A stretch of 64,000 nt of DNA from Minutocellus sp. GHC0000111 (taxonomy: Eukaryota). Positions 1-64,000 of this stretch are shown here, piece by piece. The stretch is taken from assembly GCA_977018835.1 (NCBI GenBank), contig OZ361256.1, positions 1,860,001-1,924,000 of the forward strand. Direction: 5' to 3'. The notes under the pieces are model-generated. The model saw only the letters and a program-made list of their open reading frames with translations, searched no databases and was not told the origin of the DNA. Positions within the stretch are counted from its first letter, which is position 1. Every line of letters starts with the position of its first letter. A program made the translations under genes and the position numbers.

Positions 1-440
1 ATGTAGTAATCTGCAAGTCTTTGTGCCAGGTTGGGTTTTCTACCCGAAACTTTGAGATGCAACGATTTGAGCTCCGCCTTGAGATCATTCGCTGGCCGCA
101 GACGCAATTCCTCAAAGAGCTCCTGACGTTCGGCGGCATACTCGTCATGTTCGTCGTTGTGACCAGCGGATGATGAAGAACGTGACTTCATCCTTTGCAG
201 TCGTTCAGCTGCCTTTTGCATCTCGTCTTTGGCTGCATCAGTGCTTCTTGGTGAAGCATCGAGGCAAGTGCCTGTGTGCCTCAAAATACGAATATTCTCC
301 TCATTGTAGCGATGGACATGCTTTCGTGAGGACAGTGTGTCGACTGAAGAAAAGGCATTCGACGGATTCGTTTGTGACATAAAACATGCCAAAAATAAAA
401 TGGCCGATAATGACGAGGAATCTGCTAATAATCGAGGCAT
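1..440 (-). CDS. SAP-domain protein, 5' part (runs off window start); possible bipartite plastid-targeting N-terminus
   Basis: Manual translation from the ATG at 440 is open to base 1: MPRLLADSSSLSAILFLACFMSQTNPSNAFSS...LRLRPANDLKAELKSLHLKVSGRKPNLAQRLADYY. The last segment fits the SAP helix-extension-helix consensus. Absent from the ORF track because its stop lies outside the window. Confidence 0.7.
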   Translation of the reverse strand, partial: MPRLLADSSSLSAILFLACFMSQTNPSNAFSSVDTLSSRKHVHRYNEENIRILRHTGTCLDASPRSTDAAKDEMQKAAERLQRMKSRSSSSAGHNDEHDEYAAERQELFEELRLRPANDLKAELKSLHLKVSGRKPNLAQRLADYY

Positions 441-709
441 TCTTCGTATGTGGAATAGATACAATGTCCTGTGATGTTGGCTCCTTACTTCATTGGCTGG
501 AATATCACGTCATCGATCGCGAGATCAATGGACCGAGCAAAGAGTGGCCTTTCCTTCGTCGGTGCGGACAACGCCGAAATTTTCGGAGCGAGAAGTCAAG
601 TCGACCAGAGAACCAGCAGAGAACATTTCTTTCCTCCGGCATATCGCCCCAAACCAAAGTTATACTAGCTAGTACTATTCCCCATCGTAACCCAAAATAG
701 ACCAAAACC

Positions 710-1492
710 ATGCCTCAGCATGAGCATATGGAGCGTCACCGAAAGCTGCACGGCCGCCGGTTCGATGCAGAGGAACGCGAACGGAAGCGGGAGGCTCGCC
801 TTGCCCATAAGCGTTCCGAGTTCGCGCAGAAGGTCCACGGAATCCGTGCCAAGCTGTACCACGAGCGTCGGTTCAAGGAGAAGGCCGCCATGCGCAAGAC
901 GATTGCTCAGCACAACGAGCGATCCAATAAGCACGCGAACGACGACGCCGTCGCCGAGGGTGCCGTTCCCGCGTACCTTCTCGATAGGGAGGGAGTCAGC
1001 CGCGCCAAGGTCCTGAGTAACACCGTCAAGCAGAAGCGCAAGGAGAAGGCCGGAAAGTGGGAGGTCCCGATCCCCAAGGTCAAGCCGGTGGCCGACGATG
1101 AGATGTTCAAGGTGATGCGGACCGGATCCAAGCGTGGAAAGGCTTGGAAGAGGGTGGTGACCAAGTGTACCTTCGTGGGCGACAATTTCACCCGGAAGGC
1201 TCCCAAGTACGAGCGGTTCATCCGACCGACCGGCCTGCGTATGAAGAAGGCCAACGTCACCCACCCCGAGCTCAAAACAACCTTCCAGTTGGACATCCTG
1301 GGTGTCAAGAAGAATCCCAGCAGCAGTCTCTACACTAACCTCGGCGTTATGACCAAGGGTACCATCATTGAGGTAAATGTGAGCGAATTGGGTCTAGTGA
1401 CGACGAGCGGACGCGTGGCCTGGGGCAAAATGGCGCAGGTAACCAATAACCCCGAGCTGGATGGCTGTGTTAATGCCGTTTTGTTGGTATAA
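710..1492 (+). CDS. NSA2: Ribosome biogenesis protein NSA2
   Basis: 260 aa intronless [22 protein letters not shown]...[18 protein letters not shown]...[18 protein letters not shown], matching the highly conserved NSA2 family. Confidence 0.97.
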
Positions 1493-1713
1493 GGCATTTG
1501 GCATAAGTTTGTGGTGTGTCTTTTGGAAGATAAATCGGAAACTCTTCATCGGCGAGTTACACGAACTTCTATTTCTTTGACGAATATGTCGTAGATAATG
1601 GCCCACTGTTACAGTAAATTTATTTTTAGTAATTGTACACCCTGCATTTGAATCGAATCTGCTGCCCTCTGTTCATCTTTCTACTTCAATTTGAAGATAT
1701 GCAGACATGATGT

Positions 1714-2703
1714 TTAAACAAAAATCACATATGCCGCCATTGCTAGAACGCTAAAGGAAAGTTGGACGTGATGACTGTTGGCAGTAGCCGAGCTAGTATT
1801 CATATCCCCATCGCGAGCCTCGACATCATCGGTTGGCTTTTCGGTGGGCGCAGGAGTTGGACGGAACGATGGCTTATCGGTGGGACTTGCGGTTGGTTCT
1901 TCGTCTGTACTATCGCCGCCGTCAGGGTTATCAAGACGATTCTGAGCGTCGTCAATCTCGATCGTTTCCAGGCAGGTATTGTAGGCATCATCGAGAAGAT
2001 ATCCTAGCGTATCGGCGTTACTGTCGTCGTCGCTGATGAGAGGACATCCATCGTCGAACCACTTCTTTCTCTGAGCGATCATCTGAAATAATTTTGCACC
2101 TACCATCGTTTCGTCTGGCCAAGTTACCTGGCGACATTTTGGCAGTGCAAAACCTCCACTTCCAGTACCAGTCGCGGTGCCCTTGAGCTGACCAGTACCT
2201 GCCGTAGCGGCGGGAATGACGGGACTGTTCTGATCGCAGTTGACGTTGTTGTCCGACAGGAACTCACTTCGGACAAAGGAGTTCCAGCACGTGGCCTGCT
2301 TGGTGCAGTCTGTGTTCTCAAAGTCCGAATCTCTGCCGTCGAGGTAGAGAGGATGATCGTAGGCAACGACGTCGTATTCCAGGCAGCAGTTGGTGACGGC
2401 ATTGTTGAGTTCCTCGTAGAATGGTGCCAGTGCCGGATTGCCCACCTCGAACGATTTGCACTTGGGATCTTCGTCGCACATTCGTTGACAGCTCTTTACG
2501 AGGTTGGCACCCGAGAGGGGAGCGCCGTTGTCGTCGTCGCATTGGTAGCATCCACCCTCGTTGCGGCCGTAGATGATACTGGCACCATAGATTGGATTGT
2601 CATATGGACAGGCCGAGTTGCTCTGGGCACTGACCATGACGACGGCATTGTAGAAGAATGAGGGCGCGAGCAAAGTAGCGATGGCAAAGTTGTGGTGGCG
2701 CAT
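1714..2703 (-). CDS. Secreted Cys-rich cell-surface protein, PAN/apple-like motif, PT-rich stalk, probable GPI anchor
   Basis: N-terminal signal peptide; CQRMCDEDPKCKSFE motif; PTASPTDKPSFRPTPAPTEKPT stalk; small-residue omega region (TSSA) followed by a hydrophobic C-terminal tail. Confidence 0.7.
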   Translation of the reverse strand: MRHHNFAIATLLAPSFFYNAVVMVSAQSNSACPYDNPIYGASIIYGRNEGGCYQCDDDNGAPLSGANLVKSCQRMCDEDPKCKSFEVGNPALAPFYEELNNAVTNCCLEYDVVAYDHPLYLDGRDSDFENTDCTKQATCWNSFVRSEFLSDNNVNCDQNSPVIPAATAGTGQLKGTATGTGSGGFALPKCRQVTWPDETMVGAKLFQMIAQRKKWFDDGCPLISDDDSNADTLGYLLDDAYNTCLETIEIDDAQNRLDNPDGGDSTDEEPTASPTDKPSFRPTPAPTEKPTDDVEARDGDMNTSSATANSHHVQLSFSVLAMAAYVIFV

Positions 2704-3429
2704 CTTTTTATGAGGATGTATGTGATGATGATAAGAGATGATATCGATGAAATCGGATTGATTATTGAGTGGAATGTATCAAGATGTTTTTCGCAGACGT
2801 ATAGAGTTTGCCTTGAGTTATGAGGCGAAGTCGTATCGTGCCTCCTCATCGTCCTCATCTTTGCATGATCTGATTTGAATTAATTTGGCAAGATCGATTG
2901 TCATGACATGTTCGACTGGGAACTTACAGAATATCGATCGAGTGAGTCTATTTTATATTCATTTTCATGTCCGTATATTTGAAGATCACAAATCCGAGCC
3001 GGCACGACAAGAGGGGTTTTTGTTGATTCGAGTGATAATCGAATCTTTCCTTGTTGTTGAGTAGTAAATTCTGGAGAGTTTCTTCCTCCCCGCCGCGCAA
3101 GTCGCGCGCATACCGCGCCTTTCTTTCACACGGTGTTTCGAGGTTGTACCCAACTGTATCCAGAGCAATCATATCTCACATTTTAGTTGGTGTCGACCGT
3201 GCCCCCGTGCCAACGTCGTTGCCAAACACATCCACTTACTTTGCTCCAATCCGGCCACGTCCACGGTGCTCTCCAACCTCCGCTTCACGTCCACGCTTCA
3301 GCTCCAGTAGCTGTCCACAATTATTCCACGCAGATAGATCAAGTGGCTCTTCCTGCTCATCTCGTGCATGAATCATTCTTTTCTTCACAAGCAACAACAA
3401 TTTATTCGTACAACAACAATACCATCACA

Positions 3430-4905
3430 ATGAATCTCACTGTCAATACCAACATGCCCTCCAGCGCCGCCTCCGAACATCGCGAGCCGGAGCAGCAGTC
3501 CACCCGCAGCGATTCGTCTCGTTGCTCCTCTCCCTCGTCTTCGTCCTCGTCTTCTTCGCCTGGTCGAACTCGCCGTGGAGGCCGAGGAGGCCGAGGCAAG
3601 AACCGACACAACAATCGCCAGTCCTCTCCTCGATCGGTGGCCGCGTCTTCCTCCTCGCCGTCCTTCTTTTTCGGCAGCGGCAGCGACGACGGCAGCAGCA
3701 GCACCATCGAGGGATCGCACCCCAACGCCCCTCCGCCGTCGCCGACGCACCTGGCCAAGTACTCCCGCCGGGCCAACCCGCTCGCCCTGCCCAGCCCCCC
3801 GCACGACGCCCCCATGACCAAGGCCGACATTTACTTCGCCATGGACTGCGAGATGGTCGGCGTCGGCCCCGATGGCACCGACAACGCCCTCGCCCGCGTC
3901 GTTCTGGTAAACTACGACGAGGACGTCGTGCTGGACAAGTTCGTCCGCGTATCGCAGCGCGTGACCGATTACCGCACATTCGTGTCGGGCATTACCGCCG
4001 ACGACCTCGACGGCAATCCCGCCGCCATCTCCTTCGACGAGTGCCGCGCGGAGGTCCGAAGGATCCTCCACGGCAAGATCCTGATCGGCCACGGATTGTC
4101 GTCCGACCTTTCGGCGTTGGACATGTCCCACCCCTGGTCCGACGTGAGGGATACGGCCAAGTACACCCCGTTCATGCGCAAGGTCCACTCCAAGGACACC
4201 CACCAGGACGTCCTCCTGCCGTCCAAGCTGCGCGATTTGGTGTGGGACAAGTGCCAGATGCAGATCCAGCACCTGGGGCAGAGCCACGATCCCAAGGAGG
4301 ACGCCGTCGCCGCTTTAAGGTTGTACAAGTCGGCCCGGAGGGAGTGGGAGATGGACATGATCCGCCAGGTCAAGGCGGCGCGGGAGCTCGAGGAGGCCAC
4401 CGTCCGGAGGGCCGCGCGGAGGCAGCAAAGGGTCCAGCAACGGGTGAGGCAGCAGCAGCATCAACAGCATCAACACATGATGCAGGCCATGCCACAACCT
4501 CCATACGGCAATCACAATATGCAGATGAATATGAATGTGCAAGCGAATGGGAACATGAACCGCAAGCCGTCCGTCAACACCGTCCATCAGAGCGGCAGGT
4601 CCATGTCGCCCCAGATGATGGCCGTCCACGCCCCGCCGATGTCGCCCCCGCCTCTGATGCAGCAGCCGCCGATGCACATGGCCCATCCGCGTGGACATGG
4701 ACCACAGCAGATGGCCATCAACAACAATGCCCCCGTCCTGCCCGGCCTGGGATTGCCGGCAATGGACCATGGATACGGGCAGCACCAGCATCAGCAGCAG
4801 CGCCAGCAGCAATATCAATACCAGCATCAGCATCGGGGACGACGAAATGCCAGCAACTCCGGTGTTGGCGCCTACCCCCGCCACCGACTCCAGGCGCACG
4901 CTTAA
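3430..4905 (+). CDS. REX4: RNA exonuclease 4-like (DEDDh 3'-5' exonuclease) with Q/H/P/M-rich C-terminal tail
   Basis: Motifs FAMDCEMVGVG, LIGHGLSSDL, VRDTAKY, HDPKEDAVAALRLY. First ATG of the ORF is at 3430. Confidence 0.85.
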   Translation: MNLTVNTNMPSSAASEHREPEQQSTRSDSSRCSSPSSSSSSSSPGRTRRGGRGGRGKNRHNNRQSSPRSVAASSSSPSFFFGSGSDDGSSSTIEGSHPNAPPPSPTHLAKYSRRANPLALPSPPHDAPMTKADIYFAMDCEMVGVGPDGTDNALARVVLVNYDEDVVLDKFVRVSQRVTDYRTFVSGITADDLDGNPAAISFDECRAEVRRILHGKILIGHGLSSDLSALDMSHPWSDVRDTAKYTPFMRKVHSKDTHQDVLLPSKLRDLVWDKCQMQIQHLGQSHDPKEDAVAALRLYKSARREWEMDMIRQVKAARELEEATVRRAARRQQRVQQRVRQQQHQQHQHMMQAMPQPPYGNHNMQMNMNVQANGNMNRKPSVNTVHQSGRSMSPQMMAVHAPPMSPPPLMQQPPMHMAHPRGHGPQQMAINNNAPVLPGLGLPAMDHGYGQHQHQQQRQQQYQYQHQHRGRRNASNSGVGAYPRHRLQAHA

Positions 4906-5289
4906 TCAATATCGTCGTGTTGTTGGGGTGGAGAGTGGAAAAATGTACAGTTAGAAACTGTGTCGCCACACAGGATATATATTGGGCGGGTAGTATTTTT
5001 AGTATATATAAGCATTAGATTCCAACTTAGCTAGGATACCAGGACATATCGTGCTCGCTCAATAGACTCAAGCATACATGTATCTAATTTTACTACTGCT
5101 ATTGAGAGCCAAGTACTACGTAGCTAGTGTTGAGTCGCCGGAAGGCAAACAAGCCCAATTCAAGGCTCCCCAAAACAAGAGCAGGATAACGCTACACCGT
5201 ACCGGTAGATCTAAAAATGGGCACTTCCTCTGACTCCTCGAACCAAGACATCTGAACAAAAGAAAATCCTCTTCCTTGACCGCACAGAG

Positions 5290-6897
5290 TCAGTATCGTG
5301 TGTCTCTATCCAACTTCTCGGGCCGATTCTTCTCACTCTTTCCTGTGTCGTAGCTTAAAATGAACTCAAATTTGTTCATCTTTTCAAGCTGCTCTTGGGC
5401 AGAAATGTCGTTCCTTTCAAACGGGTAGCGCTCATATTCCTGCAAGAACAGCTCACACTCCAAGAGCCTAAAGGGCTTCCACTCCTCGCTTGCCCAGTCA
5501 CAGGTGCAGTGGGGTTGGACGAGACAGAACTCATGAAGTATTGAAAAGTCCGTATCTTCCTTTACATCAGGATCATTGACCCAGCCGCCGCAGGTACAGG
5601 GGCATTTGCCTTGGCTCGTCTTGATGTACAGAAGAGTTTCGACATATTCGCCGCGAATTGTAACATCATTGTCTCCATTTGTTTCCAACCAATATTCGCC
5701 AGAAACGTAATCTCCGTAATGATGGAATCTGTAATCTAGACACCCTTTGGGTAGCAGCGGGCATCGCTTGTTGGTCGATCTCTGGACCAAGTCACACGAG
5801 ATGTAAATGCTGCCGTAATCGTACTCCCTGAGCTTCGGATACATATCGAGCGTGAACCTTATGGCATCGCCATTAGACTCGCCCCCGCGTAAACCAAACT
5901 CCATTTCGTCAACGAACTTGGACACCACCGCCACAGACCTGCCGTCCCGCTCGAGATGGAACTTTAGGTGAAGGCAGTAGGATGATAGAGGCTTTGGTCG
6001 TGCATCCATGCTATCACGGTAGAGTTCTGGCTTTTCGATAACGTCCAGCACACACTCTCGGCGATACATGAGCCTCAGGTGCCTTGAAGGTGGTGGCAAT
6101 GGAACCGACACATATCTACCAGGCGTTGAAGACGTCAGCGGCATCAAGCGTGCGACGGCCAACCAAGTCGACGTGTCGGCGACTTTGTCCTCGTCGTCCT
6201 CTCCGCCATTGCTACCCTTGATCCGCTCAACCATTTCGATGAGGTACGGATAATCTCGCTTGGCGATCAGACGCCAAAGCCCTTCATCGTGACCTCTCAC
6301 TCGGGCGCTCTTGGAGCAACAAGACAGGGTCCAAATGCCCCCAGCCTCGAGGAATGTCATGGCAGAATGAAATGCATCGAGAGGGATGCCCAGGAGGGTT
6401 GGAGAATCGGAAACGCCGTCCGCATCCTTCAATGCAAGAGTTTTGGTTTCCTTATCACGGTCGCTTTGGTCTGCCGACTGCTGATTGGCATCACTATCGG
6501 CCGGCTGGTTCTGCTCCAGCTTACGCTGCTTCTGGGAGTTGAGCCGGCGGAGCAGCTGATCGTACGCCGCCTGAAGCACGGCCTTCTCCTTCCCCAGCTG
6601 CTGCGTCAAGCGGTCGTCTTTGGCGGAAATGAGCTGCTGGGCATGATGACTCGCCTCCCTTTTCTTTTCCTGTTCCTTCCGCAGGGCCTCCTTGGCCTCG
6701 GCGCAAATCAGCACGAGAAGCTCCGAGTCCTCGGCGTCGATCCACCCGTTCTTCGTCAGGATTCTCCCGGCCTTGAGCATCAAATCCAAGAGCATTGACT
6801 CTTCGGTAATCTTGCACGTTGTATTGGTCGCTGCAGTCGTGGTAGCCAGTACTAGTACAGGCGGATCAGCGTCCGAGCGGCGTCTCGATGCCACCAT
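5290..6897 (-). CDS. F-box protein with N-terminal coiled coil
   Basis: F-box-like segment PTLLGIPLDAFHSAMTFLEAGGIWTLSCCSKSARVRGHDEGLWRLIAKRDYP; long uninterrupted ORF. Confidence 0.65.
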   Translation of the reverse strand: MVASRRRSDADPPVLVLATTTAATNTTCKITEESMLLDLMLKAGRILTKNGWIDAEDSELLVLICAEAKEALRKEQEKKREASHHAQQLISAKDDRLTQQLGKEKAVLQAAYDQLLRRLNSQKQRKLEQNQPADSDANQQSADQSDRDKETKTLALKDADGVSDSPTLLGIPLDAFHSAMTFLEAGGIWTLSCCSKSARVRGHDEGLWRLIAKRDYPYLIEMVERIKGSNGGEDDEDKVADTSTWLAVARLMPLTSSTPGRYVSVPLPPPSRHLRLMYRRECVLDVIEKPELYRDSMDARPKPLSSYCLHLKFHLERDGRSVAVVSKFVDEMEFGLRGGESNGDAIRFTLDMYPKLREYDYGSIYISCDLVQRSTNKRCPLLPKGCLDYRFHHYGDYVSGEYWLETNGDNDVTIRGEYVETLLYIKTSQGKCPCTCGGWVNDPDVKEDTDFSILHEFCLVQPHCTCDWASEEWKPFRLLECELFLQEYERYPFERNDISAQEQLEKMNKFEFILSYDTGKSEKNRPEKLDRDTRY

Positions 6898-7721
6898 GGT
6901 CACGCAACAATGAGCTCATCGATGGAATCATCGAATATCGGGGAAAAGAAACATGAAAAGGGAATGAATCCCCTGATGGCTGACGTGCTAAACCCAACCG
7001 GCGACAACCTTCCGAACAACTTCGAAGCCCTCGATTGTTTCATTGTCAAAAATGGAATCAATCGCGCGTTCGATGGCAACCAACACATCATGTGTGGCTT
7101 TAGCAAGTCCATCTCGTATCGTATCTTGTTCGTCTGTCCGTCACCGCACCCTATTACATTCGAACATCAAACTTCAACAAGCCATTCGCATAATCGCATA
7201 ATGATGCTAAGAGCAGAAACGCTGTTGCAGCACCGGCATCATAGCTCTAGCAACATGTTGACACCTACTCTATCTAGATGCATCGATATCTTCTGGTGGG
7301 ATGGTGGAGTTTGTGGTGCCAAGCCGCGCTCGAGATACCGGTAGAGAAAGAAGCCGACTGCTCGACGACGACTGGAAACCCAAGCGCACAAGAACGATCG
7401 CGCGCCAGAAGATGAGGGATGCGGTATCTGCATGAATTGACAGCATTCTGTTAAATTGACAGCGTTCTGCGGAAATGATTCTGCGGAAACGACAGATTGA
7501 TGCTGAAGGATGCTGAAGGATTGACGATCGTGACTCAATGGACGGTACCGGCGGTTGCGGCAAAGATTCACATCGAGGCTCCCAATTGGCGCTCTGTCGG
7601 TGCTTTTGATTGATTGAACCGGCTTTACATTGATGCAGGAGTGTCTTGGCATTGTTCTGCGGGACTGCCAGCAAATTGTGGAAACGACAGATTTATGCTC
7701 AAAAGTTGAAGGGTGTATCGC

Positions 7722-8614
7722 CAGCTCCCATCAAGAATTATCGTCAGCTTTCATAAGAAGTATCGTCGGCTCTCACCAAGAACTATCGTCGGCTCTCAGC
7801 AAGAACTATCGTCAGCTCCCATCAAGAATTATCGTCGGCTCTCACCAAGAAGTATCGTCGGCTCTCACCAAGAAGTATCGTCGGCTTGCAACAAGAATTA
7901 TTGGTGATCCCTGTGGTGGTGGCTCATGTGAATTGCAGGAATTATTGACATCTCTCAGCAAGCGCAAGAATTATTGTCGGCTCTCAGCAAGAATTATTCC
8001 TAATTCTTGTGGTGGTGGCTCAAGTGAATGGTGAGAATTATTGGTGAGCCCTGTGGTGGTGGCTCGTATGAATGGCAAGAATTATCGTCGGCTCTCAGCA
8101 AGAACTATCGTCAGGTTCCAGCAAGAAGTATTGTCGGCTCTCAGCAAGAACTATCGTCAGGTTCCAGCAAGAATTATCGCCAGCTCCCATCAAGAATTAT
8201 CGTCAGCTTTCATAAGAATTATCGCCGGCTCTCAGCAAGAACTAACGTCAGGTTCCAGCAAGAATTATTGGTGATCCCTGTGGTGGTGGCTCGTATGAAT
8301 GGCAGGAATTATTGCCAGCTCTCAGCAAGAACTATCGTCAGGTTCCAGCAAGAAGTATTGTCGGCTCTCAGCAAGAACTATCGTCAGGTTCCAGCAAGAA
8401 TTATCGCCAGCTCCCATCAAGAATTATCGTCAGCTTTCATAAGAATTATCGCCGGCTCTCAGCAAGAACTATCGTCAGGTTCCAGCAAGAATTATCGTCA
8501 GCTCCCATAAGAATTATCGTCAGGTTCCAGCAAGAAGTATTGTCGGCTCTCACCAAGAAGTCGTCGGCTTGCAACAAGAATTATTGGTGATCCCTGTGGT
8601 GGTGGCTCGTATGA
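7722..8614. repeat. Minisatellite: ~23-bp units (consensus CAAGAATTATCGTCGGCTCTCAG) interspersed with a ~44-bp unit; 227-bp higher-order repeat
   Basis: Directly visible. Variants include CAAGAACTATCGTCAGGTTCCAG and CAAGAATTATCGCCAGCTCCCAT. The long unit CAAGAATTATTGGTGATCCCTGTGGTGGTGGCTCGTATGAATGG occurs near 7892, 7988 (degenerate), 8032, 8259 and 8575. Confidence 0.95.
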
Positions 8615-8851
8615 AGCTTTATTATTGGCTCCCCGTGAGAATCATATTTTTACAGGTAGTACTGGTAGTGGTATAAAAGAAGTCTAGAATTTTTGCATGC
8701 TACGATGGCTAAAATATCGCGTCACTGTTTGCCGACTTTTCTTGTAATACATGCAATCAAAGGATTCTTTGCAAGTTGCCTCGCTTGACTTCGGCTTCAG
8801 AGGGCTCGTAGGAGTTTCTGGCCACAATGAATACACTCAAGCTTTACTGTC

Positions 8852-11654
8852 CTAAGGCTCATACTCGTTGCCCGCGGTGATATGAACAACTGCGAGTAGA
8901 ACAGAGATGGAGTGGCGATAGGTCTCTGGAACGAGATGGAATCCGAGAGCTGCACGCTCATCAAACACCACCTTAACAACACGCTCGATCGTGGCTAAAG
9001 CAGAAGAGAAATTCTTGTTGTCATCAATCTTGGCTTCCGTCAACTTGGCACCGATGTCCTTACCGACAGCTTCCGCTTGTTGAGCCCATTGCTGCTTCCG
9101 GGCGGTGTCGAAGCTTGACCGCTTGTTTTTCTTATCAGACTTTTTGACAAGGGCATCAAAATGATCTTTCTCCACTTTCGTTACTTCACAGTACTTGCTA
9201 CCCATCGTAGTCCCTTGCTTGAGGGCGTTGGACATGCCGGAAACTGCAGGCGCATAGCAGTCAAGAAAACTGGTCACGGGAAGTAATTTCTTCGCCTTCG
9301 CAGACTGCTTTTGGTGATGAGACCAGGTGCAGTCAAACGAAGCGGCGAATGCAAAAAGGCTCGCAAATTTCGAATCGTCTCCAGGATATTCGTCGAAGAA
9401 CGTGTCCAAGAAGCTGGTACTGGACTCTTTGTCGAAGATTTTGGTGAATTGTACAAAGGACAAGGGAGATGAGGATTTCATAAGAAACGAGGCCAGAGTG
9501 TCGATGTCGCCCTGGAGCTTTTTGATCGTAGCGATAGATACATGAAAGTCGGCGGCGACGTCAAGGTGCATTTCAGCAAACTGCTCTTCTACTTCTAGAG
9601 CCTGCTTGGGGGCGTCGTTCTGCTCTCCAACCTTCTTCTTGAGATCAGAAAGTTCGGCCTCGAGCTTGGCGGTCTTTTCAGATTCTTCGTTGGCCGCGTC
9701 GAGCTTCTCCTTGAGGTCGTCGTACTTGGCTTGGAGATTGACAGCCTTCTCCTCGGCATCTGCAGCGCGCTGGTTGGCGGCTTCGAGGTTCTTCTTGAGT
9801 TGCTCGATATTGTCTTGGGGGAGAGACGAAGCATCGCTCGTAGGGACATCCTCGGCCACCTCGAGAGGATTGGGCACATCTTGGAGGGCGGGATGATGGA
9901 GCCACTCCTCGGTGCTGAGGCGCTCGTTGGGATCGGGCTTGGCCAATCCATCCAACAGATTGATCATCTGGGGAGGAACATAAATGATGAGATCGAGTTC
10001 CTCCTCGAGCTCTTCCCGCGTGAAGAAGGCCCCGGTGACCTTGTTTCGCGTCCGACCATTGGCGATATCCTTAAAGTTTTCGGTCCCCACAAAAAATTGA
10101 AGCAAGGTCATTCCGCAAGAGAAGAGGTCGACCTTGTAGGTCGTCTTGATCCGATCCTCCAACCAAGATTCCGGCGCCATGAACTCCAACGTTCCGCAAC
10201 GTTCGGTCGGAAAACCAGTCTCGTCGACTTTGACTTTTGTTCCGAGACCCAAGTCAGCGACGACGAGGGACCCAATAACCCCAGCGTCCCGAAGCATCAG
10301 ATTCTGAATGGTGCGGCGGCAAAACTGCAAAAGTGTTGACATACGAATCGTAGGTGTAATAATAATGGTGTTAGATCGAAAATGGAACAGCACACATAAA
10401 AATAATAAAGGCCAATGCATTCGTCGCTCCCTCCAACACCGAAGCTTTCAAACTTACTCCCAGCTTGATATCGCGATGGATAATTCCCTTGCCATGGAGC
10501 GTCTGGACGCCTGCGGCCAGGGTTTTGGCAAAACGAGGAAGTAGCTTCAGGCGCTTTTCAATTGTCAAGTCTTCGATGAATTCTTCGAGATTGCCACCAT
10601 GGATAGGTTCCATCACAAGGAATGGAGCAATCGGATTCACATTCCAGTCGAGAGGCTTGATGAAGAATTCGCTACCTTCGCCGTGGGCTACCTTGTGCAT
10701 TAGGCTGATCTCGTTGTTGATGTCTGTAATCGACTGATCTACCTTTTTGCCCTTTACCTCGTCTACCTCGGTCAGGAAGTTCTTGACTACTGCCACAACA
10801 TCCTTATTTGGGTCGGATTTCAGACTGCAGGGAATAATAACTCCGTATGAGGACCCAGCGATCGCCCCTTTGTAGTCGAGATCATAGTCGTCGAGAGCAT
10901 CAAACATGGATTTCATCCCCGTCGCAACCTTCTCGAATTGCTCCACCATAAATTTCGCAATGCGATCAATGCCATCGGTATTGCCGCGGTTCTTGCTCCT
11001 CTTGGTGATCTTCTTGAGGATTTCGGGACCGACCTCGTAAAAGAATGCCGCAAACCGAAGGTGGTGCGTCGTGATAATTTGATTGTCACGGACCTTCTTG
11101 GGTTTGGATAAGCCGCTCCGTTTGGCCGGAGTGGTCCCATCTTTGAACCCGTCAGAGTCCGGCTTGGCGCTTTCCCATTCTTCGAGGAGTAAATTGAAGC
11201 GGCTCTTCAGAACACCAGCCAGGGCCTTCTGCAACATCTCGACATTATCGGCGATGGTCTCGAGCTGGTTCTTGGGACTGAGCGCATGCTCGATCACCGA
11301 TTTGGTAGTGGATCGAGTTTGACGGCGCGTCACTGGCTTCTTCGGCGTCGGTTCTGGATCCAAATCTTGTCCCTGATCCAAATCTTGTCCCTGGTCGTCC
11401 TTCCACTTTAGTTCCAAATCGTGCTTCAGGTGCCAATACACGTAGGTTCCGAGTCCGCGAAGTTGCTCGTCAGTAACGTCCTCCGGGGCATAATCCATTT
11501 GCTGGATGAAATGTTTGTGCTGCTCCGTTTGTGTTACATGTAGCAACAATTCGTTCTTTGCACCGATCTCAATCACGTCGTCAATGTTTGCTGCCAATCT
11601 TCTGATGTCCGCATCCCAGACAGGAGCACGGCTTTCTCGGGTATTGTTGCTCAT
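8852..11654 (-). CDS. Ser/Thr protein kinase with C-terminal coiled coil; 2 exons (11654-10458, 10303-8852)
   Basis: A GTAAGT...CAG intron (10457-10304) joins HRDIKLG to NLMLRD. Motifs AGSSYG, VAVVK, NEI, HRDIKLGN, DLG, CGTLEFMAPE, DLFSCG. Start codon uncertain. Confidence 0.85.
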
Positions 11655-14600
11655 GATTCCACTTGATACGTACAATTGTAGTTGCTCTTGGGATTGACGG
11701 AGAGCGTAGGTATTACAGCCAGGCTTGAGACGTACTAGAAGTATTGTCTGGACCAACTGCATGTGAAGAAGAAATAGACGAGAGAGAAGATAGATGTGAG
11801 AACCTGGAACGTGCTTTGTCTCCCTCGGCATTACATGTATTTGTCCAGGTCGCGCCGAACGAGGTCGATGATGTGAAGCAATTATGCCGTCGGTCACTCC
11901 GCCGGTCAGTCCATTCCAACTCTTTTCACCACCACCACCACCACCACCACCCCGTCCCGACCCGTCTCGTGCCGACCTGACCCCACCCAAAGCCGGCAAG
12001 GCGAGGCCGAGGCCGAGGCCGCCACCAAAGCCAACACCCTGCCTCCCTCGGAACATACCGGCCATAACCAGAACGTAGCAGATGAGTAACAGCAACGCCA
12101 ACTTACCTCGTATGTGCACTGATAATATCGTAGGGTGACGCAGTCCACAACTTGGGAATGGACTGACGTTATGCACTTGAGAAGACTGCGAGGTGGAGGT
12201 TGGAGTGAATGGAAATAAATGATGAGGGAGGAAGGAGGGAAGGAAGGAATCGGGTGGGGTGAGATTGTGATGAGTGCATGAGAAATATGGTCGTCATTCG
12301 CCGCCGCCCACCACTACCACCGCCACGGTGGCCACCACCATCACCATCACTTCATCTCCATCGTCATAGTCATTGGTTTGATCGGAACCGACCACTGAAC
12401 ACAATCATGTAATAATGCAGACAATCTATCTTGTCCGGCAGAGTTCAAAGATGATATACATCATGTTGCCACTGTTCCCAAAGATAGTTATCATCAACAC
12501 CACCGTCGTTGGTACCATCCCCATCCCCACCCCCATTCCGACCTCCGACCTCCATCATCTCACGTTCCTCCCAACAAATGATAAGCACCACCCCATCACC
12601 TATAATATGCACAGATCCCAGCCCACACCCGAGAGGTACCATCCATGGCCGCCATCGTGACCGACGACATCACCACCCGTCATTGCTATCAATGGCAGAC
12701 AGGACCACACCAAACGAACCGCACGGACGGGACCAAAGCCGAGGGATGCCGCCACGACCACGACCGCGTCGGCTGGTACCTCCTGCCGCTGATCACTGCC
12801 ACCCTCCGCTCCCACTCCCGGCCACCGCCCGGCCCGGCCCTCCATCCCGATGCAAAAACCCGACCCATGGCGCACCGGCACCGATGAAAATGGAACGAAA
12901 AAGGCAAACGATACTCACCTCCGATAAGTGTCTACCGTCGGAGAATTGTTGCGGCACAAATGACCGTCGTCGGTTGTAGCCGAGGCTTGCAGTTCTTGGG
13001 CACAGCGCTGTTTCGTACAGGCGGCCTTGCCGATCTTCACCGAGCAATGACAAAGGGTTGGTGTGCTTGCCGACGGGGCGAACTGGGCGAGAGTGGTGGT
13101 GTATTCGGCACCTCCGGCGGGCAAGTGGTTGTGGTTTGTGGCGTTGGGGCGCTGGCGTGCTACTGTACTGGCGATGCGATGGCGGCAGCCTGCCGATGCC
13201 GCTCGCATCGGCTCAAAAGATTTCAGATCCACTCAGTCGATCGAGTCAAAACGTTCTCTCTTCGCCGCCAATCGAGGCAGGTCACCAAGCAGCCGCGTCA
13301 CGCCTGCCCTTACGCTCGGCTGGCCGAACCGCCTTCGACCTTGCATATGGCAAGGTCGAAGCCTTCTTCGCCTCGCTAGATCTAGCTAGCCTGCAGTCCG
13401 TGGATATCAATTCAATTCACATATGCATGTTGTGCTTCGTTCGGTTCGTTCGACAGCCGATCACTCCTATCCTGCGGACGACGCCACATAGAAGAATGCA
13501 GATATGCCGACAAAGACGCAATGACATAGATAGGTGCACCGCCGACCCTACCACCAAGCCCATTCCATGCAAAGGCCCCGATGGACAGGATGGTTACAGA
13601 AAATCGTACCGACGGCCAGCGCAGCGCAGGTGTGGTGCATCACACGTGTGAAGAGATGAGCGGCCGCTGCTGTTCTCTGACGATAATGACTGAGGCACCC
13701 ATCACACATAAGTACATTATCCATCATCCGTCGTCTTGAATGAGTCATCGAGCAACGATCGTTGTGGGGGCGTGGCAATGATGGGATGGGAACGGATGGG
13801 CAGCACCTCAACATCGTACGGACCAATGTGAGATGTGCAGCGCTGCATTTGGTGGTGACAATGCAACACTTTCGATGAGGCAATATTGCAGGTATGTAAG
13901 ACCATGCGATCAACGTCAATAGATACTGAGCCGAAGTGTGCCGCTAGTCAGCCAGTGGCTTGTTCGGCGTGGCGTCGGATCAGATGAAGGCTTTTCGATG
14001 ATGAATGAAATCTGAATGCCGCGGAGGACGGAGAAAAACCTTGTGGGCAGCGATGGCGGATGGTCGCTGGCCGTTGACAATACTGAAGGAACGATGATGA
14101 TAATATATTATCTGTGGCCGAAAGATCAAACGAAGCAGAAGGCGGCATTGGTCCTACCCGTACCCGCACATGATCACTGAGTTAGCTGGAGGTGGAATGC
14201 AATCCAACAAGGATGTTCCCGACGACCGAAGCATTTGTGTTTCTGCATGATCGGATCGCCCCACGAGCATGAAACATGCCACTGCAAAATCGGAGAAGGA
14301 AGAAAGCATCTTTGTTCGTGGTAGGCCTAGTGCGCTGTGGTGACGGCTTGGCCAAAAATGAGATGGCCTCTTCCCATCCACCTTATAGCTAGCCACACCG
14401 CACACGAAGGCGCTGTAACGAGCACCTATTCTCGTGCTGGGAGGAGATCAATTGCCCATGAGGAGATCTGGCAGAAGATTCTTTGTCTGGGTTTTCCCTT
14501 CCACGGTGATTTGTTCGTCAAAACGATATTCCACGGTCACACTTCCAGTGCATCTTGTGTTCATTATTTATTTGCATTCTCATCGCTTTTTTCGGCATTT

Positions 14601-14964
14601 TGACTCTCGGTCTGTCCGAGATTTGTGGCAGGGGCGGGAGATTTTTCTGGCTGACCCAGTCGAACAAGTCTGGCTTCCTGGACGGCAAACTGGACTGGCT
14701 TGGTTGGGAGCCGCCGGGACGCAAGCAAGCAAGTGGCATTATCACAAAAATGCTCCTCTAGGAGAGAATGAAATCGTTCCCTTTGTGGATAGGGGACTCT
14801 ATTACATCTAGATCTATAAGGAGCGCTCTGTGTACCGGTATCGAGAAGCCAAAGATATGGCCATGCCCGATGCGTGTGCACATGATCTGTCTTGCTTGCA
14901 AAAGCACATTTAGACTGCAGGTACATGTACCGGTACCGGAACATGTAACATCATTTCTCAATCA

Positions 14965-17900
14965 TCACCTACTAGTGCTGTTAGCTACACTCGCGCTGAA
15001 TGACTGCATCGATGATGAAACGGCTGAGAATCGAAATCCAATTTTACGATGAGCGCTGCTTTCCTTCTCTCTTGCCAGATAGCTCAGATCATCGAATCGC
15101 TGCCTACCTTGCATGTTCGATCCCTTCTTGTGATATGATTTATTCCTGGACTGAGATTCGATTAGATCACTTCGGCGCCGGCTCAATTCATTGGCCTTCG
15201 CGAGTGCTCCCCACTCCGAATACAGGCGATGAGCCCGAGTAATGTAAATCTCGGGCCAATAGTAATCGGTTGGATCGTCCAGATCCCCTTCTTTCCTTAG
15301 CCGAAGAAGGTATTCTCCAGCCCTTTCATTCGCTAGAGCTGCATCCTGTCCGAACCCAGATCTCTGGCTGCTGGATATTGCCGCATCATAGATTCGACGA
15401 ATATCATTGATGGAGCTGTCGCAATCTGTTTTCACTTCATCGACCGCGCCCTTGGTAGAAGCCAGCTCTGCCTTCAGGATCAGGTACTTATGGAGGCAAT
15501 TTATACCGCCAGCTGTCGTCCACTTCTTCAGCTTGGCGGCCATTTTCTGGGCGAGTTGTTTGTACTTCCGTTTCCGGTGTTTTCGATAAAGATCCACCCC
15601 GATGAGGCCGAAGAAGAATATCCGTGCGCACGCGAAATAATGCCACTCATTCGAACCGCCCAGCTTTAGTAATTTGTCGCATAAGTCTTTCGCCAGGGTG
15701 AGCTCCCCAAAATATACTGCTAATTGCATTTGATAAGACCACGCACTTTGCTCGCCAATATTCTTGTCATTGTCAAACAATTTTCCTGCCTCGTACGCCT
15801 CCCCCTCCATCAGCAAGGGATTATTAGAGCTACCCATTAAGTTCAAAACGCACTGCCACAAAGGGAGCGTCAGGAAGAAGACGGCCTTTTGTTTGTGTTC
15901 CGCCATCTTGGAGGCAAAAGCTTGAATATCTTCCACCAGAGGTCCCAATGGAAGCCCGGAATAGTAGTATAGTGTGACGTAGGCTAGCGCTGAATAAAAT
16001 GCGTGCTCAATATCTCCACTTTCCAGGCCAATACGATGCCCAAGGAGAAGAGGGTCGAGGCTTCGTGATAGGGGCTCCCTCCAGTGGTTGATCTATCGCG
16101 TGAATTGGAAAAAAGGGGCGGGAAATCAAATGATAAATGAGAAACGATGATGAACTTGCGATGCGCATGGGTTTATTACAAATTTTCTGGGAAAATAATG
16201 CAGTTGGACAAGCAACTGAACATACCATTGTGAAAACATTAAAGTAGAGCTGGGACGCAGACTCTTTTGCTTGCAAGCGTTTAGAAAGCAAAGTTGCAAT
16301 CTTCCCATAGCGGTGCCCCTCGATTAGATCCCCAACGGGATAGATTAGGATTTCGCCATACATGCAAAAGGCAAATGGCGTCATCGTACATAGGCCATGT
16401 TCCAACGTAAGCCCTATCATCTTGCAAGAGATGAGAGATATGTGATGCTTCTTCCCCACTAATCAAGATTTGATAGAAGCAAATGGAACGAGAAACAAAG
16501 AAAGAAGAGTGAGCAAATAGCTTAAGCAAATGTTGATGCGTGCAGAGCAATCTTCGAAAGAAATTACCGCGTAGTGTTACTCACAGTGCCAAGCAGCGTT
16601 CAGGAGTCTGCTCAAAAGCTTCATGGCTGCAATTATGAGAGTGTCGGTCATGGTCGGCAGGTAAAGGAAGTCTTCCTCCGATGAATATCGGTCAAGAGCC
16701 TTTTTTGTCTTTTCAAGTTCTCGTTTTACTTGGCGTCGGAGCTTCCAACCAGCTGATTGCATAAGATGCACACCAAGTTGTTCGAGCAATGAGCAGCAAA
16801 GCTTCCAAGTTTCTTCGTTATCGCCCTGAGAACTGTGAGCATTGACCAAAGTGAAAAAAGGCCCAAGCTTATCTTCAAATGACTGGGCATTCGCTGTAAT
16901 AATATTGCACCTTTCGATGCATTCGGATATATTCCCACGGCATAAATCCATCTCAGCAATAAGTTGCTCATAGTCCAATCGCAACTCGTAGCCTTCGCTA
17001 TCAGTGCTGCTCCAGGAACTTTTCTCGCCGAGCAATTCAATGCCAGATGATAGTAGCCCAGAGGCTGTAGAAAATGCCGATTCGTCTATTGTGGCCAATG
17101 CTGTGTCCAAGTAAAGCCCGGCCAGGTCAAATCGTTCCTTCTCGTCAGTCAAAAGTGGAGCACAGCGACCGAATTGTTCCACTGCAGCAAACATTGCCCA
17201 TTCCTCTTCATTTGCGTCGTCCGTCTTAGAGTAGATATTCCATAAAAATTCTCCCGAGAAGGAGGTGCATCCTACCCCGCTCCATCGAGCAAACGGGCAA
17301 AAGTGAGTACGCAGCAACTTGAATGCGGTCATGAGGCCACCTATATCGCTCGCTATTGTCAAAGGCATATCCAACCACTTCAAGCAAGCCATCATCGACT
17401 GCATCGTCGAGCATCTTTGTTGTCATTTTCTCGATTTCTGACAGAGATTCATGTGGAATGAACGAAAAGATATCATCTTCGTCCCCATTGCCGCTATCAC
17501 TGGCCTCTCGGGCCTTGAAGAGTATGCTGACAAGGTCATCTCGACTGAAATTCGATGAGAGACAAGAAGCGATCATAAGGAGAGATTGATTTGATGCAGG
17601 AAGCCTCTTGATTCTACTCGCGGTCATACCGACGACATTGCTTGATATGTCGATTCCATCCTTGACTCGTTGCAAGTCGCCAACAACCCAACAAAATTCG
17701 CTCGGGGAGTATTTAATCATTCGCTTCGTTTCCATTTCTCGTATCAATGACAGGAGGTAAAATACGTTGCCTAGGGTCTTTCTATGGAGAACTTCTGCCA
17801 AGGGCTGTATCGTTTCGGTATCTTGGGCCAACAAGTCAGAAAGGATATCGGCACAACCATCAACGTTCAGACCTGTCACTTCTACTCGAGAAATGGCACC

Positions 17901-20016
17901 TCTCTCTTCTTCGATATAGCGTACCATCTCGTGCCAGGCATCTTGACGTTCTTTTTCGGCAAAATCACCATCATCATCTTCTTCTTCTCTGTAAGCTAGC
18001 ACAATCATAAGACCAGATATAGCAGCATCGGTCGCAAAAGCTTTGATCAATTCCATTGACGAAGAGTCTGCCCACTGCACGTCATCAAAGTGCAAAACAA
18101 CTGGTGCAAATCGGATATTTTCATTTGTTTTTGACCCATCCTCCACATCAGTTTCACCGCACAGCGCACCGAGGAACGATCGAATGACAAAGGCAAAGCG
18201 CCGCTGAGCCATATTCCAGTCTGTGGACCCAGCATCGGTACCGGAGCTGATGCCCCCAGCTGTGCCCTTCCTAGTACGAAATCCACCTCCGATGGAAGAA
18301 AGCCTACGGCTCGAGGATGCCTGAGCAATATCCACGTCGCCGGGCTCCCCAAAAACACTCCAAATAATTGGTCCTATGATCTTCGAGAGTAGAGCAAGAC
18401 CCTCGACGCCACCAACAGCCTCACGGACTCTACTGACAATCTTGGCACGATACTCGACGTCAAAACGGCCTTCCTCCTCGGAGATTACATGAGCATGGCC
18501 GTTTTGATCGCTCTCATCCACAATGGCATCCTCGGGCGGCTGTAGCTGCCTGCAGAGCTCGGAAAACGCCGATGCAATCGCCGCATAGGGGCGCACATGG
18601 TCTGAAGAGCGCTGACGTGTATGTGTTGCCTCGGATTCATGATTTAGGCGTGCAAATGACGGTCGCTTGGAGTAGCTGAGACGCCTACCACGGCGTCCAT
18701 CGACGTTTCCATTTCCTGGTGGCCCTTGCCGCGCCCCATCGTAAGCATCGTTGCTCTTCGATGTGACCGTGAAAGGTTGGTTGAATTTTCCAGAGCCAAA
18801 TAGAACCTTTTTGCGTCTGTTCAAATAATGATTCGGCTGCTGTGTTTGACCTTGCTCGTCTTCTTCTTTCCGCGTCATCTTCTGGTAATGCAGCTGCGTC
18901 AAAATCGATGGGATTACACGCCGACGGAACTCATGAAAGAGGGCAGTCTTCCCAGTACCTGATTTTCCGCTCAATATTACCACCTCGGACTCGAATGACA
19001 ATGTTGCGGCGCCTATGCTCGACACGAGCCCGCGACAGCTGTGGCTGCTGGGAGGGTAGTGACGTCCGCCTGTTGCTATCACTACCATTTCTTTTTGATG
19101 AATCAGCTGCTGTACTACTACCGCCATTGTCTTCGTGAGAGCATGCTCCATTACCATTGTTGGGAGACGGCTTGGCGATGGCATCGTTCCGAGCGGCAGT
19201 CGTGGTAGTAGTATCCTCGGTACCGCCGCCGTAGCAAAAGAGAGCAACCCTCCGGAAGCACTTCTCCAGCACGGCCATTTCCTCTTGCCGACCTCGAAGG
19301 GGCACATCATTCAGCGCAAGTCGCTTCTCCTCGCCAAACACGCTGACGACCGACGGCAGGCCGATGCTCATGCTGAGGGTGCTGGCCGAGCTCATGACGG
19401 TGCCTGTCCAACCACCGGCCGCGCTGGTGTTCATGCTCCCCCCTCCGGCACCGGCGCTGCCTCGACCGCCGCCAATGGCCACCGCCGATAGGCCGGTGAG
19501 GACACCAATGGAGGCATCCATACCCGATGCATTGTCGGCACCGACGGCAAAGCCACCGCCGCTGCTGTGACTGCCTTCGCTCGCACGGGAAAGCGCCAAT
19601 GAATGCGACGATCGTCGGCGATTGGCACCAGCCGATGACCGCCGCCGGCGAAGGTGCAATAGTCCCGAACCCGACGTATGCGACCGTCGCTTCTTGGGAA
19701 TGGGTGCGTTGTCATCATTCGCTGTACTGCCGCAAGAATCCTCGACTTGCACAATCGAGCTCTCGGTGCCGGTGGTACTTCTGGTACGTGTTCGCTGGAT
19801 GACGTCAATGTGGAACGATGCTCGGCGCGTCCCATCGTTGGACCGGCGCCGACGCCCGCCGTGCCCCGATGACTCGGATGCTCGACGATTGATGAGGATG
19901 GACGATGGACCGGGGGCAGGTATTGCCGCATTAGCATTCATGTCCGATGAGGGCACTGCTGCCTGTGCCTCCTTCTTCTCCTCCTCCTCCTCGGCTCCTG
20001 CGCTACTGCTGTTCAT
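14965..20016 (-). CDS. Large AAA_16/STAND-like P-loop ATPase with helical C-terminal region; 2 introns and 2 apparent frameshifts (possible pseudogene or assembly error), copy 1
   Basis: LRGRQEEMAVLEKCFRRV; Walker A SGKSGTGKT; Walker B VVLHFDDVQWAD; KTLGNVFY; HDRIQVAAYSL; DAALANERAG. Introns at 16584-16459 and 16225-16093 (GT-AG; the joins read WHLGKKH and FTMINHWREP). Frame breaks at ~19040 and 17244-17248. Confidence 0.8.
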
Positions 20017-20600
20017 AATGCTCAAAACAACATGAGCTTCCAATAGGAATTCCTACCTGAAGAGCAAGTAAGCCAAGATGGGGGCGACCTCTTTCGGCAA
20101 GACGTGGTTGTCTCTGGTTCTCCAAGTCATTCGTCGGTCGGGTTGATCTGATCTCTAGTGATGTGTGGCTTGCCATCGCGTGGTGGGTATCTGGTGGGGA
20201 AAAGGGGGACCCAAGCACGTGAGGCCGGGCCTGAGAGGCGAAAAACGCGTAAGCATCGCCATCTGGCCATAATAGCAACTTCCGCAGGAGAAGAAACACC
20301 TCCATTTTCAATAAGTAAACTCAGCGGCACCCGCCGCGGGGATCTCATTTTTACTATGAGAAAGATTAGAAAAAGAAAGTCAGTCGAAGCCTCCCCATAA
20401 GTAAAAGGGATGCCGCATCTGTAAAAAAGAAAGCGAGTGATCCAGGTCGAGCGAGTCAAGTATCTTCCCCAACTTGAACGTCCATCCTCCGGGTCTTTTG
20501 ATGTCAACCAAAAAGACATCGGCGGCAGATCTTCGTGCGCACTTTGGGAAGAATACTCATAAAGAAGAACCCGCCAATCGAAAATAGCCAAACCAACAAG

Positions 20601-20960
20601 ATGAAGACTACCTGCACAGCCCTGTCCCTCCTCCTTCTTCTCCCCTCCGCCGCCGTCGCCACCAACCCCTTTGTGACGCTGGGCCTCAATGAAGATTTTG
20701 CTCGTCTGGACAGGCACGCCCACGACGCGAAGATGAGACGGATTGCCGCCCACCGGAACGCCAACGCCAACACAAACCCCATTCTTCCGGCAGAAGCCGA
20801 TTCTGCATCTGCCGGCGTCCAGATGGCTCAAAACAGTGCCGCCGGTGGTCGCCCTCCCATTGTCAATGCCATCGCCAACGCCGTCGAGGATTGCGATCCT
20901 GACATGCTCTTCCAAAGAGAAAAATCTCGTCATCATCAAGGCGATGCCAAGCTCGTTTGA
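20601..20960 (+). CDS. Small signal-peptide-bearing protein, possibly truncated, copy 1
   Basis: MKTTCTALSLLLLLPSAAVATNPF... is a clear signal peptide with coding-like GC3; only 119 aa; no recognisable domain. Confidence 0.45.
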   Translation: MKTTCTALSLLLLLPSAAVATNPFVTLGLNEDFARLDRHAHDAKMRRIAAHRNANANTNPILPAEADSASAGVQMAQNSAAGGRPPIVNAIANAVEDCDPDMLFQREKSRHHQGDAKLV

Positions 20961-21988
20961 ATGCATCGAACATGCTGCAACGAATACGCGTAAAGTGAAG
21001 GGAGAAGGAATGTGTCGACCCGTTTCCATCTTTCGAGGGCAGGGCCATCAAGGAATTAATGACGGGATTTTGTTTGTACTACTAGTCAGTATCTTTTTTG
21101 TAGAGTTGATAAGAACCTATTAGCCAGCGCAGAGATTTATGTGCAAAGTTTACTTTTTTGAAATTACTAGCTAGAGGGGACATAGCTTACGTACTTATCC
21201 TATGCAGACTTTGCATAGAAACACCGACGAAACAAGCATGCTGCCCTTGAAACTTTGTGGTTTATGGCTTTTTTCCGTATCGGATAAATGATTCATGTCT
21301 TTCCTTCCAAAAGCCAGTCAAGTGTACCGTGACTATTCGAACTGGCGAGAAATATACAATCTTGTATTGAAAGCAACTATAATCCAAATTTGTGTGCATT
21401 TGAGATCGCACATGAACTCAGTTGTGGGGATAACAAATTTTCTTCCCGACAGGAGGAGTCGAGTCAAATGAAATGTACGCTTTGCCATATTTTTTGAAGA
21501 CGAGGAATGGGCCTAGTACATATTTGCACAATTTTAATCATAATATAGTCATTAAGTCTGCTTCTTTAAATGACGCCTGTTCATCGATGCGAGATTTCTT
21601 TCCAGGATGGTTGCTGCTTGCTTGTCTTGAGCAACTGTGCGCATCATCACTCAAAAGCACAGAAGCACCTCTGCCAATTAGTCGCTCCAATCTACAGGGT
21701 TTCTCGTGATATTACCGGGAAGAGGATCAAGGGAATATTTTGACCGGTTAATCGATCTGGTACATCTGGCAGCGACGGCCGATCAAGACACTCCAATACC
21801 TACGGCACATTCCATTGCCTTCAATTTATCTCCCCGAATATATAGATTTCAAAGGCAAGCGATTGACCGATTCCCTCTTCCTCTCCTCTGGAATGCACTA
21901 CGCTTCCGAACTGACCGTGCTCCTAATTACTAACGTAGCTCTCTAACTAAAGACCGGTAGCTCTACTAGCTACTAGAGCTGGTTGGTA

Positions 21989-22480
21989 TCACCGCTCCTT
22001 CATGGTATCGGCATCGTCCTTTTCCCTCCTTTGCTTCTCCTCCATCTCCGCCTGCTCTTTCTCCCCCGTTTGGTTCTGGAACCACTCATCCTGCGACCAA
22101 ACGGCCTGGTTCGACCCCAACTTGACCTGTCCGGCGGCACGGGCCAAATTCACCGTCAGCGTCCGTCCCATCAACTCACTCCCGTCCAAATTGTATATGG
22201 CCTCGGCGGCATCTTCGCTCTCTTCGAAGTCCACGAATGCAAAGCCCTTGTGCGTTCCCTTTCCGTAGTCCATCGGCACGTCAATCGATTTGATGGGGCC
22301 GAAGGGAACCAGCGCCGCGCGCAGCGTGATGGGAGTCACGTCCTCGGCCAGTCCGCCGACGTAAAGCGAACGGTTCGATTGGAGAGACGTGGCGGCCGCC
22401 GCTGCTGTTGCTGCTGTGGTGGAGGTATTTGTTGTTGCTCCTGCCGATGAGGAACTCGGATCGGCAACGGCGGCGGACAT
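21989..22480 (-). CDS. Cyclophilin E (PPIE/CYP33)-type RRM protein lacking the PPIase domain, copy 1
   Basis: RNP2 LYVGGL, RNP1 KGFAFVDF, EDAAEAIYNLDGSELMGRTLTVNLA and the PPIE-typical AVWSQDEW after the RRM. Confidence 0.85.
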   Translation of the reverse strand: MSAAVADPSSSSAGATTNTSTTAATAAAAATSLQSNRSLYVGGLAEDVTPITLRAALVPFGPIKSIDVPMDYGKGTHKGFAFVDFEESEDAAEAIYNLDGSELMGRTLTVNLARAAGQVKLGSNQAVWSQDEWFQNQTGEKEQAEMEEKQRREKDDADTMKER

Positions 22481-23825
22481 GATGAAGCAAATATCTTGTT
22501 GGGGTGTTGGGGTGTCGGGAATTCGTGATGCGGTACAAGGAAAGTCAGGTACGAGGCAGGAGCGTTCAGCATCAGGTCAAGAAGTCACCAAGCAGCAACG
22601 CAAGGTGGCGTGGGTCGCGGTCGGTCGGTGCTTGGAAGGTGACGGACAGACGATATCAGCACGTCGTCTTCTTCCCTATCTCGAACTGAGATCCTTCAAA
22701 ACGATAGAAACAAACGAAAACTGAGATGAGGAGAAGAACCAGGGTTAGTACGAGAGGTAACGTCGGTGGATCAACGTCAATAGATACTGAGCCGAAGTGT
22801 GCCGCTAGTCAGCCAGTGGCTTGTTCGGCGTGGCGTCGGATCAGATGAAGGCTTTTCGATGATGAATGAAATCTGAATGCCGCGGAGGACGGAGAAAAAC
22901 CTTGTGGGCAGCGATGGCGGATGGTCGCTGGCCGTTGACAATACTGAAGGAACGATGATGATAATATATTATCTGTGGCCGAAAGATCAAACGAAGCAGA
23001 AGGCGGCATTGGTCCTACCCGTACCCGCACATGATCACTGAGTTAGCTGGAGGTGGAATGCAATCCAACAAGGATGTTCCCGACGACCGAAGCATTTGTG
23101 TTTCTGCATGATCGGATCGCCCCACGAGCATGAAACATGCCACTGCAAAATCGGAGAAGGAAGAAAGCATCTTTGTTCGTGGTAGGCCTAGTGCGCTGTG
23201 GTGACGGCTTGGCCAAAAATGAGATGGCCTCTTCCCATCCACCTTATAGCTAGCCACACCGCACACGAAGGCGCTGTAACGAGCACCTATTCTCGTGCTG
23301 GGAGGAGATCAATTGCCCATGAGGAGATCTGGCAGAAGATTCTTTGTCTGGGTTTTCCCTTCCACGGTGATTTGTTCGTCAAAACGATATTCCACGGTCA
23401 CACTTCCAGTGCATCTTGTGTTCATTATTTATTTGCATTCTCATCGCTTTTTTCGGCATTTTGACTCTCGGTCTGTCCGAGATTTGTGGCAGGGGCGGGA
23501 GATTTTTCTGGCTGACCCAGTCGAACAAGTCTGGCTTCCTGGACGGCAAACTGGACTGGCTTGGTTGGGAGCCGCCGGGACGCAAGCAAGCAAGTGGCAT
23601 TATCACAAAAATGCTCCTCTAGGAGAGAATGAAATCGTTCCCTTTGTGGATAGGGGACTCTATTACATCTAGATCTATAAGGAGCGCTCTGTGTACCGGT
23701 ATCGAGAAGCCAAAGATATGGCCATGCCCGATGCGTGTGCACATGATCTGTCTTGCTTGCAAAAGCACATTTAGACTGCAGGTACATGTACCGGTACCGG
23801 AACATGTAACATCATTTCTCAATCA

Positions 23826-26800
23826 TCACCTACTAGTGCTGTTAGCTACACTCGCGCTGAATGACTGCATCGATGATGAAACGGCTGAGAATCGAAATCC
23901 AATTTTACGATGAGCGCTGCTTTCCTTCTCTCTTGCCAGATAGCTCAGATCATCGAATCGCTGCCTACCTTGCATGTTCGATCCCTTCTTGTGATATGAT
24001 TTATTCCTGGACTGAGATTCGATTAGATCACTTCGGCGCCGGCTCAATTCATTGGCCTTCGCGAGTGCTCCCCACTCCGAATACAGGCGATGAGCCCGAG
24101 TAATGTAAATCTCGGGCCAATAGTAATCGGTTGGATCGTCCAGATCCCCTTCTTTCCTTAGCCGAAGAAGGTATTCTCCAGCCCTTTCATTCGCTAGAGC
24201 TGCATCCTGTCCGAACCCAGATCTCTGGCTGCTGGATATTGCCGCATCATAGATTCGACGAATATCATTGATGGAGCTGTCGCAATCTGTTTTCACTTCA
24301 TCGACCGCGCCCTTGGTAGAAGCCAGCTCTGCCTTCAGGATCAGGTACTTATGGAGGCAATTTATACCGCCAGCTGTCGTCCACTTCTTCAGCTTGGCGG
24401 CCATTTTCTGGGCGAGTTGTTTGTACTTCCGTTTCCGGTGTTTTCGATAAAGATCCACCCCGATGAGGCCGAAGAAGAATATCCGTGCGCACGCGAAATA
24501 ATGCCACTCATTCGAACCGCCCAGCTTTAGTAATTTGTCGCATAAGTCTTTCGCCAGGGTGAGCTCCCCAAAATATACTGCTAATTGCATTTGATAAGAC
24601 CACGCACTTTGCTCGCCAATATTCTTGTCATTGTCAAACAATTTTCCTGCCTCGTACGCCTCCCCCTCCATCAGCAAGGGATTATTAGAGCTACCCATTA
24701 AGTTCAAAACGCACTGCCACAAAGGGAGCGTCAGGAAGAAGACGGCCTTTTGTTTGTGTTCCGCCATCTTGGAGGCAAAAGCTTGAATATCTTCCACCAG
24801 AGGTCCCAATGGAAGCCCGGAATAGTAGTATAGTGTGACGTAGGCTAGCGCTGAATAAAATGCGTGCTCAATATCTCCACTTTCCAGGCCAATACGATGC
24901 CCAAGGAGAAGAGGGTCGAGGCTTCGTGATAGGGGCTCCCTCCAGTGGTTGATCTATCGCGTGAATTGGAAAAAAGGGGCGGGAAATCAAATGATAAATG
25001 AGAAACGATGATGAACTTGCGATGCGCATGGGTTTATTACAAATTTTCTGGGAAAATAATGCAGTTGGACAAGCAACTGAACATACCATTGTGAAAACAT
25101 TAAAGTAGAGCTGGGACGCAGACTCTTTTGCTTGCAAGCGTTTAGAAAGCAAAGTTGCAATCTTCCCATAGCGGTGCCCCTCGATTAGATCCCCAACGGG
25201 ATAGATTAGGATTTCGCCATACATGCAAAAGGCAAATGGCGTCATCGTACATAGGCCATGTTCCAACGTAAGCCCTATCATCTTGCAAGAGATGAGAGAT
25301 ATGTGATGCTTCTTCCCCACTAATCAAGATTTGATAGAAGCAAATGGAACGAGAAACAAAGAAAGAAGAGTGAGCAAATAGCTTAAGCAAATGTTGATGC
25401 GTGCAGAGCAATCTTCGAAAGAAATTACCGCGTAGTGTTACTCACAGTGCCAAGCAGCGTTCAGGAGTCTGCTCAAAAGCTTCATGGCTGCAATTATGAG
25501 AGTGTCGGTCATGGTCGGCAGGTAAAGGAAGTCTTCCTCCGATGAATATCGGTCAAGAGCCTTTTTTGTCTTTTCAAGTTCTCGTTTTACTTGGCGTCGG
25601 AGCTTCCAACCAGCTGATTGCATAAGATGCACACCAAGTTGTTCGAGCAATGAGCAGCAAAGCTTCCAAGTTTCTTCGTTATCGCCCTGAGAACTGTGAG
25701 CATTGACCAAAGTGAAAAAAGGCCCAAGCTTATCTTCAAATGACTGGGCATTCGCTGTAATAATATTGCACCTTTCGATGCATTCGGATATATTCCCACG
25801 GCATAAATCCATCTCAGCAATAAGTTGCTCATAGTCCAATCGCAACTCGTAGCCTTCGCTATCAGTGCTGCTCCAGGAACTTTTCTCGCCGAGCAATTCA
25901 ATGCCAGATGATAGTAGCCCAGAGGCTGTAGAAAATGCCGATTCGTCTATTGTGGCCAATGCTGTGTCCAAGTAAAGCCCGGCCAGGTCAAATCGTTCCT
26001 TCTCGTCAGTCAAAAGTGGAGCACAGCGACCGAATTGTTCCACTGCAGCAAACATTGCCCATTCCTCTTCATTTGCGTCGTCCGTCTTAGAGTAGATATT
26101 CCATAAAAATTCTCCCGAGAAGGAGGTGCATCCTACCCCGCTCCATCGAGCAAACGGGCAAAAGTGAGTACGCAGCAACTTGAATGCGGTCATGAGGCCA
26201 CCTATATCGCTCGCTATTGTCAAAGGCATATCCAACCACTTCAAGCAAGCCATCATCGACTGCATCGTCGAGCATCTTTGTTGTCATTTTCTCGATTTCT
26301 GACAGAGATTCATGTGGAATGAACGAAAAGATATCATCTTCGTCCCCATTGCCGCTATCACTGGCCTCTCGGGCCTTGAAGAGTATGCTGACAAGGTCAT
26401 CTCGACTGAAATTCGATGAGAGACAAGAAGCGATCATAAGGAGAGATTGATTTGATGCAGGAAGCCTCTTGATTCTACTCGCGGTCATACCGACGACATT
26501 GCTTGATATGTCGATTCCATCCTTGACTCGTTGCAAGTCGCCAACAACCCAACAAAATTCGCTCGGGGAGTATTTAATCATTCGCTTCGTTTCCATTTCT
26601 CGTATCAATGACAGGAGGTAAAATACGTTGCCTAGGGTCTTTCTATGGAGAACTTCTGCCAAGGGCTGTATCGTTTCGGTATCTTGGGCCAACAAGTCAG
26701 AAAGGATATCGGCACAACCATCAACGTTCAGACCTGTCACTTCTACTCGAGAAATGGCACCTCTCTCTTCTTCGATATAGCGTACCATCTCGTGCCAGGC

Positions 26801-28877
26801 ATCTTGACGTTCTTTTTCGGCAAAATCACCATCATCATCTTCTTCTTCTCTGTAAGCTAGCACAATCATAAGACCAGATATAGCAGCATCGGTCGCAAAA
26901 GCTTTGATCAATTCCATTGACGAAGAGTCTGCCCACTGCACGTCATCAAAGTGCAAAACAACTGGTGCAAATCGGATATTTTCATTTGTTTTTGACCCAT
27001 CCTCCACATCAGTTTCACCGCACAGCGCACCGAGGAACGATCGAATGACAAAGGCAAAGCGCCGCTGAGCCATATTCCAGTCTGTGGACCCAGCATCGGT
27101 ACCGGAGCTGATGCCCCCAGCTGTGCCCTTCCTAGTACGAAATCCACCTCCGATGGAAGAAAGCCTACGGCTCGAGGATGCCTGAGCAATATCCACGTCG
27201 CCGGGCTCCCCAAAAACACTCCAAATAATTGGTCCTATGATCTTCGAGAGTAGAGCAAGACCCTCGACGCCACCAACAGCCTCACGGACTCTACTGACAA
27301 TCTTGGCACGATACTCGACGTCAAAACGGCCTTCCTCCTCGGAGATTACATGAGCATGGCCGTTTTGATCGCTCTCATCCACAATGGCATCCTCGGGCGG
27401 CTGTAGCTGCCTGCAGAGCTCGGAAAACGCCGATGCAATCGCCGCATAGGGGCGCACATGGTCTGAAGAGCGCTGACGTGTATGTGTTGCCTCGGATTCA
27501 TGATTTAGGCGTGCAAATGACGGTCGCTTGGAGTAGCTGAGACGCCTACCACGGCGTCCATCGACGTTTCCATTTCCTGGTGGCCCTTGCCGCGCCCCAT
27601 CGTAAGCATCGTTGCTCTTCGATGTGACCGTGAAAGGTTGGTTGAATTTTCCAGAGCCAAATAGAACCTTTTTGCGTCTGTTCAAATAATGATTCGGCTG
27701 CTGTGTTTGACCTTGCTCGTCTTCTTCTTTCCGCGTCATCTTCTGGTAATGCAGCTGCGTCAAAATCGATGGGATTACACGCCGACGGAACTCATGAAAG
27801 AGGGCAGTCTTCCCAGTACCTGATTTTCCGCTCAATATTACCACCTCGGACTCGAATGACAATGTTGCGGCGCCTATGCTCGACACGAGCCCGCGACAGC
27901 TGTGGCTGCTGGGAGGGTAGTGACGTCCGCCTGTTGCTATCACTACCATTTCTTTTTGATGAATCAGCTGCTGTACTACTACCGCCATTGTCTTCGTGAG
28001 AGCATGCTCCATTACCATTGTTGGGAGACGGCTTGGCGATGGCATCGTTCCGAGCGGCAGTCGTGGTAGTAGTATCCTCGGTACCGCCGCCGTAGCAAAA
28101 GAGAGCAACCCTCCGGAAGCACTTCTCCAGCACGGCCATTTCCTCTTGCCGACCTCGAAGGGGCACATCATTCAGCGCAAGTCGCTTCTCCTCGCCAAAC
28201 ACGCTGACGACCGACGGCAGGCCGATGCTCATGCTGAGGGTGCTGGCCGAGCTCATGACGGTGCCTGTCCAACCACCGGCCGCGCTGGTGTTCATGCTCC
28301 CCCCTCCGGCACCGGCGCTGCCTCGACCGCCGCCAATGGCCACCGCCGATAGGCCGGTGAGGACACCAATGGAGGCATCCATACCCGATGCATTGTCGGC
28401 ACCGACGGCAAAGCCACCGCCGCTGCTGTGACTGCCTTCGCTCGCACGGGAAAGCGCCAATGAATGCGACGATCGTCGGCGATTGGCACCAGCCGATGAC
28501 CGCCGCCGGCGAAGGTGCAATAGTCCCGAACCCGACGTATGCGACCGTCGCTTCTTGGGAATGGGTGCGTTGTCATCATTCGCTGTACTGCCGCAAGAAT
28601 CCTCGACTTGCACAATCGAGCTCTCGGTGCCGGTGGTACTTCTGGTACGTGTTCGCTGGATGACGTCAATGTGGAACGATGCTCGGCGCGTCCCATCGTT
28701 GGACCGGCGCCGACGCCCGCCGTGCCCCGATGACTCGGATGCTCGACGATTGATGAGGATGGACGATGGACCGGGGGCAGGTATTGCCGCATTAGCATTC
28801 ATGTCCGATGAGGGCACTGCTGCCTGTGCCTCCTTCTTCTCCTCCTCCTCCTCGGCTCCTGCGCTACTGCTGTTCAT
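23826..28877 (-). CDS. AAA_16/STAND-like ATPase, copy 2 (same introns and frameshifts)
   Basis: ORF fragments identical to copy 1 at +8861. Confidence 0.8.
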
Positions 28878-29461
28878 AATGCTCAAAACAACATGAGCTT
28901 CCAATAGGAATTCCTACCTGAAGAGCAAGTAAGCCAAGATGGGGGCGACCTCTTTCGGCAAGACGTGGTTGTCTCTGGTTCTCCAAGTCATTCGTCGGTC
29001 GGGTTGATCTGATCTCTAGTGATGTGTGGCTTGCCATCGCGTGGTGGGTATCTGGTGGGGAAAAGGGGGACCCAAGCACGTGAGGCCGGGCCTGAGAGGC
29101 GAAAAACGCGTAAGCATCGCCATCTGGCCATAATAGCAACTTCCGCAGGAGAAGAAACACCTCCATTTTCAATAAGTAAACTCAGCGGCACCCGCCGCGG
29201 GGATCTCATTTTTACTATGAGAAAGATTAGAAAAAGAAAGTCAGTCGAAGCCTCCCCATAAGTAAAAGGGATGCCGCATCTGTAAAAAAGAAAGCGAGTG
29301 ATCCAGGTCGAGCGAGTCAAGTATCTTCCCCAACTTGAACGTCCATCCTCCGGGTCTTTTGATGTCAACCAAAAAGACATCGGCGGCAGATCTTCGTGCG
29401 CACTTTGGGAAGAATACTCATAAAGAAGAACCCGCCAATCGAAAATAGCCAAACCAACAAG

Positions 29462-29821
29462 ATGAAGACTACCTGCACAGCCCTGTCCCTCCTCCTTCTT
29501 CTCCCCTCCGCCGCCGTCGCCACCAACCCCTTTGTGACGCTGGGCCTCAATGAAGATTTTGCTCGTCTGGACAGGCACGCCCACGACGCGAAGATGAGAC
29601 GGATTGCCGCCCACCGGAACGCCAACGCCAACACAAACCCCATTCTTCCGGCAGAAGCCGATTCTGCATCTGCCGGCGTCCAGATGGCTCAAAACAGTGC
29701 CGCCGGTGGTCGCCCTCCCATTGTCAATGCCATCGCCAACGCCGTCGAGGATTGCGATCCTGACATGCTCTTCCAAAGAGAAAAATCTCGTCATCATCAA
29801 GGCGATGCCAAGCTCGTTTGA
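29462..29821 (+). CDS. Small signal-peptide-bearing protein, copy 2
   Basis: Identical to 20601-20960. Confidence 0.45.
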   Translation: MKTTCTALSLLLLLPSAAVATNPFVTLGLNEDFARLDRHAHDAKMRRIAAHRNANANTNPILPAEADSASAGVQMAQNSAAGGRPPIVNAIANAVEDCDPDMLFQREKSRHHQGDAKLV

Positions 29822-30849
29822 ATGCATCGAACATGCTGCAACGAATACGCGTAAAGTGAAGGGAGAAGGAATGTGTCGACCCGTTTCCATCTTTCGAGGG
29901 CAGGGCCATCAAGGAATTAATGACGGGATTTTGTTTGTACTACTAGTCAGTATCTTTTTTGTAGAGTTGATAAGAACCTATTAGCCAGCGCAGAGATTTA
30001 TGTGCAAAGTTTACTTTTTTGAAATTACTAGCTAGAGGGGACATAGCTTACGTACTTATCCTATGCAGACTTTGCATAGAAACACCGACGAAACAAGCAT
30101 GCTGCCCTTGAAACTTTGTGGTTTATGGCTTTTTTCCGTATCGGATAAATGATTCATGTCTTTCCTTCCAAAAGCCAGTCAAGTGTACCGTGACTATTCG
30201 AACTGGCGAGAAATATACAATCTTGTATTGAAAGCAACTATAATCCAAATTTGTGTGCATTTGAGATCGCACATGAACTCAGTTGTGGGGATAACAAATT
30301 TTCTTCCCGACAGGAGGAGTCGAGTCAAATGAAATGTACGCTTTGCCATATTTTTTGAAGACGAGGAATGGGCCTAGTACATATTTGCACAATTTTAATC
30401 ATAATATAGTCATTAAGTCTGCTTCTTTAAATGACGCCTGTTCATCGATGCGAGATTTCTTTCCAGGATGGTTGCTGCTTGCTTGTCTTGAGCAACTGTG
30501 CGCATCATCACTCAAAAGCACAGAAGCACCTCTGCCAATTAGTCGCTCCAATCTACAGGGTTTCTCGTGATATTACCGGGAAGAGGATCAAGGGAATATT
30601 TTGACCGGTTAATCGATCTGGTACATCTGGCAGCGACGGCCGATCAAGACACTCCAATACCTACGGCACATTCCATTGCCTTCAATTTATCTCCCCGAAT
30701 ATATAGATTTCAAAGGCAAGCGATTGACCGATTCCCTCTTCCTCTCCTCTGGAATGCACTACGCTTCCGAACTGACCGTGCTCCTAATTACTAACGTAGC
30801 TCTCTAACTAAAGACCGGTAGCTCTACTAGCTACTAGAGCTGGTTGGTA

Positions 30850-31341
30850 TCACCGCTCCTTCATGGTATCGGCATCGTCCTTTTCCCTCCTTTGCTTCTC
30901 CTCCATCTCCGCCTGCTCTTTCTCCCCCGTTTGGTTCTGGAACCACTCATCCTGCGACCAAACGGCCTGGTTCGACCCCAACTTGACCTGTCCGGCGGCA
31001 CGGGCCAAATTCACCGTCAGCGTCCGTCCCATCAACTCACTCCCGTCCAAATTGTATATGGCCTCGGCGGCATCTTCGCTCTCTTCGAAGTCCACGAATG
31101 CAAAGCCCTTGTGCGTTCCCTTTCCGTAGTCCATCGGCACGTCAATCGATTTGATGGGGCCGAAGGGAACCAGCGCCGCGCGCAGCGTGATGGGAGTCAC
31201 GTCCTCGGCCAGTCCGCCGACGTAAAGCGAACGGTTCGATTGGAGAGACGTGGCGGCCGCCGCTGCTGTTGCTGCTGTGGTGGAGGTATTTGTTGTTGCT
31301 CCTGCCGATGAGGAACTCGGATCGGCAACGGCGGCGGACAT
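30850..31341 (-). CDS. PPIE-type RRM protein, copy 2
   Basis: Identical to 21989-22480. Confidence 0.85.
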   Translation of the reverse strand: MSAAVADPSSSSAGATTNTSTTAATAAAAATSLQSNRSLYVGGLAEDVTPITLRAALVPFGPIKSIDVPMDYGKGTHKGFAFVDFEESEDAAEAIYNLDGSELMGRTLTVNLARAAGQVKLGSNQAVWSQDEWFQNQTGEKEQAEMEEKQRREKDDADTMKER

Positions 31342-31838
31342 GATGAAGCAAATATCTTGTTGGGGTGTTGGGGTGTCGGGAATTCGTGATGCGGTACAAG
31401 GAAAGTCAGGTACGAGGCAGGAGCGTTCAGCATCAGGTCAAGAAGTCACCAAGCAGCAACGCAAGGTGGCGTGGGTCGCGGTCGGTCGGTGCTTGGAAGG
31501 TGACGGACAGACGATATCAGCACGTCGTCTTCTTCCCTATCTCGAACTGAGATCCTTCAAAACGATAGAAACAAACGAAAACTGAGATGAGGAGAAGAAC
31601 CAGGGTTAGTACGAGAGGTAACGTCGGTGGCAGGTCGGGGCTCATCCGATCCCGTTGGGGCCAGTTGGCGCGGCTGGCGCGGCATCCGGTGGATGTCGTT
31701 GCTCTTCGGTGGGCCCGCTATCCCTGACGTGGCACTATGGTGGGTCCATCTCATTCCGAAAGGTTGCAGGAGATCTAAGCGACGAGCATCTGCACGAAAT
31801 GCAAGAATATTAGTCAACAGGGATAAGGTGAAGTCAGG

Positions 31839-33095
31839 ATGAATAACAAAGGCAACAAAGAAGCGTCTTTGCGCGCTAATTTGGACAACGCCTTGGAACT
31901 CCTCTCGGACGACGTTGGCAGCGTTTGGGCGGTCGCCCAGCGGCATGCGAGCATACCGATCCTCGAGAGGCCGCCATCTCCTCTCACCTTTCTTCGAGAT
32001 TACGTCCATCCGTCCAGGCCATGCATCATTCGCAATTGTATACCGGCACAAGATCGAGAGGTTGTTGGCGACGAGAGGCCGCTTATTTTGACTCTCGATG
32101 ATTTGGTCGACATTTGTGATGAGAAGAAAAGTGCCGGCCCATGTACTTCTAGTGGCGACGAAGGCGATATTATGCTCACGTGCGATGTGACGCCCGATGG
32201 GCACGGAGACTGCGTCCGAAGTGTGGTTGGTTCGGATCTAAATCCATTGGGAGAACCGGTGGGAATGTTTGTCAAGCCAGAAGAGCGACGAATGGCACTG
32301 AAACATTTCCGCGACGAACTTCGGATGGGACGAGAGGAGTGGAAGCGAAACAATTGCAATTGCAACGAAGAGGTAAATGACCAACGTGGCCTGGCCACAT
32401 TCAGCACCAAGCCCAATACTGCGACGACTCGAAAGCGTCCGGTGATATATTACTCTCGGCAGAATGACTGTTTGCGAACGGAGCTGAAAAGTTTGCTTGA
32501 TGCGAACATATTTCCAAGTGGCTTTGAATTTGCAGAAAAGGCATTTGCAACGGGGCCTCCGGATGCCGTGAATTTATGGATTGGAGATCAGAGAGCTGTG
32601 TCGAGCATGCACAAAGATCATTACGAGAATTTGTTTTACTGTCTAAGTGGAGAGAAGGTTTTTACTCTGCGCCCTCCTGCCGACATACCCTTCGTGCACG
32701 AGGGAGAGTTTGTGAGTGGCACCTTCAAATTCGTTGAATCATCTGCGAACGACGAGCCCAGTGCTGGTCGTGGTGATGACAAACAGCGTTGCTGGATTGT
32801 AGAGCCAGATCGCTGTGAAGATGGCAATGAAATACAAAAGATTCGCTGGATAGAACCTGACATAACACAACAGGATGCAGCGGAGCACTTCCCTCGCTTG
32901 AAGCAGGCGCATCCAGTCGCGGTGAAACTCGGCGAAGGAGAGATGCTTTACCTACCGGCACTTTGGTACCATCGGGTGACGCAGAGTTGTGAAACGGTGG
33001 GAGTAAATTGGTGGTATGATATGCGCTTCGATTCTCCGTCGTGGTGCTATTTCAATTTCCTTCAGAATCTGAAAGTGCCAGTAGAGAGCATGTAA
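31839..33095 (+). CDS. JMJD7: JmjC-domain protein 7-like 2OG/Fe(II) oxygenase (Cupin_8)
   Basis: FLRDYVHPSRPCII, VTPDGHGD, YYSRQNDCL, PDAVNLWIGDQRAVSSMHKDHYENL (HxD), LYLPALWYHRVTQ, VNWWYDM. Confidence 0.9.
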   Translation: MNNKGNKEASLRANLDNALELLSDDVGSVWAVAQRHASIPILERPPSPLTFLRDYVHPSRPCIIRNCIPAQDREVVGDERPLILTLDDLVDICDEKKSAGPCTSSGDEGDIMLTCDVTPDGHGDCVRSVVGSDLNPLGEPVGMFVKPEERRMALKHFRDELRMGREEWKRNNCNCNEEVNDQRGLATFSTKPNTATTRKRPVIYYSRQNDCLRTELKSLLDANIFPSGFEFAEKAFATGPPDAVNLWIGDQRAVSSMHKDHYENLFYCLSGEKVFTLRPPADIPFVHEGEFVSGTFKFVESSANDEPSAGRGDDKQRCWIVEPDRCEDGNEIQKIRWIEPDITQQDAAEHFPRLKQAHPVAVKLGEGEMLYLPALWYHRVTQSCETVGVNWWYDMRFDSPSWCYFNFLQNLKVPVESM

Positions 33096-33325
33096 AATTG
33101 TAAAGAAGTGCATGTAGAACTCTGGTTGCTCCAAACATGGAGAATCTGTGTTTCTGAATGAATCGAAGCTGAATCCAGGGGGATGTCTCGAAACCCTGGC
33201 GCGGAGGGGTTCCGCCTGGACGGACCATGGACGGACCAAACCAAATCGTGCTAAATCGCGGCCGCAGAAAAAATCTGTCAGATCAAAATCAAATTTGGCA
33301 CCACTCATCAATCGACCAACCGCAT

Positions 33326-33479
33326 CACGAGCCATGGAAGAAGACGATCCCTTTAGCTGCTTCGGTGGAGGAGATGATGACGACAGTGTGAACGACGACG
33401 CCGCACGAGCCATGGAAGAAGACGATCCCTTTAGCTGCTTCGGCGGAGGAGATGATGACGACAGTGTGAACGACGACGC
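33326..33479 (+). repeat. 78-bp direct tandem duplication including the start codon
   Basis: CACGAGCCATGGAAGAAGACGATCCCTTTAGCTGC...AACGACGACGC occurs at 33326 and 33404, with one synonymous difference (GGT/GGC). Confidence 0.95.
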
Positions 33480-34731
33480 GCTGGTATCTGCTCCCAGCGC
33501 AAAAGCTACTCCAATCGCGACCAGCTCAAAGCCTCATCAACACCAATCTACTACTCGTGCCGTGAACCCAAAGCGAAGCGAGGATTGTGGTGTGCTTTCG
33601 TACCATCATGGGACTGAGGTAGCCATGTTGGCACATGTGCGAAACGCAGTTGCCGATCTTGTTTTGCCGCCGTCGGCAAAAGACGGCTCGCCGTCGGAAT
33701 GGGAAGGATCGGCGGCCGATCTCGCATCTGCGGCTGTTCTTGCCGCAGTCGATGAGTTCTGTCAGAGCCGTCACTGGATGATGCACGTCGGGCCAGAGAA
33801 GGGAAGGGTCATAACTCAAGTACTTCGTGATGCCATTAGAAAGCGAGACTCAGATTCAGGGAGGACCTTTGTGTGCATCGAGTTAGGGACATATTGCGGT
33901 TATTCGTCGGTATTACTTGGGAGAACCTTACGAGAAGAGGCCGCCGCTGTGGCTGTAGCTGGTGAGGGAGCTACAAATCTTCAGTGTCAGTTGTATACCG
34001 TCGAGGTCAACCCTGCTTACTTTAAGATATCTCGAGAACTGATCAGGCTTGCAAGGTTAGAGGACACAATCACCTTGGTTGAGATACCAGTTGAGATCAA
34101 TGTCATGGAGACCGAGGATGCTGCAGCTGGTATTGTGAGCAATAGGATTTGGGCCGACGAGGCAAAGTTACGACGTCAACAACATGAGCATGATGAGCAA
34201 AGAGACGGACTGGCGTCTAGTTTACCAAAGATTGATTTTCTCCTAATCGATCATGATAAGGATGCGTACCGTACAGATTTGATTCGGTTGGAGCGGGAGG
34301 GATTGGTAAGAGCGGGCTCGGTTGTTGTTGCGGACAATGTGTTATTTGCACAGATAGACGATTACCGCCAATATGTCCAGAGCTTAGAGAAGAAGGGCGT
34401 AGTGACTACAGAGCTCGTCATGACTCAAATTGAATATGCTGATGAAGAGATATTGGAGGATGATGGAAGCAAAGGCAATGATGGTAGTGGCAGCGATGCT
34501 GGCGGTACAGAAGATGATCTGTTTCGTGATGGCATTGAGATCACACACTATAAGCGCAATCCTCTGGCAGATAAGGAGGATTGGTTGGACCGGAGTGCGC
34601 CAAGATTTGCAGCGATGAAGCTTCGAGAAGAAAAGGCCAAGCAGCTGGCGGCGGTCCGAAGTAAAAAGAGTATGCCGTTAACTCGCAGTGCTCGCTGGGC
34701 TAGTGATGGTCGCACCGAGCAGCTCAAGTGA
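33334..34731 (+). CDS. Catechol O-methyltransferase-like SAM-dependent methyltransferase
   Basis: AVDEFC...WMMHVGPEKG, CIELGTYCGYSSV, YTVEVNP, DFLLIDHDKDAY, GSVVVADNV. Confidence 0.85.
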   Translation: MEEDDPFSCFGGGDDDDSVNDDAARAMEEDDPFSCFGGGDDDDSVNDDALVSAPSAKATPIATSSKPHQHQSTTRAVNPKRSEDCGVLSYHHGTEVAMLAHVRNAVADLVLPPSAKDGSPSEWEGSAADLASAAVLAAVDEFCQSRHWMMHVGPEKGRVITQVLRDAIRKRDSDSGRTFVCIELGTYCGYSSVLLGRTLREEAAAVAVAGEGATNLQCQLYTVEVNPAYFKISRELIRLARLEDTITLVEIPVEINVMETEDAAAGIVSNRIWADEAKLRRQQHEHDEQRDGLASSLPKIDFLLIDHDKDAYRTDLIRLEREGLVRAGSVVVADNVLFAQIDDYRQYVQSLEKKGVVTTELVMTQIEYADEEILEDDGSKGNDGSGSDAGGTEDDLFRDGIEITHYKRNPLADKEDWLDRSAPRFAAMKLREEKAKQLAAVRSKKSMPLTRSARWASDGRTEQLK

Positions 34732-34822
34732 GGTTGTGTTGAATGAATGCCTCGTCGTATTTGACTTAAGTTAATTTAGATTGATTATGATGAAATATGT
34801 TTACGACAAATTGATGCACCCT

Positions 34823-37504
34823 TCAACCAATGTCCATTGTACCGGCCTTGCCATCGTCCTTGGGGTTGAGGTAGTAAAATGTAAGTGTGAAGCGCTTCTC
34901 CTCTCGGTCCCAGTTGGTAACGAACCGTCCCTCTCCCCGATCGATTGGCTCGGCGGGGACCTTGAACGCCACGGTCTCGTACGGATCGCACGCCACGAGC
35001 AGATACTGATACCGCCCATCCGGGGGACTTTCCACCCTCTGCTCGTAGGCCGACATGAAGCGATGCCGGGGCTGGACCGACGCGGGATCGTCGACCTCGG
35101 GATAGTGCAGGTAGAAGGTGAGGCACCGCTGGTTCGTGGCCGGATCGCGGGATTTCGTCACCTCGTATCCCGGGCGGCCGATCCTCACCCGCGCTTGTTC
35201 CTTGGCGGCGGCCGAGCCCGACGAGACCGTCAGCGGCATCGGCCCGGCGCCCCCCTTCCCCTCGAGGGCGGCCCGCTTCTTCTCCATGGCGGCGCGCTTG
35301 GCCAGCCCGGCCTGGTGCTTCTTGCCCTGCGTGTGGGCCAGGTAGTTGGCCTCGTTGGTGTGGAGGGTGAGGCAAAGCTTGCACTCGTAGCTGCCGAGGT
35401 GGTTTCGCATCAGGTACGGGTCCTTGGCCAGGTCGACCGACTCCAGGGCCAGCTGGCGGAGCCGCTCCTTCCGGTCGCGCTCGGCGTTGGCCGACGAGGC
35501 CATCCCGCCGCCGCCGAACTTGGACCCGACGCGGTTCTGCCGGTCGGTTCCGCCGAGGAGACGAAGGCGAAGGGTGAGATGCACCTCCCTGGTTGCGCTG
35601 GTGTGTGCATGTGCATGCGCATATGGCGACGCCACGCCACATCCGCCCGGGACCGCGGCGGCAGAATTCATCCGCTCATACTCTTCCCGTCCGAATCCCT
35701 TGCCTCCGTGGACAAAGTAGGCCGAGGCTGAGGCTGTGGCCGAGGCTGAAGATGTGGCCGAGGTTGGAGGGACGGATGTCGGTCCCTTGAGCGGTCCCAG
35801 AATGGGCGTTACCGTGGCACTGGCACCGGCACCGGCACTGATACCGGCACTTGGTGGTGGGACATGGGACGACGATGATGCCGCCGACGATCGGCGGGAG
35901 GCATGGCTTGTAGACGAGTCGGAGGACGAGGAGTCGGCCAGGGTCCACGTCTTGCGTCGCTTGGAAGATGAGGCAGAGGCACCGGTAGGTTCGGCCACAT
36001 CGGTATCCCTGGCCTCGGCCGCATTGGCCTCGGCCGCATTGGCATCCTTGGTATTGGCCTCGGCCATATTGGCATCCTTGGCCGTATCTTGGGCCTCGGC
36101 CATGGCGAGGAGGGTGCCGAGGCCAATGTCGAAGTCGGGGGTGACGGACCGTCCCTTGTGGCCGCCAACGCCAACGCCAAGGCCAAGGCCAAGGTTGGCG
36201 GCGGCGGATCTGCTCCTCCCCTGGTGCTCGTCCTCCTCCTCTTCGCCGCCCTTGAGCTTCCCAAAAAACAAGTCGCCGTCGTCGTCGTCGGTGGAGGAGG
36301 TGGTGGTGGAGTAAGAGGACAGCGTCTCGCTGGTCCTCTTGTTGTTCACGGCCACCCTGCCGGGACTCATCCGCTGCAGGACGGACGACGAGAAGAAGGC
36401 ATCCGGATCGTCGTCGGCGTTGGCATTAGTCGCATTGGAGGAGGAGGAGGAGGGCGGGGGACACGACGAGGCCCTCCTGTTTGCCCCATCTCCTTCTGCT
36501 GACACCCTGGGCCCCGTCCCGCTCGCCACGTACCGCGCCGCGGCCGTGGTACTTCTAGTAGCATTGGCCGCGTTCGCCTTCCTCGACGCGTGCACCTCGT
36601 ACTCGTCCCGCCGGGCGGCCGCCTCGAGGAGGACCCGGACGAACTCGTCGTACGGGGCCGTCCTCGACACCCGGGCCAGCGCCGTCCGATCCCGCGGCGT
36701 CTTGAAGACGTACGTTACCAGCGTTGGTGACGATGATTCGGCGGCAGTATTGGCATCTGCTGAAGAAGCATGTGCCGATGCAGTTGTGGGCATTGGACTT
36801 CCATTATTACCGGTGCCGGTATTCGTAGTGGAACTCATCATTGGCTGCTGCGGAAATGCCACGCCGCAAGCATCGGCGGTACCCGTGCCGGTGTCATCGG
36901 CCCCGTCAATTTCCATGGCGTCGCCGGCACTGGTACGAGAGGCGGCAGCAACAGCACTATTGGTAGCGGCTGACGAATTGGAGGCGGAGACGGCGGAGAC
37001 GGTCATGGACGAGAGGGAGTGGGCGATGGCGGCGGCGGCGAACGACGGATGGACCGTCAAAGCGCAGGGCAGCAGCTGCTGCTGGCGTTTTGGCGTTCTT
37101 GCTGCTGCTGCGGTGGCTGCGGTGGCCGCAGCCGCAGCCGCTGCCGGTGCTGCCGCCTGCCCACCTCCTCCCAGTGCCGCGTCATGATGCAATGGACGAT
37201 GATGATCTTGTCCCGATGCTGGCAGTATCCTCGTGCTGCTGCCTCGGCCGTCGTCGTCAGTCTGGTCCGCCGCCATCCTCGTCTGTCCTTTCGGGGCTGT
37301 TGCAATTTCTCCGAAACGGACATGCTGATGCGGCTGAGGATGCGGCTCCTGTTGCTTTTCCAGAGACACTGTCCTCGCCGCTGCCGGCGGCGGCGGCGGC
37401 GGCATACTAGTATGGCTGGAAGGCACCGATGCTTCTGCGCCGGACGATGACAATGGCGGCAGCGGCAGCCACGTGGGGGACGGGGCCCCGGCGCCACCGA
37501 GCAT
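34823..37504 (-). CDS. SF3A2: Splicing factor 3A subunit 2 (SF3a66/Prp11) with ~650-aa N-terminal extension ending in a ubiquitin-like LRLLGG motif
   Basis: C-terminal 241 aa: DRQNRVGSKFGGGG, RKERLRQLALESVDLAKDPYLMRNHLGSYECKLCLTLHTNEANYLAHTQGKKHQ (matrin-type Zn finger), IGRPGYEVTK, PRHRFMSAYEQRVE, PYETVAFKVP. Single stop-free ORF; the 5' extent is less certain than the SF3A2 part. Confidence 0.9.
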   Translation of the reverse strand: MLGGAGAPSPTWLPLPPLSSSGAEASVPSSHTSMPPPPPPAAARTVSLEKQQEPHPQPHQHVRFGEIATAPKGQTRMAADQTDDDGRGSSTRILPASGQDHHRPLHHDAALGGGGQAAAPAAAAAAATAATAAAARTPKRQQQLLPCALTVHPSFAAAAIAHSLSSMTVSAVSASNSSAATNSAVAAASRTSAGDAMEIDGADDTGTGTADACGVAFPQQPMMSSTTNTGTGNNGSPMPTTASAHASSADANTAAESSSPTLVTYVFKTPRDRTALARVSRTAPYDEFVRVLLEAAARRDEYEVHASRKANAANATRSTTAAARYVASGTGPRVSAEGDGANRRASSCPPPSSSSSNATNANADDDPDAFFSSSVLQRMSPGRVAVNNKRTSETLSSYSTTTSSTDDDDGDLFFGKLKGGEEEEDEHQGRSRSAAANLGLGLGVGVGGHKGRSVTPDFDIGLGTLLAMAEAQDTAKDANMAEANTKDANAAEANAAEARDTDVAEPTGASASSSKRRKTWTLADSSSSDSSTSHASRRSSAASSSSHVPPPSAGISAGAGASATVTPILGPLKGPTSVPPTSATSSASATASASAYFVHGGKGFGREEYERMNSAAAVPGGCGVASPYAHAHAHTSATREVHLTLRLRLLGGTDRQNRVGSKFGGGGMASSANAERDRKERLRQLALESVDLAKDPYLMRNHLGSYECKLCLTLHTNEANYLAHTQGKKHQAGLAKRAAMEKKRAALEGKGGAGPMPLTVSSGSAAAKEQARVRIGRPGYEVTKSRDPATNQRCLTFYLHYPEVDDPASVQPRHRFMSAYEQRVESPPDGRYQYLLVACDPYETVAFKVPAEPIDRGEGRFVTNWDREEKRFTLTFYYLNPKDDGKAGTMDIG

Positions 37505-38015
37505 TGTCTGCACCTGGCTGTCTTCTTCTTCTTCTTACGATGCCTTCTGTTTTCAATTGAATTCGCCGCGCGGGGCCGCATGCAAAATGTCGAATGACGC
37601 TTCGGGAGGTGGTGCGTGGCGGGACAAGGGACGGGACGCATGACGTCATAAAGATACCATCACAGACCCTCAAGGGCCGTTTCCACTTGAGGTTGGCACA
37701 GGGTTGACGAAAACGGGAACAGGCCTGACTGATGACTTCGCCGAGAGCCGAGATGATGGACGGACGCCTGCAACATTCATTCATTCGTCCTCGAATGAGT
37801 CTCGAGGTCACCCCTCCTTCCTACTCCTACCTCTCGCTTGCGACTGATTGCTAGTCACCTTGTTCCTTTGTGCTGCTGCATCGTAGCGTGGCATCGCAGC
37901 ATCGCATCGCAACGCCGAACCGCGGTAGGGTAGAAGCACAACACAAGTCCAGTCCAAAAGATACGAAAGATCCTTCTTTCGATATCTTTTGAATCTTTTC
38001 ATTCCGCCGACATTG

Positions 38016-39893
38016 ATGCCGATGCAGATGCCAAGAGTTCCCATCACCGGTGCCGAGGACATTGTCACCATACGAGGGCGGCACCTGTACACCGGTGCCA
38101 GCGGCGGCTATGGGCAGCGGCAGCGGCAGCGGCAGCGCTTCTACATGACTGGCATAGCATTTCCCACGCCTCCTCCGACTCAACCTCAAACTACTTCAGC
38201 TACTACTGCCCGCAACAACCCATCCATTGCTGCACGACGCAATCCCATCCTCGACAAGCTGCTCCATCGTTCTCGTGGCCAGGATACTACCAGCAATGAT
38301 GATGATGTTGGTCAGCATAACTCATCACCACACCTCAATCTGACGGGTTGGAATGCGGTCCTGGATCAGCTGGCAAAGGAAACCACCGTCAACACCGTCC
38401 GGATATACGAGATGGACTGCCGACGGGATTGCAGCGCCTTCCTCAACCATGCGGCCGACCTGGGCATATACGTGCTGGTACCCCTCACGACGCGGTCCGG
38501 CGATGGGGTCTTGTCCAGAGACGACGTGGCCCCAAAGTGCTATCCCCGAAAGCTGTACGAGTACGGCGTCCAATGTCTGGACCGGTACTGGGACCATCCC
38601 AACGTCCTGGCGGGCGTGGTGGGCAACGAGGTGATGAACAAACTGGACAGTTGGCGGGCCGCTCCGTGCGTCCGAGCCTTCCTGGACGACATGGCGGCGT
38701 ACGGGAAGCACAAGGCCTCCAAGGTGAAAAAGGGGGGTGGTGCTGGTGGTCCAGACGCCGGTGCAAGGACCGAGGCGATGCCACTCATGTATGCGACGCA
38801 GCACGACAGTCCCAGTGCCGAGTTCCCAACCGACGATGCCATGAAATTGACGCTGGATTATTTGACTTGTCGTGATGATGCTGCGAATACTGCTCGTGGG
38901 CCTAGTGGTAGTACTGGAGCAGCAGGAGGGTCGTCGCATCGCAGTCCCTTCATCTTCGGCATCAACATTGAATCCTGGTGCTCGTCGCTGCAAACATTCG
39001 AGTACGAGGAAGATGGTCTCACGGAGTCGAGTTATCATTCGCTGTGGAACACTATGCGGGGAGGCAACCTGACCAAAACGACCATGGACGCGGTGACGGG
39101 CGTCAAGACGACTGTTGAGATTCCCCGAACTATTTCGCCGTTGCCAGCATCGGTCCCCATAGTTTTCAGTGAGATGGGCTGCAGTCGTTTCTCCTTCAAC
39201 AAGGACAATGACGTTACCCCCAAAATGATACGAGATTGGAGGCAGATACCTCTGGTGTCAGACGGTGGGCCCATGAGCGATGTGTTAAGTGGGTTCGTTG
39301 CCTATGGGTACGATGGAGGTGGCAACAAGTACTTTCGAATGATGGGCGGGACAAACAAGTGGGATGGATTCAACCCTCTTTCGTCGGACTCTGAAGATTA
39401 TCAAAACTTTTGACTTCGGCTGGAAGAGATTGCAGCAAATGAGACAGACAATCCCCATGTCGATGGCACTGGTGACGGACATGGAAGAGCTGGAGCTAGT
39501 CCAAGTTGCGAAGAAACCCTTGAGAGCATTCGCACGGTGTGGGATATTGAGTTGCGACGACAGCTTCGAATGCCATCTTATTTCGACCGAGATCATCGCC
39601 CGTGGTTCCCATTGCTTCCATCATCCAACAAACGTGCAAATCAACAACTGAAGCTTGAAGAGATTACGTTTAGATGGGATTCCATTGATTCCAGTTTCTT
39701 TGATTGGGGAGCTTCTTTGCTCATGGTGCTGGTTGTGGTGGTACCGGTACTGATTTTCGTGAAACCAAATTTTACTCCTACTAGTTCGACTCCGGCGAAG
39801 TGCCCAGAGGAAAGGACGAGCGACAATCTAAGAACTCTCAATGAAGAGAGCAAGTTGCTGGCAAATATGCAGAGACAACCCGATTACACATGA
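38016..39893 (+). CDS. GH72 beta-1,3-glucanosyltransferase (Gas/Gel-like) with C-terminal TM segment; in-frame TGA at 39411-39413
   Basis: VTIRGRHLY, FYMTGIAF, VNTVRIYE, GIYVLVPL, VVGNEV (acid/base Glu), FSEMGC (nucleophile Glu). The same frame continues 159 codons past the TGA, to a hydrophobic helix and a stop at 39893. No signal peptide seen; start uncertain. Confidence 0.8.
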
Positions 39894-41340
39894 TAGGCAG
39901 AAAAGCTGTCCATTGTGAAAGGACAACGTGGTAGTACCTTACATTCCTGTGTTAGTAGAAAACATCAATGCCTTGTATATTTAGTAGTTCAAAGACCTAC
40001 ATTTGATTTATAAAGAACCACACAACTTGTCTTCCGTAGCGTTCCTGGTACCCCAAGGTAGGATGCCAAAGCCCAGTGATAACGCAAATGGGCGTACATC
40101 AAGCGCAAGGTCGTCCATTACTTGTCGACGGTACCGTTCTGGCCAAAATCTTGAATTCTCGTCTCAGCGATGGATGGTAGGACGGCTTGCATTACAAAGG
40201 TCTTACTCGGCATAGTTTGGCCAAACAATGGATCCAATCGCCAGAAAATGCTATCAAATCTCAGCATGGGCACATGTTGTCCATATGGAAGCCACACTAT
40301 CGTAAATTTCGAGTAAACTGAAATAGCTACATGTATGATGATCACGATATCTTGTTGGAGAAGTTGAGGAGAATCTGGAAGTTTTGGTTTTGCTTGTCAT
40401 TGGGTGAGAATGCAATAGGTTCCACATTATGCTCACATCAGCCATACAGGCAGTTCCATTCTTTACAACATACCTTGGCAGGATTTGAAGAGAATCAGCG
40501 CCTCTCTACCGAATTTCAAGAACTATTGTACCACATCTTATTTTGGCGTCCTTCCCAACACTATAAAATTACGGCAGATCCGCAAATGCTCCACGAGAAA
40601 ACCCATTTACCGGCATTCAACCCGCAGAAGAAGCACGTCATTCGCCTCAATAGCATCATGAAAGAGAAATATCAAAAGTTGTGTAGACACTCCAAGCGGA
40701 AATTTTCGAGCAACAGAGCCACGACGACATTGAGGACCGGTTGTGCAGAGATATCAAATTCTCTATTCTGGTCGTCGGTGTTTTGCGACTGTTGTGCGTC
40801 CGAATTGCATAACGCTTCCACACCATCGCCCTATGCTGGCATCAAATGAACATTTCAAGTCGTCCAAATTGGAGCATCTCCCATGAAGTCGACGCCGTCG
40901 TTACTTTTCTTTACGATTATAACCGTGGTGGAGGTCGAGGTCGGCCGATCACATGTGCCGAAAGTAGATTTTTGTGAGTTTCAGGCATGAGAGGCTCAGA
41001 TTGAAGGCTCACGAGCCAAGATGTATATATACGAAGAAGGGATACTGAGGCGGGCGTCATGGTTGCATGCCATATCGGTGGTCTCCTGGTGGCACATCAT
41101 GTGTTGGGTGGCGTTGGGGAGGGAAGCAAAGCAAAATGGCAAGGCTGGAAACCCGAATTGACATGAGAGATTTCTCATCATTTCTTGTAGTGTCGTACGT
41201 ACCGTACCTAGGTACATACGGCGGGCGGCGCCGCTCCCGTTCATTTTCGTATCATCAACGGCTGGCACGAGGCTGTACCGGAAGCCGCCTCTGGTCAGGC
41301 CAGGTCCCTCAGCGCTCTCGGCCGCTTTCAGCGAGCGGTA

Positions 41341-44300
41341 ATGGTAAAAGGATACGGAACCGTCAAGGGGGGAGTCTCAGCAGGCGTAAAAGCCGACGAA
41401 TCTGATCCTCGCAGCGGCAACAACGATGAGGAGCGGAAACCTCTCCTCAGCGGCATACATGTAAGCAACGAGAAGGCACCGTCGTTCTTCAGCAGCCTCA
41501 CATTTGCGTGGTTCTCTCCCCTCCTCGAGATTGGCAATCGCAATGGCACGCTGGAACCGACTGACATAGCGTCTCTGCCGCTTCCCGATGACTGCACCAC
41601 CGCTGCCTGTATGGAGGCATTCGATGAGTGCTGGGCAGATGAAAAGTTGCGAGCGGAACAGAGAACGGCAGATGAGATTCGTCGGAAGCGACGCAAGAGA
41701 AGACGACAGTATCAGGATATTGATTTAGAGGGAAGTTCTCGTTCGAAGGACGACGACGATGGCACTGGTACCGACATGTCCGATGTGGACCCACACGAAA
41801 TGCCGTCACAACCATTCTTCGAGCCAGTTACCGCTGATCCGATAATACCAACGCAGCCATCGTTGGCACGTGCCTTGGCTTGGGCATTCGGCAAAGAGTT
41901 TGCCAAGGCGGGGCTTCTGAAGCTTTGTCATGATCTACTCATCTTCGTTGGGCCATTTGTCCTGAACCAAATCATCTTATTCCTACGAGACGAATCGGCC
42001 CCTCTCAGTCGAGGACTGTACCTCACATCGGCGGTGACCATAAGCCAGCTGCTTATGTCGTTCTGTCTGAGGCATTACTTCTTCCGATGCTACCTCGTAG
42101 GACTGCGAGCGCGTACGGCTCTGGTGGTGGCAATTTATCGCAAGGCATTGGTACTGTCTGCGTCAGAAAGGCAAAAGAGAAGTGCCGGAGAAATCGTCAA
42201 CTTGTTGTCCACCGATGCGCAACGCATTCAGTCCTTGATGACATACCTTCATGCCACATGGTACTCCTTTGTGCAGATTGGGCTGGCCCTTTACTTTTTG
42301 TGGCGTCAACTGGGCCCAAGTTGCCTCGCCGGCGTCGTTATCATCGTAATTATGATGCCCATCACCCGGGCCGTCGCCAGCTGGATGGGGGGTAAGCAAA
42401 AACGCCTCATGAATGCCAAGGATGAGCGCGTCGAATTGAATAACGAATGCCTCGGCAGCATGAAGGTGCTCAAGATGCAAGCGTGGGAGGAACCGATGTA
42501 CGGTCGTTTGCTCCACCTACGACAAGTCGAGCTTCGCAAGCTTTATGATTATGGTAAGCGCAGAATAGTTGTATTCAGTCTTTCAAGTATGTTGTTGGAA
42601 GCTGGGCGTTAGCACTTGAATTTTGGATTTTTGGTTTATTTCAAAGCATATCTCACCCCCGCCCTATCATTTCCAATTTTATAAACGATTTTCCAGTCGT
42701 TGCGAACAGTCTCAGCATCATGCTTTGGAATGCGGTACCTCTCCTCGTGGCGTTGTCGACGTTTGCTGCATACACACTATCTGGGCATACATTGGACGTG
42801 GCGTCTGCCTTGACGTCGTTGTCCTTGTTTGAGATACTCAGATTCCCCCTCTTCATGCTGCCGCAGATAATCAATAGAATGGTGGAGGCCGGTGTGTCGA
42901 TTGATCGCATCCAGTCCTTTTTGCAGTGCAAAGAGCATGCAGCGCCGAGAACCGATGAAATTGAAGAAGACTACGGGGTCAGGATGGAAAATGCCACGCT
43001 AATATATGGAAGCATCAAACCCGAGTTCGATGCCGCATCCATGAATCGCCACGGTGGTCAGGCGAACATTCTCGCGAAGCAACTCCACGAGACGCGGTGG
43101 GAAGTTGCCTTGCTCAAGGCACAGCTATTTGAAGCCGATGAAAAGATACGATCTCTTGCGATCGGAGAATCCGTTGAAACACCGCAATCGAGTCCCTCCC
43201 CCCTGGCTCTGAAGAGAATAAGCCTCGAGTGCAAACCAGGACGCTTCATTGCCATCGTCGGACATGTCGGTTCGAGCAAAAGCTCGCTTATCAATGCAAT
43301 CCTGGGCGAGTTGCAGCTGTTATCTGGAACCCAATCTGTCAAGGGTAGACTCGCTTTGTTTTCACAGACTCCGTTTGTCATGAATGACAGCTTGCGAAAT
43401 AACATCACAACCTTTGGAAAGCATGGAGATGAAGAGTTCGATGCAAAACGATATGAACGTGCCATCCGTGCCTGCGCCCTTGAGCCCGATCTACGAGCTC
43501 TTCCGGGAGGAGATTTGACGATTATAGGAGAAAAGGGCATAACACTCTCTGGCGGTCAAAAGGCCCGTGTCGCATGTGCTAGAGCAGTTTACTCCGGAGC
43601 CGATGTCTTTCTCCTCGATGATCCACTGGCAGCCGTCGACGCGCACGTGGCAACCCATCTGTTCTCCGATTGCATTGTAAAGGAGATGCTCTATGGCGGT
43701 AACACTTCTACCAGCAAGTCACGGTGTTCATCGGTTATTCTTGTAACCAACGCCGTGCAATATTTGAACAGCCCCGAGGTCGACACAATAGTTGTGCTGA
43801 GAGATGGAGGAACTGTCGAAACAGGAACATTTAGCGAGCTAAGTGCTCGGAATGGGCTCTTTTCCTCATTTTTGTCTGTCTTGGCCGACGAGACTTCTCA
43901 AGCAGAAAGAGAGGATTTGGTAGTATTCAGTGATGAGAAGGAGGCTCGGTCATCTCTGGCCCTGACGGGGGCAAGGAGCTCTTGCTCCATATCTGCTCTT
44001 GGAGATGTTGATCAGCCTGATGTGTCGAAGGTGCTATGTCCAAAACCCAAGCTTAATCATTCTCCAACGTCAGTGCACCGAAAGAGCCTTGTTGTTGATA
44101 ACGTTGCAGCTACCAACGCCATAGTCACCTTAGAGCCTGGCACGCCAAAGGACGATGCAGGGAAAGTTCCGGCACCACGCGCAACTACTAGTTCCAATAG
44201 TACAAGCATTGCCAAGGAAGAAAGAGAGATTGGGCACGTCAGTTTCAAAGTGTATTTATCATGGGCAAAAGCAGCTGGAGGAGCTCATGTCTTCGTGGCG

Positions 44301-46475
44301 ATTATATCAGCGTTCTCTTGCGTCGAAGCCGTGAGTGTTTTATCGAAGTGGTGGCTTACACACTGGAGTGAGAACGGAGGAGGTCACCAGCTTCGTTTCC
44401 TTGCCATCTATGCGATTATCAATCTCTCCACTATCCTGTTGACTTTGGGTCGATTGCTGTTGGTAATGTTTGCTGGCTTGAGAGCAAGCCGGACGATCTA
44501 CGTGGAGCTCTTGCATTCCGTCCTTGGTGGAAAGATGTCATTCTTCGATCAGACGCCCCTGGGGAGGATCATCAACAGGTGCGTTACGGTATGAACGGAA
44601 TGGGCAATAATGTCCGAGGTATTTTGTGCTTCATCGCAATAGCAGTCTCTCACCTCTCTCCTTCTTTCCTTTTGTCATTTCCGCAACGCTTTCTAATAGA
44701 TTTTCCCGAGAAATGTACACCGTTGACGAAGAGCTCGTTTCGACTCTCCGGTCTTACCTCAATTCGTTGATGAGCGTAATCTCTGTCGTCTTTGTCATAT
44801 CTTCCGTCACACCAATGTTTACCCTCTGCTTGGTGCCAATTATCATCTTCTATCTACACCAACAAAATTACTTCACAACGACATATCGGGAAATCAAGCG
44901 CATCGACAGCGTCAGTCGAAGTCCAATTTACGCCCTCTTGGGAGAGACACTCGATGGTGTGACGACAATCCGTGCCTTTCGAGTCCAAGAGCTCTTGGCA
45001 AATCGCATGATCAAGCTGATGGATAGGTAAGGCCGATGCTTTCGAGAATTATTCCATTATCTGTCTTCAAAAGTTGATTTCTTCTCGTCGAAACATTCTA
45101 CTCAAAGACCTCCTCCTTACTCTACTTTTCCTTACGTTTGATATCTTCAGTCAACAGAATGCGTACTATCTCACCTGCACAGCTCAGTGTTGGTTGGCGG
45201 TCCGACTTGAGCTCGCTGGCACTTTGATAATCTTCTTCGCCTGCCTTAGCGCTGTCCTGCAACACCTATCCCAGGCTGGGAACGAGAAATTTTCCGGACT
45301 TGCTGGGCTGTCCATCAGTTTTGCCCTGAGCGTAACCCAGTCGCTCAATTGGACCGTTCGTATGGCTTCTGACCTCGAAGCCAGCTTTATCGCTGTGGAG
45401 CGGGTAAATCAGTATACGAATGAGACGACGGGTGTCCCTCAGGAAGCCAGTAGAGAAACGAACGTTGATGCAAATGCTGGCTCCGACTGGCCGCGCAACG
45501 GGCACATCGTGTTCAAGGGAGTTTCTCTTCGCTATCGAGAAAACTTACCCCGAGTCCTAAAGAAAATCGACCTGGACATACGGCCCGGATCCAAGGTGGG
45601 CGTCGTAGGCCGCACGGGAAGTGGAAAGGTACGTCCATTGTTGTATGTTGTGGAATTGCTCTCTTATTTCCTGCATATAAATCTTACTCGCTGCCTTGAA
45701 TTCTCAACACTTTATCTTTTACCTTCACCCAATAAACAACACGCAGAGCACGCTTGTTGTGGCACTCTTACGTCTCGTTGAGCTTGACGAAGGTACCATT
45801 GAGATTGATGGCATTGATACATCAAAACTGGGGCTTAAAAAGCTCCGCTCCGGCATCGCCATCATACCACAAGATCCAACATTATTCAGCGGGACAATTC
45901 GAAGCAATCTGGACCCCTTTGGTGAGCACGACGAAGCACGCCTTTGGTCCGTCGTTGATCGTGTCGGTTTACTTTCTTCCGGTGGCATGTCCCGTGCCTC
46001 TTCTGTCTCGAGCTTTGGTGTGCTCAGCACCGCTGGGTCAGATACCGGAATCGGGAACAATGGCCCAGCCACCACCTCCGGCCATGCCGTTGGAACCAGT
46101 GCAGGAATCCGCTCTCTCAACAGCCCCGTCGCGGAGGGTGGGTCGAACCTTTCGGTCGGACAACGGCAGCTCCTGGTCATTGCCCGTGCCCTCCTATCGC
46201 AGTGTCGTGTCGTGGTGATGGACGAGGCCACGGCCTCCATCGATGCCTCCACCGACGCTCGCATCCAGCAGGTGATGCGTACCGAATTCCGAGATGCCAC
46301 GGTCCTGACGATTGCGCACAGGATCAATACCATTGCTGATAGCACTCATATCCTGGGGTTGGCGGATGGCAAGGTCGTGGAGTTTGACAGGCCGGCCACT
46401 CTTTTGGGCAGAGAAAATGGGTTGTACAAAGGTCTCGTGGAGGCATGGGAAAGGGAAAACACAATGGCAACATAA
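41341..46475 (+). CDS. ABC transporter subfamily C (MRP-like), 5 exons
   Basis: Introns 42554-42696, 44579-44699, 45027-45150 and 45629-45746 (all GT-AG, frame-restoring). NBD1 GHVGSSKSS/LSGGQKAR/LLDDPL; NBD2 GRTGSGKST/LSVGQRQ/VMDEATA; FFDQTPLGRIINRFS. Confidence 0.95.
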
Positions 46476-46640
46476 CAATGTCAAACCATAAGAAAAATAA
46501 TGGATTTAGAATTCGCCTCTGACAATCCTACTCGTAATAATGCACAGTTGTTTTTATCTTATGGTGCAACCGCAAACTCATCTGCTTGCTTGCCAAATAG
46601 GTCTATTACCTGCTACCTACGTAGCTGGCCTCCTCTCCAA

Positions 46641-47216
46641 TCATATTTCGGCACCATCAGACCCCATCATCTGCTCGTACCGCTCCCACGGCGGTAGTTC
46701 CGAGTCCTTGTCGTAGGTAATGTCCCAAACCCCATCGGCCTCCGTGGTGCAGCTTTCGGTGGGCTCCCTCACGTTCTTGTCGTACGGTTGCCGCTCCGGC
46801 TTGGGGATGATGGACCCGCTCCTCTTGGCGACGCGGACCTTGGTGCCGTCGTCCAGTATCTGCCGATGGATCCTCGTGGGCTTGCCAGTGACGGGATCAA
46901 CCAAGTTGACGTTGGAATAGTGCAGAGAGCGGGGCAGGTCGAGCGTCCGCTCCTGGATGCCCTTGGCCTCGTCGGCGGGGATCTTGACGGGCCCTACGTT
47001 GACCCCGTCGACGACGACGGTGTCGGTGTCGCGCTGGACGGCCAGGATCTTGCCCTGCTTGCCGAACTCCGGATGCCTCCTTGCGACGACCTGGACCGTG
47101 TCGCCGGTGTAGATGTTCCACTTCTTCTTCTTGGCGGCCTCGGCCAGCTGCGGGTTGAGCTTGGGCCGGACTTGCATCAGCTTCTGCTGCAGCTTGACTC
47201 TGACGTGGGTGGCCAT
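46641..47216 (-). CDS. Mitochondrial ribosomal protein uL24m
   Basis: KOW motif WNIYTGDTVQV...GKQGKI, VVDGVN, LHYSNVNLVDPVTGKPTR, KVRVAKRSGSIIPKP. Confidence 0.9.
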   Translation of the reverse strand: MATHVRVKLQQKLMQVRPKLNPQLAEAAKKKKWNIYTGDTVQVVARRHPEFGKQGKILAVQRDTDTVVVDGVNVGPVKIPADEAKGIQERTLDLPRSLHYSNVNLVDPVTGKPTRIHRQILDDGTKVRVAKRSGSIIPKPERQPYDKNVREPTESCTTEADGVWDITYDKDSELPPWERYEQMMGSDGAEI

Positions 47217-47809
47217 GCTTGTCCTATTACACTGTGTATATATATTAGTATGCTGCTGCTTTGAAAAAAGGGCACGCCGCGTGGGATGGATATTCAAAGC
47301 ACAAAGATACGACCTTTCAGTTGTGCAGGTCAAGCAATTCAATTGCGATTGCAGCACCAGTCAGCGAACCAGACGGTCAATAATTTCAGCACATCTTGTG
47401 TGGGGCGGGGTGGGCCGGCTCACCCCTGACGGGTGACGACCAGACGAAACCGGGACCATCAAACCACCAAATCAGTCGCGATGGAGTGAGTCGAGCGAGT
47501 CGAGTCGTCTGTGGGCGAAAAAACGCATCGGAAACCAATGTCAACAAATGCTCGCTCGTCTCCCTCCAACGGTTGCGTCGTCGTGGCCAATTGCCAGGTG
47601 GGTAAAAAAACGGCACAAAACTGCGTGCCGATGGGCGTGTCGACCTTGCCAACTCGTACCTCGCCCGTACCTTCGAGACTTATCTACCTTGATTTTCCCT
47701 GATTGGGGGGCATCTTTTGGTCCGCCCCAATTGAACATTGATCTAGCTTGAAAAACACATTCGACTCGCCCTTACCTTGGCCTGCTTTCTTAGCTTGCTT
47801 GCTTTCTCG

Positions 47810-50800
47810 ATGACGAGCAGCAGCACGATGAAGAGTTTGTTCGGGAAGCCGCTGGTCTTCACTCCGCGGGAGCTCGAGCTGTTTGCCGAGCTCGAGATGC
47901 AGGAGGCCGAGGCGAACAGCAATGCCAATAGCAATAACCACGCCGAAAAGAGCAAGCATGCGACGGTATCCGATGTCAATAACGAAGTCATCGGCGGCGG
48001 CGGCGGCGGCGCTTCCGCTTCCAGCCCCCAGTCCGGTAGCGGCAGCGGAGCCGACGCCAACGTTTCGTACGCCGCGGCCGTCCGTTTGAGGGCCTCCTCC
48101 GTCGGAAGTGCCGGAAGCGGCAGCGGCAGCGCCGGAAAGAGCAATAGCAATAGCGCTGCTACCACCGCCGCCGCGGTTGCCAATGCTTGGGGGACGGGCG
48201 GCGGCAGTCCGAGTCCCAGCCGCAGCACTCGCCGTCGCACCTCGGCGTCGTCCTCGGCCACGACGACGACGACGACGACGAGAAGCATAAATAACGCCAA
48301 CTCCAACGCCAATGCGAACGCAGCAGCAGCAGCAGATGTCACGGCCATGTCCACTCCGAAGATTTACAATGGCCATGGCCATGGGCCGCACAGTACGACG
48401 CTAACTGCCAAGGCCGCGAATACCAACAATCCCGGCCGGCCTCCCCGAGGAACTGTCAGATGCCTCAGCCGGAGCCGAAGTGACAGCTACAACACCAGCG
48501 GCACTGTCACAACTACCACCACTACCACCACCGAACACCGACAAGACACGACGACCCCGACCTCGACCTCGACCTTCACTACGACGGCGGGCAGTAATAA
48601 TACCAATACGAAAACATGCACCACGAGCAACACGACCAGCACCAACTCCGCCACCGCAACGGCCAACGCATGGACCAGCGGACATCACCATCCCAGCAGC
48701 GGCAGCCTCAACGGCGGCGGTGCAGGTGGCAGCGGTAGCGGCCGGAGGAGCCGCTCCAACAGCAACACCAGCATCACGTCGGCCCTCTCCATGTCGTCGG
48801 CGGCGGCCATGGCCATGACCAGACCCCGGCCGCCCATGCACAACAACAGTAGCTTTGGCAATAGTGTTGCCGGCAGTTGTGCCGGTGCCGGTGGTGCCGG
48901 TAGCGCCATTGCCTCGGGTGGTGGCCAAGCTGCTCAGGCCCAGACTCCGCCGAGCAAGCCTCAGCATCTCCTGCGCCGGCAGGCCTCGGCGCCGACGCCA
49001 CTGGCGGCGTCGGCGCCGGCATCGGCGTCAGCACCGGCGCCGTTATCTGCCTCGTACGTGATTGCTGCGTCGTCGACCAACCACGCCAGTAGCAATACCA
49101 GTAGCAACAACAGCAGCAGCAGCAACAGCTTCCTGTACAGCTGCCCATCGCACTACAGCCAATACCAGAGCGACAACATGTCCATCCGGTCCAACCGGTC
49201 GATCCAGTCCGCCCGGTCCGACCAGGGAGATCAGCACTCCATCTCGTCCGTCGGGACGATCGGGACGGCCACCACCCTCGGCACGACGGGGAGCAACCTC
49301 AACTGCCACCCCCGCAAGTTGCAGCCTCAGTCCCAGGGTCAAGGTCAGTCCCTGTCGTCGGCAGCGGCACCCTACCAACATCCCCACCCCCATCACCCCG
49401 GCTACCCACTCTCGCGGTCCAACTCCTACACCAGCATGACGTGCCCACCGCCGTATCTGCAAGACATCCAGTACCAGGAGCACGACGAGGCCCTCACCTT
49501 CGCCCTGCGGGGGCGGAACATCTTCGACACGCCCGACGGCCTGACCAAGCGGCGGCGGGTGCTCAACAGCCTCGAGGACATTCTGTGCCAGTGGAGCGAA
49601 GATCTGTCCACCGTCCCGATGAGCCCCGGATGCGCTCGATCTACGTGCGACAACAGCAGCCGGGGCAGCATTAGCAGTTGTACGTCGTCGTCAAGGGCAT
49701 CGAGGTCGACGAGGACATCGAGGTCGACGTCATCGAGGTCGAGATCGGCCTCGCCGGTGTCCATGCCTCCGCGTCCGCTGCCACCCTCCCGTGGTGCCAG
49801 TACGTGCAGCTCCGTTGCCAGTGCAAGTGCACGGAGTGGCCGTAGCAGCAGTGACGCCGAGAATTGTGGGGATTGCAACAACGAAATGGGGGAATCCTTG
49901 TCCGGTGGGAAAGCCACCAACGGCAGCAGGGGTCGGGTGGCGGTCATCTCCTTCGGATCGTACCGGCTGGGGGTGCACAACCCGTCGGCCGACATCGATG
50001 CCTTGGCCCTGGGCCCGCCGCACTGCACCCGGGAAGACTTTTTTGCCTCTCTGGTCCAGATGTTGGACGACGACGAGCGGGTGACCGATTTGCATCCCGT
50101 TTCCAGGTGAGTTATTTTTTTAATTTTTCTCCGACTTATTCACCATGGTGCCCGGCTGGTGAAGAGGTCCGGTCGAGGACATGAACTATCGATTCAAATT
50201 TCATATTCTTATATATATTCCACACGTTCTCTATCTCGACCATTCCACCCGATACCCACTCTACCAGTGCCTACACGCCCGTGATCAAATTTGATTTCGA
50301 TGGCATTGCGATCGATCTAGTCTTTGCGCGTCTTGCCGATGGAACCAAGCTTCAAAAGCCCTTTCGTGCCCAGCCTCAAGCGTCAATGCCTCGAATGGAG
50401 CTAATGTTGGAAGATTCCGACCTCATCGGGGTCGACGAGGCCAGCGGCCGATCCCTCAACGGGGTTCGCGTCGCACAATACCTCTTGGAGCTGGTACCCG
50501 ATGTAGAAGCCTTCCGTCTGACTCTCCGAGCCGTGAAGGAATGGGCCATTATCCACGGCCTTTACAGCAATGTGTTGGGATTTCTCGGCGGCGTGAATTG
50601 GGCCATCCTCGTGGCATGGGTTTGCATTCGTAACGATGGGGCACCGGTTTCCGTCCTCCTTCGGATCTTTATGCAGACCTTTGCCCAATGGAAGTGGCCG
50701 AAGCCGGTCCAACTCCGACCGGCGATGTATGCCCCGCCACTGGAAGACATCACCCCCCTTCCCGTGTGGAACCCAAAGAGGAACCGTAGGGATCGGTCGC

Positions 50801-51624
50801 ACCTTATGCCCATCATCACTCCTTGCTACCCCAGCATGAATTCCTCCTACAACGTCGGTCAGCCACAGCTACGACGACTGAGGGAAGAATTTGTCAAGGC
50901 CGAGCAGATCCTGTCTGATATCCTCGAGGGAGATGGATCTCGGGAATGGAATGATTTGTTTGTGGGAAGCGATTTCTTCCGCGAGCACATGCACTACATC
51001 AAGATCGATATCATTGCAGACAATGAAGATAGCTTTCGAGCCTGGTTTGGCCTTTGTGAATCTCGGATGCGAATGCTTATTGCCGCACTGGAATCGCCTC
51101 GGCTTGGAACGGAGGTCCATCCCTTTGCCAAACTCTTCAAAAGAACGGAATCGGAAGAAGGAGAGGGCGGGGAGGAGACTGTTCGTCATGTTGCCTCGTT
51201 CTTTGTGGCGCTTCGATTTGAGGAAGGAATCGAGGACGTAGATGTGAAGCCATGCTGCGAAGAATTCCTGTACAAGCTCAATTCTTTCGAAGGGCGCCGA
51301 CCCGGCATGGACCTGACAATTTATTGTCTTTTGCAGAACGAGCTTCCAGCCTTTGTATTCGAGAGCAAGGATGATGTGAATAGTATTGATGGACTTGAAA
51401 CTGGTACTGATGCTGACGTCGGCGATGGGAAGTCCGACGAGTCAGATGATAAGAGCAAGTTCAACAGTACTCATAGTGGGAGAGCTGGTGGGGATGATGA
51501 CACCGATTCGTCATCGTCGCAGGCGATTTCGTCCACTACGAGTAGTCCCAACCCTTCTCCTACGAAGCGATTTCGACGCAGATCGGATGAATCAACATCC
51601 TCCACTTCTTCGCTGGACCAGTAA
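47810..51624 (+). CDS. Canonical poly(A) polymerase with very long S/T/N/G-rich N-terminus; intron 50107-50267
   Basis: FGSYRLGVHNPSADIDAL (DxD), AYTPVIKF across the splice, IDLVFARL, RSLNGVRV, GFLGGVNWAILVA, MPIITPCYPSMNSSYNV. Confidence 0.92.
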
Positions 51625-51656
51625 CTTAACTTTGGATCGGCATTTCGCATAAGAAT

Positions 51657-51678
51657 TTAAGGTTAGGGTTAGGGTTAA
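51657..51678 (+). repeat. Short interstitial telomere-like repeat TTAAGG-TTAGGG-TTAGGG-TTAA
   Basis: Directly visible 33 bp after the poly(A) polymerase stop codon. Confidence 0.5.
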
Positions 51679-51875
51679 CGCATAAAAATAAAATCAGAGG
51701 GCGATGAATTGAAGTGTACAATTGTACTTCGTAGAAGCATATTCCGTAGGTTGATATTGCTGTGATTTTATCCCCATTTTGCCACTATGATTTACATGTA
51801 ATGTACTCTGTTTCGTTTTTGTTTTCATGAGCATGTGAAGCATAGCAGAAATGCCATGCTCCGAACCGCCACAGA

Positions 51876-53504
51876 TTAGCGCCTGATACTCCTGCTTGCT
51901 CTCAGCTTGCGTTTGTTGAGATCCCACTTGAGAACTTCATGGGTGCCATTTGCCAATTCCTGGCAGCAGGCCTTGACTTCGTCTGAAACATCGTCACCGG
52001 CGTCGATAAAGCCCAGCTTTGTATAAAAGACTTTGACGCCATCCCACTCGCCACCATCCCGAATTGTCGAGGACTTGCCCACCTCGAGATAGATATCATT
52101 TATGCCGAAGCCTTTGGCAAGATCGAGGATGCATCGGAGCAGGTACGTTGGGTATCCCTTCCTTTCACACTTGGCGTTGACAGCGAACCACGACATGAAC
52201 CAAGATCTGCCCTCCTCGACGGACTTCCACAGCACAACGGATGTGCCCGTGTCGTTCTGGGTAGACAGAATGAGAGTATGATACAAGTCGGAAGAACGAT
52301 GTACAGGACCAAGTAAGCGAATACGCTTCGTACCACCCACAGCCTCATTCGGTATGCCCTTGAAGCGCGTCCGCAACACAATCTTGGCATCTTTGAGTGG
52401 ATGCATGTCGTGGTCAGGCGACCATGATTTGGGAGGAAGGTAAAGCAACGATCCGCTGCTATTGGTCTTTCCTACATTGCCAACGTCGACTTGGGCGACC
52501 TTTGTTTGATAAATTCCTTCTCCAATGACTTGGAGATGATCTTCATCAAATGATGGAGGAGGTGGCAACGCTATAATATCATCGGCATCGTCGGCCTCAT
52601 CGAGCATCTCATTGTCATCCTCATTGTTTTCGTCGTCAGGAGCTTTGGATACGGACATGGAAGATGTGACTTCTTGGACAGCTGGCATCTTGGAGTCTTC
52701 AAAGTTACTATTACTGGCGCCAATGGTAGTAACGTCCGCATCGACACCCCTTGGGGAGATCAATCCAGCGTGGGGATCGTGCTCGGACTCGAACTCGGGC
52801 TGAGCGGCAGCGGCGTCGTCATTGGTCACGGCAAAAGCGGCACATGTTGTGCCGGAATGTTTTGCAGTGACCAGCGGCGTCCCATCTCTCAGGGCCTTGG
52901 CCAGCTCTGGTCCGTCGTGTTGCTCGATGCACTTCAGAACGAGATCCTTCTTCTTCTTCGACCCCAAAACCCCGACAAATGCGTCCATTGCCTTCACAAT
53001 GATTGGCATGATTGCCTCAGAGTCATTTGGATACCCGATCCTCTTGAGGATGAAGGTGGCATCTTCCTTCCTTCTCCTGAGTTTGTTGTCTTTCACAGAC
53101 TTTTGAGCAGTGCCATCTAGCTTATCCTTGGCATATTGGGCTTTCCGAAGTGCTCTTTTTCTCGTGTCACTTCCCGCGCCGTTCGAGCAGGCTCGTTTTC
53201 CTCCTCCGGCTCGGGCATTGACATGAGATGAGGGAGCCCCCCTAGCTCTGCCCGCATCTACACCAGGCCATTGGGCATAGGGCCATGGATAGCCATGTGG
53301 GTGTGCAACGAGGGGATTCGAGGCGTAGACGGTGAATGCTTGGTTCCGGCCAGCAGTCTGACCCCGATCGTCTTGGTCCTGGACCATGAGATTTTGACGC
53401 GTGGGCTGCTGCAAATTAGACCCACCAGCACTCAAAGCGCCTGCCGTGTCTCGCTGATGAAATGGGTAGCGATTTGCATTTGGCACCTGAGGATGGGCCA
53501 TCAT
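51876..53504 (-). CDS. Uncharacterised protein with C-terminal GNAT acetyltransferase-like domain
   Basis: WFAVNAKCERKGYPTYLL (motif A-like), DIYLEV, FYTKLGF; basic NLS-like and acidic regions upstream. Confidence 0.6.
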   Translation of the reverse strand: MMAHPQVPNANRYPFHQRDTAGALSAGGSNLQQPTRQNLMVQDQDDRGQTAGRNQAFTVYASNPLVAHPHGYPWPYAQWPGVDAGRARGAPSSHVNARAGGGKRACSNGAGSDTRKRALRKAQYAKDKLDGTAQKSVKDNKLRRRKEDATFILKRIGYPNDSEAIMPIIVKAMDAFVGVLGSKKKKDLVLKCIEQHDGPELAKALRDGTPLVTAKHSGTTCAAFAVTNDDAAAAQPEFESEHDPHAGLISPRGVDADVTTIGASNSNFEDSKMPAVQEVTSSMSVSKAPDDENNEDDNEMLDEADDADDIIALPPPPSFDEDHLQVIGEGIYQTKVAQVDVGNVGKTNSSGSLLYLPPKSWSPDHDMHPLKDAKIVLRTRFKGIPNEAVGGTKRIRLLGPVHRSSDLYHTLILSTQNDTGTSVVLWKSVEEGRSWFMSWFAVNAKCERKGYPTYLLRCILDLAKGFGINDIYLEVGKSSTIRDGGEWDGVKVFYTKLGFIDAGDDVSDEVKACCQELANGTHEVLKWDLNKRKLRASRSIRR

Positions 53505-53790
53505 TCACAAGTACGTGTACGCCTCAAAGCCTCGTTGCGTGCTGCCGAGCGGATGCCAACATCCCGTGATGGCAAATGCATTGGCAAATAAATTGGCATT
53601 AAAATAAGCTTGTTCGCCGGAGAAATTCAAAAACCTTTCGGAATTTTTATATTTTTCACCTTCATAAATGTTTAAAATCCAAAAACTATAATAACAAGCA
53701 AGCCTTTCCAAAACAACTACAAATATTTTTACCACTTTTAAGAATATTGAAAAAATTCAAAAAACACGAAGCAACCCGTTCAAAAAAACC

Positions 53791-54531
53791 ATGGGCAGTC
53801 CCAACGAAGATACCATCGTCAACACCTACTGCGCCGTATCGGCGGCGTTCTTCGCGGCCTGCGCCATCGCCCAGCTGAACGACCCCGATCCTGTTCTGTG
53901 GGTGGCCGGCTACGTCACCGGCGGATGCCTCCTCAACGTTTTGTGCGTGCTGTATCACTCCGTCGGGCAGTACTTTGATGATGACGACGATGATAACGAG
54001 CACAAAGATGGCAACAACAAGCTACTACGATTACTACGAGGCGGTGGCAGCAACAAATCATCCGCATCCAACGCAAGCAAACGAGAAAAGCGAAGCATGG
54101 GGAGCATATCGCAACGGCTCATGACGGTCTTTGCCGGTGGGACGGCACTGATCATATTCCGCATGACGGCAATGGACCTCCTTCCCAAGCTGGATCTGCA
54201 CCAACCTCCCAAGGACCTGGCATGGTCGATACTGGAATTCGAGGAGGGGAGAGAAATTGCTGGCCTGCTACTATTGGCATTGCACGTGTGGAAGCTTCGA
54301 GGATATCTGGCGATTGCAAAGTCGGCACCATCAACAGAAGCAGCAAGTTCGCAAACCAAAACAGCTTTCTCATCTCTTGTCGGGACGGCTCTCATGGTGG
54401 GCATTATCGGCGGGGCCGTCTACCTGTGGGTGTACTACCAGCCCCTGATGAATGCACGGTACGGCACTGAACACTGCGATGGGGCCTTTGGGACGGACCG
54501 CGGCGGATCATCGTCATCGTCGGAGTTATAA
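53791..54531 (+). CDS. TMEM220-like membrane protein
   Basis: AQLNDPDPVLWVAGY and EEGREIAGL motifs; several TM helices. Confidence 0.75.
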   Translation: MGSPNEDTIVNTYCAVSAAFFAACAIAQLNDPDPVLWVAGYVTGGCLLNVLCVLYHSVGQYFDDDDDDNEHKDGNNKLLRLLRGGGSNKSSASNASKREKRSMGSISQRLMTVFAGGTALIIFRMTAMDLLPKLDLHQPPKDLAWSILEFEEGREIAGLLLLALHVWKLRGYLAIAKSAPSTEAASSQTKTAFSSLVGTALMVGIIGGAVYLWVYYQPLMNARYGTEHCDGAFGTDRGGSSSSSEL

Positions 54532-54670
54532 TATTGTGACGAACATCTAACATGGTGACTTAAAAAAGGATATAACAATTAGCTCTGAAGCAGCCCATCC
54601 CTTATTATCTAATTAAAACATATTTTACACTCTGCCGACATATATTACTTTCGTCACCCATTACCCTCGG

Positions 54671-55378
54671 CTACCGGCCCATCTGTCCGTTTGCCTTGTC
54701 GTCTGTTGCGGCAGCTTCGTTTCCCTCCTTTATTATTGTATCATCGTCCTTATCATCGTCAGGAGATACATACAAGTGAAGATTCTCACCAGCCTCATCG
54801 TCGTCATCAACATCGTCCGAGTCATCATCACCAATCCCAAGGTTGGCCAGCTCCTCCGCCATCTTTTTTATAAAGCTCTCCCGTACGGCCACGGCAGCCG
54901 ACGCGGAAACGCTGCAGCAGTCCTCGAATATGACATCACTCCGGTCCGGAAGTCGCATGGCAACGATCCGCCTCAGCTTGGCGTTCTGCCTCTGAAGAGT
55001 GATCATCTCCATCCGCAGACTTTCCACGATGAACTTTGTTCGAACGCCGGAATGGCGAATCTTTTGCACCCCTTGTCGTCGTATTATTGTTGGTCCGCCG
55101 TTTCTTGCTTCGTGGTCCGCCTCAAGGTGATGGCCATCCTTCCGATCCAGTCCTTCTTTGACGATATCATCACCGGCCGATGATTCACCCTTGTCACCAT
55201 GAGAAGTAGAATGGACCGGGGCATTTTGTTTGCCGCCATTTTCTGCCGCCGCATGGGCAGTAGCAGCAGCACAAGCCGGTCCTGGTGAAGGTTCGATCTG
55301 TGCCGCCGTGCAACTTGCATTCCCGTTTGACATCATTCTTGCGCCCGACGAGGCGTCGGACCCACCAACACTATCCAT
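54671..55378 (-). CDS. Small protein with degenerate aureochrome-type bZIP and acidic tail
   Basis: IRHSGVRTKFIVESLRMEMITLQRQNAKLRRIVAMRLP resembles the stramenopile bZIP pattern AKRSRVRKKFLLESL...ENEKLR (recalled consensus). Confidence 0.55.
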   Translation of the reverse strand: MDSVGGSDASSGARMMSNGNASCTAAQIEPSPGPACAAATAHAAAENGGKQNAPVHSTSHGDKGESSAGDDIVKEGLDRKDGHHLEADHEARNGGPTIIRRQGVQKIRHSGVRTKFIVESLRMEMITLQRQNAKLRRIVAMRLPDRSDVIFEDCCSVSASAAVAVRESFIKKMAEELANLGIGDDDSDDVDDDDEAGENLHLYVSPDDDKDDDTIIKEGNEAAATDDKANGQMGR

Positions 55379-56187
55379 TGTTAATTGGCCTTCTCGTATC
55401 ACCCCGTTTAAATGTATTATATCTTGTCCGCGCCGAGAGTCGAGCCGGAAAGAAGAGGCTCTGGCGTCAAGCAGATGCAGAACGAACCGAGCGCCGTTTG
55501 TGCTTTCTCGAGATGGAGGGCAGGCGCAAGTGGTCCGGTCGGTAGCAGCACCGGTAAATTTATTTGCACGACTTTTGCGCCGATACAAAGGACACCGAGC
55601 AAAAGAAAAGGCCGAGTGAGGTCTTTTGATCAGCCACGTTGCGCCCGAACCGTGCAGTAAGTTTGCCAGGCACTCGATTTGTGCTGGGAAAAAGTGGCGG
55701 CCGGTCAGTGATTGTGTGACGTGTTGCTTTCTCGAGTACCGCGAAAGATACGGATCGGAGAATGCGCCAAGAAGTAACAGAGGTCAGAGCAGCGCTGGTC
55801 CTTGGCTATCTTGGAGACTCAGCACGAGAGGAGAGCAGGGTGTACCAGGGCCACGGAGCGCTTCAAGCGGTCGAGCGGTCATCGCTCGTTCCGTTCACGT
55901 TTCTCAAGGGTGATGAGAGGATGTCTGTCGAGAGTTAGGGGTTATGAAAGCTGCTCTGGTCCGTCCGACCGTCGTCTTGCAGCAAATGCCTTTGAAGATG
56001 TTCCCCAAAAATTTGATAGTATTAGGGGGAGATAGGGTATCAAAATAGCAGGCGTTGTTAGGAAAAAATAATTTTAGTACATATAAAGGGATCTTATGAA
56101 TAGGGAAAGCTCCCAGATATTGATCATATCTTTGGAGATCAACCAGAACCCGCCTCTCATTTTTCCGCCAAGACCACCAACAACACC

Positions 56188-59184
56188 ATGCCGTCCCGCA
56201 AGAAGACCGTGGCCGATCTGGCCGATGCCGACCTCAAGGGCAAGAAGGTCCTTGTTCGAGCGGATCTGAACGTTCCCCTGGATGTGAGTTTCTTTCGTCA
56301 TTGTCTGGCATCACATCCGTCGAGCGATCTTCGAGACGCAAGCGAAATCGCCAAAAGAAAGAAATCTTTTGGATCTTGTTTTGACGCATGAGGAACATGC
56401 GCATCAGCAGCGTCAAGTCAGATCCAAGCACACCGTTTCGATTTGATGCCTTTCTCCAGGGAGCAACCGATACTATCTTGCGCTGACAAGTCAAGTCGAT
56501 TTGGTCGACGGGCGGCTCATACGCATCACGAACAAATAAGTGTTGGAAAATTGTAGCGGATGCGGATAAATAAGTGATGATGGATGCGGACGAAAGAAGC
56601 TTTTTGATCGTCGCTCTGCCCTCCCTTCCATTCTCACCGATTGGCTGTCTCACACACGTTCATTGCGTTTTCTCTGCAAATTATCATGATACGTGATATG
56701 CTCGCATTTGCATTAAAAACAAAACAGGGCAAGATCATCACCGATGATACCCGCATCCGCCGTTCGATGCCCACCATCGAGTATCTTGTATCCAAGGGCG
56801 CCATCGTGACCGTATGCTCCCACCTGGGCCGTCCCAAGGATGGTCCGGAGGACAAGTTCTCTCTCCACCCCTGTGCTCTGCGCATGGGCGAGCTTCTCAA
56901 GAAGGAGGTCAAGCTCGCTCCCGATTGCATCGGCGATGCCGTCCAGGAGATGGTCGGTGCCGCCAAGGAGGGTGATGTCCTCATGCTGGAGAACACCCGC
57001 TTCTACAAGGAGGAGACGAAGAACGAGGAGTCCTTTGTTGCCAAGCTGGCCGCACCCTTCGACCTCTACGTCAACGATGCCTTTGGGACTGCTCATCGGG
57101 CCCATGCCTCCACGGAGGGCGTGACCAAGTTCCTCAAACCGTCGGTTTCGGGCTTCCTCCTTGCCAAGGAATTGGAATACTTGGACGGGGCCATTGAGAA
57201 TGGAGAGAAGCCCATGGCTGCCATCGTCGGTGGGTCCAAGGTGTCGTCCAAGATTACTGTTCTCGAAGCCCTTTTGGACAAATGTGACAAAATCATCATC
57301 GGCGGTGGTATGGTCTTCACCTTTCTCAAGGCCAAAGGCCTCAGCGTCGGCACCTCCCTCGTCGAGGATGACTTTGTCGACACCGCCAAGGCCGTAATGG
57401 AAAAGGCCGATAAATTGGGCAAGGTCATCCTCCTACCGTCCGACATCGTCGTGGCCGATGCCTTCTCGGCCGATGCCAACACCAAGATTGTTGCCGCCGA
57501 TGCCATTCCTGACGATTGGATGGGGTTGGACAATGGACCCGCATCGACTGGCGAGCAGAAGGAGTTTCTGTCGGACTGCAAGACTGTCATTATGAACGGT
57601 CCGCTCGGCGTCTTTGAGATGGAACCCTTCAGCAAGGGAACGTTTGGTATTGTCAACATCCTTGCCGACTTGACCAAGGAGTCTGGGGCCATTACCATCA
57701 TCGGAGGTGGCGACTCCGTTGCTGCCACCGAGCAGTCTGGCAGAGCGGGCGATATGAGCCATATTTCGACTGGTGGCGGCGCCTCCCTTGAACTGCTGGA
57801 GGGAAAGCAGCTTCCTGGAGTTGTTGCTCTGGATGACTTTGTGGACGAAGCCTCGGCCGGTGATGCCGCTACGGCCTCCGGTGGTGGTACCAGTATGAGC
57901 CTCAAAAAGAAGACTCTCGCTGATATTGACGTGAAGGACAAGCGAGTTCTTATGAGAGTGGACTTCAACGTGCCGTTCGACTCAGATGGTAATATCACCA
58001 ATAATCAGCGCATTGAGGGTGCTATTCCCAACATCCAAAAGGCCCTCGATAATGGAGCAAAGGCTGTCATCCTCATGTCGCATCTCGGCCGTCCCGACGG
58101 CAAGCCCAACAAGAAATTTACGCTCGAGCCCGTCGCCAAGCGTTTGGGTGAGCTCATGGGCAAGGAGGTTAAGTTCCTTCATGAATGCACCGGCATCATT
58201 GTCGAGGAGTCTTGCAGAAATCCCCCTCCTGGATCTATAATTCTTTTGGAGAATGTCAGATTTCACGCCGAGGAAGAAGGGAAGGGAATCAAACACGCTT
58301 CTGGATGTCCCGGCAAGAAATGCGGTGAGGCCTGCACTAAATTCAAGCCCTCCGAGAAAGAAATTGATGCCTTCCGTGCTTCATTGTCTCAGCTCGGCGA
58401 CGTGTACGTATGCGATGCCTTTGGTACTGCCCACCGCGCACACAGCTCGATGGTGGGAATGCAGGGCAAGATGCCCTGTGTTGCCGGACTCCTCGTTGGT
58501 AAGGAGCTCAAGGCGTTTTCTCAGGTAGTCGGAGAGAGCGTCGAGCGACCCCTTACGGCCATTGTGGGCGGAGCCAAAATCAGCGACAAGGTTCTTGTCA
58601 TTGAGAACCTCATCAAGCAAAGCGATGCCATCATCATTTGCGGAGGAATGGCGTACACCTTCTTGAAGGAATGCAGCGGCATGAGCATTGGCAAGTCATT
58701 GTATGATAAAAAGGGAGCGGAATTGGCTCCCAAGCTTGTCGAGCAGGCCAAGGCCAAGGGTTGCAAGCTCGTGTTCCCTTGCGATTGGCTTTGCGGTCAA
58801 GAATTTTGCAACGATCAGGAGACCAAACTAGTTACCCAGGAGGAAGGAATTCCCGATGACTGGGAGGGCATGGATTGTGGGCCGGAAAGCATGAAATTGT
58901 TCCGAGATCAGGTCATGGAAAGTAAGACCGTTGTGTGGAATGGCCCGGCTGGAGTATTCGAGTTCGACAACTTTTCCAAGGGCACCAAGGCCCTTCTCGA
59001 TGCCGTAGCCGAGCTAGCCCAATCTGGAGGTAAGGGTATTATCGGTGGTGGTGACAGTGCAACTGCTGCCGCCAAGTGGGACATGGAGGACAAGGTCACT
59101 TTCGTCAGTACCGGCGGTGGAGCCTCTTTGGAGCTGCTGGAAGGGAAAATTCTTCCTGGCATTGCTGCTTTGGATGACCTCTAA
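56188..59184 (+). CDS. PGK: Tandem double phosphoglycerate kinase (PGK-PGK fusion), ~850 aa; intron 56284-56727
   Basis: Exon 1 [32 protein letters not shown], then GTGAGT...CAG, then [10 protein letters not shown]. Two complete PGK motif sets (D[L/F][53 protein letters not shown]). Confidence 0.95.
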
Positions 59185-59405
59185 CTAATGACGAGATCAA
59201 TGTAGATCTATTTTTAGATATAGTATATCGAGGAATGATAGAAAGGCAACATAGAGCAGCATAAGCTGCGGTATTTGAATTCGATGATATAAATTAATTG
59301 TTTACAAATCTAATTTGGCACTATTTGTAGCAATACAAAGATTTTGTTGTTCTGAAAAGAAATAATGAAATAAAAGGCGGGACGAACACAAGAGATTAGG
59401 AGTCC

Positions 59406-62400
59406 CTATTGTCGTTCTCTTTCATCGCCACCACCGATGCCATCGGCGTCGTTTGTCGTTTCGTGATCTGCATCGGCGATGATGCTATTATCATCCTGTT
59501 CGAACAAGTTGGCAGCACCGCCGGGCTGATCAACCAGTTGAACGGCGCCACCACCGCGCGGAACGCCCGTAAAGACTCCGGCTAGGACTGCTTCAACAAC
59601 ACCCTCGGCAGACCCTCGTAGACGGAGCTCACGCAATAAGTCGCTGCGCTCATATTGAGGAAACATGTCGGTCAGTGATTCCAGTGCGGCGGCCTCCTCC
59701 TCCGGATTCATTGGCACAACGCCCGAGAGAATTAAAAGTCGACGCCAAAAGGAAGTCTCTCCTTGCTGCTGCCTTTGTTGATTAGGTCGCTCCGGCGGAT
59801 TGACATCACCGGCGCTGGCAGCGACTGCTCGTTGATTTCCAAGTCCCCCGTTGGCAGGTGGCCTCCTTACGATCTCGAAAGACAGCGCCGGAATTGGTAT
59901 CCAGTTTGGCAAAATATTTTCTGTAGAGAAGCTGAACAGGGCCTGATCCCGAGCGTCCTGTTGCTGGCGAGCTTGTTGATTCGGCGCGCCATCTGTGTCC
60001 TGTTGTTGCTGAGCATCGTTCTGTTCTCCCTGATTAGCTTCGGCTCCATCTCCGGTAACGGGAGCATTTCTTTGCCCAGGTTGTGATCCGTCAAGAATGC
60101 AAGCTCGACAAAGCGGACATTTCGCCGCTTCGATACTTCTTGCTCTCTCGACTACCTCTCTCAAACAGTGAGTATGATAAAGATGGCCGCAACCTACCTT
60201 CTTTACGTTGCGTAGGCCAGACATTGTCCCCAAGCAAACGGAGCATACATCACCCGCCGCCAATGATTTGCGAAGCTCAAGTTCGGTAGCATCAGAGAAG
60301 TGGGAATCGAGCGATTGGGCAATGCGGTTGAGATTACGTCGTTCGCCGATCTTACGGCCCATGGCAGACACTGCTGAGTGGAGATGCAAGGCGAGGACGC
60401 TATCAATAAGGCCAAAGGACACCCCGTGGAGGCTGTGGTTAAATGCGAAAAATATCACGAAAGTAGGCGGGAAGGACGAAGTGTGAGCAACGGAATAATG
60501 ATATGCACAAGCTAAAAACCCACGAAGATATCTTACCTCCAATTGTGAAGAAAATGGCAAATGGTGAGGAGGTACGCTGCGAGCTCTAGACTAAAAACGA
60601 CGCTGTCCAGGATCGAGAGGCGTCGGCAATGGAGAGATTCCAAAAGCTCAATCCGCCGGTCAATGAGCCGGCTCTGTTGATGGGCTCTATCGCGAGGGTG
60701 CGTTGGCTCGTCAACGATGAGCGTAGAGCCCACGACGTGAGTATCGTCACCGGTGTTGGTCTCGGTGGATGTCACATTATCGTCCAAATCGTCTTGCCCG
60801 TCGGAGGCAGTCGAAGAGGAATTTCTAGCCTCATCTCCCAGTCGAAGCTGCTCCTCCTCCAAGGCGCCAACCTCGGCGGAATGCTTCTCCTCAAACATTT
60901 GTCCAACGTGCCGAGCGATGTGAGCCAGCGTATCAACGGCCAGTAAGGCACAATCACAGGAAAGAAGCAAAACGGTGCCCCAACCAGCACCCGAGAACAG
61001 ACCGGCACAAAGGGCTGCGGCACAAAAGTCCGACAACAGAACGACGACAAGAAGGCGGAGGACTCCGGGCATCGGCGGGCTTCCGGACTGGGCAGCATGG
61101 CTGGTGGCCGTCCCGGCCAAGTGGGCCAGGGACCGGAGGAAGCTGAGGAGGGTGTACCAACTTAATAGGATGAGCAGATCGAGTGTATCTGGTTCAACGA
61201 CGGCCGACACAAGTAGGAGCTTGAAGAGCAGATAGCCTCCCAGACGCTCCCGATTGGACCGATTGAGGCGTGTGGGAGGCATCGGAGGCACGTCAGCTGC
61301 CGTGGGGGCGGTAGGTGCTGGTGCTGTTCCCACGGCCGGCGGGACTTGCCCTTGTTGCCGGTCCTGAGCGTCGGCGGTTGAGATGGCGGTGCCCTGCCCC
61401 TGTCCAGCCCCTCCACGGGTCCGGCCTCCTCCTCCTTGGCCAAGGAAGAATTCCGCCACGGCACCGTGCAACAGATACGTCGCCGCCAGCAGGAGGTTGG
61501 CAATGGCCAGCAGCCGCGGCGTCGAGGTGAGGACCTTGTCGACGACCTTGGTGAAGGATCCCGCTGGTTCGGCGGGAAGACTTCGGATGGACGGGTCGAT
61601 CATGGCACCCAACGTCCGTAGGAAGGTGTGGAAAATGCGACGCGGGGTCAGCTTCTCCCGCCGACGGGCATTGCGCTTGGTATCCTGCTGCTTGGTTTGG
61701 CATGTGTCACCACCATCGCCACTACCATTACCGCTGCATGTTGCATCGCTGTGCTTGTTCTTGATTTTGGCCTTGTCCTTGCCAATATTGCCTCTGCCAT
61801 GTTGTTTGCTCTTGCCCGCGTCCTTCTTGCCATGATCTGCCTTGTTGTTGTTGCTGTTCCGGGAATCACGGTCATCGCCCCTGTGCGAGGAGGGAATGTT
61901 GGGCCCCACCAACCACTTGAGTCCTGGCGGCAAAAGCTTTTGCGGCAAAAAGAAGAAGGACGCCGAGGGCGCGTCATCGCCATTGTCGTCTTGTCCCGTT
62001 GTTGCTGTTGTTGCCGAAGCATCCTTTTGATCACCGGCGTCATCTACTAAACCCTTGCCATTCCGCCCTCCTCCCGACAGTCCCAGCATGCCCTCCAAAT
62101 CACCAAGGAGAGAAGCGCCGATACCGCCACCGCCGATGCCATTATTGCCGATGTCATTGCCACCATCGCCGCGGGTGAAGAAGTCGGTAAAGGGCCGGAA
62201 CAGGTCGGAATACGACGCGGGTGGATTGAAATTTTTGCTATTCCCGCCAGTGTTCGATGACGAGGTATCAATATTTCCTCTTCCTTCTCCATGCCCTTTG
62301 CTGTCGCAGACACTTGCGAATTCTTGCCCGAATCGCCCACGTCTGTCACGCCCACACCTACCAGCGGCAACACATGCAAGGGCGGGGCCGTCGAGGTGAT

Positions 62401-62604
62401 GACAGCCAAGACGGCGACGGCCAGGCTGACGAGGCAGTACACGTGCGACGTTCGGAGGTTGCTGTTGCTGTTGGAACTTCGATTGGTCCGATTGTTATTC
62501 CGTCGTCGGTGTGGGACTTGTTGTTGCGCTCGTTCGTTTGCTCTTGCTGCACCTGCTGCTGCCGTGGCTGTCGGTTGAGGGAAGACCTGTCCATTGGAAT
62601 CCAT
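59406..62604 (-). CDS. gp78/AMFR/RIN2-like ERAD E3 ubiquitin ligase (TM region, RING-H2, CUE); intron 60536-60433; apparent frameshift near 62300
   Basis: RING-H2 CSVC...CGHLYHTHCL...CPLCR; CUE MFPQYERSDLLRELR; TM region RERLGGYLLFKLLLV; splice join HNWSLHG. The N-terminal TM (RTSHVYCLVSLAVAVLAV) is in another frame. Confidence 0.85.
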
Positions 62605-63362
62605 CTGCTCCCTCCTCCTTCGAAGTGCGGCCGCCGCGGGATATCGCCGGCCACGGCCACCCGTTGCCGCTGCTCTGCCGCCGCATTCATATCGTCCGCA
62701 ACTTTCGCGTGGCTGTATTATGATATGTGATGGACGCGATGAGGCAGGCCGACGGACGAATTCGAGCGAACGAGAATTTGCTGTACAGTGAGCACGCACG
62801 GGAGATTTGGCGGGTGCGCCAAAAGACGTCAAGCAGAGCGAGGAGTTTCCACGCCACGCTGATGAAGAGAGACTAGAATACGAAGAGAGCTCTCCAACGT
62901 CTACGTATCTAGCTAGCAACTGAACAAAGATAGCAAGGAAGAAAGGTGTTCCCTTCACAGAAGATACGCAGAAGAGGTCAATCAACTCAGCGCGTTGCTT
63001 CGAGAAGAACACATGCTGATATGCTGATGTGTTGGGACAGGCCCTTTCTGTCGGCATGACGATAAATTCTCGTAATGGAAACTGTTATCGTTCTTCCTCC
63101 GGGTTCTAAATCCATCGTTCGGGAGATTGGTATCGACCGAAATTGCGCGGTACTTCAACTTACGAGGTCCGGGACAGCAATTTCGGGGACCCGGTTTTTT
63201 GGGTCTTTGGACTTTCCGACACGGCGGTTTGCGCGCACCTTAAAAAACACGCGGCAAAGCAAGCAAATCAAAACACATCCGTCAACAACCGACCTCCAAG
63301 CAATTACCACAAATAGACTGGGCAACTTCTGCCGACTGGCGCTTCAAGAAGCTTCCATACTC

Positions 63363-64000
63363 ATGGATACTCCAAAGGGACACATCTTCAGTCCACCGCG
63401 TCTCCACCGAAACGCGCCGAGGCGACTGCATTCAGCCCCTCGCGCCATGAGAAGAAGGAAACTTCCAACGAAACGCCGGAACATCCGCGGTATCGAGAGA
63501 ACAAGGACAACGATGACGAGGAGGACAACCAAGGGGGGTCCCACCGGCATCGTCAGACCTCACATCTCCTCGTGTGTTGAAATATATCGACGCGAGTACA
63601 ACGAAGAGGATGGCTTCGCCGCCGAACAAGCCCAAGCAAGGAAGTACTTGCATCATGACATATTGCGTGCCGACTTTCGCGGTACCGCTACCGTTTCATC
63701 TCATTCTGATGAAGATGATTCATTCTCAGAGATGAGCATAGCAACCGCCGACGCAAAGCCAAGCGGCGAGAGGAGAAAGCCCGTGAGCTCATTCGACCTT
63801 CCCTCCGCCACGCCCATGGTAACAAGTCCAATGTCAGTTCATACTCAGTATGCTCTTACCCCAAGCCGCTCATGCCCGTCGTTCAGCAACCTTCAATTGT
63901 CATCCCCTACCATCTTGGAGCCCTTGCCTCCAACCGAACCAACCGAACGACAGATTGAACGAGAGGTTGAGGAACATCGGAGGCTTGCGTGCTTTTTGAC
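63363..64000 (+). CDS. Uncharacterised protein, 5' part (runs off window end)
   Basis: Manual translation from the ATG at 63363 (MDTPKGHIFSPPRL...QIEREVEEHRRLACFL) is stop-free to the window end. Confidence 0.55.
   Translation, partial: MDTPKGHIFSPPRLHRNAPRRLHSAPRAMRRRKLPTKRRNIRGIERTRTTMTRRTTKGGPTGIVRPHISSCVEIYRREYNEEDGFAAEQAQARKYLHHDILRADFRGTATVSSHSDEDDSFSEMSIATADAKPSGERRKPVSSFDLPSATPMVTSPMSVHTQYALTPSRSCPSFSNLQLSSPTILEPLPPTEPTERQIEREVEEHRRLACFL

Follow-up and report, generated by a model that had tools for sequence, protein, structure and literature searches.

A split ubiquitin fold ending directly at SF3A2 in a diatom suggests a deubiquitinase-processed precursor

Results

The diatom gene described here encodes the splicing factor SF3A2 behind a decayed ubiquitin, and SF3A2 and this leader form one in-frame, unspliced fusion. 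From sequence comparisons we infer, with a probability of roughly 80%, that SF3A2 is made as a deubiquitinase-processed precursor, which is probably cut constitutively. In the window, i.e. the whole stretch of DNA analysed (64,000 nucleotides), an open frame on the minus strand runs from 37534 to a stop codon at 34823–34825, and the ATG at 37504 gives a protein of 893 aa (ORF analysis). The features of the gene are as follows.

34823..37504, minus strand: single-exon ORF (low-complexity extension, then split ubiquitin fold, then SF3A2); 893 aa if Met1 is used
36719..37504, minus strand: low-complexity N-terminal extension, aa 1–262, without Pfam match
36599..36718, minus strand: first half of the fold (strands 1–2 and main helix), aa 263–302; diatom-leader HMM E 8e-14
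35732..36598, minus strand: mostly disordered Ser/Ala/Asp-rich insertion of ~290 aa, aa 303–591; pLDDT mostly <50
35660..35731, minus strand: second part of the fold (strands 3–4 and short helix), aa 592–615; HMM domain 2, E 7e-10
35549..35590, minus strand: last strand and Gly-Gly tail, aa 639–652, from the structural alignment of model residues 1..389 with ubiquitin 1..75
between 35549 and 35548, minus strand: predicted cut site, directly after Gly652
35519..35548, minus strand: predicted mature N-terminus T1-D2-R3...K10; Lys10 (35521–35519) in register with human and yeast Lys10
35315..35389, minus strand: matrin-type C2H2 zinc finger, aa 706–730 (PF12874)
34889..35182, minus strand: SF3A2 beta-sandwich domain, aa 775–872 (PF16835); the fold matches Prp11/SF3A2 and the cactin C-terminus

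SF3A2 and its junction with the leader

The C-terminal 241 aa are SF3A2, as indicated by Pfam (PF16835, E 1e-35; zf-met, E 1e-7, with the zinc finger before PF16835) and by a phmmer search of the PDB, in which human SF3A2 was matched with an E of 5e-80 and D2 of the query was aligned on human D2. The protein is a full-length ortholog of SF3A2/Prp11, with the N-terminal arm, the matrin zinc finger, and the beta-sandwich all present. It differs in that the gene opens with a leader in place of Met1, and position 3 is Arg in diatoms, Phe in human, and Tyr in yeast. The start codon is uncertain, being either 37504 (Met1) or 36916 (Met197). The database protein P0121 from a close strain starts at the equivalent of Met197 (36916), RNA contigs extend 5' to 37441–37532, beyond Met197, and the segment upstream of Met197 may be a 5' UTR.

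On the minus strand, REVHLTLRLRLLGG occupies 35590–35549 and TDRQNRVGSK occupies 35548–35519. The original prediction, that Thr replaces the SF3A2 initiator Met in frame after HLTLRLRLLGG, is thus borne out at 35590–35519. The structural alignment equates Gly651-Gly652 (35554–35549) with ubiquitin Gly75-Gly76. A ubiquitin-tail-like pattern, composed after the homologs had been inspected, has a single occurrence among the window's 127,996 six-frame residues, which is at the SF3A2 junction. The tail (aa 639–652) is identical at 14/14 positions in P0121, P0122, and P0004, and all four of the listed strain variants in it are synonymous.

Uncleaved (type II) UBL domains usually lack a terminal GG and are followed by a linker. 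Here, GG is present and directly adjoins residue 1 of SF3A2 in exact register, without a linker. This arrangement makes it quite unlikely that the ubiquitin-like domain stays attached as a binding module, as in SF3A1 or Rad23-type proteins, a reading that could draw on the departure of many diatom tails from LRLRGG and on the RNA-binding UBL domain of SF3A1 (available parts of PMC6795144 and PMC8833184). It is also opposed by the lack of conservation of the ubiquitin surface residues (see below) and by the N-terminal residues of Prp11, which occupy the active site: in the available part of PMC12773743, Tyr3 stacks against the 5' splice site and the K1 site is occupied by Lys10, both within the active site of Bact.

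RNA across the junction

Splicing had been set beforehand as one of the refutations of the original prediction; no spliced joint was found near 35549, and the RNA contigs run through the junction. Contigs from three RNA runs in two studies (X2, X5, and X6) span 35549 unspliced, reaching >31 nt to either side. A single RNA contig of 2,570 nt extends over 34818–37441, showing only indels and replacements between strains and no GT..AG joint; the longest contigs derive from related strains that carry numerous substitutions and indels, and rare isoforms are not retained in contigs. Elsewhere along the window, X5 and X6 contigs splice GT..AG introns from genes, and X15 shows none of those joints. 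Three joints within the gene (35877–35921, 36724–36881, and 37244–37301) were considered as introns and rejected: they have replaced letters and non-GT..AG ends, and are therefore strain differences.

An upstream frame that is not translated with SF3A2, owing to a hidden intron, a short transcript, or a non-AUG start at the junction, might be suspected, since the junction itself has no ATG and gene callers began P0001–P0003 at Met612 (35671), the nearest ATG upstream of it. The unspliced RNA contigs, the synonymous-only variation of the tail, and the conservation of all three segments of the fold, in contrast to the diverged insert, largely refute this reading, which we regard as extremely improbable.

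A split ubiquitin fold

The original prediction had taken the tail for a ubiquitin-like C-terminal motif. The resemblance is upheld by the structural alignment, but the motif is not an isolated one: on the profile matches and the AlphaFold model, it forms the final strand of a complete ubiquitin fold that is interrupted by a disordered insert of ~290 aa. The fold is made up of aa 263–302, 592–615, and 639–652. The first segment has a pLDDT of 95 and is identical to P0122 at 32/40 positions, and the second has a pLDDT of ~94 and 21/24 identities. In contrast, the insert (aa 303–591) shows 30 identities over 289 positions, the insert of P0122 being unrelated. The window leader model was superposed on ubiquitin 1–75 with a Z of 7.3 and an rmsd of 3.1 over 72 aligned residues, although a Z of ~7 falls within the common-fold range, is also reached by PB1 and other beta-grasp domains, and is inconclusive taken alone.

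No Pfam match to ubiquitin (PF00240) was found in the window leader or, even at E 10, in any of the 63 diatom members. Judging from profile comparison, which bridges the gap, this is a sensitivity limit. The diatom-leader profile matched non-diatom leaders in hhalign with a probability of 95.5% (E 1.4e-8), and all nine non-diatom leaders picked from Pfam-annotated rows matched PF00240 above the cut-off, three of them at 101–111 bits. The non-diatom HMM alone barely scored against the window leader (E 0.007). Leads from an Atlas search with a diatom leader were all <0.9, some of them belonging to the ubiquitin family, and were not counted as support. The sequence profiles show descent of the leader from ubiquitin through a chain leading from the window to the diatom profile and on to the PF00240-positive leaders, and the structural models match ubiquitin.

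Comparison of 50 leaders points to a decayed ubiquitin-binding surface with a persisting core and tail: Ile44 is kept in 3/50, Lys48 in 9/50, and Lys63 in 0/50, and the largely kept residues include Leu43 (47/50) and Pro37 (42/50). The window tail has Leu at the position of ubiquitin Arg74, and Pro is found at the Arg72 position in 28/122 diatom leaders; cleavage by a canonical deubiquitinase is therefore not guaranteed. These 122 diatom leaders of at least 75 aa are 79–445 aa long, with large, lineage-specific inserts.

Near-intact ubiquitin was present in only three homologs, P0249, P0252, and P0257, which come from short contigs and are possibly chimeric. They alone carry a near-invariant 76-aa ubiquitin of the UBA52/RPS27A type, which the window lacks, and they suggest that the fusion may have begun as a ubiquitin supply. 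That it still serves mainly to supply free ubiquitin or a conjugatable modifier, as Ub-eL40 and Ub-eS31 do, is very unlikely, given the ~290-aa insert in the window leader, the mere 11–39/76 positions at which the other 50 non-diatom leaders match that of P0252, and the doubtful origin of the three intact cases.

Distribution and loss of the leader

Among 359 representative SF3A2 homologs, which are phylogenetically non-independent, 208 have GG at the junction (190 as GG-X-D and 18 as GG-M-X-D). The carriers are diatoms, brown algae, xanthophytes, oomycetes, a pelagophyte, a raphidophyte, and a synurophyte, so the expectation that the GG junction is kept in relatives holds for diatoms and other stramenopiles. 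Named diatom carriers are Seminavis robusta, Fragilariopsis cylindrus, Nitzschia inconspicua, and Chaetoceros tenuissimus. GG was present in 190/190 upstream segments matching a leader profile from which the tail had been left out, a count that is partly circular because the profiles were trained on GG-bearing leaders. Several lineages lack the fusion, e.g. Thalassiosirales and, judged from annotated proteins, Phytophthora.

In the tree, unfused forms are nested several times among fused ones. In the unfused loci, stop codons lie just 5' of the ATG and nothing resembling a leader is found further upstream. No hidden or intron-separated leader was found upstream of 16 diatom loci that start with Met, although several offer <300 nt of upstream DNA, and the sole match in an upstream leader search of 19 loci was L048 (E 2e-8), a GG-type locus. 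Animals, fungi, and plants have SF3A2 in unfused form. Outside stramenopiles, a representative-library search, partly filled by polyubiquitin-like repeats, gave no fused form with a name. Long SF3A2 fusions in animals and fungi were rejected as the same architecture: they have Met, not GG, at the junction and resemble merged gene models.

Counted from GG, the conserved Lys falls at residue 10 in 204 of 225 GG-junction proteins (drawn from 399, cluster members included), at residue 11 in 18/225, all of which begin M-T/A/V, and at residue 13–14 in 3/225. A cut after GG would give it position 10, its number in human and yeast. The position following GG varies among I, M, V, and T, with Q in L047 and L075 and Thr in the window, and is Ile in 139/190. 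Ile never follows Met (0/38 unfused and 0/18 GG-M forms; 0/56), that position being restricted to V/A/T. According to the MetAP rule, V/A/T after Met allow removal of the Met, and all forms would therefore converge on one free N-terminus.

Discussion

We propose that a deubiquitinase cuts after Gly-Gly and releases a predicted SF3A2 of 241 residues. In the activated spliceosome, its freed N-terminus would dock where those of the yeast and human proteins do. SF3A2 shields the 5' splice site (PMC10208982), and the available part of PMC11283556 does not mention the SF3A2 N-terminus. Cleavage would be rapid and constitutive, like that of ubiquitin-ribosomal protein fusions, and the leader would be at most a cis aid to expression or folding, discarded thereafter. 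The fusion would be locked in wherever GG lacks a following Met, as in the window gene, because the leader then provides the only start codon; where the junction carries Met, the leader is lost.

In Schizosaccharomyces pombe, Sde2 has an N-terminal ubiquitin fold that is cut after GG by Ubp5/Ubp15 (PMC9508853, in its available part), and USP5 is given as the deubiquitinase of human Sde2 (PMC13572447, likewise in part). Sde2 is also a splicing factor, and the cut frees an N-terminus needed in the spliceosome. However, Sde2 is an intron-specific accessory factor that is fused wherever present, whereas SF3A2 is a core U2 snRNP subunit that occurs unfused; Sde2 has an essential Lys after GG in place of I/M/V/T; and the SF3A2 leader, unlike that of Sde2, recognisably comes from ubiquitin itself. 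With Thr after GG and no Sde2 Pfam match, the window protein lies outside the Sde2 family proper.

The Sde2 precedent raises the possibility of a regulated switch, in which a specific deubiquitinase gates the amount of splicing-competent SF3A2, whose half-life is set by the newly exposed N-terminal residue (mostly Ile, but Thr in the window gene). The persistence of the leader across oomycetes and ochrophytes, the strong preference for Ile, and the big lineage-specific inserts, which could slow or tune processing, are consistent with it. On the other hand, the residue after GG is variable, whereas Sde2 requires its Lys, and unfused forms recur within fused clades with upstream stop codons and no leader remnant. 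We consider the switch doubtful. The original suggestion that SF3a assembly is under deubiquitinase control found no direct support and is opposed by the repeated loss of the leader, which argues that the leader is dispensable; regulation of SF3A2 by cleavage is speculative. In a similarly doubtful variant, the stramenopile ubiquitin caps the only SF3a peptide entering the catalytic centre of the spliceosome, and capped SF3A2 can join U2 snRNP but keeps Bact from maturing until the cap is taken off by a dedicated deubiquitinase.

Constitutive processing of the precursor has parallels in Ub-eL40, Ub-eS31, and FUBI-eS30 (FAU), in which ubiquitin or a diverged ubiquitin precedes a subunit of a large RNP, FUBI being the nearest analogue of the decayed SF3A2 leader. 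In these precursors, removal is needed for assembly and the leader is a cis chaperone (PMC8122580, available part). The SF3A2 fusion differs in its spliceosomal partner, in a diatom leader that is beyond Pfam detection and tolerates inserts of hundreds of residues, and in its restriction, among named matches, to one supergroup with repeated loss. Algae have lineage-restricted ubiquitin fusions (Ub-NiSOD, Ub-actin, Ub-P1, and others) that gene callers often miss (Sibbald et al. 2019, PMC6332867). The SF3A2 fusion is likewise lineage-restricted and mishandled by gene callers, but those fusions retain a recognisable ubiquitin, unlike the diatom leader. Neither the text nor the searched supplement of that study mentions SF3A2/Prp11. 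As originally supposed, no description of this architecture for SF3A2/Prp11 was found in the literature searched, although the domain layout is already in databases.

Gene callers cut SF3A2 fusion genes short by starting them at an internal Met, and it would be misleading to tag stramenopile SF3A2 at its N-terminus or to express it from a Met-start construct. The natural range, which extends from intact ubiquitin to a fold interrupted by hundreds of residues, would show the minimum for deubiquitinase recognition, and the leaderless SF3A2 forms are natural controls on why such fusions persist. If the doubtful cap reading were true, a protease switch would act on all splicing in diatoms, kelps, and water moulds, read via a ubiquitin fold still working despite its ~290-residue split. 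If the precursor is processed as we propose, SF3A2 would be, as far as the literature searched shows, the first subunit of the spliceosome core to be produced as a ubiquitin-type precursor, in a fusion spread through a whole eukaryotic supergroup.

Structure and expression of the fusion gene

The gene lies on the minus strand among three genes that are unconnected with the ubiquitin-SF3A2 fusion:

31827-33095, plus strand: Cupin_8 (JmjC-like) gene
33118-34731, plus strand: methyltransferase; about 25 aa are tandemly duplicated close to the frame start
37534 to the stop at 34823-34825, minus strand: single open frame; first ATG at 37504, giving 893 aa
37929-39413, plus strand: GH72 glucanosyltransferase

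SF3A2 forms the C-terminal 241 aa of the 893-aa protein (PF16835, E 1e-35; zf-met, E 1e-7). Because the human SF3A2 alignment with the protein starts at D2, Thr occupies the position of Met1 of other eukaryotes, and REVHLTLRLRLLGG (35590-35549) abuts SF3A2 in frame without a linker, both as originally noted. The nearest named homologs among the matches listed are diatoms, and in the tree the closest relatives are P0001, P0003, and P0121, within the diatom clade. Gene callers took the internal Met612 (35671), inside the fold, as the start of P0001-P0003, and other database records begin at the Met of the junction; the fusion is therefore concealed in databases.

Ten RNA-labelled sequencing runs matched part of the window, and four were aligned on the gene. 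Contigs of X2 (35252-35775), X5 (34819-35877), and X6 (34818-35877), which represent two studies, span the junction between Gly651-Gly652 and Thr (35549|35548) with more than 31 nt on either side; the X1 contig, having just 30 nt on one side, was left out. One X6 record of 2,570 nt extends to 37441. No splice joint near 35549 was observed in the RNA contigs aligned on the gene, so that the expected RNA continuity, without splicing of an ATG exon, was confirmed in the long contigs, which derive from related strains and, being contigs, conceal rare isoforms. As a control for DNA carry-over, GT..AG joints were found at 45024-45149 (X5, X6, and X1), 45626-45745 (X5 and X6), and 42552-42696 (X5), and none of the three in X15, a run of unrecorded kind. 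The RNA contigs confirm these three introns; a fourth joint, 44579-44701, ends TG..GA as reported. Among 23 strain differences taken from the 40 rows listed, the four in aa 639-652 were all synonymous, and the three in aa 627-638, just upstream of the tail, were all non-synonymous. We conclude that the ubiquitin-SF3A2 fusion is a real, expressed, and conserved feature.

The leader as a split ubiquitin fold

Comparison of homologs showed that short diatom leaders run strand-strand-helix-strand-helix-strand and end in GG. In the AlphaFold model of the homolog P0044, the leader has a pLDDT of about 90, the insert excepted, and both ubiquitin and NEDD8 are structural matches to it (Foldseek E about 1e-3; TM to target about 0.7). 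When an HMM was built from short diatom leaders, it hit the window protein twice, at aa 258-320 (E 8e-14) and at aa 583-652 (E 7e-10). In the model of aa 263-893, both pieces exceed pLDDT 90 and flank a low-confidence stretch. Residues 1..389 of this model can be superposed on positions 1..75 of ubiquitin (Z 7.3, rmsd 3.1, 72 aligned), and the P0044 leader gave Z 7.7 in VIA (rmsd 2.6, 73 aligned), values that by themselves indicate a beta-grasp only. From the former superposition, Gly651-Gly652 correspond to ubiquitin Gly75-Gly76. The diatom leader profile aligns with the non-diatom one (hhalign 95.5%, E 1.4e-8), and nine of nine non-diatom leaders, chosen from Pfam-annotated rows, match PF00240. 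On the strength of this profile link, we regard the window leader as homologous to ubiquitin; the ubiquitin-like tail noticed originally is thus the end of a split ubiquitin fold.

The leader is unusually decayed and expanded. Between the window protein and its close relative P0122, the three fold segments share 32/40, 21/24, and 14/14 identities, and the insert just 30 over 289 positions. Near-intact ubiquitin leaders occur in three homologs (P0249, P0252, and P0257). In the lineage of loci L048 (2600-3500) and L050 (1-163), introns divide the leader, with leader-profile matches in upstream exons; locus L075 (481-957) has a compact 73-aa leader. Among 50 non-diatom leaders, which are phylogenetically non-independent, the core residues Leu43 (47), Pro37 (42), and Leu50 (41) are kept, and Ile44 (3), Val70 (3), Lys48 (9), and Lys63 (0) mostly are not. 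Such a pattern is more in keeping with a protease substrate that is thrown away than with a modifier or a binding module.

Distribution and loss of the leader

Three homolog searches, with the best 120 listed from each, gave 359 representatives: 190 with GG-X-D at the junction, 18 GG-M-X-D, 38 M-X-D, 54 M-D, 35 lacking the motif, and 24 others, three of which are GG forms overlooked by the pattern. The anticipated conservation of the upstream Gly-Gly in relatives is evident from the first two classes. Named fused forms include diatoms (Chaetoceros, Seminavis, Nitzschia, Cylindrotheca, Fragilariopsis, and Asterionellopsis), brown algae (Ectocarpus, Choristocarpus, and Discosporangium), xanthophytes (Heterococcus and Tribonema), oomycetes (Pythium insidiosum, Lagenidium, Albugo, Saprolegnia, and Thraustotheca), and Chrysophaeum, Fibrocapsa, and Mallomonas. 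Animal, fungal, and plant SF3A2 among the matches listed start with Met. At the fused loci L047 (1-366) and L075 (481-957), GG is followed by Gln, and the conserved arm is preceded by one additional residue. An ESM Atlas cluster of 112 members, most commonly Oomycota, combines SF3A2 and zf-met with ubiquitin in 45%; the layout is therefore already on record in databases.

In the tree (FastTree, 207 thinned rows, 216 columns; deep support weak), unfused stramenopile forms are interspersed with fused ones. They comprise a clade of Thalassiosirales (support 1.00), other diatoms in scattered positions, and, going by its annotation, Phytophthora. At 16 Met-start diatom loci, the ATG follows a stop codon at a distance of 1-39 codons, and a leader-profile search of the upstream DNA found no leader signal, so that leader loss is real at least there.

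Evidence for cleavage after Gly-Gly

In 225 GG-junction proteins (from 399, cluster members included), the conserved Lys is residue 10 after GG in 204, residue 11 in 18, all starting M-T/A/V, and residue 13-14 in three of one cluster, the rows being phylogenetically non-independent. The register exceptions (P0248, P0366, P0367, and P0388) comprise this cluster, in which 3-4 additional residues separate GG from Met, and a member of another cluster with GC for GG. Ile directly follows GG in 139 of 190, and only V, A, or T follows an initiator or junction Met (Ile 0/56). Methionine aminopeptidase removes Met preceding small residues; all forms would therefore have a free N-terminus exactly one residue ahead of Asp. 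Cutting of the chain after GG, together with a requirement for the free end to lie at a set position, would be expected to produce such a pattern. The position does matter in yeast Bact: according to PMC12773743, Prp11 has its Tyr3 stacked on G-1 of the 5' splice site, and its Lys10 fills the K1 site. Human SF3A2 is described as shielding the 5' splice site (PMC10208982). Residue 3 of the predicted mature protein (35540-35542, minus strand), the position that stacks in yeast Bact, is Arg in diatoms (DRQNR), Phe in human, Tyr in yeast, and Phe, Tyr, or Met in most other stramenopiles retrieved.

GG invariance within the leader sets follows from their selection. A tail-free leader profile, a less circular check, matched 190 of 217 upstream segments, all 190 with GG; 22 of the remaining 27 lack it. 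Two features speak against a purely canonical cut: the window leader has Leu where ubiquitin has Arg74, and 28 of 122 diatom leaders carry Pro in place of Arg72. Overall, we consider cleavage after GG likely (probability about 0.8), and its regulation rather improbable. Leader and SF3A2 would be translated as one chain, and a deubiquitinase would cut after Gly652, probably during or shortly after synthesis. The 241-aa product, starting T-D-R-Q-N-R, would enter SF3a, and the GG-ended leader would likely be degraded, like the SDE2 and FAU leaders, whose degradation is described in human cells (PMC8013793).

Possible evolutionary route

The close relatives P0004, P0122, and L001 have GG-M-T-D versus GG-T-D in the window, and the tree suggests that the junction Met was lost in the window's lineage. 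Without this Met, SF3A2 protein can be made only by way of the leader. From such comparisons we infer a route in which the fusion could become locked in without regulatory benefit where the junction has no Met, and the leader could be dropped where it has one. The extra residue of unfused diatom starts (M-V/A/T-D versus M-D) can be read as a relic of a fused ancestor. In an unfused close relative, L003 (2056-2113; protein matching P0011 at 250/251), a tail-like remnant ending GE precedes the Met, and a branch-point-like CTAAC and a CAG precede the remnant; a stop lies 17 codons upstream. This may record a stage of leader loss, or an intron in the 5' UTR.

Relation to known precursors

No description of a ubiquitin-SF3A2 fusion was found in the openly available full-text literature, where most hits were judged by their listing entries. 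Nor was it mentioned in the algal ubiquitin-fusion survey PMC6332867 (text by terms, and supplement), the supplement of PMC8122580, or, by terms, the plant SF3a2 phylogeny PMC10049718. The fusion would work similarly to Sde2 (as described in PMC9508853) and to Ub-eL40, Ub-eS31, and FUBI-eS30 (as described in PMC8122580), but lies outside both families. It extends the theme of ubiquitin-fold precursors to a core spliceosome subunit.

Follow-up and report, generated by a model that had tools for sequence, protein, structure and literature searches.

The stretch of Minutocellus sp. GHC0000111 DNA analyzed here (64,000 nucleotides of contig OZ361256.1, hereafter the window) contains a gene in which two exons and a 444-nt intron encode an 850-aa product with two phosphoglycerate kinase (PGK) units, read from an ATG at 56188 to a TAA at 59182-59184 (Table 1). 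A first-pass annotation had described two full PGKs fused in one ORF; both PGKs do share one frame, but the ORF is interrupted by the intron. The C-terminal end of unit 1 (...VVALDD, 57837), the linker and the Met that begins unit 2 (57895) lie where that annotation had placed them. Upstream of the ATG at 56188 there is an in-frame stop, with no in-frame ATG between the two, and the fusion gene therefore lacks a presequence. The complete relatives P0128 (a transcriptome entry) and P0134 also begin at the PGK core, in keeping with the earlier remark that a targeting peptide is missing. No further PGK was found in the 64-kb window beyond the fusion gene.

Table 1. Features of the PGK fusion gene, with positions in the window
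Feature	Position	Strand	Remarks and basis
Exon 1	56188..56283	+	96 nt, the first 32 codons of the N-terminal PGK, which has neither signal nor transit peptide; same exon in locus L006
Intron, 444 nt, GT-AG, phase 0, after codon 32	56284..56727	+	Spliced out in RNA contigs; same position in L006
Exon 2	56728..59184	+	Remainder of unit 1, linker, unit 2, stop codon
Unit 1, 402 aa, diatom plastid-type PGK without presequence	56188..57837	+	84-88% identity to diatom plastid PGKs; tree; PDB match
Cys62/Cys81/Cys99 stretch, unit 1	56815..56928	+	Conserved among diatom plastid PGKs
Linker, 57 nt / 19 aa, Ala/Gly/Ser-rich, in frame, predicted disordered	57838..57894	+	Sequence; model of relative P0128
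Unit 2, 429 aa, eukaryote-type PGK	57895..59181	+	Trees; model
His-x3-Cys-x4-Cys-x3-Cys loop, unit 2	58294..58335	+	Alignment pattern; putative metal-binding or redox loop

The Pfam family PF00162 matches the product twice (E 8e-288). Patterns for the substrate, ATP and catalytic motifs, with residue labels that we take to follow human PGK numbering, are matched 10/10 in each half in the window and in P0128 and P0134, while misses in other rows sit at truncated ends; the substrate and ATP motifs are thus kept in both domains, as first proposed. The model of unit 2 (pLDDT 90.5) superimposes on human PGK1 with a TM of 0.91-0.94. The full-length model of P0128 contains two PGK units, and its linker pLDDT of <50 and pTM of 0.49 (lowered too by an alignment in which only 11/51 rows cover unit 2) would fit independent units.

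Splicing of the intron is seen in RNA contigs of runs X1, X10, X12, X19 and X20. Two sets of four runs were compared with the window. In the first set, the linker is bridged by one contig each in RNA runs X1 (study P1), X10 and X12 (study P4), with 0 gaps and 0-1 substitutions; in the second, it is bridged by a contig of the oligo-dT run X20 (study P11) that spans 57570-59162 with 115 substitutions and 0 gaps, and a contig of run X15 covers 57796 to 58493. The interval 57830-57900, for which spanning RNA had been proposed as a check, is crossed without an indel by contigs of three studies. All transcript evidence consists of assembled contigs, which cannot prove a single transcript or exclude an extra internal start. 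An assembly artefact or a misjoining of separate genes might be considered, since merged gene models may account for the tandem PGKs annotated in some plants and animals (P0011-P0014, P0017), but this is exceedingly improbable here: DNA contigs from two runs bridge the linker in addition to the RNA contigs, and diverged orthologues also carry the fusion. The fusion is real and conserved. One RNA contig of run X10 (4301 nt) extends from the PGK gene into a convergent RING-finger gene (window 59184-60590); the assembly may have joined the two genes, or their 3' ends may overlap.

A variant copy of the fusion (a run X9 contig corresponding to window 58002-59040, and proteins P0125 and P0127) carries the changes L60F, S184G and V354E in unit 2, at sites conserved in 58/59, 58/59 and 59/59 rows, and in one run X9 DNA contig of this copy a single nucleotide is missing from a C run at 58222. 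The RNA contigs of runs X1, X10 and X12 agree with the window version and not with the variant copy. The latter may be a decaying allele or paralogue, and at least one copy may be decaying.

Ancestry of the two units

The two units are 42% identical, and at the DNA level have only one 45-nt stretch in common. In a set of 28 rows, a constraint that forces the N and C halves into a single clade is rejected (p-AU 0.00015). The first-pass annotation had argued against a recent internal duplication and named separate phylogenies of the two domains as the test; the low identity and the rejected sister status of the halves (AU p=0.00015) uphold this argument, and by these trees the halves derive from different PGK clades.

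The best single-unit matches of unit 1 are 84-88% identical to it, and most have a signal peptide and an AF-type plastid motif. In a quick 47-row IQ-TREE analysis, the fused N halves nest in the diatom plastid PGK clade (41 rows, SH-aLRT 100), which includes Skeletonema, Ditylum, Minutocellus, Cylindrotheca and Epithemia, and a 282-sequence FastTree likewise puts them there. The best PDB match is the Chlamydomonas chloroplast PGK (7zy7). Trees and PDB match agree with the cyanobacterial/plant-type label first given to domain 1, placing it in the plastid, cyanobacterial-type lineage. A bipartite plastid presequence is absent from unit 1 in the window, L006, P0128 and P0134. Judged by these comparisons, unit 1 is a diatom plastid PGK minus its targeting peptide. 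Run X15 contains a second plastid-type PGK contig (record 9) beside the fusion contigs, and its similar depth (90.5 vs 81-96) is consistent with unit 1 being a duplicate.

The cysteines Cys62, Cys81 and Cys99 of unit 1 are occupied by C in 48/51, 44/51 and 50/51 rows, respectively. Counted from the KK start they are positions 58, 77 and 95, which we take to match the redox cysteines of Phaeodactylum tricornutum PGK. The P. tricornutum redox study of Bosco et al. in 2012 is said to use the cysteine numbers 58, 77 and 95.

Plastid-type PGKs without a presequence have also arisen elsewhere. In Conticribra they occur unfused (P0323, P0325, P0327 and P0328); Conticribra weissflogii also has the common cytosolic-type PGK (P0278, P0289). 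In locus L061 (8001-11355), a cytosolic PGK gene of the common diatom type lies 375 nt ahead of a gene for a plastid-type PGK that lacks a presequence and whose N-terminus (MGGKLSKRK) is a possible membrane anchor. The last intron and exon are nearly identical between the two L061 genes, which suggests gene conversion. L061 is an independent pairing, unfused and in the opposite order, and illustrates how genes can become neighbors before they fuse.

Unit 2 is of the eukaryote type; among solved structures, mammalian PGKs match it best. In a tree of 53 rows (LG+C20), selected out of about 135 sequences of the eukaryote type, the C halves of the fusions (100/100) join the unfused PGKs of Thalassiothrix antarctica (P0237) and locus L019 (100/98), and this group joins seven environmental and four Rhodomonas-group sequences, two of them named (100/99); a wider grouping with Guillardia and Hemiselmis receives 80/84. 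The common diatom cytosolic PGK clade, sampled from Odontella, Thalassiosira, Skeletonema, Detonula and Conticribra with the P. tricornutum sequences left out, stands apart from the unit 2 clade (100/100). A joint clade of unit 2 and the common diatom cytosolic PGK is rejected (p-AU 0.0075; 35 rows, LG+G4), with diatom groups that were defined after the first tree was seen. Of the earlier description of domain 2 as animal/fungal-type and host-derived, the eukaryote type stands, but the AU test and the Rhodomonas grouping argue that it is not the ordinary diatom host cytosolic enzyme.

A loop with one His and three Cys is present in 41/59 aligned algal eukaryote-type relatives of unit 2, and is possibly a metal-binding (zinc) or redox loop. 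The loop has been lost repeatedly: P0299 and two of the three fusion clusters are among those without it. A short form of the loop, present also in L019, occurs in 10/59 rows, every one in the cryptophyte-linked group, and this confinement supports the placement of unit 2. The unit 2 type is shared by some diatoms and cryptophytes, probably through gene transfer, for which we infer a cryptophyte donor. Old paralogy with loss may be an alternative, since the cryptophyte-wide support is only 80/84 and seven of the neighbors are environmental. The environmental PGK clade adjoining unit 2 is abundant (P0205, P0206, P0209, P0037, P0212, P0220, P0271), with full-length members on metagenome contigs of up to 30 kb. 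A scan of viral contigs with the environmental relative P0209 found no relative, leaving a virus as carrier without support.

Conservation of the fusion

Proteins counted as fusions if one unit matched unit 1 and the next matched unit 2, with 80% identity or more in each case; 21 of the 421 stored proteins have this order. P0001 is the window protein and P0126 is identical to it; the 19 others fall in three 90% clusters plus one fragment. The linkers of the fusion relatives are 16-25 aa long and variable in sequence, with no common motif except at the ends. The N halves of the fusions are monophyletic (SH-aLRT 97), as are their C halves (100/100), and the branching of the two matches, from which we infer that the fusion arose once.

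The orthologous locus L006, one of 80 metagenome loci, has the first intron in common with the window and one additional intron in unit 2, and three genes upstream are common to both, among them uL24 and TMEM220. For this one pair, Nei-Gojobori dN/dS is 0.11 in unit 1 (402 codons) and 0.038 in unit 2 (418 codons), and both halves are under purifying selection. GC3 is 0.72 in unit 1 vs 0.60 in unit 2, with the same trend in L006; because GC3 falls along the whole gene, this contrast was set aside as evidence of origin.

P0129 consists of unit 1 alone, stopping just after the first linker residue, with 2 differences from the fused P0130; unit 1 can therefore stand alone. Both proteins are encoded on contigs of 27355 bases, and the two forms possibly sit on one contig.

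A search of 50% representatives yielded no further mixed-type fusion in the six multi-unit or long matches checked, among 150 matches listed. Same-type tandem PGKs are common among the 421 stored proteins (65 bacterial, 23 plastid-type and 14 eukaryote-type), and a double PGK as such is therefore not rare. Some tandem PGKs have near-identical units (P0005-P0010, P0015, P0016 and others, some related to dinoflagellate sequences), and these may be polyproteins or assembly repeats.

At the junction, 10 of the 19 unfused relatives of unit 2 listed start with M-S-M-[NS]-L, whereas the fusions read x-S-M-S-L, where x is never Met. Met 57895 thus corresponds to the conserved second Met, and the argument that an internal start has been retained is weaker for it. 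The first-pass annotation had called it a retained Met and a candidate internal start: the Met is present at the junction in 21/21 fusions, and both the window and L006 have a purine at -3, but the Met is weak evidence, as the first Met of the unfused relatives is not kept. No contig end or loose end occurs at the linker in the contigs of the first set of four runs (X1, X10 and X12 among them), although contigs cannot show starts, and contig depth, being unable to compare the halves, was left out of this evidence. That the locus additionally yields unit 2 alone, through an internal promoter or a start at Met 57895, is thus very unlikely.

Proposed origin and function

The product is probably a flexibly tethered cytosolic double kinase, in which two full PGKs of different ancestry, encoded in one spliced frame, would form an uncleaved chain of ~90 kDa with independent and active units. 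In the proposed origin, the plastid PGK gene was duplicated and the duplicate lost its targeting presequence; it would then have been placed upstream of a second, rarer eukaryote-type PGK common to some diatoms and cryptophytes, and loss of a stop codon would have joined both genes in a single event, before the three observed lineages diverged. The unfused unit 2 forms of L019 and Thalassiothrix (P0237) count for such a fusion of separate genes. Both units would catalyze the same reversible step between 3-phosphoglycerate and 1,3-bisphosphoglycerate, so that substrate channelling cannot be the reason for the fusion. Instead, the fusion would fix 1:1 co-expression and dosage of the two isoenzymes, and possibly pair two regulatory profiles.

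It is conceivable, with somewhat less confidence, that the fusion is a neutral accident, in which adjacent genes merged and the activities are needed for dosage only, the linkage itself having no function. Unfused forms of both halves in other diatoms, the repeated origin of same-type tandem PGKs and the decayed appearance of one variant copy are in its favor, but lineages separated by dS of 0.7-1.4, with in-frame changes of linker length, all retain the open frame. This neutral reading is compatible with the tethered double kinase, and departs from it only in the reason for which the fusion is retained.

PGK is normally a monomer and the linker is predicted to be disordered, both of which would suit a polyprotein that, once translated in full, is split at the linker to release two monomeric PGKs. 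Such processing into units is described for the Euglena chloroplast PGK in the available text of PMC7729029, and some diatom fusion proteins are reportedly cleaved after translation (PMC2173943, consulted in part). However, the linkers of 16-25 aa vary in sequence, unlike the conserved decapeptide linkers that the same Euglena source describes (PMC7729029), and there is no plastid presequence to bring the chain to a stromal protease, making a cleaved polyprotein unlikely.

Doubtful, too, is the idea that the halves are tuned differently, the plastid-derived half being redox- or light-linked and favoring sugar synthesis and the other half being glycolytic; an equally tentative extension sees a two-mode enzyme with both parts foreign, one being a redox-sensitive PGK of the Calvin cycle relocated to the cytosol and the other a metal-loop PGK from cryptophytes. 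Enzymes cannot shift an equilibrium, and a preference for one direction must arise from affinities or regulation. In favor of different tuning, the three cysteines in the N domain of diatom plastid PGKs are also present in unit 1 (although these may be retained for folding), L061 again has both PGK types as neighbors that lack a presequence, and both halves are conserved. In the portions available of the papers concerned, the P. tricornutum plastid PGK is reported to be redox-regulated (PMC3838966, PMC7378808), but another group found no redox regulation of PGK in four other diatoms (PMC7378808). If the two-mode reading were true, one chain would cover sugar synthesis and breakdown under different control, and the protein would be an isoenzyme fusion of separate endosymbiotic and lateral origin, offering a natural test of redundant isoenzyme retention.

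After endosymbiosis, one of two redundant isoenzymes usually replaces the other. Here two distant PGKs were retained and joined, and the two types can be compared in one chain, one compartment and a fixed 1:1 dosage. In addition, the fusion suggests that plastid-type PGK has moved more than once into the cytosol of diatoms, and that diatoms have a second cytosolic PGK in common with cryptophytes. Both halves would carry out the same known reaction, and tandem PGKs as such are not unique.

A mixed or double PGK of this kind, for which a prior description had been raised as a possible limit on novelty, was not found described in the literature searched, which included few subscription journals and did not extend to supplements (e.g. 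the PGK trees of PMC6198282 and PMC11976288), and a fusion of two PGK isoenzymes of distant origin is apparently undescribed. The Euglena gracilis chloroplast PGK polyprotein resembles it in having complete PGK units in tandem in a single reading frame of an alga; according to the summary of Nowitzki et al. (2004) in PMC7729029, its units are nearly identical, plastid-targeted and cleaved, whereas the diatom-type fusion has 42%-identical units of different clades, no presequence and variable linkers. In the same source, Thermotoga PGK-TIM and the kinetoplastid multidomain PGKs likewise place PGK inside a larger polypeptide, but their partner is another enzyme or a sensor domain (PMC7729029).

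The diatom and stramenopile fusions TPI-GAPDH, UGP-PGM and G6PDH-6PGDH, described in the accessible part of PMC2173943 with spacers of 8-25 aa and one mRNA, also join central carbon enzymes. The comparison with TPI-GAPDH drawn in the first-pass annotation is nevertheless a loose one, since fusions of this kind join different enzymes of successive steps, while the PGK fusion joins isoenzymes of one step. Diatoms otherwise have separate plastid, mitochondrial and cytosolic PGKs (P. tricornutum 29157, 48983 and 51125), as far as the available text of PMC2173943 and PMC5715807 goes. Unit 1 falls in the plastid clade of these enzymes and unit 2 has the broad eukaryote type that resembles animal and fungal PGKs, but the separate PGKs have their own genes and compartments, and unit 2 lies outside the common cytosolic clade as sampled, with P. 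tricornutum sequences left out.

The 794-aa double PGKs of Bacteroidales share the arrangement of two complete units head to tail, but both of their units belong to one bacterial clade, with an independent origin by duplication. The 65 bacterial double PGKs are found among P0022-P0119 and are about 794 aa long; three are assigned to Bacteroidota.
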